Positions 1 through 64,000 of a DNA stretch of 64,000 nucleotides are shown piece after piece; the first letter of the stretch is position 1; each line of letters opens with the position of its first letter. The DNA comes from Owenia fusiformis. Taxonomy: Eukaryota. Under the pieces are notes generated by a model. That model searched no databases and had not been told where the DNA came from. It saw only the letters and a program-made list of their open reading frames with translations. The position numbers and the translations under genes were made by a program. The stretch covers positions 1,984,001-2,048,000 of the forward strand of contig CAIIXF020000001.1 in the NCBI GenBank assembly GCA_903813345.2, written 5' to 3'.

Positions 1-715
1 GTGGTTTGCCTTCTTTTATGTTTGAAACAGTTAAGATCTTCATCTCTTTTTGTTTATCGTGAATTTTAAATTACTAAAACCATTAAACACTTCTGGTCAG
101 TTTTTCAAGTTGAAGAAAACAAAAACAACAAATATGATTCTCTGTCAGTTATTTCCAAAAACTAAAACCAAATATTTTTTTTATTTTTTACTTTCAAGAA
201 ACATATGGTGAATTATGTAACGCAATAAATTAGTCATAAAAGTGCCATATTTCACCTTGGTTTTATTACACATAGAAAGCAATATCCCTTTTAATTTATT
301 TGGTACCCAATGATTTTCTTGATAGGATGGAAGCAGTTTGAAATAAATCAATTAAATTACAGATTTAGATGGCCAACCAAACAAAGAATTTTTCAAAATG
401 GGTATTTGGATCATCATATGAAAAGGAAGCGAATGCTTGATTTATTTATGTATTGTCAAAACTAACCAAGATTTATCTTCTGTGTTATTTGAATTTCGCT
501 TTTATCATGCTGCCGCTTTGAGAAGATCATGAATGGTGAATTCATTTGGGCAGAGCTTATGCAATTTTTTGACAGCTGAAAAAATTGATGGTTTTTCTGT
601 GCTTTTATTGGCATCATGTCAGTAACCTTTTCAACTCTACTAGCTAGAATGTCATTTTCTGTATATTCAAGGAAGAGTTTTTGTAATTGTTGACATGAGG
701 TATATTATTTATATG

Positions 716-1084
716 TTTTAATCAAAATAATAATAAATGTTTTAGTTTCATTTTTCAGGAGTTTGAAAGAAGTTTAAAAAGATAGCACTCTTATGTGCTT
801 TCAAAAATGAATTTAATTTACAACATATTGTTTAGTATATATATCAAATATGTGTTAATTATTTTTTATAATAATGAAGATGAATGTTTCAGGTTTTAAT
901 ACTTTAATTTAAAAAGTAAAATGGCATAGTAAAAGGAAATGTTCCTTTCTTGTTGGAGCCAAAGAAGTGTTCATTTTAATCAAAAAAATAAATATAGATA
1001 TTTTAGATTTCAATAATTTGAAAGGAGTTAAAAACATAGTAAAATGACAGGTCCCTGTTTTGTTTGTTCCAAAGAAGTGTTCAT
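716..1084. repeat. Degenerate ~110-bp tandem duplication
   Basis: catagtaaaa...ccaaagaagtgttcat at about 925-974 and 1036-1084; ttttaatcaaaa...tttgaaag(a/g)agtt at about 716-780 and 974-1035. Confidence 0.55.
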
Positions 1085-2555
1085 CCCAAAATATAGGGGG
1101 CAGTTATGTTGGTTGTAATGGGATCTGAAGGGTGTTATGCAAGATTTGATCCAGGGGAAAAAAGATACCAGTCAAAGAGGTCAGAAGGGCAAGCATGATG
1201 AGCAAAACCTGCAGGCGGCTGTACTGAATTAGCCTCATTTGAAGCAGTCATCTAGTCTAAGAATAGAAAACAGGATTTTAAAGATTTTAATTTCATTTGG
1301 GGTGTGTCTAATCTATCTATAAATCAAAGTTCTGATAATTGTGCAAAACTACTGAAAGAGATGGGTTCATTTTATTTATAGCGTGTGTGTTTTCGTGGTG
1401 GAAACAGTTTTATGAAATCATAATACAATCAACCTGTTTATGTGTGTGATGTCCATGATAAGAAACAATAATTCCAACCTTTATTTTCAAATTGTTACAA
1501 ATTATTACTCTCTATCATGCAGAAATCAGCCACATTTTTCCAAATTAATGTCTTAGTTCGTAGCCACATTTGAAGAATCATATTTTCTGTATCTCCAGGC
1601 ATTACTCTGTCATGTTTATAATTTAACTTTAATTCAGGGAACGCTGCTGTCAATTCAGATATAAAATGAAAGACTTGGTTTGCATATAAAACCCCAAAAT
1701 AAGCGGAATGAGGAATGTGGTTATATGCTCTATTGTAATAAAAGATTCGTTCGCATTTCATTTTTTACCGTTATTCTTTCTGGAAGACCACAATAGTCGT
1801 ATGTTTCAATGGCAGATGTTGGGTTTTTGCATAAGAAAAAACTGCTTAAATTCCCTTTAAGTTGTGGTTGTTTGAGAAATCAAATTGAAAAAATAATATG
1901 GGGTCCTTCTGGTCCCTGCAAATCCCACTTGGACAGTATGATTAACGACTTCCCTTGGGTTTTCTTTTTAAGCCCACATTGAGTAACTAGCCATCATATC
2001 TTTCAAAATTGAATTTTAATGGTTTGGTTTTTGTAATCCGAGCTTCATTAACAGTGTGCCCAAAACACTGCACTTTGAGCTTTCTCAAGAAAATGGGATT
2101 AAAAATACATTTATTACTATTTGGCATAACTAATATGTTCAGCTTATCTTCATAAAAAATGATTTTCCTATACTTTTTTTATACAAATGGATCAACATAA
2201 TCTTTACAGATTAATAACTGAGCATGTATAGCACATCCTAAAAGATAGATAAAATGTTCCTAGAACCAGTCTAAAAGATCTGGAGATATCCAGAAATCAC
2301 TTAGATTTCTCCACTCAAAATTTCTTAAGAAATTCCATTTTCAATTACTAACTTTTGAGATGGTACCTGTGTGTTATTGAAAAAGAGATCTAAAAAGTCA
2401 TTGAAATCAGATGAATCATTCTTTATTGTGTTATATAACACGCATGTAGCATATCGCACAAAATTGAAGAATTGTCAAAGAGATATTGAATAGCGTCACC
2501 TGCTCTGTTGGCCTGGTAGACAGGCCTATTGTCTGATGGAATAATTCTCAATAAC

Positions 2556-5500
2556 TGACCCACCTGGACATGTCTGACAGGGGAAAGGACTCGGGTAAGG
2601 GGTGAGGCTACCCTTTGTAAGAGCTTCACTCAATCTCCACTCTTTGACCCACCTGGTCATGTCTGACAGGGGAAAGGACTCGGGTAAGGGGTGAGGCTAC
2701 CCTTTGTAAGAGCTTCACTCAATCTCCACTCTCTGACCCACCTGGTCATGTCTGACAGGGGAAAGGATTTGGGTAAGGGGTGAGGCTACCCTTTGTAAGA
2801 GCTTCACTCAATCTCCACTCTTTGACCCACCTGGTCATGTCTGACAGGGGAAAGGACTTGGGTAAGGGGTGAGGCTACCCTTTGTAAGAGCTTCACTCAA
2901 TCTCCACTCTTTGACCCACCTGGTCATGTCTAACAGGGGAAAGGACATGGGTGAGGGGTGAGGCTACCCTTTGTGAGAGCTTCACTCAATCTCCACTCTT
3001 TGACCCACCTGGTCATGTCTGACAGGGGAAAGGATTTGGGTAAGGGGTGAGGCTACCCTTTGTAAGAGATTCACTCAATCTCCACTCTTTGACCCACCTG
3101 GTCATGTCTGACAGGGGAAAGGACTTGGGTAAGGGGTGAGGCTACCCTTTGTAAGAGCTTCACTCAATCTCCACTCTTTGACCCACCTGGACATGTCTGA
3201 CAGGGGAAAGGATTTGGGTAAGGGGTGAGGCTACCCTTTGTAAGAGCTTCACTCAATCTCCACTCTTTGACCCACCTGGTCATGTCTGACAGGGGAAAGG
3301 ATTTGGGTAAGGGGTGAGGCTACCCTTTGTAAGAGCTTCACTCAATCTCCACTCTCTGACCCACCTGGACATGTCTGACAGGGGAAAGGACTTGGGTAAG
3401 GGGTGAGGCTACCCTTTGTGAGAGCTTCACTCAATCTCCACTCTTTGACCCACCTGGTCATGTCTGACAGGGGAAAGGATTTGGGTAAGGGGTGAGGCTA
3501 CCCTTTGTAAGAGCTTCACTCAATCTCCACTCTTTGACCCACCTGGTCATGTCTGACAGGGGAAAGGACTTGGGTAAGGGGTGAGGCTACCCTTTGTAAG
3601 AGCTTCACTCAATCTCCACTCTTTGACCCACCTGGTCATGTCTAACAGGGGAAAGGACATGGGTGAGGGGTGAGGCTACCCTTTGTGAGAGCTTCACTCA
3701 ATCTCCACTCTTTGACCCACCTGGTCATGTCTGACAGGGGAAAGGATTTGGGTAAGGGGTGAGGCTACCCTTTGTAAGAGCTTCACTCAATCTCCACTCT
3801 TTGACCCACCTGGTCATGTCTGACAGGGGAAAGGACTTGGGTAAGGGGTGAGGCTACCCTTTGTAAGAGCTTCACTCAATCTCCACTCTTTGACCCACCT
3901 GGACATGTCTGACAGGGGAAAGGATTTGGGTAAGGGGTGAGGCTACTCTTTGTAAGAGCTTCACTCAATCTCCACTCTTTGACCCACCTGGTCATGTCTG
4001 ACAGGGGAAAGGATTTGGGTAAGGGGTGAGGCTACCCTTTGTAAGAGCTTCACTCAATCTCCACTCTTTGACCCACCTGGTCATGTCTGACAGGGGAAAG
4101 GACTTGGGTAAGGGGTGAGGCTACCCTTTGTAAGAGCTTCACTCAATCTCCACTCTTTGACCCACCTGGTCATGTCTGACAGGGGAAAGGACATGGGTAA
4201 GGGGTGAGGCTACCCTTTGTAAGAGCTTCACTCAATCTCCACTCTTTGACCCACCTGGTCATGTCTGACAGGGGAAAGGACTTGGGTAAGGGGTGAGGCT
4301 ACCCTTTGTAAGAGCTTCACTCAATCTCCACTCTTTGACCCACCTGGTCATGTCTGACAGGGGAAAGGACATGGGTAAGGGGTGAGGCTACCCTTTGTAA
4401 GAGCTTCACTCAATCTCCACTCTTTGACCCACCTGGTCATGTCTGACAGGGGAAAGGACTTGGGTAAGGGGTGAGGCTACTCTTTGTAAGAGCTTCTCTC
4501 AATCTCCACTCTCTGACCCACCTGGTCATGTCTGACAGGGGAAAGGACATGGGTAAGGGGTGAGGCTACCCTTTGTAAGAGCTTCTCTCAATCTCCACTC
4601 TTTGACCCACCTGATCATGTCTGACAGGGGAAAGGACATGGGTAAGGGGTGAGGCTACTCTTTGTAAGAGCTTCACTCAATCTCCACTCTCTGACCCACC
4701 TGGACATGTCTGACAGGGGAAAGGACATGGGTAAGGGGTGAGGCTACCCTTTGTAAGAGCTTCACTCAATCTCCACTCTCTGACCCACCTGGACGTGTCT
4801 GACAGGGGAAAGAACATGGGTAAGGGGTGAGGCTACCCTTTGTAAGAGCTTCACTCAATCTCCACTCTCTGACTTACCTGGACATGTCTGACAGGGGAAA
4901 GGACATTGGTAAGGGGTGAGGCTACCCTTTGTAAGAGCTTCACTCAATCTCCACTCTTTGACCCACCTGGTCATGTCTGACAGGGGAAAGGATTTGGGTA
5001 AGGGGTGAGGCTACCCTTTGTAAGAGCTTCACTCAATCTCCACTCTTTGACCCACCTGGTCATGTCTGACAGGGGAAAGGACTTGGGTAAGGGGTGAGGC
5101 TACCCTTTGTAAGAGCTTCACTCAATCTCCACTCTTTGACCCACCTGGTCATGTCTGACAGGGGAAAGGACATGGGTAAGGGGTGAGGCTACCCTTTGTA
5201 AGAGCTTCACTCAATCTCCACTCTTTGACCCACCTGGTCATGTCTGACAGGGGAAAGGACTTGGGTAAGGGGTGAGGCTACCCTTTGTAAGAGCTTCACT
5301 CAATCTCCACTCTTTGACCCACCTGGTCATGTCTGACAGGGGAAAGGACATGGGTAAGGGGTGAGGCTACCCTTTGTAAGAGCTTCACTCAATCTCCACT
5401 CTTTGACCCACCTGGTCATGTCTGACAGGGGAAAGGACTTGGGTAAGGGGTGAGGCTACTCTTTGTAAGAGCTTCTCTCAATCTCCACTCTCTGACCCAC

Positions 5501-6204
5501 CTGGTCATGTCTGACAGGGGAAAGGACATGGGTAAGGGGTGAGGCTACCCTTTGTAAGAGCTTCTCTCAATCTCCACTCTTTGACCCACCTGATCATGTC
5601 TGACAGGGGAAAGGACATGGGTAAGGGGTGAGGCTACTCTTTGTAAGAGCTTCACTCAATCTCCACTCTCTGACCCACCTGGACATGTCTGACAGGGGAA
5701 AGGACATGGGTAAGGGGTGAGGCTACCCTTTGTAAGAGCTTCACTCAATCTCCACTCTCTGACCCACCTGGACGTGTCTGACAGGGGAAAGAACATGGGT
5801 AAGGGGTGAGGCTACCCTTTGTAAGAGCTTCACTCAATCTCCACTCTCTGACTTACCTGGACATGTCTGACAGGGGAAAGGACATTGGTAAGGGGTGAGG
5901 CTACCCTTTGTAAGAGCTTCACTCAATCTCCACTCTCTGACCCACCTGGACATGTCTGACAGGGGAAAGGACATGGGTTAGGGGTGAGGCTACCCTTTGT
6001 AAGAGCTTCACTCAATCTCCACTCTTTGACCCACCTGGACATGTCTGACAGGGGAAAGGACATGGGTGAGGGGTGAGGCTACCCTTTGTAAGAGCTTCAC
6101 TCAATCTCTACTCTTTGAACCATCTGGTCATGTCTGACAGGGGAAAGGACATGGGTAAGGGGTGAGGCTACCCTTTGTAAGAGCTTCACTCAATCTCCAC
6201 TCTT
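2556..6204. repeat. Tandem satellite/minisatellite, 89-bp unit x 41 copies
   Basis: Unit TGACCCACCTGGTCATGTCTGACAGGGGAAAGGACTTGGGTAAGGGGTGAGGCTACCCTTTGTAAGAGCTTCACTCAATCTCCACTCTT. 3649 bp is exactly 41 x 89; only substitutions seen. Confidence 0.98.
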
Positions 6205-6649
6205 TGATAGAGATCATTTTATAATTCAACATATGGTCAATCAGAAAAAATTATGACATATACTTGTATATCTACTACCTCCAGTGAAACCTCTGTTCAG
6301 GGAACACTCTGTACTGGCTGAAACCATGAACATATAAGTCCATGAAATAATGCTTGGTTCTTAAAAATACTGTTTTCTTATAGAGACAGGTTTTAATTCA
6401 TTATTATAATTTTCAAACTCCCATTAAATATAATGTAAGTTTCATGTAAGACTATTAAGATCATTAATAGTTTAATACTGTAAAATCGTATGTTATACTC
6501 AGAGGCTAGAGTTGATAAGAGTGAGGGTGAGGAGGGCAAGAACTGATGTTTTATAGTTCTATGTATTGTCTATGCTAAGCATGTTATTAAGGAAGAGAAA
6601 CAACTTAAAGTACAAACATTGCTCAGTTAACTTTATTCACATTCAGTTT

Positions 6650-6692
6650 TTTGTTTGTTTATTTGTTTGTTTGCTTGTTTGTTGTTTTGTTT
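6650..6692. repeat. (TTTG)n microsatellite, imperfect
   Basis: ttgtttgtttatttgtttgtttgcttgtttgttgttttgttt. Confidence 0.8.
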
Positions 6693-7722
6693 CATGGCAA
6701 AGCTCTGTCATACCACAATAAACTGTACTGTACTAGAATGGTATATCCCACTGTCTCTTGTCTAGGAGACGATAATTTATCATGAAGAAAAAAGATGAAA
6801 TATTATAGTTTTAGATACATTATCATTCTAAAATAATATTTTTGTCAATAATAAAGGCCAACATCACCAGATGAGAGGGATTGAATAATTTTTGAAAAGA
6901 TCTAATTTCCTTACTCTCTGAGCTAAAGAAATATCTGACAAATAAGTTTATCATACAATAGCAGATGTCTCTCAGACAGATTCATTTCTCAACTGAATCT
7001 GAGAATTACATAATATACAATATTCCTTTCATAAGTGCCACAACATTCAGTTCTAATGTACTTTACTTAAGATTTTGTGTGATAGTTCCTGCTTTCAGTT
7101 AAAGTGTTTATAATGTTGACAATTACAAAAAATTGCTTTGAAAAGGTTCAGAGGGTTGGGGAGGTCGTGACCTCCTGTTTAAGGAAAGACAAATTTTAAG
7201 GCAATTAAGACCAGCAGTTGTCATTATAGAATACATTCAGAGAAAATATATTCCACAATATCTTTAGCAATTAGTTTAGAGGTCTTTGTTGTTATATAGC
7301 AGCTATAGAGAAGGGTCAAGAGATTGGAAAAGAGGGGCGTTCACTCGCTTTCTCATTTTGCCGAAAAAATTACAATCAAGGGGTTGTTTCAATATAACAT
7401 TTAATTGCTTATTAATGCTTATTATTTTATTTTGTTATTTTGTACAGAGAAAACAAATTAAAGAAATCATATGAACAATAATAATTTATTTTAAGTCACT
7501 TTTTATTTATTTAATTAGAACTGGAAGCAAAATGTTCAGCCATGAACATGTTAATGTTGTTTTTAAACATGTTTTGTGTGTCAGGAATGAAATGAGGAAG
7601 CACAAATGGCAACATTTGAAAATTAAAACCATATAAAACTCTATAAATAATCGGGCCAAATGATTTTAATTTAAAACTGTTTTATAATTGTTTTTTACAT
7701 TGACCTGAAATTTTCATCAATC

Positions 7723-7785
7723 AATATATGCAATATATAATACAATGCAATACAATATAATATAATACAATAAAATACTAATATA
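7723..7785. repeat. (AATAY)n pentanucleotide microsatellite, imperfect
   Basis: aatacaatgcaatacaatataatataatacaataaaatac. Confidence 0.75.
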
Positions 7786-10700
7786 AGACCATATTTAAAA
7801 ACATTCTCATAGAAATTATCCTGTTTCTATTTGAAGAGTATCAAATTATGTTTAGGTAGAATATATCTCATCTAAAGCCCCACCTGACATGCCACAACTA
7901 AGAACTTAAATGTTAGAAAAAGATTATATTTATGAGGAGAAACATGTAATTAAGGAAGTGTGTGTCCCCTTATGAGCACTCCATGCATGCTTTAACACCC
8001 ATTCAGATTCTAAGAAAGAATTGTATTTCAATACAAATTAAATGAAAACAATAAGGATTAATAAGGAAATTGCATCAGAATAAAAAATGCTTTTGTAAGC
8101 CTAAAATGAGATGCTTGTATGATTTTTTGGCTTATTTTTTAGGAAATATTGCTTTCTGACACCATGTAAGCATGTTGGTTAGCTAGAGAACATGACATGG
8201 GCCACCAGGATTTACAAAGTCTGCCAATGAGAAGTACATATAGACATTTACATGTACTGTAAATCTGCTTGATTTAGTGTTTATTGCATTAAGTCTTGCG
8301 TCAGGTCTATGTGGTATCACAAAGGTTTGAAGCAAGACTATCCCATGGGTCAGTTCTCTGTTTGCAAGGACATCATTTTTTGAGAGTTTTTTCGTGTTTT
8401 TTTGTGCTAAAAATGGTAAACATGTCAAAGTTGATAATTTTTTGTTGGTGTCTTATATTGGTACAAAATAGATTTACATGTCAGTCATTTAGAAAATCAT
8501 GTGTACTAAAGTATAATGAACACATGCGGCAATAGGAATGAAACATAGTTGAAAACATTATTATAAAATGTAATTAAAAGTTTTTGAATTGAAACAAAAT
8601 GTTTGATTTCATGCCAGAGTGGTCAGTTATTATTGAACATTAGTACATTAGGGAAGTTGATATTTTTCTATGACCAGATGACCTATGGTCATAGAAGTCA
8701 TATATCATGTAGATCATCCCCTATCAAGATGAAAATACTTCATTAAAAATATTAACCATCTAAGCAAATTAAAATCTCATAAAATATCCCATCATCTGTG
8801 TTTCTATGTTCAAAAGCCAACTGTCTATTGCTGATACGGGCAACAAACACATTTATTTCAGAATTGAGCATTCATTATTCATTTAATCTTCTTTCTGATT
8901 AAAATTCTGATCTATTTTAGACAGCAAATTGTCCAGTAAGTCTCATAATTTATATCAGTAGCTCCTGAAACTGTAATTTTGAATGAGAATTATCATAAGA
9001 ATTTGTGCCAATATTTTGTTTAAAAACTTATTAAAAACAAAATGGGTCTCAATAGTGGTAACATTTTTTTAATGAAGGTAATTTTTTATCAAAGTTGTCT
9101 CTGTATTGTGTTAAACCATTTTTTGTAGAGGTGCTTGGATTTTTATGGGGAATCAAGTTTTACAAATTTGAATATCTTTCCCCTGGTATCGTCCACTAAG
9201 ACTCATAATGAGCAGATTATTTCACATAATTTTTCTTTATGCAACTATTATGTAGATGATCTAACACATAAATGCATTAATAGCCATCTATGGTAGATTT
9301 TAATCACTTTATTGAGGTATTCAAGTGGTGTCTTTTCCTCGGTCAAGTGTAAATTGGTTGTTTCTGATGTTTTTATGCAATTACAAAACCAGTAAATAAT
9401 TGTTCATTATGTTCTTAATTGAATGAGTACTTTTAAGACAAAGAGTGCCAGTTAAAGCTGAGGTAAGGAACTTGGTTGAAATATATTGTCTGTACCCTTT
9501 TCAAGCGTTTTAGTATAGACCTTAATTGCACTCTCAAAAAGATATACTCTTGCATTTAGACAGTATTTCCCAATCATTTATTGCATTTTCTGCCTTCAGA
9601 AGTAGCTGGCTTTTATTTCACATTCAAAATCATGTATCAATCCATAACAGCTTCATTTGAGGTTCTTTTCAGCATCAAGATCGTCAAACTGTGTGTCTTC
9701 CTTAGAGGATTGTGGATATTATTCTCTAGGCCTGTCTCAGAGTGATTGTTGCGCAGTTGATACAACCAGAGACATTGACTTGTTCTGGTATCAGATCCTT
9801 TTTTCCCTTTTTCTGAAACAGAGTCAGAATATTTTCAAATGAGTTGAGACCTACAGCATATGTTGTGTTTTGTGGAAGTGATAATACTTAAAAGAAGCGA
9901 GTCAAACCAATTGAAAAGGTATATTAATGATTCTGTTTGAAACAATTTTTTCTGATGTTTAATCCCCCGTGTTTTCAACATTGGATGTTCTTATTTTGTT
10001 AAATAATGATATAGTACTGTATCTTTATCTTGGTGTTATGGTACAAATTCAGTTCCAAAATCAGGGAAAATATGGCATACTGTTTAATTAAACATCTAAT
10101 CACTTTTAATCCTAGCCTAAGGTGAAAATACAATGGCAAGTTCAAATCTCTCTTGACCCCTTTACTGGTCAATTGAAACATAGACATAAGGCTTTTATTA
10201 ATTATCTTTTGAAAAAATCTAAATGACTGAAAATCTCAAAATGACAAGTGGGTCTCTAAGAATAATATGATAATGCTCATTATTGTTTGCTGTAAGAGAT
10301 GTAGCAAATATAAAATTCAATTAATAAATGAAAATAATTATATTGTGCTGTGTTTCTATTATTTTAAACTTCTCGTATGAATGAATCATGATTTATTTTA
10401 TGGAAACTTGTATTCTCTTTCAATTTATTTTCAATTTTTATTTTTCAGTGTTCATATTTTATAATTGCACAGTATAAGGAACACTGAAAATATATATAAT
10501 GCTTTTTTCAAATGAATTGAAACACTACAGATTAACTTCCAAGATGATAAAATAAAAGGAAATAAAAACTCTAAGAATTTTGTTAAAAATAACAGTTTAG
10601 GTTCTGTACTAATTTGAAGAATTTTTTTTTGAATTTTTCTTTTTTTTATTGTTGAAAAATTCTTGTCAAATCATTGAGCTGATCTGTTTTTTCTTTTCAA

Positions 10701-12049
10701 CAATAAGATAATAATAGGATCTTAAACACCATATTCTTTTAATTTTGCATGTTAAAATTGATAGAATCAATTTTTTCTAGCATGCGACCATTGTAGCAAA
10801 AGCATATTTCTAATTATCTTAATAGGCTAAAATATTTACCATAAAAATGACTCCTTATGGTGTACTGAGTATTTGAAACCCAAGCTGGGTAATGTATCCC
10901 TGATGATTTGGCCAGTTTTTTGATTGGATCAGATTGATTAGGGGGAACCATTCAAGAACTCATCATAACACTGAATGATGGCAAAAATTAATGACCAATT
11001 TTTCTTTCTTTAAAGTTTTTGTCGACAACTTTCAGAAGGTATTTGGTAGAAGTTTTTCAATGGTGTATTTTGTTGGGGTACCAGGGAAAGGGTTGTATTT
11101 AAGTTGATTGGTTATAATTAATACTGGAAGAAAGACCATGTGTGGGGGTGAATAAAAGTAACTCTTTTAGAGTTCGGTTTATTTCTCTAATGTTCATTTT
11201 GCATTATTTTGGGGGCCTTTAGGCAGGGTATTGACCCATAGCCTACAATTTTCTGACCCCCAGGGGTCAAGTTATGACCCATGGGTGATAGAGGGTTGAA
11301 CTTTTTTGAACCTTTTTAAGAAAAAGAGAATACATTTTTGACCGGTCCAGGTGGCCCACGCGACTATTGTCAAAAAAGAAGCACAATGTTGCAAACTTCT
11401 AAGTATCACAGCTTGAGAGAGATTGGAGCGTGAACTTAATAGAGAACATTTCATGTTTTCCGATGTTTTAGACAATTAAGCTGCCTCGCTCTCCAACACT
11501 TATGCATTTTAACCGTTTTTTTCAATAGGTCGTAATTTTTGCTGGCCAAAGCTAACAGATGGTGTGGTAACGATAGTGCATTGTAACACACGCATCATGG
11601 TACCTAACACAACCACACTGAAAATATAGCTACCAAAGAACAAAACATTTTATGCATTCCAACACCAAAATTAGAAAAATGTTTTCATAGTGGTTTGCTT
11701 TTTTAAAATGATAAAAATTGCGCTTTTATATTAAAAGTAATCGATCCATGTGTTAATGAGCGTACATGCCGACACACAGGGCGCTTTTGTTTTTCAATCT
11801 TAAAAAATATTTGCGTTTCATTACTATGTTAAATGCATGTTCAAAGGGAAGGATTAAAAACTATTTGTCATTGTTTGATAAATTGCTGTAAATATTGACA
11901 ATATATTTTCTATTGGCACTTAAAAAACATCTTGAGCCCCTTAGGACAATTCAATATAAACACGTTTCCGTTTACTTAGACATTAAAACGATTTAAAATC
12001 TCCTTAATAACAGGTGTCGCATTTAAAAAGGCTTGAAAAAATCTTTTAT

Positions 12050-12272
12050 TAAAAAAGACAGAGGGTCAAAAGAATATCTTTCTTTATAATTGACATGTCT
12101 TTTTCTGTTTTATTATAGGTGTAAAAAGGGTCATAAAAAGAATTAACTTGTTTTCAAAAGAATGCTTGACTCCCCAAGAACGTTAAAAATAGGGTCAAAA
12201 AAGAATCTTTTAAACATTTAGGAGGTGTTCTTTTCCAAATAAAAAAGTCAGTAGGGTCAAAAAAGTTAACAT
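12050..12272. repeat. Periodic motif array AGGGTCA(W)AAAA(A)G with ~64-bp period
   Basis: Motif starts at 12062, 12127, 12191 and 12253 (spacings 65, 64, 62) with divergent intervening sequence. Confidence 0.6.
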
Positions 12273-14199
12273 GCCTGTCAGGAGTACATTAAGAGATGAT
12301 AAAAAGCTTTCTCGTTAGACATCTTAAACTGAGATCTGTTTTAGCTGATAGCGCAATTAATGAAGAGGTTAATTCTAAATTGAGTGTAGGTTTTTATGAA
12401 TTGAAAAAAAATCTTTAAATAATTATTATTTGGTCATTAGTTTACATAGTAATGCCACACAGAAAAATAATACGACAAAAAATGACAATTGTGTGGTCAC
12501 TTTAATTTTGTCTGATTTATAATTTTTCAAGTTTTAATTATTAGATTCAGCCAGTGCATCTTTGATAATTATTTTTAGTTAATCCATCTCAAAAAAAGAT
12601 TAAATCGGACACTTTAATAGGAAATTAATTAGAATTTTGCCTTGTAAAGGTTATTGTGACATTATCAAATAGTAGTCTGTTTAAATCTTATTGTTTTAGA
12701 AATATTGCCGTCACCATAAGTATGAAATTCACCATCTTGTTTAATATAAACCGATTCAATTTAACATTTTATAGCATTGTATTGATTGAATATTCATATT
12801 TATACAATATTTGGTTTATGTCTAATGATACTGAAAACTTGTTTTGATTCTAATTTTGCAAGTATCAATTACATGTACTGTATATAAAGTTATATGTAAA
12901 TATTTGGTATTTAATTAATTACTCCGTATCATATTTATTTTAAGGCTCCAAAAGAGGGAGTTTTCAACAATGGGTAGAATCACCAGGAATTTGCCAACTT
13001 CTTGAACAATGGTTGACCATAACTCCAGTCCCAAATCTTTACAAGTCAAACTTAAGGTAAGATTTTATAATCAAACAAAATCAATTATGTTTTTTTATTT
13101 TTGATAAGATTCTCCATGCCATGTTTTTTTTCATCGAATATAAACTTGATCTCGATCAAAGAATTATGCTTAATTTAGACAAAGTCATGGTTCTGTGAAA
13201 GGTAAATGGAACATTGGATTGGTTTTATACTTTTGAATTAGGTTCTCAAAATCTGGATCTAAAAAGTTTTTGTAAAGCATTATACTCTAAAAGTAGCATT
13301 CCCTTCAAAAACACATCCCTGGACCCAGATGTGTTTCTCACAGGTTTAATCAATAAACCATATGTGTCACGACTATTATGTAATCATTTCCCCGAGAGGG
13401 CCTTCAAAACACAATCTGCAACTTGAGTACCTTCTCATGCTTTGATGTGTTTTGGTATCAACTCACAAAAGTAATGATGAATAGAAATCACTTGTCCAAA
13501 TATTCAATTTCAAAACAAGAAATATTACATTAAAAGGAAATATCCTATTGAAAAGTGTCATTAAACCTTTTCAAAAACTTTATTAAGTTTTGGTCAGTTG
13601 AATAAAATAAAACCATTGGACAAAGAAGTTGGAATTAGGCAGTTTCATGTGTTAACAGTTGATTCTATAGAATGTCTCATAGTTGACAACTCGGTAAATA
13701 TTATTATGCAAGATTTTAAAAAGGCTAGATATTATTTCAAAGATGAATGAAATTGGATGAAACTGAACAAAGAGTTCGGAAAAACAAATATGTATTCAGT
13801 GACCAATATTGACTCTTAGAGTGTTTGAGAATGTGAAAAAATAAATGGTCACTGAATAAGACCGTTATTGTTAAGGATTTAGTGGACCTGCATTTGATTA
13901 TGTGGTCTTGTAATAATAACAACACCAGATGTAGTGGGCCACATACTTCTACAGACACTTTTGGCTGTTGGTAAAATTTAATTATGAAAATCCAAAATGT
14001 AAAGATGAAATGTACCATGAGTTTGTATAACCACACATGCATATGCTCAAAAAATCAATGTTGAAGTCAATCTGACATAATAGATGTGTATTAATGTATC
14101 TCCCCATTATTTGTATGATCAGTTAGGAATGGTCACCTAACTAGTTCAAGAGTTTATCCATTCCACATTGTCAATATAGGGTCAGAAGGCCTACATTCA

Positions 14200-14700
14200 A
14201 GTAGCGATTAGTTTTTCAAGAAAAAGCATTGAAGCGATTGTTGTCATTATTTCGTCAGGTAAGCCACAAGCCGATGCAGCCAGCTATTGTTCTTAGACAT
14301 TCGTAGCATCTCTGAATAAGCCCCGTGCTCAGCACACGTCATCCGACCTTTACGACCTTTCTTTTGTGATACAGTGTCAACCAGAGAGATGGTGGAGACT
14401 GGTTCACTTTCAGCTAACTTCAACTATTGCTAGGAATCAACGAAGGACAACATATATATTCATGACAGAGAAAGGACAGTTTTTATTTCATGACAGACAA
14501 TAACATTCATAATATTTGAGGAGTGACATTGAAAGCATTGGACAATAAAGAGCATTCATCATCCTTTTTCAACGCAAATCAAAACAAACATTCTATTAAA
14601 AAACTATATGGACTATTTTTAGATGCAAGATTAAAAGAAAGCAGATACAAAAGATAATTTTTGTGGAAACGAGGAAGAAAAATCTTCGTGCTGATCAAAG
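14200..14700 (+). other. Candidate distal first (non-coding) exon region; 5' boundary approximate
   Basis: CpG-retaining block 14200-14450 with two strong donors, CAG|GTAAGC (14259) and AAG|GTAAGC (14701). No in-frame ATG for the Hb frame before 14701. Confidence 0.3.
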
Positions 14701-17139
14701 GTAAGCTTATGAATCCTTGGTTTTTTATAAGAATCAATTTACATAAAGTTACAAGACAGAATGACATAAAATATTTCATCGTTAAAAATAAAACTTAAAC
14801 TGAAAGAAATGTGGTCAATAGTGCATCAGTTAATTACATATATTATTTATTTCATGTTAAAATTCAGTTTTTAAAACTTTGAATTTAAAAGTTGGTTTCC
14901 TGTGTGGTTACAAGCTTGTCAAACAGCTGACAGGTAAAACACAACATGTGACCATTAACGTGTTTTAGAATAATTTCTTAAGTACCCAATTTATGTATTT
15001 TAAACCGAAACAGTTATTCCATTCAAAGCATAAAGGTTGGGTGTTATTTTGTAATTCAGAGAAATATTGGAGAAGGTATCTGAACAGATTTAAGAAAGTA
15101 TATTATATCTAGAATATACTGAGATTGATTACAAATAACATATCAAACAGAAAAAAGGAGACATTAAACAGAAGATAATTTTTGAGGAAAATTTGTGAAT
15201 AGATAGCTACTCCTAGGAGTCTGCATTGGACCTACAACATAAAGGTAACTCAATCTATTAGCAAAACAAATCTTGAATTAATCATTTAGCAATGATCCAT
15301 TATTAATTAGATTGAAGTTTTGGGTGAAATTGGGTGTTTTAATAGCTATATGTTGAAAAAGGAGTGTGCTGATATGACCTAGGAGACCAAGATCTTTGTA
15401 TCTTAAAATTGAATCATATATCCCGGGGCCTATAGAAATTTTATTAGGTTTAACAATAGGCTCACATATGGCCATAGTTTCAACAAACTCAGTGTTACCC
15501 CAAGGTGTTTCAAATAGTGTCACTAGATTTCTAGAGATAAATGAGAATTGGTAAATTATTTCTGAATGTATTTTCCACATGTCACACTTTTTGTCAAATA
15601 TAATTTTTTTCTTCATTTATTTTTCTGCATTGTTTTTCATGTCTTTTCAACTTCTTTATTGTCTTAAGTTTAATTGGCTGTTAAATTGGTATATAAATTG
15701 ATTTTTTTAAAGATGCTTGAAAAATAGTTCAAGAGAACTTGATATTCGACTTCATTCTGTATTGATATATAAAAATACAATAACTCCAATAAACGGCATT
15801 CAATTTCAATACTCGTCTATAATGAAGATATCAACTTTCTTTTCAAAACAGGTTGTTTTTATAATTTATTAAACTCTTCTGACTTTTGCCCTTTGATTTG
15901 TACTAAATGTCAAAAAACATGCGCCTGACAATAAAACATATGTACATCTGCTTGAAAGAGCAAAAATCAATAGTATTTTGTCTAAAGAGGTGTTAAATCG
16001 TGTTAAACACACTATAAAGCGTGTGCAAATGAAAAAATATCCGTAGTTAATTGTTTTATTGTTGTAGTAATTTAGTTCCAGGCATAAAAAATGTTTTCCG
16101 TAATTGATACATTTATCTGAATTACGGGAGGTTATAACAAGCGTATAGCGGCAATTAATCCATATATTTTTACATTAATCTTTCTTAGTAGTATAACGTT
16201 AGCGGATTAACATTCTGCGACATTGCATGAACTTTGTAGTCTTTTTTAATATAGGGTTTTGTGTTTTATTTTTCTATTAACAATTAGTCAAATTGGTAAT
16301 ATCATTTTTGTAATTATGTTGTAACAATTAAGTGATTGTAAATCTTGTATTGAATTGATTGGACTTCCCTTGCATAAGATGACATGATTTTACATTGTAG
16401 CTCCCTTGCTGAAGATAACATGGTGTAGACTACTTTTCCAATAATTTTATCATAAAAGTCTACTCATAAAAACTGGAAAGATATTTAAAAAAAACATTGA
16501 AAAAATAAAAATCAATGACTATAGCTCCACAAAAATAACAGATAAACTTAAAGTGTATCAGAAGTCTACCACTGATAAAAGAAACCATGAAAAAGTTGTG
16601 ATATCTCTTTGTTATTGTACTTGTATTATTCACCTATATGTTACATAAGATCACAAAGTCAAAGTACAGTTTCACATAGATACCAGGGATATTTTTGATA
16701 TTATCGAAGCCAGTTATGTCCTACGTATCTGGCTGACATATAAATAACAAATACTGAGAAGTCAATGTTCAAGTCGGCTCTTGATAAAACAATAAACATT
16801 TGATAAAACAATTATATAATTCTTTATCTCAAAATGACCATAGTGGAGTTTTGGATTTATTTGCAGTGTGCTAAGATAACATGTCAAGTGTTTTGGTGTA
16901 TTATATGAGAACTAAACCAGAGCGTTTAACATGTTAGAGAATATTCAGAATTTGCCAATTTTGCAAAAATTGCCAATTTTTTTAAATGTAAAGATCAGAG
17001 GTTGAGTCGTTGGTTGGGCCTTACGTGTATGGAAAACTCCCATGTATCGCCACATCAACATATTGTGCATCGACATAAGCTATGAGATAAACCTTTTTGC
17101 ATTACACTTAACAACCAATGTTGCCTCTTGTTAATAATA

Positions 17140-17810
17140 TTAACTTAATTGTGCAATCAATTGCAATTTATTCAACATAAGCTCTTTGACAGAATGCATT
17201 TATTCAACATTTACTTTGTTGAACAATCAATTTACTCAATTGCACAGTTAATAAACCCAACATTTTTTGAAAGCGCTACCAATTCAACTCAACATTAACT
17301 CAGTTGCACAATCAATTTACTCAAAATAAAATCTGCTACATAATGATTTATGTAACATTGTCTCAGTTGCACATATCTTTGAAAGCAAAATCAGTTCACA
17401 AATTGCAGTTACACGACACAATTACACAAATGGCTAATGCCTGTGTTTTCTTTATTTTTACAATCTAATTTTATTTTCTGATATTTGAAGGACTGTCCAG
17501 AAATAAAGCAGACCTGTTGGACTTTTTATAAAGTGTTGTATGATATAGAATGATGAGAGGAAAAGACATTGTAATATTTTTCCCCACTTTAACTTTCAAC
17601 TCATCTTCAACCCTTCTAGTTCCTCAAAATAAATGCAACTGTATAATCAATTCACTCAACAGTTGTTCAGCATCAACTCTCAATGTCACTTACTCAACGT
17701 CACTTTCCTCAACATCAACTATGTTACCGAGCAGTTTACTGAAAATAATACTGTTGCTTTAGTAATTTACTCAATATTTCTATGATGCTTTACTCAATTT
17801 CTATTTTGCA
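17140..17810. repeat. Highly degenerate minisatellite (TTTACTCAAC / TCAGTTGCACAATCAA motifs)
   Basis: Recurrent tttattcaacat, caatcaatttactcaa, tcagttgcaca and tttactcaat motifs. Confidence 0.55.
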
Positions 17811-19690
17811 CCACCAGTTTGAAATCCAAAAGAAAACTTACACAATTTATATTACCAACCCCCCCCCCTTATATATTTTTAAGGGATGTGTCCTCTATAT
17901 TTTTGATGCACCTATTGACCTCAACTCTTGACCGAATTTGGTAAAGAAAAATATATTCTTGTGGTATGATAAAAATAGCATTCGGTAGGTCATATTTCTT
18001 TAAAAATGAACTTCTTTTTTGATGTCCAACTTTGATGAAATGTTCTATTTTTCACGAGATAAACACAAATTAAGTTTATGGTTTACTTTAGGTTTTGTGG
18101 TCGTCTAGTGTGGTGCAGAAAAATTGAATTTTACTTATAATTGTTCAATGTCCAAGCAGGTTCTGTATTAATGAGGTGAAGGTTTCTAGTGAGAATATTG
18201 AAAGGACATCAATGGAACTGACCACTTTATTTGGTACAATTCTCTTTCCCATCTGTGCTTAAATAAATCTTGGAAAAGCTGTAATGCATCCATGCATTGT
18301 TATTGTATTCTTAGTTCTTTATATCATCACTGACGCAATAGAAGAAATTATAAAATATAGTTCTCATTTAATTTATTTTTATCATTATGACATTCAAAAA
18401 GATAAAATTGTACTCTAGTTAGTGTAGGTGCTGCTCTAAAGGTGCTATATTACAATGTCAAGGCACGTAGATATACTGTGTGGTTTTGGCCACCAAATGC
18501 AATGAATGGACATGATTTAGAAAGAATGGGAATGGAATACAGATATGCTATTGTTGCTGAAAGCTAGAGGGACTCCTTGGGTTGGAGGATTTAAGTTCAG
18601 TGTCATTTTTTAATAAGTCTATAATTCAAACCTATGTATCCAATGACATTTTGTTTTTAAATCAAATAAGATAACATTTAAAGAATTATCAATTTTGATG
18701 AAGCATTGTAGAATAGTCTGTAGTTTATATAAATTCCTCGGGGAATTATATAATAAAATACCAAAGACTAAAAAAGTAAATAATTCAATACTTTTGGAAC
18801 AACCCTCAACTCTGAACCAAGAATGTCAGCCTCACCAACACTGTCAATGTGTGTGTCAATGTTGATCTGAGGCCCTTGTTAATCCATGTTAGCTACACGA
18901 GTAGGTACCCAGGAAGCTATCAATTACCTGGTCACACCTGACCTAACCATGATATCCCAGATCTTTGGCTCATTCACCTTCTTCAGAGTGAAAGAAAATA
19001 TATCATTGCCTTTGGTAGTATCAGTTCCAGATGGTCCAACCGGGAGCAGGGGTCACTCGGTACACTCATGAAGGTAAACATAATGTACAGTTAGTTTTTT
19101 GATGGATGCCATGAATGACTGGTGCTATTTTATGTGTTGTATATTTCCTCTAATGATCTCTTTCGTCTTTTTCACGAGCGTTTCAATCGCGTTTAATATG
19201 GATCTTCAGGTGCCTTTGGATAATGAATGGTGAAACTTTCATACTTTTTTCACGACGTGTCATTATCTACGCTTTCAGGGGCTTTTCATTTAGAATGAAT
19301 AAAAAATATAGATGGCCTATAAAGTCACATTGTAGCCCCCAGGAATTAATTCTGTAGATTTTACTGCTATACAGATAGGACTCAATATGTATTCATCATC
19401 CATAAACTCAGATTGGGAATTGAGATTTTACTTTTTATGATTAAATAAAATGAATTAGATAGGTGTCAATCTTCTTTCTTGATATATATCTCACCCCTAG
19501 ACCATTATAAAGTTAATGATTTAGATCATGAAATAGACAAAAAGAATCAGGTATCGTATAAATACATATGGACTCTCCATAATGACCCATTGTGTGAAGG
19601 CAGCAGTAGGAACAGTCCCCTACCATCTCATTCTCTTCATCTTATGACGTGTCTCTTGCCTGTGGATTTCATGCCCAAATATGGGTATAG

Positions 19691-19790
19691 TGAGGCATGA
19701 GGCACTGAGGCAGGTGAGGCAATTGCCACACCAAAGTTTTACAGAAATATATATTTCAGAACTACTGGCTTTACTCTGTTTGCCTCACCT
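19691..19790. mobile_element. Probable transposon-end remnant
   Basis: TGAGGCA x4 (19691, 19698, 19706, 19715) and the inverted repeat AGGTGAGGCAA (19712-22) / TTGCCTCACCT (19780-90), followed by CpG-rich sequence to about 20120. Confidence 0.45.
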
Positions 19791-20597
19791 ATTATATCAC
19801 CACCAAAAAGTGTTGACATATTGTTATGGTCTCCGTTTTTTGTGACGGCAGTTGGAGTTCGGCGGTTGGCAGTTGGGGATCGGTTAATCCCTCGTTTATT
19901 TTTGCTTCACGTAATTTAGATGCCCATACCTCAGAGGCTCTGTCCATGGCGTTTTTCAAAAATATAAGTGACATTGGTAAACGATGACATGAATGGTACC
20001 TGACATAAATAGGGAGATGTTAAAGACCTTGTATAACGAAAAAGTTACTCATAAAACAGGCACAGTCGTGAGGTGCGGTATGTAGTGAATGACCAAAATA
20101 CTTCTTGAATTCCCACGTCTGACCCTCAATATTCTTGCATGAAACCAGATGTCCAGATAAATGTATTTGTTTCTACTAATGGTCGACTTTTCAAAATAGC
20201 ATCACTAAGTGATACTCCTGTTTTAGGTGGGTTTACCTAAAAGAAACAAGGTCTTGTTACACTGGTCAGGAACACTTCAATCTGGCTTACTGACCTTCAA
20301 ATTGATGCACTCATTGCCCATGTAGTCTATTCTGGAGGAATGGGTCCACTGGGGCAGTAGTTCAAGATATGGGCCTGTGATTTAGCCCTATTAGGGCAGC
20401 TGTTTATATTATTCCCAGAAAAGGGAAGTTGTCAGAATTATAAAATTCCTCAGATTTTAAGATTCTGGTATTATCTTGAACAAAAGTTTACTTGATTGAT
20501 TGAGAGATTAATTAAAACTTTTGAATGTAACTGTGGATTGATTTTACCTTCAGTGTCAGACACTGATGCAGGCAGATGAAGATCTCTTTTAGAGATG

Positions 20598-20928
20598 CAG
20601 GGGCGGATCCAGGATCCAACAAGGGGGGGGGGCCCAAATTTCCGGTCAGAGAAAAAAACGTCCGCGCTTGCGCGGAAAAAAATTTTGGGCCCCTAAAATC
20701 CAAAAGTGGGCCCAAATTTTGAAATTTTGAGGCCCATTTTCTTCAAAATTTGGCCTGAAATTAAAAAATAAGGCCTTAAAAGGCCCAGTAATGACCAAAA
20801 AGGCCGACTTTTTGGGGCCTGAAGGCCTTGTTTGGCCCAAAAAAATTTTTGGGCCCAATTTTTTTTTCTGGGCCCACCCAAGGGGGGGGGGCCCGGGCCC
20901 CCAGGCCCCCCCCCCTAATCCGCCAGTG
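20598..20928. mobile_element. Non-autonomous DNA transposon (MITE-like), 331 bp
   Basis: GC-rich island with imperfect TIRs (CAGGGGCGGATCCAGG ... CCCTAATCCGCCAGTG), flanked by the direct repeat AGATG (20593-97 and 20929-33). The interior is rich in GGGCCC/GGCC and homopolymer runs. Confidence 0.85.
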
Positions 20929-23900
20929 AGATGCAAACGCAAACTTCTGGAAAGAGTTGATTGATTTTTGAATGTTATGTAAACCTAAACAGCTGAGATG
21001 CTTTGCATTCTGCAGTTGCTTGACATGATCTACTGTGTGCAACTGTTTATAGGGATGGGGTACTGTTAGGAAGAGCTCACTGTTGATCACAGGGTATAAA
21101 TATCTTTTCCCAGCATTTTTGTTAAAGAAATGGGACAGACGCAGCCAAAATGCAAGATTTATGTTTGCCAAACCAAAATTAAATAAAATTACCAGAATAT
21201 GCCATCGATGAGCACATCGCAGACAGCACATTTGAAAAAAGTGAAGATCAAAGGAGAACATATTTGAACAAGTAGATGCGTCTTAAACCTCCGTGTCTAA
21301 TCTTGGGCTTTGTGGGTAATGTGGCTTCTATATTAGTTTGCATCAAGATTGTGTGGTCGGTGTCAAAAAACAAAAGATGTGGACTTAAGAAGTCACCTAA
21401 GATTCACTGCCATCTGGTCATGTGTTAGTGAAATCTTAAGGGGTGGGTGGGGATGATGATAAAGGGGGGTGGTAGTTACAGTGTTTGGTTTTCAATGCTT
21501 GCCCAGTTATTGTTAGTTTACTCCTGGTCTGTGATTTATCTAAGCCTGATGCATTTTTGCAGCCTTATTTTCAAGCATAAAAATCATAAACTAATACATT
21601 AAATAGTCTATACATGTATTAATTTGTTTAGAAAAGCTTGATTAAATATATTTAGAACGACGCATTTTCTGTTATTTTTTCATTTATTTTTAAAAAGCTC
21701 ATTATGAAACATTAAATAGATATTTAGATATACTAAATATGTGTTACAAAATATATAATTTGTTTATTCTGATAGCTTTTTGATATTTATTGGTTGAATT
21801 AAATTTTTATTATCATTTCATTTTGATTAAATCATTTTTAAGTGTTATTTCATTGATTTCAAATCATTATTTTAATGGATCAATCATCAGTTTTACAAAT
21901 TATCATTTTTTATATTTTTTGTACCATAAAATAAAAGACACTGGGATGTTTTAACTATGGACTTGGCCATCACAACTGGAGAAGCTAATTTTGACCAATT
22001 TATAATAACAAGTCAGAACCTTTCAACTCTTTGTTCTTTGGGTCATGCTTGTGGTTTCACTAAATCTCCATTGTCTTTTTGACTTTGTCATTTTTGAATC
22101 ATTGGTGGTCATCTTTGTATAAGACAGGTGTTCCAGCGGAAAATGTAACAGAAAATTTAATATAACGTTAACAATGATTTTTGATTACTGATATCAAATG
22201 TTGATGTTTTACTAATGGGTAGTTGAAAAAGACTACCAGATTGCATTTTTAGGCGTCTCAGAGTAATAAATGAAACTCTTAATTACATTGTAGAATTTTT
22301 AATTTGGTCTGTAGTTTTTAGAGCTTAATAGCTTGAGCTCCATTAATGGCCCAGGTTTAGGCAATTTATGAATGCTATACTAGGATAAAGAACTAGACAA
22401 TGTAACATCTCATCCATTGTCATCAGCACTAATATTGTTTATTTTTTGAATTAATTGAATAAAATCAGTGATCGTGATATCAAATAAGACCGGTTGTCCT
22501 TCAATTCTGGTCAAGTCATTATAACAAAGGGGTGAGAAAACCTCGGGCAATTTATTAAGCCTTTTCAACAAAGTTACCACAAAGAATGGACAATAGGAGT
22601 GAAAATTTGTTAACAATTAGTGCATTGAAGTTGACCTCGTTTAGATAATGATGCTTTATGAAAATTGATAATGAACTCGAGTGGTCAGTGATGGTATCCA
22701 TTTTGGGGAAATGTTTGTAGGTACTCAGTTACCAATGACCAATACAGTAGATACGCATCTTTTGTCAGAGCAATATGAAACACAAATATCCAGATCATGT
22801 GTCTTATTTGTATTTGGCATATTTACTCGTGTTATTGACAAAACTGACACTGTTGAAAGAGATACTGACATAAATAAGATGTATGGATAAAGCTTTGGGG
22901 AGGGACAAAAAATGCACCCATTGACCCCTTATACAGAATCTAAACACGGAAGTGATCAGATCACAAATATGTTTAGAACTCCTGATTAATACTAAAAGCA
23001 GGTTGTACAAACAAGGAGCTTTATTTTTTAAGTCTTTCTTGAAAAAACAAATCATAGCGGCTTGAGAGAAGTATCATATCATTTGTAGGAATGTTATATT
23101 TATTTGAAGTCATGATCTGTACCTAATGCACTTTTTGTACCGCCATTCATATCAAATGATGCCATTTCTAGCATCCCCATGGGAGGGGGAGGCTCTAAGT
23201 GATAAAAATCAGCCAATCACGACTGGCCGCTTTATGATGAGTCGTAAATTAGCTGCACACGACTTCATAAAAAGAATCATCATCAAGTTTATCATTTTTA
23301 TGAGAGATGAATTCTGATGGCCTAACCCTTGAACTCTGTCAGGGTTTTCATCGAAACTCATCAAATTTGATTACGAGAATATAAAGTAGTCTACAGGGTG
23401 CCCCATAGATTTTTTGAATTTTTTCTCTAATTGAATTAGACTGAGTTCTCAAATTACAAAAAGCATAACTTTTACAGTCACAAAGTTATCGTGGTTGGAG
23501 AGTCTTGTGGTATTGTCTTGGAAATTATTAATTTGTGAAAATCTCACTTTCTCTTGACTTTTGACAACAAAGGAATTGATTTGCATGACAAGTCAAAAGA
23601 TAAGCTTGTTGTATCCTTTTTACCACTATGCATTTCCAAGAACGGCACTTTAAAAGAGACGGGTCTGCGTAATAGTTATCATAGAAAAGCAGAACAGCGT
23701 AAATTATTTTTGAATGCGATGGAACATTAACGTCAGCATTCATCAAATTAATGATAAATAGTGTAATAAAACGAACCAATCAAATCCCTCTGTGTATGTC
23801 TTGCAGTTTTTATTAACACAATAATTTCAGTTTTTGAGACTCGTTATAATGAAACTGCGTTTTATCTGAATCTTCTTTAGATCAGCTTCCCATTTATCTT

Positions 23901-24390
23901 AGGGTGTCAAAAATACTAGGGTTGTTAATTTTTGATGCTCGTGTGGCTCTGTCATTAAGGTTGCATCTCATTAAAATCGTCATAACAACCAGGGGGTAAT
24001 TGACAGAGAAAAAGATAAGAGGCTATAGGGATTAATTACAGTTCGACTATCAGATTTTATAATATGCTCAAACTACTAGAAAAACTACATAGGTCACAGG
24101 GTTAAACACTTAAAAAGAGAATAATAATCAGCTTTTTTGCCGTCAATATGTTTTTTGAAGAGTCAATAATGAACATGATGGGCAGCAATTAAGCAGTCAA
24201 TTGGCTCGCAAATAAAGACTAATAAGCACTACTGGTTGAATTGATTTCACAAGCTTGTTGTATTTTTTAAGTTATTTTAGTTCATATCGCAATTTAAATG
24301 ACATTTATCACTTTTTAATCATGAATTCTTTCATATAATTGGTTTTTAATAGTGATTATCAGTAAAAGATAGTGATGTTTGTATTTTCAG

Positions 24391-24561
24391 TGTGTAGATT
24401 TCCGAGGAGGTTTCGTGACGACCAGCTGACTTTTCGATGATTTCGTTAAAGCCCCAGACAGCTTCTGTTCAGCACAATCGGGTACAACTTGGCACAATCC
24501 ATGATCACAAACATTTACAGACTGACAGTCAGAGAGCACAACGCCACATCACTGACACAAT
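24391..24561 (+). other. Candidate internal non-coding (leader) exon
   Basis: Acceptor tttgtattttcAG (24389-90), donor t|GTAAGA at 24562, higher GC/CpG than the flanks, stops in all three frames. Confidence 0.35.
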
Positions 24562-24854
24562 GTAAGAAACAATTTTAATCATATTAAATCATGTTGAATA
24601 AAGTAGAATAGAAGGGAATAAATCAAAATTCAATCGAAAAATATTTTCTTCGAGAAATTACTTTACAGCTCAAGTATTCAATGTTTTAGTTTCTGTTCCC
24701 ATCTTTCTTCTTCCCTACCCTTGTAGATTATTTAAGAGGTGGTTGCACAACAGAGGCTTGATCAAGAATAAAACCAAGCAGGGAATACTAACCCTTTATC
24801 AGGGAACAACTTTATCCCACTCTCAATATTGCTGATAAAGCTATGAACTCACTT

Positions 24855-24909
24855 AGCCAATCAGATCAAGTCATCCTTCAGTGAGCCTATCAGATCAAGT
24901 CATCCTTCA
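24855..24909. repeat. 29-bp-period direct duplication containing a CCAAT box
   Basis: AGCCAATCAGATCAAGTCATCCTTCA followed by AGCCTATCAGATCAAGTCATCCTTCA. Confidence 0.85.
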
Positions 24910-27900
24910 AGAATGTCAATTTTAAAAAGTAAAGCATAGGTGTAGATTTGATAGGTCGAAGGCCAAATGGGAAAATGTGGTTCTTACTCAGAGGATATTG
25001 TTCTATTCTAGCTGGTCAGATTAGGGTAAAACACGAATTATGTCACATTAGTTATTTATTTTGCATTGACCACATATACAGCTGATTGCAGATACAACAA
25101 AACTAATAACCATACACTGTAATCATTGAATAAAAATAAACATGAAATTATGCACTGTAAAAATAAATTGCATGAATTTAGTAACAGTGGATGTTATTAT
25201 TAAGCTGTTCTTAAAAGCTGCTATGTTGCTTACAAATGACACCCTTATGATTCGTCTACTAATTGCATTTCTAGATTTATTATCTATTTAATTTTACAGT
25301 TGATCCCACGTCTTTTTAATATAGGGGTCATAGGGACAATTTGCTCTTTATGGTTTCTTTGTTGAAAACAATGAGTAATTAATTTAATTTCATCTGTAAT
25401 TTCTTGGGATAAGATTCTGACAAGAATTCTAGTTCTGAATTTTTTGTATAGAGGGCAGTTGAATCATTTTCATTCTTAGAGCATGTTGTTGTTACCATCC
25501 TTTTACATTCATTAAGGCATCAATGAATGTAAATATTGGTGTAATACAGATCTATACAGTTTTTCTCGAAAAATTCTTTATTTAATGAAATTATCATTCA
25601 AAAGTGTGAAGTTAGATGACCTTTGGAGATGTGGAAAGAATAATTAATTTTGTTATTGTCCACATATTTGTAACATAACAAGTTGGCAAAGTGTAATCTA
25701 TAGATAAGAAATATTAAACTTTTATTGGTCTTTTTGTTCTTTTGAGTGGTGTCTACTTGTGAATCGTGAGGAAATTATATTCGAACATTACTAAGAAATA
25801 ATGTAGCATTTTAATTGCTACAGATATAAGAAGGTGTATTTATTAAAGCACTCAGCATGATGTAATGTATTTGTAGACCCAAGCATGATAACGTCATTGG
25901 TTATTTTTGAATCATTGGGCGACAATTACATTTATTCTTTAATATAATGAAATTCCAAGAAATAATTAGTTGATCAATTTCTCCATTTTGGCAATAACTT
26001 AAATAACTAGTTCATGATAATTATTGTTTTTTGAACACTAAATGTTTATTTCAAAATGGCCAACATTATATCACCTTTCAGATGTGTGTTGGTCAAAATT
26101 CCTTTTGTAAAATGGAATCCTAGTTCAGCAAAAGCTACGTCATTGGTCACAATGTTGTTGTAATGCTGTGTAGAATAATATACAACAGAAATATGATTAT
26201 TGCTATAAAGATTTAGCGTGGGTTTTGTGATTGTACAACATGTATATACGAGATCTTAAGACTTTAGACATTTAATTAATTAATTCTTGATTTTTACTAC
26301 ATACAATATATGGGAAAGAATGAGTCTATTAAACTTATTTTTCACACAACCAGACTTTGGAAAAAATCTGAGTTTTTTTGATAGCAGAGGAATATTTAGG
26401 CCAGGATAAGCATTTACTCATTTTACTGACTAATCGGAAATTAAGAAAAGAACAATCAAAAGAATAATTGTATTTGTGGCATTGAGGTATAACCTACCAT
26501 TTATAAAGTATTAAATTGACAGTCATTATATTATATTTGCTACATTAATAGACGTTTTTACTACTTTATTAACTTGTTTACCAACGTAGAGTAGACAGTC
26601 AAGAAAAAACTGTATTGTGTTGGTATGATGATTAATGTATGCGAGGTATGTGGGCGGGGCAGGTTTATGTGATGAGGGCCTATACAGAGAGGATGATAGA
26701 TGTATACTTACTCCATACACTTATCATTTAAACTGTCTCCATTTCTTTCTCCAACAACTGTAGGAATGTTATAAGCTACAGATGTTGCCATTTTCTCAAA
26801 TATTTCATCATTTCATCTGATTGGGGAATTTTTATAGGGTCAGTTGATGTCTTGAGGGATCAGTCTGGGCACCATCATTATATATGTGCATATACTTCTA
26901 TCGTTAAACCACACCCTCTTGTCTAAAGAGAGGCTCTGGAAAATCAAAATGATGTAATTCAGTTTTGGTAAAAATTATAGCATTTTACAACCATTTAAAT
27001 ATGATTTCATGAATCAGTATTTTTTATGAAATGGGTTTTGTGATTGATTAGACACATTCATAGGAGGATTGCTCAAAGGGGAATAATTCTGCTGGGAGGT
27101 TTCTCCTTCTGAAGACAATTTACTCCTTTAGGAGATCACAGTGTAATCATGAGGATGTTTCATAGTTGCATCATTCGTTGCCTTACCAACAACTCAGTAA
27201 ACCACAATGTTACCATAGGGAGTCATCTCTTGTTACCATGACGAAATGAGTTCATGTACAAATAATTAAATATAGTGTTTCTATGCTATAGTATGCATGT
27301 AGTAATTAATCCTAGATATCTTTTGTATTAAATAATACATAGTAATTGCATACTGTTTCCAATTGAATACCCGAACATGTAATTAGAAAAATTGCATCTT
27401 TGACTCTTTTTGTTAAGCAAGCATGAAGTTAATTGCAGTATCTTCTTATATTGCACGTTGTTAATAATCACATCACAAGTCTACTGAAAAATAATAATCA
27501 ATGGGATCCAATTGCTGATACATAACTCCCTTAATTAGAACTAATGCAAGCTAAAAACTGGCATTTTAACTGACCAGTGTTACATCATAGCATATTTTAT
27601 TGATTCCATTATTGGCGAAAACTTATGCTCTGTTTTTCCTCACGCAAGCCTCAGGAATAGTTAATGAGGATTTAGTTGTTTGATGGATCAATGGAACCAA
27701 GCAAAGTAAGAAGATTTGAATAACTTTAGTATGTCAGGCACTTGTATAGTTCTATACAGTGTACATATCTTTCTAATCCAATCCTATTGTCAGTTAGAAA
27801 TGTCATATTAGTGTTAGGTAATATGACATATCATGGACAAGGCAAAATGAGAATTTTGGCATTTTTATATCTTTTAGCACTCATTATGAAATGGCATGAT

Positions 27901-30900
27901 AAGTTCGAATTTATGATAATTTTTTCTTAATTAGTTGACATTTTTGTCATAATATGACACTGGCCATGTTTATGACATAATTAACTCATCAGCAGAGTGT
28001 CATTATTAGAACTAATCTCATGTTTATTCTTGGTTTTCAGTAACTGCAACAATAGGTTTGTTTTTCATTTTGACATCATTAGGTTAACACCTCTATGTAG
28101 GTTTTATTAATGATGGAAATGGACCCGAATTCCAGTAATAAACACTTGTTATTCAATACTAACACAGGAGATTCAATAGCAGCTTTAACACAATAGACTC
28201 TATTCTCTCAACAAAGCGACAAAACATTCAGAACGAGGCAAAAATGAATTAGCCGATTACTAATCCTCATCATAGAAAATTGAATTTTTAAGTATTACAT
28301 AACAGTGTTAGGAATTCGTCCAATTAGTCGTAATTGATAGAGAAAAATGCCTCATCAGCGATGGTCAGGGAAATAAATAATTTTACGCATTATCCCTTAT
28401 GAGTAATTTCATTCTCATTTCGTTAAAAATCAATTTCGTGATGACTCTCTGAGTGTTTGTTGCAATATGAATAGTAGAACCGAAAAATTATATAATCGTT
28501 TGATTGGTTCAATTTAGTAATGTATTTCTGAGCGATTTCTCCAATTGTATTTGGTGTTTCTTGGCAACCGTTATGCTCTGAAGGATTATTAGACAGATTG
28601 TCAGCTAATAGAAGACTCGTTCAAAAATAATTATATCAAGAGCCAATGGTCCTATTTTGACAGGTTTTTCAAAAATAAGATTCAAACAAAAAAATATGTG
28701 AATGCTCATTATAGACTTATGTGTTATCATGATCAAGAAACAAGAATCACTGAGAATTTGTAAAAGTACAATGTATGTGTCATTGTAATTATAATCAATG
28801 TAATAAATGTTAATTACATATTTCGTCATTCTCTATAGATATTGTTTTCCCCTCAATAGAAGCACATTTTGACCACACGGCAGGAAGAAAAAATCAATTG
28901 AGCTGAGTTAACTAATTCAGGTTGGATTATAAATTTTTCCATTACATCAACAATTCTTATATAAGAGTATAGAATTTCTAGTCGCGGGGATATATTGTGC
29001 AAAAAGGGACAAATACATTCTGGTACCATGTTTGTACAGGAACAATTTCGTAGGCAAAAATCAATTGGTACAATGTCTATCGGTTAAGATTATGGCATGT
29101 AGAAATCATTATATTTTTCGAATTAAAACAAAGTTACATAACATGGTTGATATCTAGCCCAATGTACACACTTCATGATAGCGAACAAAAACACGTTGCT
29201 ATTTGGTAACCAAAATCTACTTAAGTGACCAACTCAAAAATCAATGTTCACTTTTCGTCTTGTTTGCATTAGACATCAGTGTTTTTATACATGGTGCAAT
29301 ATATCTTGGTATGATCCATTTTCTATAGAATTGAATAAACCCCAATGTCTCTAAATCTTACATTGAAAACATTCAATCGGACTTAAAACCATTCACCTGT
29401 CAATTCCAGTGCATTTATTTGGCTTTTTTACAAAATTGTATGTTTAATCAAGAACTTATCTTAATCTCGTTTGAAAATAGTTATTAAAAGCTGAAGCCAA
29501 GTAAAATATGTTGCACTTTTTTAACCTGTGAACTGTGTCAAATATAAAACACACCCAAGTTAGAAACTTGGTTATGTGTTATTTCAAGAGACCATGCTCA
29601 GTATCATCATTGAATTACCTTACATTTGTATTTTTTTAATAAAAACATTATACTTAATACAAAGCACTTTTGTTTGTTGTAATTTTGGTTTTCAACTTTT
29701 GGGGGCTTTTTGTTTTGTGAGTTGTAAATTATGCTAGATCACAAGTATCCTTCACATATGGTACCATCGATTCTGCCCCCCCCCCCCTACTCTGATTGTC
29801 CTGCTTCTTAGCTAATCAATGATGTCATAATGATAATGATATTTTATTAAATAATAATGAGTCATTATAACTCTAATATGAAATTTGCATCAAACCCTAT
29901 TTTCTCTCTAAAACAAAGATAGCGGGGGAGGGGGTATACTGATGTCCGGAGTTATTATGAGATACTGAGCTTTCTGTAAAGATGTAGATCAAATTATTAG
30001 AAAATTGGATTAAGGGTGAGATGAACAGTCTCGATGCAAGGATGTTTTACAAAGTACAATAGAACAGAATAGTTCGACTGATCCAACTGTTAATACACAA
30101 TCAGCAACATTCATTTCATTACATAACACCTACGTTGAATAAGTAAATATAAATTGTACATTTTATCAGAAAAATGATTGCGTTAATGTTACAAAGTCCA
30201 ATCAATAAAAGCGAACGGTACAATCAGTATGTAAATAATGAAAGCTGTTAACACAATACTTTATGGTGTGGTCAAAATGCAACACTCTACTGAGGTCCAT
30301 TGTTTAGTTACCTAAGATTAAAAATAGGATGTTTGTTGTTGAAGCTTTGTAATGGTACAGGGTACAAATTCATCAATTCTCTTGTTCACAAAATATTGGT
30401 GAAATGCATGTAGAGAAAGGAGAAAGAGACAGATGGGTCGGGTCGGGTCCCAAATGTTTTGGTGTGGGGTACTTGCATTCGGTGTCGTCTCAGTGATTGA
30501 ATCTGTTCTGTGACTGTATTTAACTTATCACCCCCTCCCACCTTAAGCACAATTTAAAGTGGTCTTTAAAAGTCTTCGTCCCTTTTGTGCAATTGATAAT
30601 TCTCAATGATTTTCAACAGTTTTATGTCACTCCTTTACGACCAGACTTCATATCAGGCTTTCAAAGGTTTTTGGATATATTTCCAAAGGGGGAGAAAAAA
30701 CTCTGATGTTTTTTATGGAATTGTGTTTTAGACTTGAATAGAATATATTAGACAGATACTGGGCATGATGGGATGGGTATGTAAAAAGGAAAAATATTAG
30801 ACAAACATTATACAGATGATAATTTCCCATTGGCCTGTATTGAGATATTTTTTGTCAAGACATTGTATTACCCCCCCCCCCCCCCCATTCTGTCTAAAAT

Positions 30901-33900
30901 AGGCAACTATTCTGAAAACAGAGGTTTGATGCATATTTAGTATTCTCTGCTTTGATAAGATAATGTGGGAGGGGGATATATTTTAACACATTGATTAATT
31001 AATTATTAGACAATAGTATTGAAAGTATTAGGAACACCTGTCTATTGCTTGCCCAATAAACAAGTAAATACAAAGGAATGAATGACACATTTACATAATC
31101 TCTTTAACGAAATATTTATTGTTGTAAATGTCACTCGATTGTTGTTATAGAACGCAATCTTGTTTATTTTACGTTCATACAGCTGGCTTTTTTGTCATTT
31201 CTTAAATGGTCATTAATGCCACATTGAGACTTACTTGCACTACTAATGTTTTTCCATATTGAGAATTTAATTTCTTCTAATGGAATGCCTTGTTGAATAA
31301 ATTCAATAAAATGCTATTGTTATTTTATATTTGGTCAAACGTTTTGATGAAAAGAATCACCATGGTCTTACAGTACATATTTTGATTGTGGCCGGTTTTT
31401 GTCTAATGAAAAAGAGAAATCTTATATAATCAACTTGAAATCCAAGTAAAATATTTACTTTATCCTGAGCCCCTCAAAAACTTCCTTTGAAATGGAACAA
31501 AATAACCCACTCAGATTTCTGTTTAAACAATGCGTTTATCCGTAGGTCTTAACAAATATTCAACCTTTTCTTAAGGCAGTAACAAAAAGCGTGATTATAT
31601 AAGCCTTTCTTCAGGGGTTTAAGAGATATTGGAAAGAAAAAGCCAAAATACATTAATGGAAAACCAATAAATCCGAAATATTTCATTGAATTTTTTCTAA
31701 TTTGTAGAAATAATCCATGTTTACCATTAAGCCCACTTTAAACCATTTTGATAAAGAGATTTAGAGATTAGAAAAAAATGGTATTCCGTGATTTGATGTT
31801 TGTAGTCATTGTGTATTTTCTAGAAAAATGACAAAAGTTTCCCACTAGCCTAAATATCAATATCCATTTCCTCGTAAACTAACAACTGGATTTGGTTTGG
31901 TAATTCTTAAAAATATAGAGCTTGAAAGACTGTAAAACGTGACATATACTCTGAAATATTAAATGTTTTACGATTTTTTGGTTTCTGTACAAAAAGGTGA
32001 TAACAACTGTAGTAATATCACAAATGTGATAATCCAATATTCCATTGATCCAAATGAAACTTCAACTTTAGTTTAACTTACTTATCTAAAATAGATTATA
32101 TTATGTTGGAAAATACAACAGAGAATGTAGATCTATAGTATTATAATAACTTATGTAAGAGTATTGAAAGGTGGTTGGGTTCATGTTTATTTTTTATTCA
32201 TACCTATGAGTTTGGTCATTGTAAAGGAAACCTTTCAAGTATCAAGTTTCTCTTTTCTACATGTGGGCATTGAGTGAACACATCAAGATTTCGTTGAGTG
32301 AATTTGAACAAAATTGAAAATATCCTGCTTTTGGTAAGTATTTATTTAGCTTTTGATTAGAAAAAATGATATTCTGGTTTTTACCTTGAATTAATTTCCA
32401 TTTACAAAATTGAGATGAGTTTTACTGAATCTTAAACTTGTATTATGTAAAAACTTTAAAAAACTTATATCTTTACTTTTGAACCTAAGTAGCACTTGGT
32501 TTCTTAGTTAATTATTTTGCATTTTCGGCAAAATCTGTTTAAATAAAACCTGAATGGCTTCCACCCATTCCACTAATTTGATTTTGCTCCCATAAAAGAG
32601 AGCTTCATGTACCTCAATATACAAGGTTCTGACACCATTGGTAAATGGCTTGATGGAATAAGTAATATCTTATATAACACAATATTTGTTTGGAAGAACT
32701 TGAGTCTGTTTCGCAATTTAGAAAAATCTATTTTAACCAAATATAAAAATGTGAAAAATATTAACCATTTTGTTAATTATTAATGAATAATAATCTTGGA
32801 AATAACATTAAAATTCTAATTATTCAGATCTACCTTTAGTTAGATATGTACTTCATCAATTATTTGCAATTATGATCAGTAGTGATCAAAAGAGCCACTT
32901 CTATTAACATGCTATAGCATGTGTTTTCCTGGTCTTCAAGTCAAAACATTTCATCAGGTACCTTATGACAGGATGCAAAAAGTGAAACATTTGAAAACAC
33001 AACAAATAGTTGAAAATCTGGTATAATATTAACATGGCTAAAGATGATAGTTGATTGTATAGCTAGGAATTAACACAGGTGTGACTGTTTTTGCATAGCA
33101 AAGATTAATGTAGACATTTTTCTATTTTTTCCTGACAGGCTATGAGCCAACTGTCTTGTTTAAGTTTAGGTTAGCAGTTGTAGGCAACATCTAGACAAAG
33201 AGGGGTCAGTTCTCTTTCAATTTCCTTTTCAAAAAGACCACATTTGTTAAAACCAATTTGACCATTCAGTGTTGTTACAATAGTTGCAAGAATTATACAA
33301 TGGATTGAATGAATAGTTTGGTAAAAAGCATACAGGGGTGATGTGATGTGGAAAGTTTATGTTGAATAGAGATGGTATAAAAATAACAACTCAAGCAAAA
33401 ATCTTTATAAAAAGTTCATAACCTTCTGAATGTGTTTTATCCCTCCGGATGGTTGGTTATGTAATTTTTTGACATGTTTGTAATAAATTTTTTATGACTG
33501 GGTGGGCCGGGATAAAGGATGTCAGAAATTGGTAAAAATGAATCAAATATTCAAATAAAATTATGTTCTTGATTTTCAACCTGAATGGAATGTGATGTAT
33601 TAAAAAGCAATATAAATGTACATGTTGCAGTATAGAGAGTTGAGCTTGCAGTAGAAAAGTAAATATGTTTTTAATAATTTATCTTTTATTTTATAATTTC
33701 AATTCAGATTATATATCACAAAATCATTTTTGAAGTTCTAATCAGAGAAAGTCAAAATTAATAGATAATAGTCATAGAACTAGCTTTTCAATTCAATGCA
33801 ACTATTTTTTACTACATTTTTATTTTTAAAGTACTTGTCAAAGAAAGTCAAAATGATTAGAGAATACATATAACTTAGAATAGGATTGGTCAAGGAATCG

Positions 33901-34702
33901 TTGCCAGGTGATGGAATGCCATGATTCAGCCTCTGCAACTTCAGTCTTATAGGAATCAAAATGTTCATGTATGTCAGAACATTCTAACCTTGAGAGTATA
34001 TGAGGGGGTTGTATAGCAATTTGTGTTTACAACTGTTTGGATTATTTTTCTTCAATTATCAAACATTCCATGAGGTCTTTGATTATACATCATACTGGTC
34101 AGTAATCAAATTATCATGGAAAAAGTGATTTACGTCCCATAAAAATTCGACAGATTTTTCTATCATTTGCTCTTTGCTGCAGATTGCCACCATGTTTTAG
34201 ATGTTTTCAGCATGCCTTTCTTAATTGTTTTGACCAGCTGATTTTTTTTATATCTTCCTGGCAAGAAATAGAAAATATTTACCATTGAAGATCCTTGGGT
34301 AGTGAACAACACTAACACAGGCTGTGTGTATACAAGGATGCTGAACAAAATCGTAACCTAATACAGGGAAACTCTTTGAATTATCCTGCTATGTAATACA
34401 TGCCATAGCATAGTGAATCAGGGTGGTAAAAACATGGACAAATTGTAAATAAACAAAGTGAATAATCGAAGAGGAAATGATAAAAATGATTCATTGAGCA
34501 ATTCCCACTGACCATTCTTATGACCTATTGGTTCTTTCCTACTTTCTTGATTGTATCAATTTTTTAGACATGTAGAAATTAGTAATGAGTGGAGAAAGAT
34601 AGGAATGACTCATTTAGTCTTATCAATAATATTGTATACTGTCTGTAATTACCATTACAAAATGCCACCTATTTTGATCATTATTTAGAAGAAGTAAAAA
34701 TA

Positions 34703-34751
34703 ATCAATAAGTCAATCAAACAAACAAACAATCAATTGATCAATCAATCAA
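34703..34751. repeat. (CAAT/CAAA)n microsatellite, imperfect
   Basis: tcaatcaaacaaacaaacaatcaattgatcaatcaatcaa. Confidence 0.7.
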
Positions 34752-37700
34752 AAGGAAGTTTTATTTTCTACACACGCCATCATGTTTAATATTCCCATGT
34801 GTCTTAGGCCTTGGGTACAGGAACACTTATCTCTGACCACTTATCCTTCAAACACAAGGCACATGTAGAAAAATCCTTCAAAAATCTGAGCACATACTTG
34901 ACCAAAGTCCCAACGGTTTATTACAAAATAGGGAGTGACCATGAGTGACCAAATATAGTATTTTGAGAGGGTTATCACGATAACCTACCAAAGTCATTCT
35001 CAATAACCAGGCATTTGTTTATCCTGCTTAATTTAACCTACTCTTATCTGTGTATATTGACTTTGCAAAACACTTCAACATAGCTGTAAAAATGACCAAG
35101 GCCTCTTGATAACATTTTCTAGATAATGAATTCTCTAAAACTGACCATTAACCCCTAGCATCCTGTTATCCAATATTAACCAAATAATTCCCATAATAAT
35201 TTTTTTTCATTTTCTTTTTTCATATCTGGTGCTGTTCCATGTTGAATGATCTCACTATGATGCTGTCTAACATTTACTCATTAGGTAAGCATAATTATTT
35301 ATTAACAATGTGTTCAATATTTTTATCATGTTTTAGGTCAAGCAAAAAAGACATGTTTAACCTTTGCGATGTTTTATTCTTATTTATACAAATTTATTCA
35401 TCAAATGGATAATAAGATAGCAATTTTCTCACCAAAAAATACATTTTTTATTCTTGTAGTACAAATACAGGGTGTTCTAAATTTATCCAGATAATATAAT
35501 AGTATTATGTTGTGTCACCCTGTATTTTGGAAACTACCAGGACTGTCAATGTTGCTAAGGAAATCAAGTTCAGATATCTCCCCTAGTTAGTTGATGCATG
35601 GAGATAAGAAGTGACCCTTATTGGCTGAAGTGTGGAGGATGAAGCTGGGTGGTAAGATAGGCATTCAAAAAACTCCAGACTGTCATAGAGCCAGAAAAGG
35701 CACATCTCTGATGACCATGCTCATGAGCATCATTTTAGTTTACAGTTTAGAGTAGATTACCTCAAAAGTAAGAAAGTATACAAATTCTTATTGGTCAATA
35801 TTTCTATATTTTAATTATATATTTCAACTTAGAGTATTAAAAATGAATTTTTTTTATTACTTTGGGATATGTGGGTAATTGTCTTTCTATTGTTATCAAG
35901 GTAGCTTAATTCATAATTATTGTGAGGCATCTGATAATCTTAAAATCTTGCCATGGTTAAATAGGATTTTATGCATCATTGTTGTCCATATGGCTAAACT
36001 AAAATGGCTGTATGACAGAACAGGGATTTGTAGCACTTCCTGTGAGTGGACCACCCTGTCCATCCATATCAGAGCTCTGCGTCTCTGCACTAACTGACCA
36101 ACAGACTGACCACTCATGCCTTACAGAAGGCACCGACCTCACAAATTTATTAACATTTTGGTAAGCACTAGACTTATACAGGGTCTTATTACAACAAAGC
36201 GATTCCAGAGTGCTAGATAAATCGTAGTATGATAAAACATTGAAAACTTGACCAGTAATTTATTTGCTCATTGAAAAAAGTCAAAAGTTCAGTGTCTACG
36301 TAAAACAGTACATAGTCTAAGAGATTGTGTATATAAATAAGTGTTGGAGGTTCAACTCTGGGTCAGTTATGGCTTCCCAAAAAAGATAAAAGCACTCAAA
36401 AAATAACTAAAATGTTCTGTAAAAAATATCCTACAAATGTTCCAGTCATAAATCCTTGTAAAACTCTTTAGTGTAACAGAATAAATGTCACGGTATACTG
36501 CCCCTTTCATTACGCTCATCAATCATAGAACTGGACAAAATGTATATCGAATATGTTTTATTACGATAATAAAGCATTAATAATAGATTATGAATTATTG
36601 GCTATAATATAAAGGGTCAGACCTTAGGCCCCATGGCCCTGGATTCTATGTAATGGGAGTTTTATTTGTTGATCCAAACAAACTTGGTATCTTAAAACAC
36701 TTCAAAACACTAACTACAAAACTACTTGATTTTTTTCTCATGTGTTGTCAACGCTTTATCAAAAGCTCTTGAAATAATCCTTAGTTCAAACAATAGAAAA
36801 GTTGGTAATTTTATCTTAGCTGGTGAGAAATTGTATTATTCCAGGACTGGTGGTCAAATAGAGTGTTTTGTTACCATTATATTCTAATGAAATGCTCACA
36901 CAGGAACATCAAGCGTATTGGAATTCAAAGACTTAAAAACATGATTAAAAAGATGAATATGGGGATGTGAAGGGAATTGTAGGATGTGATTGGGTTAGAC
37001 ACTTGGAGTTAGTTGACTCCTTCCTAAATGACTTAACTTGTATATGTGTCTCACATATGTTTAGACTTTCTCCTTCTATCATCATAAAATAGGAAACTAG
37101 ATAAGGGATCAAGGGTCACTGGTCAGGAATGCGATACTTAACCTTGGCTTTTTTAGCTCCCAATGGGTCAATTTATTTACCCCACATCTGGTGGATGTAG
37201 CTGTCTAGTTACAGGCGACATCCTCCATTCAACCGACAAAAAATGACCATTCCGCTTCATGGACATTGTATAACATACCAAATTCCTGCCAATGAAAAAT
37301 ATTAAAAATATGTCTCATAAAAAGAAATAAAAATATTTTCTGAAAGGATTTTAAAAAGCAGGTTGAAATTCATTTTGTAAAATCAACATTAAGATGGTGA
37401 TTTAGATCAGAATTGACAGGGTGTCCATTTGAACAAGTTATGGTATTTTATATGTACACATACAATCTATACAAAACTTACTTTTTTAGTGCACTTACCT
37501 ACCCATTCATTGCAGATTATATAATACTTTATTGATGTTTCTTTGGTGGTCCAAAACTTCAAAAATGCAACTAATGGGCACTGGGCAGAACAGAAAAATA
37601 GGTCCTTTGAAATTTATTTGCAAAAAACAAATAGTATCATTTAATAGACTTCCTGCCCTCTGGCAATAGATTTATATTTTAATTGATTTTTGTATACCAT

Positions 37701-40700
37701 GCGTGAATCGTATTAAAACTACATTAAACAGCTCCACAAAAAATATAAGGAAGAATGTTTTTAGTATTAAAGATTGGAGGATCTTGAATGGTTGGAATTT
37801 TTTAGGCAAAAAACATTGATGTAAAAAACATTGATGGATTTGATAGTCAATAAGAGGGAATCACAGGTCACGGGCACTTTACTTTAAGCTATCTGGGGGT
37901 CATGTCAAACTTTTACAAAAATTGTTTCCATTAATTAGAAATTGTAATAGAAAATCTCATATAATTTATAGTAATTTATATATAGATAAATCATGTCCGT
38001 ATGGACTACTTTTAAGAATTGAGAACCAAGTGATTTGATTGGTCCATTGGTCAGATTGAGATTGTTTTTTGATAGGCCCCCTGTGTTGCTATACTCATAT
38101 CTTAAGATTGAAGGGTGCCTAGCACTTACAAAACATTTAGCTAAATAAATATCATAAAAAATGGCCATTTTCTAGATAAACATTCACTGATGGCCAAGTT
38201 GAACTTTCCATAGAACCTCCTAACTTAGAAGTTTGTCATCTTTGAAAAGAACCAGTCCAAAAGCAAAGATAAACAATTCACAAAAATAAACAACAAGGCA
38301 TCCAAAGTATACAGCAACATCGTTAACTCGTTAGCAAATCTTGTTAGACATTTTTTTCTAAATAGAATTCACATGTTCATGCATTTGTGTTGTTTTCTAT
38401 TTACTTGTCAAAAAAATTCAGTATGCATACAAAACATCACCATCTATTATCATTTGAATGAATTGTAACATCGATCAAAAAATTAAACTCTGTGATTGTC
38501 CCTATTATTATTGATTTTATATTTGAATTTTAGTATTTTTTATACTTTAATATAATACAAATAAATTGTCGTCCAGAGCAGTGATTGGATGATTAATGGT
38601 GTTTCTATTTTCACTGTCTTAGCAGTTTAATTTCTAATGGAGAAGCAACCATGGAATCCAGTCTAAACATTTTCTCAGGAATTCAGTATCAATTGCCATG
38701 GATACTGACCAAAGCATCTGAACATCAGTAAACAAAATGATAGATCTTTTGGCCTGTTGTTTTTAATTTTCACCATCACTCTTCTTATTACATAACTGAC
38801 AGGTTTAATTTAGTGCCTTAAGTGATTTTGCATGTAAAAATGTGAAATGGAAACTGGTGAAAAATGTTGCCTTATATAATACAGGGCTTTTCATTTCATG
38901 GCTCAGAGAGACTTCTTCCATTAAAAATCTGAAGTGTTTTAATTACTCTGTAAAACTAGTAGCCATCTTATGTAACATATTTTCCTTGGTGAAATTTTCT
39001 AAGCTGGGTAGAAAATAACAGAAAGCAAATGTTACATAGGAATCCTTTTGCCCCTTTCTTGAGTTTCAATTTTAAAGGGAGCTTCGTCTAAAGAATATCA
39101 TTCTCCTAGATTTCTGGTTTATAGTCAGAGGCCTTATTTCTGGTGTAGATTCTGATAGAGAAAATATAATTTGATCTTTTTATTGTTCATATATGTGCTT
39201 AGTTATGTGTGTTGAAGAGGCCAGAGTTGCAGACAATATTATATTCTTTAACAGTGTATCAAAAATGTAAAAGACAACTGGCACATGGATTCTGTTCATT
39301 ATTACTTATACACTGTTATCTTTATCAGAAAAAGGACATTAACTTCTACTAATTAATGTCCTCTACTTGGACCATTAGGCCAGTCTGTCAAGTAAATATG
39401 TTTGAAAGGTTGCTAGTTGCAAATCTATGCATAAATCAATTTGCAACATGATTAAATAAGATATGCAGCTTGTGATAGATAGACTTTAAGTTACAGACTC
39501 TACTTAGAGTACATTATGAACAAGGGGTCTGCACTGCCACATTACATACTACTTTTAGGGTTGTATATTATTTAAAAATGCAGATGAGCTTCTTTATTTA
39601 GAATTTATCTTGAATTATTAAGTGATGGCTCAGTTTTTTTGTTTCAGTCTTACATCTCTGCGTCCCCTCCTCCACCCCCGGCCTCCACCTCCCCATTCAC
39701 TCCCTCTAATACTGGTTTTTGAAATATATATTATATAAGGGGGGGGGCAAAAGCTTGAAGCAAGACTAAGCAGTATTCAATTATTTTGACAATACTTATA
39801 CAACAGTCAGCTATATGATCAATGTTAGCCATAAAGATGAAAAAATGACTATTTCAGAAGATATTCAAAAGATGACCAGGGAGGTGAATAATGGGGGAGA
39901 CAGGGGTACTATTTTAATGGAGAATGTTGATGGGTAAATACTGGACATAAACAAACACCCACACAATCAGTGAATTGACTCATTAAATTCTTGTTTAGAG
40001 TGAAAAGATAATTGCAAAGTTCAAAAGTGATTCAGAGGGCATTCTGTCAGAAAAATATGTAATTTGTTTGAGACAAAACTCATTCATTAGTTGAGATTTC
40101 TTGCTTTAATTAAAACCAATCACCCTACAGAAGTAACTTTCTCTAAATACTGGTAATTAAGATGTATTGCAGCTGACCAGTCGAGGTCTTATTAGAAGTG
40201 ATCAATTTATTGTATTTAGAAGATACTTGAAAAACAGGGATATTGGTCTCCATATGGTTATGTAATAAGTCTGGGGATTATTGCTCAAAATACTGGAGTC
40301 TGCATAATCGGCTTAGCTTAATGTCAGAGTTGTATGCTATGTCCAGATTTTAATTGGTTTTATTATAGAGTGCTCATTTTTGCAGATTCTGTATGGCATT
40401 ATGTGAATATCAAATGACTTTTATATTTGATTTTTCTAATGGTGTTGTTTAGGAAGTTGGTTTTGATGGCTTGTTTTGTTTCTTGTTTTGTTTGGTGGCT
40501 TATTTTGTTTCATGTTTTAATGGGTTGTTTTGTTATATTTTAATAGTTATATATATACATTTTTATTATCCCTTTGTCTGCTAGTTTTGATGCTATACAT
40601 TAATCCTAAATTTTCTGTGCAGTTTTTATGCATTTTTGGGATTGTTGATAAGTAAATCTGTTTATTATTTGAGATTGTATTTTGTGGTTACCGCCAAGTA

Positions 40701-42091
40701 CTGCTATCACCAGAGAACGCCCACTTTTATTTGAACAGTGCACGTGTGAGAGGACCTTGCTTATATAATGTAGTATGGAAGTGAGTAATGTTATTTTTGA
40801 AGTGGAGGGATTTTGGGACATGTCTTTTAGTGTTCAGCAAACAATGAATTTACTTTGATTAAATATAAAATCCAACACAAACCAAAACAAATAAACAAAT
40901 AGAATTCATTGATAACGTGGTCATGAAAATAATGATAAATTAAGATAGGAGATGCCTATATTTATACACATGTCAATACATGTACGTCTTATGTAAAATT
41001 CACAAATAAAAAAATAAAGATTTGATTGTTGTCCAAAAAATAAATTGGTGAAAAATAATGTGACACATACATTTCGAGACATTATATTGAAACTAAAAAT
41101 TGAATGATTTAATTTTACAGGTGAATCGTGATTCACTATTTTTTCAATTTATTCACATCAGTTGGAGAATTTTGATTTAATTGAATATTTGGCAGGTGCC
41201 TAACTATTTGCTCCATCCATGTCCAATAATTGAAACTTTCACCATGTTTTTTATGACATGCTAAAATAAAAAACAGCTAATTAGACAATTTCTCATGCAA
41301 TGGAAAGTGCTGTTTTGGCTGTGTTTAAAAAGAAATATGCAGTTATGTAAGCTAACATAAAAAATACAATTCAATGCATGTGAATGAAAAAATAAAGCAT
41401 TTTTGTTATGTCTTTTTGAAGTTTTGTAATTGAAAATGATTGCCAATATAAATATTCTGTCTGATTGAAGATGATGATTAAGATTTAATTTTCTTGCTTG
41501 AACAGTGAGAAATAGAAGCGGAAGGGGAATATTATCTTTACATTTCTATTGATGTATGTTGCCGCCTTGTTTGCTATGTTTACATGGTGTTTTCTGAGAG
41601 CTCTCAAGGACGGGTCATACTGTTTTAACTGACCAGTCCCATTGGTCAGCTTATCTCACGTTCTCATAGATACTGAAATACAGGTTCAGGGCAGGTATTT
41701 ACGAAAACATTAAAACCAAAAGGATAAAAAATCATCTAAGGTGAAATTATTCATGTAGCCGAGGTCAGTTAATAGCAATGTAGCCCTGACGCTGAATTAA
41801 AATCCATGGGAAAATAATATAGAGAAATATGTCTATGAAACTAAAATATTTTTAGTTTTTACTGACTGAAGAGGTGTTATCAACAGAGCTTTTATACGTT
41901 TGTTGTAAAAAACATTGCCAGTGTTTGCGACAACTTCCAGCGTGAGAGACTCGCTGATTTCTGACCAACTAATTCATGATTAAAATTTGAAGAGGATTGA
42001 ATTGAACTGGACACTGTTGTGTTTCCATCGCTATAGCATCATCTTACGTAACATAGCAGGAAGCTGGGTTGCCATAGTGATCTGTAGAAAA

Positions 42092-42126
42092 ATGAGCAAG
42101 ATGAAGTTCATCTTAGAGAAATACAG
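42092..42126 (+). CDS. hb: Candidate alternative first coding exon of hb (MSKMKFILEKY-R)
   Basis: aaaATG at 42092, donor CAG|GTACGC at 42127, phase 2 in frame with the 58343 acceptor. It follows a CpG-containing block and precedes very AT-rich intron-like sequence. Confidence 0.35.
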
Positions 42127-45100
42127 GTACGCATTGAAGTCAGATATTAATTAATAAAAGTATTGAAACACAAGTATTATTATATAACATCACACATTAT
42201 CAATAACATTATCACGAACTTACACAAAGTAAATCGATGCATTTATATACACGTATACTTATATATTTCTTTAAATGTGATAACATAGCATATAAATCTA
42301 TACAAAACTAATTCTAATAAACTAACACTACTATCTGTATATTGTCATATTTGATGGTAAATAAAATCCACATATAAAGTCTTATACAGGTGCATGCATT
42401 CATTTTCTTGACCAGTGGATTTTGATTTTCATTTGATTATCAGAATGTACTATTGACACTATGGACTGACCACATATAATTTTATTTCTTGATCATGAGA
42501 TGGAAAATGATGATGTATGAATATTTATTGAAGCAAGTCTGTAACAATGAACTATACCATTTTATATGATTTATTTTAGTTTATTTCTTTGAAGTATTGT
42601 TATATATAACAGACGATTGAATTTTGTCACGTATATTGACATTCACTGTTGACTTCAGAAAGTTTTTAAATGGCTGAACTTTACCTGGAATTGAGAAAGT
42701 GTTCAGTCATCACAATGATGTTTTATTCTGTTCTGCTCTTCAGCTAGTGTGCTATTCTCTGACTAAATTTAATTGCCTTACACTATGAGCTTTAACCAAT
42801 CAAAGAGCATGATGGTGCTGTGCTGATATGTTTTCCTATCAAAACATATACAGATATATTACTTAGCAATGGAATGGTCTGATTGGCCCATCCAGTTCAG
42901 CAATATATCATTAAATTTAGAATATTTGTGTTTGAGAGGAAATTGTGATTATACTCTTACAAAGGGTTATAGTAAGGGTATGTAACATGTGTATACTTTA
43001 GTGTAACCCACGTGCCAAAGTTCAGGTTTGATATATTACCAACATATTGGCTAAAGTCATAGTTGGGATTCTGTTTTTTGTTCCATATTTAGTGTTCCTT
43101 GTTTTATGATTGATTTATGATGGAGTTGTCTTTTTAAAGAGGTAGTTTTATTGACATGCCAGGTATCTGCCTAAAGTAAAAAATAACAACATAAAATACA
43201 TCTAAGGACAGAAGTTGTAGAATTAGAAAGAATTTATGATTGTAAGCATCTGGACATCTGGAGTAAGGGAACTGGATGTGATAAATAAAACAACATTTTC
43301 TTGCTTTTTAAAGTAAATGTATCACAACCCAAAAATATCTTCTGGAAAAAAATAAAATACTGGTAAGCATCTTATTAACCCCAAAGTTCAGAATTGTCAA
43401 AATTTGGAGATACCCCTAAAAGTTCACTGTATTTTGATGAATTCTGACTAGTTTTACTAAAATCCTACATTTTTACATCAATTCAAATGAAATATATCTA
43501 CTTTGTATACTGTCCTGCAAAGCCATGGTCAAATGATAGGCATCAATGATATAATGGTATAGGTCATGTTCAAAGTAAATAAACTTTTTTATGAAATATA
43601 TTTTTTGTCATTAAAACTGTAAGTCAATCCAGGTAAAAAAAATAACGCAAAGTGCACTTATCAACCTTGTAGAATAGCTCTGTAAGGCCATGTGTTATGA
43701 AGAGGATTGTATTTACTCATTTAAGTTATTTACAGTGTAATTTATCAATGTGACTCACATTCTCATTTTTTCAAGTTATTTCAGCTTTTTATCTCTTTGA
43801 CCAGTATATGACCGATGATAAAATTGAGTCCTTATTGGTTGTAAATCTCCTGTAATTCTCTTGTCCGACATTTATTAATCATGAAATATAGTAACGCAAA
43901 AAATACAATTACCAAATTGAGGAAAAAACATTAGCCAAATGCATCAGAGGAAATACATTTTAAAATAATTTCCGAATATCAGATCACTCATTTGAGTCCT
44001 TCATTAATATATTGCTGCTTTATAACATTGACTATATCAAGAGTTCATGCCTTCAGCCTCTTCATAATCTCAAATGACCAATTAAACGCGATAAATAATT
44101 GCCATTCTTTTTTATGGTCATCGGAAAAACCACTTGAGTGTTTTAACTTGATTAGTTTTTTTGATTTCGCTCTTCAGTATGGCAGTTTTTCGGATCTACA
44201 TTTTTCTAAAATAGACTGAGTGTACGAGACAGATTACTGAGCTTTATGGAGATTTTATAATCAGTGGTCACTTGTGTTTTTATCAGCGTTTAAATCACCA
44301 ATATTCCTTTCTGTTGTCCAGCCAGAAACAATATTTCCAATTTTCCAAATGACATTAAAGTCTGGTTTGAATGTATTTAATTTATAAACACATAAATCAT
44401 TGGAATCAAAGGCAAAAGTGCAACCACAGTTCATGAACAGTAATTTGTTAACATTTTGATCAGCATTTTGATTCAAGAACTTATCCAAAAAAGTTCAGAT
44501 AACTACCTATAAAACATCCTAATTAGAAAAAGCAAAAAAGTCATCAATCCTGTCAGTCCGAGAACAAATGGCATAAAAAGTTGCATAACACAAAGTTATG
44601 GTCAGTTTTGAAGGAATTTATTGTTACAAAAAAATTAATAAAAGCTTTTCTTAATGCTTGGACAACTTTACTTGTAAATTAAAAATTCTCAAAATAAAAG
44701 TGCTCTTGATTTTTGGATTTAGTTAACTGCTTTATTAACCCAACTGAAAAATGCAAAAGAACTTTGACCATTGACAGTCTAAATATGTACTAAGCCCATA
44801 GGAAAACAACTTTGTTTAAATATTTGATATCTGAAAGAGATTTTTCCCAGAGTAATCTTAGCCGTCAATACTGACCTTCCTAAAACAGATTTGAAAAACA
44901 AGTGAAAGCTTGGAATATGTTCTTGAATATTGAGCAAATGGCATTAGTCATCATTATTTTTAATTTTAGTTAAGTATATGCAGAGTAGAAATTCTGGATG
45001 TCTGAAACCAGTTTCTTGTGATGTTATTTTAGTAGTGCAGGTGATGCTTTGTAGCATGGTTTAATGTGATGTATGAATAGTTAGATGAGAAGCCATGGTT

Positions 45101-48100
45101 TAAGGCATCAGTATTAATTTCATCAACAAAGAATCAGAAATTGAACAAGAATTTATACATAATATATCATTTAGACTTGATGAATCATTTTATTTGCATT
45201 TCTTCCGAGTTACTCATGATATGGTCCCGTTTGATATCCCAGTTCACGGTCACCTAGGCTTTCATAGAGTAGGGTGACCCTTGACCCTGGACATGACCAA
45301 CCCAGAGGATGTTTATGACTAAACGGATGTTTTTTCACACCAGGCTAGAATTCTATTTGCATATGAGCCATTTTTATTGAAAGAAAATTCTGAAAGGCTT
45401 ACAATGATGAATATATCATGGTCAGTTGTATGTTTAAACGTGATCACGTTTCTCAAGTTGTGATTTTTTATGGAAATATCTGAACTGTTTTATTTAGTGT
45501 TAAATGCTTTGATATTGGTCAGTTCTGAAATAACATATTTTTTATTGAGTTTAAATTGCATTTCTGCCACCCATCGTCAACAAGTTGAAAAACTGAAAGG
45601 AATCATCCTGAAGTATAAGAAAGAACTGGACTGGAATTATTAATATATTTACTGCTTTTTCTTGAATCTATTCTGGGTTATTTTTTGATTTTCCATGTGC
45701 CTGAATAAAAGAAGAAAATTTCATTTGGGTTAATTTAAGCCAATTTTGATACAATAATTTCAATCCACATGCGATTTATACACTCCGTCTTATTTGTAAA
45801 AATAAAGAAACTGTTTTATTTTTTGGGAAAGTTTTTTGCATATTTTTGTTGATTTTTTAAAGTTGGCTCAAATGAGGGTTTAATTAAAGTGGTCCTTGCT
45901 GATTAAAAAAAGTAGATAGTATTTGTGTTTTATCAGCAGCCGCCACTTGTCTATAGTTGGTCATGACATACCAAGGTTAAAACAACTCTGGTCAAGGTGT
46001 TCACTTACGTACCATTTAAAACTTACAAGGCACCCCAAAATCATTTTTATATATCCATTTTATTCTTCAGATAAGATACAAGGCATGTAATAGTTGTTTA
46101 TGTAATTGATGTTTTTTATTTAACATTAGTGGCAATTAGCATCAGAAACGTTTTGAAGAGTATATATATATATAGTTGCCATGGAAATAGTTGTTACTAA
46201 AGATTGTCTGATTCCATGATGATATTAGATCATCAGAAAAGCTTGGGATTATTTTCATCTGCCAGAAATGCTAACTCAAATAAATCTCCATGGAGAGTTA
46301 TATAACATACAATTTAAGCCAGAGTTATTTTCTGTGCAGAAATTCCATAATTAAGGAGTAAAATGTGGAAAACTTCAGCAAAATGCAATTACCAAAATAA
46401 TCATTGGTGGATTAGTGAATTTCCTGTAAATCAGAGATGTAGTTATATAATACTGGAGATTCTGACTTGATCTCCAAGAGATGTGTTTATTTCTGCAATG
46501 TTCTTGGTGGCTTTGGATTTTTGGTCATATCTTGGCACCATGTAATCTAATGATCTCTGTTATTTTACTTCACTACCAAATTCTCTTTCTATGAAATTTA
46601 GTCCAGCAATGAGCCTTTATATACCCCACCCCCTTCTTGTGATAAAAACCTGTGTGTTGAAATTAAAAAGGAACTTCAAGTTTATGTAATATTATTCATT
46701 GATTCATTCACTGCAACAAAAGTTATAACAATTGGTAAAAGGTTACAATTGCAAAAAAATGTGACCATTGCAAAGAGTAATCTCTTTTAGGTGCCAAAAG
46801 TGAAAATCACTTTTTGAAAATGTGGTGTGTCAGTAAAGATCCATGTGGAATCCACACTGAACTAAGAAATTAAATTATGGAAGAAGAATTACATATGAGA
46901 AAACCCAGTATAAATTAATTACAGATGTTACATAATAGAGAAAATAGCATGCTAGATGTTTCTTGTGGATCTATAAACCTATCCATAAACGTCATTTCAG
47001 TAAGCGGATCTTCTAAGCTGATTACATTTATTTCATCATGAAAGTATCTAACAAATTGCAGTGTTCGAACAAACAATGTAAATGTAATTGATATAGCAAT
47101 AATTAAGAATGTGTGATTTGTTAGTATGTAATTATGTTACATATATTCTCTATGGCTGTTTTTGAAATTAGAAGCCGAGTTTGGACGTAAATAAGATTGT
47201 TCGGTCAGGTAAAATGTATGGTCAATCAATAACTCTTCATCCTTCTATTGTATAATATCATTGATTTGCTGAATTATTTACGAGCATTGTATTTAAGAAA
47301 ATAATGATATGAAACAAAGGAAATTGAAGTTTGGGATTCAATTTAGTTTTGAGTAGAGGCCATAATTTCTTATTTGGCAAATATTTCCTAAATCTTTCTT
47401 TTAATCATAAATTATTTTGAGACATGAAAGAATAAGTTCTTCAAAGAGTAGGATTAAAAATAAGTACTTAAACAACTTAAACAACTTAAAATATAATTTT
47501 TGATCACAAAAAGCTAATCAAAATTATGTGTCAAAATATATTTTGTTTTCTAAGGATATTTTAAGTGATAAAGAAAACATAAATAAAACATGAAAGAAAG
47601 TTTCTGTTTTAGGAAGTATTTTAGAGTTCAAATCCAGATTCTAGAGGAAGTTATGATTTCTTATGGAAATAATAAAAGCAGGAAATAGATTCTGAGAAAA
47701 TGCTAATTTAAACTTGTGTAACAAATATGGTTCTTTGTTTCCTGGATACTTATTCAAAAATCACCAGATCCAGCAAAGATAAATTAATCTAAGAAATTGA
47801 TTGAGAAAATTACATAAAAGATTGAGAGGTCTCCATCCATTTAACCTTTAATATGTCTCATCTCACTCATTTTCCAATGCAGTTTTATGTAATAAATGGT
47901 GACATAAGCTGCTGAGAGTTAAGATGTTAATCATGTTTTAATTATTGCATCCTTGTGCTTTGATTGATTATGTGGCAGGATTCATATTTCTTTATGGCTA
48001 CTGATGGTATGTAGACTCCTTAAGGGAGGGGAAGGGGAGGGGGGGGGGTTAGGCCATTAGTCCACATCCCTAAACACCCCACAAATTAAAAATCCCTGTT

Positions 48101-48844
48101 TAGATAAAAATTGATAAGTATTTGCTTATAATTCCAAAACATGACCTAAAATTGGTATTTTTGCATAAATAAGGATATATTAAACTGTCTTGTATGGCCA
48201 TTCCCTACTGTTTTAATGAAATCCAGACCATACTTTCTAACAAACCCATTTCTTAGCATATTATTTTTGCAAGTTATGCATTAAAAGTTGAAAAGCAATG
48301 TAATTGACATTGTTCTTTCCACATTAAGAAAGATACCATCAGCATCATCATAATACTCTATTTTGCTAAATAAAAAAAAAAAGTCACTCTTACTTCTAAA
48401 AACACACCGTAGTGTAAGTATAAAGATTTCTTTCCTCTAAAAATATAATATGATTTAGAAAATGGTGGTTAAGTTAAAATATAAAAGAGAGTTTCAGATC
48501 CCCTTGGTATTTGGTAGAAGGGGGGGGGGGCATAGGACAGTGAAGGGTTCAATCAATGGAGCACTAATAGACAGTTAATATGTCATCATCATATTTGATG
48601 TTTACTAGTAATAAGTGTGAATTTGTTTCACAGGTTTAAAGCTGTATAAAATACTCTATTTCCTTCTACCATTGAACTTATAATTTAAACAATCAACACC
48701 TAACATGAATCCTAATATTCCTTAGAAAAATAGTGTGAAGATAAAGAAACTAAAATAGCCAGAAAATAGTAAATTGAATTTCACACTTCCAGATTGTTTT
48801 CATTAGCACTTTATTATATGACTTAAACATGTGTGTGTTATATC

Positions 48845-49203
48845 AGCCAATAAAAATGCAGGCTCTAGTGGGCTCCATGAATTCATTAAAACATGAGCCA
48901 ATGAAAAAACAGTAAATATTACATACACTATAGAGCGCCTGTGGCCTAATCTTATATAATCACTAGATTAGTGGTTCCAATCAAAATCAAACTACAGTCT
49001 CCAGCTAGAACACAAAGAGAACACACATACTTCAAGAATTTGTTGGAAGAAAAAAATCAAGCAGTCATTTTTTGAGGACTTTTCAAAAGGACTTTAAAAA
49101 ATATATTATTTAAAAGACATTGGATATTATAATCAGTTTGAAGCTATTGGTTGGGGATTGCAACCAATAGAAGAGGAACAGCAGCTCAAGTTATATCTGG
49201 ATG
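48845..49203 (+). promoter_or_regulatory. Candidate promoter and non-coding first exon of hb
   Basis: CCAAT at 48847 and 48898, TATATAA at 48953, then about 200 nt to donor ATG|GTGAGA at 49204, followed by AT-rich sequence. Confidence 0.45.
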
Positions 49204-52200
49204 GTGAGACTTTTAATAATTATTTTAATTATTTCATGATTAGTTATCATTTTGCAAATAACTTTTAAAAAACATATATTTTAGAGAGAAGGTTTTCATA
49301 AAAATTTCATATTTTGACACTACTTTGTCATCTTTTAATGCATTCTTTAAGTATTTCTTAACCTTCATATCCATGTTAACATTTAATTAACATTTAAAAA
49401 AGTTCAAAAACTCAAGAAAACTGTTCAATAAATATGATCATTAATAGCATACATGTTCCACATATTGGTCATGTCTCTGCTTCAAAATTACCAGAGGAAT
49501 TTAGATTTATTTAAAAATGAATTCTAAAAGTAAAAAAAGAATTAGATTGGGCAACAATGCTGAATTTTTACATGTCAAGTAATATGAACATTACAATTCC
49601 AAAATGTAGTTTAATTTGAGACTTAGGCTTATTTTCTTTTGCTTAATAGAATTTTTAAACCAGCTTTATATAACTGAATTAGCAATTGTACTGTTAAATA
49701 TACTGATTGGTTTTAATCCTGATTTTGTGCTTTGCAAAAACCCACATTTAAAGAAACAAATTTCAATTAAAAGTATTTTCTCAAAGACTTAATTCTTGGT
49801 GCTGCAGTGAAATAGGGAGGGGGCCTGTGTTTCTGAGAAATAATAACAGCAGGAGAATTAGCTGACTCTCTCTGATTGCATCTTACTACTACAATAAAAA
49901 TATCAAAAAATAAATTATGCATTAACTAGCCAATTTGACCATTTATAAGTACATCAAAGAATTGCTAACAGTTGGAGTTTACTGTTGTATTCTCACTTGA
50001 TTATAATTGAAAGGATTAAAAAAAAATATCAAAAGAATTTTATGTTTTAGAGTTGGTTTTATGGCTTGAGCTTTTTGAGCTGTTAAGTAAATACTGGGAA
50101 TCAAAGGGAGGGAGAGAGGGGGGGTCGATGGGATATTACCAGTGCTACCCCTTTTTAAGATGCTTCTTTACTCATGTAGTGTTTGTTATAAGTTAAGTTA
50201 ACATTTCACAGCTCACCAGCAAAGGAGGTCCAGATTGCACACTGGACCAGAAGATTGGAGGAATTAAATTCAGCTATTCCTGGTGAGAATAAAAACATGT
50301 ATATCTATCAAGGGGAATCCAGATGTGTGGCCAAGTCCATGGAGCATTTTTGTGATGGATATATGTAGTGGCATAAATAATTCATGACGTGTTAAATTAT
50401 GTATACACATTGTAGAGATTAGAGACTAAGGGAAGTTGCATCAGTTGTGGGGAGGGAGGGGGGTATTTGGTGCATAATGTATAATGATGTTTTGAGTTAG
50501 CATAACATCTTTCAGACTCTGGTTACCATAGCAATGCAATGACCAGTCCAAAACAGGAGGTGATTATGCAAGATTTTTGCCTGTTCTCCCTTAATCAGCA
50601 ATCCAAGTTTATCAGCCTGGTTTTACATTTCATTTGGGAAATTTTTAGGCTGTCTTTTATTTTGACATCTGGACTGTTTGTCAGTAAAGATAACACAAGA
50701 GGGGATGGCCCATTGAGCTAAATTATCAATTTGATCATTTTTATATTTACATTTTACCTCATTAAGTGTGACATTTCATATGAAAATATATGAATATTAT
50801 ACTATAATGTGGTATAATTAAAGAATGCATAGGTCTTTTAGGGTGTAATTGGATGTGCTTAATGGACGTCCTGTTGGTACAAAGGTTCATCAGTGTTTTA
50901 AAGGGCTCTTGAAATGTTGACTTTGTGTTTGGTCACTCGTGGTTATGTAAGATTTAGCGGCTATCTCTGGCTATAGTACATAGTAGGGCACGGTGTCAAG
51001 TACTTTTTGTCTACATTTTTCATGAAGGGGAGGAAAGCTTAGACAAGGCAGCCATTTTGTTCAACTGTCTAACATATTTTAAGTTTTTGAAGTTGTTTTG
51101 CACTTTTTGGAGTTTTGATGCAGTGTCCTAGTCAAAGGAATTCTCTGGTCAGTATTTTATGTTTTATTTGTGTGAAGTGTGATTATTTCTATCTTCATAA
51201 AGTCTTTTTTTAATATGTTCTTAAATTGAACTTATATAATTAAATTTTTAACAGAAATTACAATTGATTGTGTATGAGATAATTTTCATATTTCAAATTA
51301 ACGTTTGGGATCATGAAATAGTCATATATTTAATAATGGATATTAGGTTCACCTTCTGTTCAAAATATATTTACTTCTTTAAATCAATTATGTATGAAGT
51401 CAAGTTTAAATGCTTTTTAACGACAGATACAATTGCAATTATTCTTATTAAGTGATGAAACAAAGGAAGAAACATGCAATATTTAGCAATCAACCATATG
51501 TAGCCATAAAGTTAGTTACGTAACAATACATCTGAAAAATCATAATCTACATATGTTGTGTTTGCCACGTACTTAACACAATGTAGGTAACATGTTATCA
51601 TATTTTATCATTTATTCATTGACTCTTCTACATCCGAAGCCAATGTAGGCTGATTCCCGATATGTTACATTATCTATACTTTTACGCCATACTTTTATTA
51701 TCAGTTCACTGGGATGGTTTTACTGATAAGATACGAAGAAACAAACAACAAAAATTAACTTAAATAATTTTGATGAACATTTTGATATCCAAAATTTTGA
51801 TCAGTTTCTTGACCCTTCTAGTTGTAAATTGATTGAATTTTTTGTGACATAACCCATTGAAGTTTTCACACTGTCTGGGTTTCCATCACCCTTAAACTGG
51901 TCCACCTATTGTGAAAAAATACCACCCTATTCAAAACATTTTTACATTTATTAATTTCGCTCCAAGAAAGGACAGCTGACAAAGGTACATTCGATTATAA
52001 AAATTATATAATACATTATTATAGATGAAATTCTCAACAAAGACAGTTTTCAAATTCAAATTAATCATAAAGAAGGCCATTAAGGTTTTGAAAGGCGATT
52101 TTCCTCGTTCTATTATAGTTATTATGTCCATGAAAAGATATATTATTCTATAGGTCGGTGCAAAGCATTGTGGTAAAAAGCGTCAGAGTTTGAGGGTCAT

Positions 52201-52361
52201 TTGACCTGCTGACCTCTACGTGCATAATACGCAAGCATCTAGTCTGATAAATTTTTATGATGTGTAGGCTTTCACATAGAGCAGATGGAACTGAGACATA
52301 ACTCATAATCTTTTTAATATATATGGATCATTTGCAACATTTGGATTAAACATAGTTGAAC

Positions 52362-52393
52362 ATGTACGAGGAAAGAGTAGGAATTGGTTCAAG
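52362..52393 (+). CDS. hb: Candidate alternative first coding exon of hb (MYEERVGIGS-R)
   Basis: aacATG at 52362, donor AAG|GTATGT at 52394, phase 2 in frame with the 58343 acceptor. Confidence 0.35.
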
Positions 52394-55300
52394 GTATGTG
52401 AACATTGTAAACAATACTTTTAAATATTGTTCATGCAATAGAAACTTTGTTGGGTTCTATGTTAGGCAACTCTAAGGACTCATAGGGTTTATTCACTGAT
52501 GAAAGGTATTTATAAATGAAAATTGATTAGAAAACATATTAAGTGATACAAAAATGAGTTGTTAGATTGTTGTCATTTGTTTTATTTACTCAAATAATTT
52601 ATAATAACCATGACAATTTCTAAGTAGTCTACTAAATATTTGTCATTCTCTTGCTTTGAACATTTAGCATTGGCTCGATCTCAGATTCTAGTTAAGGATT
52701 AGATTATAAAATATTGTCTCTTATGTCTCATTTCCTTCTTGTTATTTTTCTTCATTAGCCAAATCGGTGATTCACACCTGTATGACTGAATGAGAAAATA
52801 ATGCAAAAAAAGAATTCTGTTGTGAATGAATGAAGCAAGCAGAAGCAACTCATATAAGGAGTTTGCACACTAGTGACATCTATAAATGGTGATCAATGTT
52901 ATATGCAGCTGTTAAACATTAACTGTTTGAACAATATTATATATGAGCAATGAACATCATTCACTCTGTTCAGATTATGTTGTACTTGCAGTTGAAATAT
53001 GAATCTTTAATATTTAATAACCTAGAAGAATTATTGGAATAAAAAAGTATCTCTAAGAATGCGATAATGTAATGATTAAGCCTTATAGTTCTCCAGTTCC
53101 TTCCTTATTAATTTGCTACTTTTATCATCAGTATTTAATAAGTGAAAAATAGGTAGCTACCCCCTATTGTAAATACAAAGATATGGCGTCATCATTACAA
53201 TATAAGGTCTAGAATTTCTGAAACCAAACCTTATTTTTATGAAAAAATATCTGAAGATAGTGGTGTAAATAATGAAAGTAGATTTTGCTGTGGCTTATGG
53301 TGCATCATGGTTCAGGTGTGTTATAGCATAGATCACCTGTTTTGCCAATAAAGCTTATATTTGAGTGATGAGGCAGGTGAGACAGTTTACCTGTAGTGAA
53401 GAGACAATCAATTAACTGGACACCTCGTTATCATCAAATTATAATTGGTTAGTGGCTTCTTTTTTCTCAGCATATTCAATTAAACACATATATTTTACTG
53501 TTAACACATTTTATTATGAAATCTCAGAGGCTCTAGGTTTTCATGTTTAGTTTACTTAAGTCAATAAAGAAATGTGTCCGGATGTGAGACTTGTCAATGC
53601 AGAATACCAAATGTCAATAAATTATTTTTGATATTATTTTTACGATAATCATGAGAAAAAGAATGTTGATATTCATTCAATTAAATGTAATAATAATTGA
53701 AATAATGTAACCGAACACTAAACTAACACAGTAAAATAGATACAGTCTTACACTAATTGCCCTTTTGAGTAAAACATTATTTTTGCACGGTTATTTTACA
53801 AAACATATTCTTTTAATTTGAATGACATTGCATTTTGAGTGAAAATAACTTTCAATTGTTGAAAGTTATTTCATCTTTAATGGTTAAAAATATTACGTGC
53901 AATAATATTTAGAAGTTTTAAATACAGCCATTATTGCAGACTTCAATTTTCTAAGTCACGTATTTGGTTTAAAAATTTTGAAAAATTAATAAATGCTATC
54001 TTAATAGAAGTACCAGCAAGATAAAAATATTTCAATAAGTTTTGATATTTATATTATTGCTTAGTGAGTGACATGTGTGGATGAAAACATACTTATCAGA
54101 TTTTAATATTTTTCATAAGTTAAAATTTCCTGAATATATACTAACAAATCGAATGTCAAAGATGCCCCGATACTGAGAATATTACTTTCTAGTGCTTCTT
54201 TTAGGACTTACAATTGGAAATGTATTACAATGTTCTGTTTATCTCCCATTCAGTATGATATGACCATATCCATAGTACCATATCCACTGTCCCTTGGTAA
54301 GAGTTACTTTGCATGCCTCTACAGTTAAAGTCAATAAAACACGAATCACTAATAGTATACCGTAACCTCAAATGATTTGATATAAACTGAGATGATATTA
54401 ACGCAAACTATCTTCATTATTTAAGAAAATCAACTCTATATGCTATAAATGGCTACTTTCTACTCTCTCATTCACCCTGCAGGTTTTGGTTTGAATTTTA
54501 TGTTGCAATGAAAAACAAGTCATATATGTGACATGAAATAGAAGCCATAAAATATGATTACGTTAGGTAAAAACTACATTAAGATTTACGAGGATTTATG
54601 CTTCAATTTGTGTTTTATTTCTCCGCAGATCTCCAGAGAGAAGTTTTTAGTGAAGTTTTATGAGATTGCACTTACTGACTCACATACTTTGATTCTCTAA
54701 TATTCTTTTTTATGAAAAAATCAATGCCTCGCAATTAAACGAAAAAATAACAAGGCGAGAAACGAGTTTTATTTTACGTTGATATCTATTTGAAGTTCTT
54801 CGAAGGCAAATCAATTAGTTTTAGGTGCAAACATGTATTTTTATGGTAAAGTACTCAATATATGCAGAGGTCATTCAAGTGCATCTATTTCCTTATTATA
54901 CAAGAGATGCAAATTCATTGAAGAATATAATAGAGCTGTTTTATCTGTCACAAACCTTTTTAGGAGACCCTGCCTTTTCTTAAGTACCCTATTTCAATGT
55001 ACGATTGTTATTCTGTAATAATTGAGATAACTTTTATTGAGATAAATTTTTTATCATTATTTATTTTTATTTTATTTATCCAGTTTTTGAAAGTATATAT
55101 GATTAATTGAATAATTATATTCCTTAGCTCAACAAAACAATTCATCTTATTCCACGTTTTCTTGATTCTGTTCTTCATCTTTGTTAATAACTTCTTCCTT
55201 TTGCTTTTTTTGTAAGTTGTAACTATGGAGCACTAAGTCACATCTTGGGAACCAGTTGATAGCTCTGAACATGAGTTTTTTAATGCCGCATTACCATGGT

Positions 55301-55989
55301 TTTAAAAAGACTATAAAGGTTACAAAGTACAGCGGTATAAATAAATATTGGAGAGAATAACATTTATTTTAATGAAGCCTTTGCTAATAAAGGTCAACGT
55401 ACACTGTGGTTATTGTCAATCAACGATGATCATAATTGAGAGAATTGTTCACTGTATGTTGTATTGTTTTTATAACTGTGTCAACAAATATTGAACATGT
55501 TATAATTAAAATGTTTTTTATATCGATAACACTTGACCCACAGTTAGACATGCTCTTTGACAGATACAACCCTTTTTCTGAATTATTTCTTATTTGACAT
55601 GTTTTATTTCAAGGGCACTATTTGAGATAGTAGAAATCAGAATGTATATATTTTGGGGATTGGGTTGGTTTACAACATGTACACGTATATGTGGTACATC
55701 TGTGTTTGCATGATACTCAATATGGATTGTTTTTTATTAATTAAATTTTGATGAAAAAATGTGATGCATCTCTTAATACAGAATTTCTATTTTAATCAAA
55801 TCTATTTAAACACAGATTGCTAGCTGACAATATCAGTGAGATCAAAAACATTGTGAAATGACAGTTTGTTTTTTATCTGTGGTTCGACTTGAACAATACA
55901 GAAAAAATAATTACAAATACAGACTAACATCTTTGCATTGTATTGAGATTACACAGAGTAATAATGCCACAAATAGTATCTGTGTATGG

Positions 55990-56110
55990 CCAGCCAATAA
56001 CTCCTTCAATATAAGTGACCAGCATTTGTGAATCCCTTACATCTGATTGGCTGCTGAAAGTGTTGTTTTGATTGACGAGGATATTCTTGGAGAATGTGTA
56101 GTGATCAGTG
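55990..56110 (+). promoter_or_regulatory. Candidate proximal promoter (NF-Y pair plus Inr-like motif)
   Basis: CAGCCAATAA (CCAAT at 55994), CTGATTGGCTG (reverse CCAAT at 56046), TCAGT at 56105, upstream of the exon ending at 56439. Confidence 0.4.
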
Positions 56111-56365
56111 AAAGTAAGACCCGTGCTAACTCAGGAAGGTGCTACAAATGTGCATAGATATATTATTAGAATCAATCAATCAAGGAACTCCACAAATTTA
56201 TTCATATTCAAAAATGATATCATTAACAGTAATTCTGCGACACAAAAAATGACATGATTCTGAATTGGAGAAATTTATGCACACATTAGTTGATTAAGAT
56301 ACACATTTGGTAACAGTTGGCATATTGGAGACTTATTCTGGATTTGAGAGTTGTAGTTTTCTATA

Positions 56366-56439
56366 ATGTCATTCCATGGACTTAGCTATGATATTAGTGA
56401 TATACGCCTAAACATGGGCTCATCATTTGGGTACGCAAA
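56366..56439 (+). CDS. hb: Candidate proximal alternative first coding exon of hb (MSFHGLSYDISDIRLNMGSSFGYA-K)
   Basis: ATGs at 56366 and 56414 (aacATGg), open frame to donor aa|GTAAGT at 56440. Phase 2 matches the 58343 acceptor frame. CCAAT boxes and an Inr-like motif lie upstream. Confidence 0.5.
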
Positions 56440-58391
56440 GTAAGTCATTCAATATTATAAATGAATAATTATTGATATTAATAATACCGAATAATAATAA
56501 TGAAATTATTGTTGTTCTTATTTCAAACTATTTCCTGGCTTATTTTGGATTTTTGATGCTCTTGTATGAATGTGTTTTTTGGTTTATAAACAGAATATGG
56601 ACAGCATATAGATGTTACATCAATTTTTAAGAATTATATTGTGTTTAATGATCACAGATAAAAACACAGCTGGTAAATTGTACAAAAACAATTTTTATTA
56701 TTATTATATGATGGAGAAACTTTCCTGGCATGATAATTTCATATATTTTACAAACTGCACCAATTGACCTCAACTAAGTTTCTTCTGTAAATTCTTAAAC
56801 ATCTCATAAAGAAAAACTAGTGATTGCTGACTGATTGATTTATTAGGCTCCAGGAGTGATCATAATGACAGGTCCCCTGTTCTCCTATATAGGCAGGGGT
56901 TAATAGGTTACAACCCTGCAAGTAGTAACTATGAACCTAAAATATTAGAGCTTCCTTTCTACCTATAGCCTCCACAAAATTGTAATTGATTTTTCATGTT
57001 TTTTATCATGCTGTAAAATAAACCCCATAATTATAAGGCTAATGATACTAACTTTGACATAAAATTTGTACCTGATAACTCTCATGTTATTTTCACAGCT
57101 TGCTTTTCTGGTATTACCCTATGGTATTCTATTTACAGCAAGATCATGGCCCAAAATTACACTTTGCTTTTAGTAGACCTGAAGACGTGAATACCTAATG
57201 ACATTTTCTTGGAAAATTTTATTGAATCAAATTGATCTTGCTTGATGTTAATAATATTAACTTTTGTTTGTGAAATCATTTGTTCGCCAAAATTATTCTT
57301 GCTCAACACAGTTAAGAATGTTTGACTTGAATTTATGAATTAAAGATTTCCATAAAAAAATATTTTAATTTTTGCTTTTTGACATCAAATAATAGCCTAA
57401 TATTCTGAGCCATCATTATTTATGATTGTTAAACATACAAGCAATCAGTGTATCTAAATATTTTTTTCATCAAATACGTCAAGTGAAATATTGCTACCAT
57501 TGGGATGTTGCGTGGTTATTCTTAAAATAAAATTGACAAAATTGTTTTGTGTTGTAAAATCGTTATGATGCATCAGTGCTACTGTAAATCATTCATTATT
57601 AGAATGCAAATATTTTGTCATTGTTGCTCCATGCTTTAATATTACGGTTTTGTTATTTTGACATTCTTCCTGTGCGATTAAAAATACTCGTTTGAACACT
57701 TTGGTTACAGTATCAGAGAAAAGTAGGGTATATGAATCATATTATTATAAAAACAGTCAACTGTTATCATCATTAGCTAGAGACAATAACTTAAAAATAC
57801 TTTTACTATAACCTTTAAACTTTACTTGGTAGGAGGTGGTATCTCTTTAATTCTTTAAAATGATGAGTATTACACAGAAACATTTGAATTGCCAACTTAA
57901 TTTGCAAAATTATATCTGATAAATTCTGTAAGGCACTCTGGAAAACAGTTGGGAATGTCGGGGTGAGAAGAATAGGTTGATAAAATTAAATATGTTTTCT
58001 TTACATGTATATTCATTTGTAAAAACACTATTGTCTCTATTTTATATTCTGTTTAATTACATTTTGTGAAGAATTGTAAAATACTAACAGCTAAATAAAT
58101 AATATAGAGGACTAGAATTTATATGAATAAATCATTCATAAGCCTTCGATGATTTTATAAAAAGAACTTTAAAACTAATCATATTCAATTTGCAACACAA
58201 TAAAAAGTGAACTAATTGAATTCAGAGAGTTTCATTGAAGGCTGAAAACAACATCATCGTAGAGTAACAATGCATTATAAGGCAGCATTTGTGTTTATTA
58301 AGAACATTAATTAAATATGTTATTTTGTTTGTGTTTTTCTAGAAGTGATGCTGCTTGTCAGAATCAGGTATTTGTAATACGAGAAATCGGA

Positions 58392-59274
58392 ATGTCTTCA
58401 GAGGGCGCCACTACCACGGAGGTGAACCAGGGTTACCCTGGCAACGACTTCATGCACAGCAGCTCTAGCCATTCAGAGCACCCACATCCACAAGTGTCAG
58501 ACCCACCCAGCTCTAATGAATCAATGAGTCCACCTGAGCTTCGTGCCGCAGATGATATCACAAGTCCCGTCATGGAGAACGGAGACTACCAGAGTCCTAA
58601 CCCTAGTGCAGTGTACCGAGCAGAGGCCCGTGTGTTTCCTAATGAGAGAGCAAGCCAGGTCTACAATGAGATTGAGCAGAAGCTACGCGCTGATGGGGTA
58701 TCTACTGATCATGTAGTAGACAATATAGAGGGTTCAGAAAGACAGAGTGAATCAACAGAGCACGATCAGAGTGCAGAGAACATTTCATATCAAAAACATG
58801 ATCAAAGCAGTGAAGAAATTCCATACATGAAACACGCTCAGAGTCCAAATGACAATGCTTATCCAAAACATGACCAGAGCATTGATAATGTTTCATATAC
58901 GAAAAGTGATGTTCCTTCAAATTTCTCAGCTGAGCGTGAAGCCGAGAGCCCCGACTTGACAAGCCCTTTGGTGATGGCTGATCAAGACCGTGGAGGAAGC
59001 CCCGGGATGAGCTATTCCAGTGATACCCCCCATAATCACAGCATGTATGATGAAGATATGATGAGCGAGGACAGCTACACTCCCCCATCTTCTGTGGGTA
59101 GCGCCATGCAGATGAACCCAAGCCCTGGATCAATGTTGTCACCCAGAGGACCCGTTGGTAGTCCATGGAACCCAGAGGGCCAATACCCAGGGGTAGTTCC
59201 ACCAGGATTCCAGCACATGGTACCAGACGCAACTGGCAAAGAAATTTACTACTGCCATCTATGTAGCTACTCAG
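58392..59274 (+). CDS. hb: Hunchback, first common coding exon (exon begins at 58343; ATG at 58392). Disordered Ser/Pro/acidic N-terminus ending in the CxxC half of zinc finger NF1
   Basis: Acceptor tgtttttctAG (58341-42), long open frame ending ...KEIYYCHLCSYS, donor tcag|GTacta at 59275 (phase 1), which joins 60356 in frame to give CHLCSYSGNSKFHFNSHMNSH. The start codon is uncertain because 58343-58391 is also open in frame. Confidence 0.88.
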
Positions 59275-59539
59275 GTACTAAATCCCTTTCTTTGTATTTA
59301 TCGGTATGAACTTTTTTATCTTTCTGCATTTTAGTTAGCACCTTGAAGATTTCATTTAAGCTCTTTAGGTCCCATTTTTAGTTTGCTTGAATTAGAATAT
59401 TTCTTCTTTGATAGTTATAGAGTAAATTCAAGAATATAGAACAGTCTTATAGTTTCAAGATTGTTTCTTTAGATGATTAGTTGATTGAATGATTGCTTGA
59501 TTTTTCATTGTTTTCTGCATGATGACTTCACTATTGTAG

Positions 59540-59602
59540 GCCACTCTTCCAACGAATTGACAAGTCACATTGCTAAGCATGATAAGGATGAGATCAAACA
59601 TG
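59540..59602 (+). CDS. hb: Candidate 63-nt cassette exon encoding an alternative second half of zinc finger NF1 (G-HSSNELTSHIAKHDKDEIKH)
   Basis: ctattgtAG|GCCAC...AAACATG|GTaatt, phase 1 at both ends, no stop. Spliced to 59274 it gives C-x2-C-x12-H-x3-H with Leu at the canonical hydrophobic position. Confidence 0.6.
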
Positions 59603-60355
59603 GTAATTCACCCGCCTCTGCAAATAACAGAATGACCCATCCCTGGCTAATAACATTTATGTACTTGCATGCTAACAGTACATTATACCTATGTGTTATA
59701 CCCCCTAAAATGACTAATTGAATTTCAGGTCCCCATACTAATAATAAAAATGTATTTGGATGTCACGGGTAAACAATAATATGATGACCTTGCTAATACC
59801 TGAATAAGGGACCTGTCAACATTGGCTAACAACTGATCGAGGGATCAGTCAACATCTCCATGGAAAGATTAGTTTTCATAATTGACATTATTATAATGAT
59901 TACTTACTAACTTTTTAATTTTTCAGATTCATTGGAACATAGTCTTCACATTATGGTTCATTGTTTCATATTTATTATATTTTGTACCCATAACAGCCCA
60001 TCAGCATTAAAAGCTATTACAACTTTGACCTACATCTTTAAAATCATAAAATAACATTAAGTAACAATTATTTTATTGTGACATGGAACTAATTGATAGA
60101 AGTGAGTTAGATACTGATCTGGTTATGGAAATAAAATATATTTAATCATAGAACAGATTTAAAAAGTATAAAGACATTCTTATAGTATTAAGTACACAAG
60201 AAGACAATATATGATAATATGTGGCGTTCAATTCATTATTTATCAGGGCATGCAGAAATCGCATCTCTTAGTTAAGGCTGAAAGTCTGCAGTTGTACATA
60301 CCATCATATAAACAAAGGGAAACATTTAATTCATGTTCATTTTATGTATTTACAG

Positions 60356-60585
60356 GGAACTCTAAATTCCACTTCAACTCTCACATGAACTCCCACTTTG
60401 AACATAGATGTCCCCACTGTGACTACACATCTCGCACTGAAGGTCGTTTGAAGCGCCACATCAAAGATTTCCACAGTGATGACCCACCAGATAGCTTTTC
60501 TGGACAGCCACGTCACATCGTGCGTACTCCTGGACGACCCAAGGTGTTCCGTTGCAAGCAATGTGAATTTACATCTGTAGATAAG
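60356..60585 (+). CDS. hb: Hunchback coding exon: second half of NF1, NF2 (CPHCDYTSRTEGRLKRHIKDFH) and first half of MF1 (CKQC)
   Basis: Acceptor tatttacAG (60354-55), donor aag|GTatga at 60586 (phase 0). NF2 resembles the N-terminal fingers of non-Drosophila Hb proteins. Confidence 0.93.
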
Positions 60586-60829
60586 GTATGACTAAACATA
60601 AATAATGGCCTTGTGTTTTTTTTCTATTTCGTCACTATATAATTACTGTGTACTTTACCTTATTATCCCCCACAGTAATTTCTTTTGTTTACTAGTTTTT
60701 CTTTGCATTATTTATATGAATCATATCAATAGTTATGAAGTATTAAAAACCAGTGTCTTATGAAATATATCTTTTGTGATGCAAACCAAAGCAATTAAAT
60801 AATAAAATTGTAATTTTGTGTGATTGTAG

Positions 60830-63052
60830 ATTGAGTTTTGGGAGCATTCACGTAAACACATCAAGGCAGACAAGGTCCTCCAATGCCCCAAGTGTCCATT
60901 TGTCACCGAGTACAAACATCATCTAGAGTACCATCTACGTAATCATTTTGGATCTAAGCCGTTCAAGTGTCCAAAATGCAACTACTCATGCGTGAACAAG
61001 TCCATGTTGAACTCCCATCTTAAATCGCATAGTAACGTATACCAATATAGATGCGCTGATTGTACCTATGCTACCAAATACTGCCACAGCCTGAAGTTGC
61101 ATCTCCGCAAATATAACCACAAGCCAGCCACAGTCCTGACCACCGATGGCAGTCTACCCATGGATGGATCCGGTGATTTCAATCTTGTTGCTAAGCGTGG
61201 TCCCCCTAGAGGACCCAGGGGGATGAAGTCGGGCCAGGAGAGCAAGACGCCACCCCAAATGCCGATACCACCTGCAGGGTTAATGAACATGCCACAGATG
61301 TCAAAGGTTGTCCCACCTCACATGAACGCAAGGGTTGGTGGTATGATGCCTCCATTTTGGAACTTGATGCATATGAATGGGATGGCCCCTCCTCCCCTGA
61401 TCCCCATGCCTGGTATGATGCATCCATCCAATGAGAAGATGTTCGCAAAGTTGGCCGCCTCGTTACCTCTCAAATGCACCGTATGTGAGTTTGTTGGTGA
61501 ATCCCGTGAATCCCTCACTGAGCACATGCTGAAGGTACATGCAGCCGGTGAGAATTCAGATCTCCTGCGTATGTTTAATGTCTCCTCTGATTCGCTGATG
61601 GAAGAAGCCAAGAAGGCTGCAGAGATGGCAATCAAGACTGAACCCAAAGATGATGGTCCCACCCCCATGAAACAAAGCCCTGAGTCTATGCACCATCAGG
61701 CATCTCCTCGTGATGGCAGCTCTGCTCCCCATCTGTCTCCCCATGCTATGTACAGGTCCCCACCAATGGAGGCAATGCGCCACCATCTTCCAAGTGGAAT
61801 CACGGGTCTCAACAGTGAACTTGAAAGCCTGGCCAGAATGACCATGCAGCTCACAAAGGCAGAACCTAGAGCCCGACTTCCCATCCCTCAGCTACCTCCC
61901 CACATGATGCAGCAGCAACGTAGCCCTGCCGCCCCCATCCAAACCCCTCGTCCTCAGACCAACAGTGAGGCACCACTAGACCTGACAGCCAAGCCCAGAG
62001 ATGATGAACAGCCTTCCCCACGCCAGCCACATGATGATCAACCATCACCTAGATACCCACATGACATGAGGCACCAGCAGGAGACATACAGTTCAGGTGA
62101 TACATCTTTTGCTGCACATATGCTTGGCTTAGAGGGTTTGAAACGGGCTAGAGTAGAGGAGAAAGGTGGCATGAGTGAAGGGGGTGCTGGTTTTAATTCT
62201 GCTTCTTCTTCGGGGCTTGCTTCGCCTCCAGCTCGCAAACGCTCCCGCAAGGGAAAGGCTTACAAGCTTGACACGCTCTGCTTACGTCTTCAAGAGCGTG
62301 GTACTAACTCTCCCGAGGCTTCAGGTGATGAAGAGCCCCAGGATGCTGCTTCTGCTTCAGCTAGTCATAGTTCTACTAGTCAGACTAACACCACCATTCA
62401 CGCATCTAATCAGCCCTCTGCCATTTCAGGTTCAGAGGCAGAGTCTGACTCCAAGCCAGCCAACACCAGCTCTGATGAGCCTATTGATTATAACGAGATT
62501 CACAACAGTCTCAGTCAATTGAACAATGAGTCCCCAGAGGTTGGTGAGAAATTCAACCTTGCCCCTCGTGCGGCTACCAGTATTCGCAACCCCCTCTCCA
62601 TCAAGAATGCCCCCAAAGAGCCCAGCGCTGAGGAAAGTGCCGCTGAGGCTGCTGCAACTGAGGTCAAGCAGCACTATGATCATCGCAAATCTATGATCAT
62701 GCGCCACAAGGAGACAGAGGCTCCCATGAATGGACATCCCCACTACCCTCACACCCACCCCCATCTGCCACCACAACATCTCCAGAGGGAGCCACCAAGC
62801 ATGGGTGACGTGAATCAGAACCTGCATATGCTGTTAGCATCCAGTAAATTCCCCAATGGATTCCACCCAGCCAAGAATGGTGGTCGTTACGAGTGCTCCT
62901 TCTGTCACCTTGCATTCTTGGACTGTGTCATGTACACCATGCATATGGGTTACCATAGCAACAGGGACCCATTCCGATGTAACATGTGTGGGGTTCACAC
63001 CAAGGACAAAGTAGAATTCTTCTTACATATAGCAAGAGCTGCCCATGCGTAA
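60830..63052 (+). CDS. hb: Hunchback last coding exon: MF1-MF4 DNA-binding fingers, C-box, extra finger, PLDLT motif, basic box, two C-terminal dimerisation fingers, TAA stop
   Basis: Acceptor gattgtAG (60828-29). Translation gives [77 protein letters not shown], the diagnostic Hb central fingers. It also contains [12 protein letters not shown] and the C-terminal [32 protein letters not shown]. Confidence 0.97.
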
Positions 63053-64000
63053 CTTTGTTCACCTTGCACAATGTAGACTGGACTAAGTCAAATCAAATGA
63101 CTGATATGATGGGACATTCAACTGTTATTTATATGAAGGAGCTGCCAAAAGAATTAATATTATAAACATTCATCTTAACTGACACTTAGGTGCTTGATGG
63201 TGTCAAGATGCTCGATGGTACAGATTGCTTGTTAGGCTACAGTGAATTAAAAAGCAGTGTTTCTATGCCAGAAAATATGTATATATTCTTTATAATAGAA
63301 GAACATGTAAATATAACGTAGGCTCTCTCCCTTTAAAGCATAGATCTTTGCCTTTTCTAACTGGGTCAAAGTGAGTACAGTAAAATATACAAGTACATGT
63401 TTTAATTCAGCTCTCAAAATGCAGTCTGAAAAGGTGAGAGATCCACTCAGTTATTTAATCAAGTGGCCTATTGCATCCTGTAGTCTGCCCCTTTGCTTCA
63501 TGTTTGCCATAAGTTATAGAAATTAGTCATCCAAGCTGTAATTTTCATTCCATGGGTCCGTAAATGACGCATGTTTACGAGTATGAAAATATCACGAAAC
63601 ATTGTTTATTTAGATAGCCATGTTATTGCTGCCACCGTATGATATGTAATTACCATAGTGCATAGTGTAGTGTAGACATACAATTGTATTTATAGTGTAT
63701 TTCACTCATGTTTTAGTGTTCTTATGTATATCTATGAACAGGTAACATATGTATAATTTAATCCATAATTGAACAGATAAGTTTAGACATATTGTTGGGC
63801 ATAGTGAATTTGATGTATGCTTTCGCTTTATGATTCACAATTTTGATCGAAATGAAGTTAACTGGTTTAAGCATTACCCGGTGGATGTTATAGCATTTAA
63901 TATGCTAATTGATGTATTTCTACATTGTAAATAGTAGAATTAGTTCGCTTGTTAGGTGTTCTTTAGTAAATGATAAAAAGTAAAATTGCAGAGTCATAAA
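63053..64000 (+). promoter_or_regulatory. hb 3'UTR, probably continuing past the window, with Pumilio-binding elements
   Basis: Follows the TAA stop. TGTATATA at 63278, TGTAAATA at 63306, ATTGTAAATA at 63924. No AATAAA seen before 64000. Confidence 0.75.

Follow-up and report, generated by a model that had tools for sequence, protein, structure and literature searches.

Can alternative splicing exchange the recognition half of a single zinc finger? This question is raised by the locus at the 3' end of the window, i.e., the stretch of 64,000 nucleotides of Owenia fusiformis DNA that is analyzed here as a whole. The original prediction, made from the letters of this stretch, held that the intron at 59275-60355 interrupts finger NF1 of Hunchback between its CxxC motif and its helix, and that a hidden cassette exon of 63 nt inside this intron could provide NF1 with another helix. 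Based on sequence similarity, the gene is identified as the hunchback (hb) orthologue of Owenia fusiformis: its 740-aa last exon is 100% identical to the nr entry 'Hunchback [Owenia fusiformis]' (P0001, 1112 aa), and after P0001 the best matches to this exon are spiralian Hb proteins. A Pfam scan places C2H2 fingers in exons 3 and 4, and a regular-expression scan recovers nine of them in the expected order NF1, NF2, MF1-4, ExF and CF1-2, named as in the hunchback evo-devo literature. The 56 kb upstream of hb (window 1-56000) contain three stop-free frames of at least 110 aa and look like a gene desert beside a developmental regulator. The composing parts of the gene are the following:

56366..56439, + strand: alternative upstream coding exon with its ATG at 56366 and a perfect donor AA/GTAAGT at 56440 (annotation isoform P0121)
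58343..59274, + strand: exon 2, where the main start codon (58392; MSSEGATT..) and the N-terminal region lie
59275..59539, + strand: NF1 intron upstream of the cassette, including the cassette's pyrimidine-rich acceptor region (..TTTTCATTGTTTTCTGCATGATGACTTCACTATTGTAG)
59540..59602, + strand: cassette exon of 63 nt, encoding (G)HSSNELTSHIAKHDKDEIKH(G)
59603..60355, + strand: rest of the NF1 intron, beginning at the cassette donor GTAATT and ending with the constitutive acceptor TTTACAG
60356..60585, + strand: exon 3, encoding the constitutive helix half of NF1 (NSKFHFNSHMNSH), all of NF2 and the Cys half of MF1
60586..60829, + strand: MF1-splitting intron of 244 nt (GT..AG), placed between the Cys and helix halves of this finger
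60830..63052, + strand: last coding exon, with the MF1 helix, MF2-MF4, ExF, CF1-CF2 and the stop codon
62097..62429, + strand: annotated intron of 333 nt (111 aa; GT..AG) inside the last exon, spliced out in annotation isoforms P0122 and P0123

The interruption of NF1 was located exactly. Exon 2 terminates at 59274 (..TACTCAG/GTACTA), its end encoding the Cys half of the finger (YYCHLCSYS) and the first base of a Gly codon. Exon 3 starts at 60356 (..TTTACAG/GGAACT) and runs up to the donor AAG/GTATGA at 60586. Both introns in the finger region (59275-60355 in NF1 and 60586-60829 in MF1) separate a Cys half from a helix half. Since many gene models in other species begin at the MF1 helix (..EFWxHxxxHIK), the position of the MF1 intron is probably widely common.

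Within the NF1 intron, the cassette at 59540-59602 has the acceptor ..CACTATTGTAG/GCCACT and the donor ..AAACATG/GTAATT. It thus combines AG/GT borders with phase 1 at both ends and a stop-free frame, just as predicted, and its splice sites are comparable to the constitutive ones. Inclusion inserts the 21 residues HSSNELTSHIAKHDKDEIKH between two Gly codons, and the frame stays open through the whole protein, with neither an in-frame stop nor a frame shift. A poison exon that would trigger NMD is ruled out, as there is no in-frame stop and the frame is kept. To estimate how often such an element arises by chance, the minimal finger-completing pattern was defined as AG..GT borders, in phase and open, with a hydrophobic residue at +10 and His at +13 and +17/18. 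This pattern occurs in 1.2% (n = 235) of 20,000 introns simulated with a Markov-1 model at matched length and composition and, outside hb, at two other independent sites in the real 64-kb window, counting both strands. Judged by sequence pattern alone, the cassette is only moderately unlikely. The bare 78-aa intron frame matched no Pfam family.

RNA evidence was sought in four of the 19 runs on offer (X1, X3, X13 and X17), which were mapped to 58800-61000. As X1 and X3 cover the introns evenly, they represent DNA. X17 is a stranded RNA-seq run, used as raw reads (around 6% of the run read), and every read has the orientation expected of + strand RNA. Its depth is around 30 in the exons flanking the cassette and falls after 59274, to 0.05-1 over 59275-59539 and 0-1 over 59603-60355, with values of about 1 in 59318-59465 and 59614-59687. 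The bin of the cassette (59540-59613) reaches a depth of 4.27, compared to 0.05 in the bin directly upstream and 1.0 downstream. Fourteen X17 reads span the skip joint 59274>60356, next to eight short overhangs at 59275 that continue into exon 3, and two X17 reads join the cassette donor (59602/3) to exon 3. The latter are tabulated separately because a common SNP at 60357 separates the two sides by a single letter. The upstream inclusion joint 59274>59540, on the contrary, is covered by fewer than three reads in X17 (three being the listing threshold), at the very position where depth steps from 0.05 to 4.27. For the MF1 intron, joint 60585>60830 is supported by 20 reads of X17 and also by the X13 RNA contig. 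This contig (5933 nt, depth 150) contains joints 59274>60356 and 60585>60830 and represents skipping only. Given the reads from the cassette donor to exon 3 and the sharp depth step at the acceptor, set against the skip reads, inclusion of the cassette is real but minor, at roughly 10-15% in the X17 run.

The few reads elsewhere in the NF1 intron indicate that some unspliced RNA is present. One X17 read passes the 59602 donor, with a depth of 1.0 in 59614-59687; it more likely represents unspliced RNA than a second donor. The same acceptor combined with a later GT (59678) would delimit a longer open cassette of 138 nt (59540-59677). Polymorphism between the window and the runs is dense over 58889-60961. 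X17 carries several fixed or frequent exon variants, among them 60357 G>A and 60363 T>C, both near the beginning of exon 3; 60357 G>A is synonymous, as it affects the third base of the split Gly codon. No variant is listed in the cassette among the four runs, and the NF1 intron (1081 nt) has 17 variant sites. By our own arithmetic, a stretch of 91 nt is expected to be variant-free by chance in around 22% of cases (about 1 in 4 or 5), so this absence is not significant.

The exon, announced as hidden, proved to be present in the public annotation. The 90%-identity cluster of P0001 contains three genome-annotation isoforms, of which CAH1772317.1 (P0123, 1021 aa) reads CHLCSYSGHSSNELTSHIAKHDKDEIKHGNSKFHFNSHMNSH, the exact predicted inclusion product. 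The methods passages of PMC9977687 describe the Owenia annotation as built from RNA-seq assemblies and ab initio models via Mikado, Augustus and PASA, and since it is RNA-seq-based, CAH1772317.1 is transcript-derived and independent of X17. The sequence of the cassette exon is already public in the Owenia annotation; the new part is its interpretation. Among the other isoforms, P0121 (CAH1772315.1, 1152 aa) has an N-terminus that is 40 residues longer and stems from the upstream exon: its peptide MSFHGLSYDISDIRLNMGSSFGYA(K) maps to 56366-56439 and joins the acceptor 58342/58343. P0122 and P0123 remove 62097-62429 and thereby lose a conserved box of 17 residues that is nearly invariant across 23 aligned Hb proteins. 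The literature searched for an NF1 splice form of hb, or for half-finger swapping as a mode of zinc-finger diversification, yielded nothing relevant, in agreement with the original prediction, which knew of no such description for hunchback. In the matched passages of the one Owenia paper naming hunchback (10.1101/2020.11.15.378034), 'isoform' and 'splic' do not occur. The cassette exon exists, its donor is used, and it represents an annotated minority form.

What does inclusion do to the finger? In the skip form, NF1 reads CHLCSYSG-NSKFHFNSHMNSH, followed by four residues and the CxxC of NF2. In the inclusion form it reads CHLCSYSGHSSNELTSHIAKH, again with the spacing C-x2-C-x12-H-x3-H; counted from the second Cys, Tyr occupies +2 and Leu +10. 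Here the original prediction (exact spacing, Leu at the canonical position, a different helix and 21 additional residues) was confirmed, and CAH1772317.1 matches it. Helix positions -1, 2, 3 and 6 are occupied by H, N, E and S in the cassette versus N, F, H and S in the constitutive finger. Inclusion also stretches the linker to NF2 from four to 25 residues, and the old helix half lies within it. Over positions 1-23 of the 23 of PF00096 (zf-C2H2), the cassette finger scores 16.5 bits compared to 17.6 bits for constitutive NF1, both as isolated peptides and both under the gathering cut-off of 25.2 bits. Against PF13909 (zf-H2C2_5), the cassette finger reaches 22.2 bits (E = 1e-4; cut-off 27). 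The His pair of the cassette may serve as a zinc ligand and, if NF1 binds DNA at all, the exon may act as a putative switch of its specificity.

Structure prediction of the inclusion isoform did not bear out the swap. When P0123 was modelled by AlphaFold2 with an alignment of 23 sequences, residues 298-313 came out as coil (pLDDT below 50) and the original helix was kept at 319-331, with a mean pLDDT of 77 for block 321-330. This run did not predict a beta-beta-alpha fold using the cassette helix; since the insert is missing from every aligned homologue, it is biased against the swap. The single-sequence run on P0123 has a mean pLDDT of 36.6 and leaves the conserved middle fingers unmodelled as well, and is hence uninformative. 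Of the idea that splicing switches between two finger identities, the alternative exon, the exact spacing and the near-equal Pfam scores have thus held, whereas the swapped helix does not appear in the AlphaFold2 model. The finger-identity switch is plausible but unproven.

We then compared NF1 among relatives. With Owenia as the reference, the constitutive NF1 helix shows no difference in Phoronopsis and hardly any in Capitella, two brachiopods, an onychophoran and a priapulid; judged by these sequences, it is ancient and deeply conserved. A number of 191 Hb-type proteins were checked, including all listed isoforms of 10 mollusc/brachiopod clusters. NF2 is recognizable in 110 of these, and the other 81, without an NF2 pattern match, are uninformative. 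The canonical gap of 21 residues from NF1 to NF2 is present in 105 of the 110 proteins, four lack the CxxC of NF1 (truncated models), and a gap of 42 residues occurs in P0123 alone. An insertion in NF1 is thus absent from the other Hb proteins with a recognizable NF2 (110 compared). Word-based protein searches with the 78-aa cassette frame returned nothing among 90%-cluster representatives of 138-2000 aa or 42-137 aa; as only these representatives were covered, the Owenia isoform itself was missed. Beyond Owenia, the nearest Hb matches are 54-67% identical over the conserved part, and no close relative of Owenia appears in the protein collection searched.

The origin of the cassette can be approached through its likeness to the other fingers. 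The motif G-x-S-x3-L-T-x-H, said to be common to the cassette half and ExF, does hold. ExF is the best match of the cassette helix among the Owenia fingers, with a BLOSUM62 score of 25 and 5/12 identities, versus scores of at most 15 for each of the eight others, the constitutive NF1 helix included. Across 1487 fingers of 190 other proteins, ExF-like fingers score 20.0 on average and the rest 9.6, the ExF classifier being an ad hoc pattern. Two tick NF1 fingers are also among the 15 best distinct fingers matching the cassette helix. The suggested duplication of a half-finger exon found no backing at the nucleotide level: local alignments against nine finger-coding segments (exon 3, ExF and seven others) gave p = 0.06-0.99 in comparison to shuffles, and blastn-short of 59440-59700 against the window gave chance matches only. 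Any duplication would therefore not be recent. Tandem exon duplication or mutually exclusive exons are likewise not supported, as these comparisons show no detectable nucleotide similarity to a neighbouring or parental exon.

The minority status of the inclusion form and the finger-like reading of the cassette can be explained in several ways. The most skeptical one denies the exon altogether and attributes the signal to pre-mRNA or genomic DNA reads in combination with an annotation artefact. An X17 depth of about 1 elsewhere in the intron (59318-59465 and 59614-59687), i.e., some unspliced RNA, is what it would lead one to expect, yet it fails to account for a depth that changes from 0.05 to 4.27 exactly at the acceptor, for two reads spliced from the cassette donor to exon 3 and for an independently assembled transcript model that includes the cassette. 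We consider this explanation very improbable and largely refuted. An exon can also be real and functionless, through low-level, lineage-specific exonization (splicing noise or a young exon), in which case its finger-like reading would partly be coincidence. Two inclusion versus 14 skip junction reads and a cassette depth of around 4-5 versus 30 are in line with this, as are the lack of evidence for conservation in the protein searches of other species, the occurrence of the minimal pattern in 1.2% of random introns and the variant-free cassette of DNA runs X1 and X3, which is not significant (22% by chance). Mere noise sits less well with a preserved, stop-free frame, a C2H2 match over the whole profile and a likeness to ExF helices in particular, nor would it predict an exon that is seen in two independent data sets and has splice sites comparable to the constitutive ones. 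A functionless exon seems somewhat unlikely.

Another possibility is that the exon is real and its insert forms a disordered loop or disrupts the finger. The original His pair would then be used across a spacer of 33 residues, or NF1 would be inactivated, and the outcome would be a modulatory or dominant-negative-like isoform with an altered NF1-NF2 geometry. The alignment-based AlphaFold2 model, with its low-confidence coil for the cassette and its retained helix at 319-331, points in this direction, although the alignment behind it lacks the insert and biases it. The deep conservation of the original helix half, from Phoronopsis to a priapulid, and the minority of the inclusion form agree with a disruptor as well. 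A mere spacer, however, has no need for exact spacing, Leu at +10, His-x3-His and a full-length C2H2 match, and we regard this explanation as unlikely. As the best explanation, we tentatively favor, at somewhat less than even confidence, that the cassette, a genuine, frame-preserving, minor alternative exon of Owenia hunchback, supplies a second helix half for NF1. Such a half-finger swap is the most economical reading of the sequence, based on spacing and profile matches only.

Because the constitutive intron lies exactly between the Cys and the His/helix halves of NF1, inclusion sets the second helix half (HSSNELTSHIAKH) directly after the CxxC hairpin, with the spacing of a canonical finger. 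Zinc may then be coordinated by this CxxC together with the nearer His pair that the cassette brings in, which would expose a different helix surface of NF1, and the original helix half (NSKFHFNSHMNSH) would become part of the linker between NF1 and NF2. NF1 would thereby change its identity and the NF1-NF2 pair its geometry, with a possible effect on the binding of nucleic acids or proteins. It is conceivable, if rather doubtful, that a regulated 'half-finger swap' evolved in Owenia from the modularity offered by introns between Cys and helix halves (NF1 and MF1), with a second, ExF-like helix and a re-spaced NF1-NF2 pair yielding an isoform with distinct nucleic-acid or partner specificity. 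Should the swapped finger form, it would represent a compact way to re-aim a single finger in a classic developmental regulator and would offer a handle on the role of the conserved NF1-NF2 pair. Should it not form, what remains is a commonplace minor isoform of a single annelid gene.

It is well established that alternative splicing can alter which fingers a C2H2 factor contains; in the cases compared here, it adds, drops or exchanges complete fingers or residues of the linker. In spiralians and other protostomes, Hunchback orthologues have the same finger architecture as in Owenia, and those of Phoronopsis, Capitella, brachiopods, an onychophoran and a priapulid share the NF1 helix as well, whereas the insertion in NF1 is found in Owenia alone among the Hb proteins compared. 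Ikaros (IKZF1), a Hunchback-like factor, undergoes alternative splicing of the exons of its N-terminal DNA-binding fingers, by which whole fingers are gained or lost. As in Ikaros, the N-terminal finger set of Owenia Hunchback is remodelled by splicing and the C-terminal finger pair remains constant; unlike in Ikaros, the cassette provides only a new helix half to an existing Cys hairpin. Isoforms of Drosophila CF2 add a complete extra finger, and the +/-KTS forms of WT1 add three linker residues via an alternative donor. These cases likewise show how a small in-frame insertion within a finger array alters finger content (CF2) or inter-finger spacing (WT1) and thereby the binding of the factor, but the Owenia insertion lies inside one finger, where it would replace the helix half and orphan the old one. 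Finally, alternative 3' terminal exons let Drosophila lola, Broad, fruitless and tramtrack exchange complete pairs of fingers. They resemble Owenia hunchback in that one gene gives rise to isoforms with different C2H2 recognition surfaces, with the difference that in Owenia an internal cassette would swap half a finger. A cassette with a helix half only can work in this way because the intron falls exactly between the zinc-binding halves of the finger.
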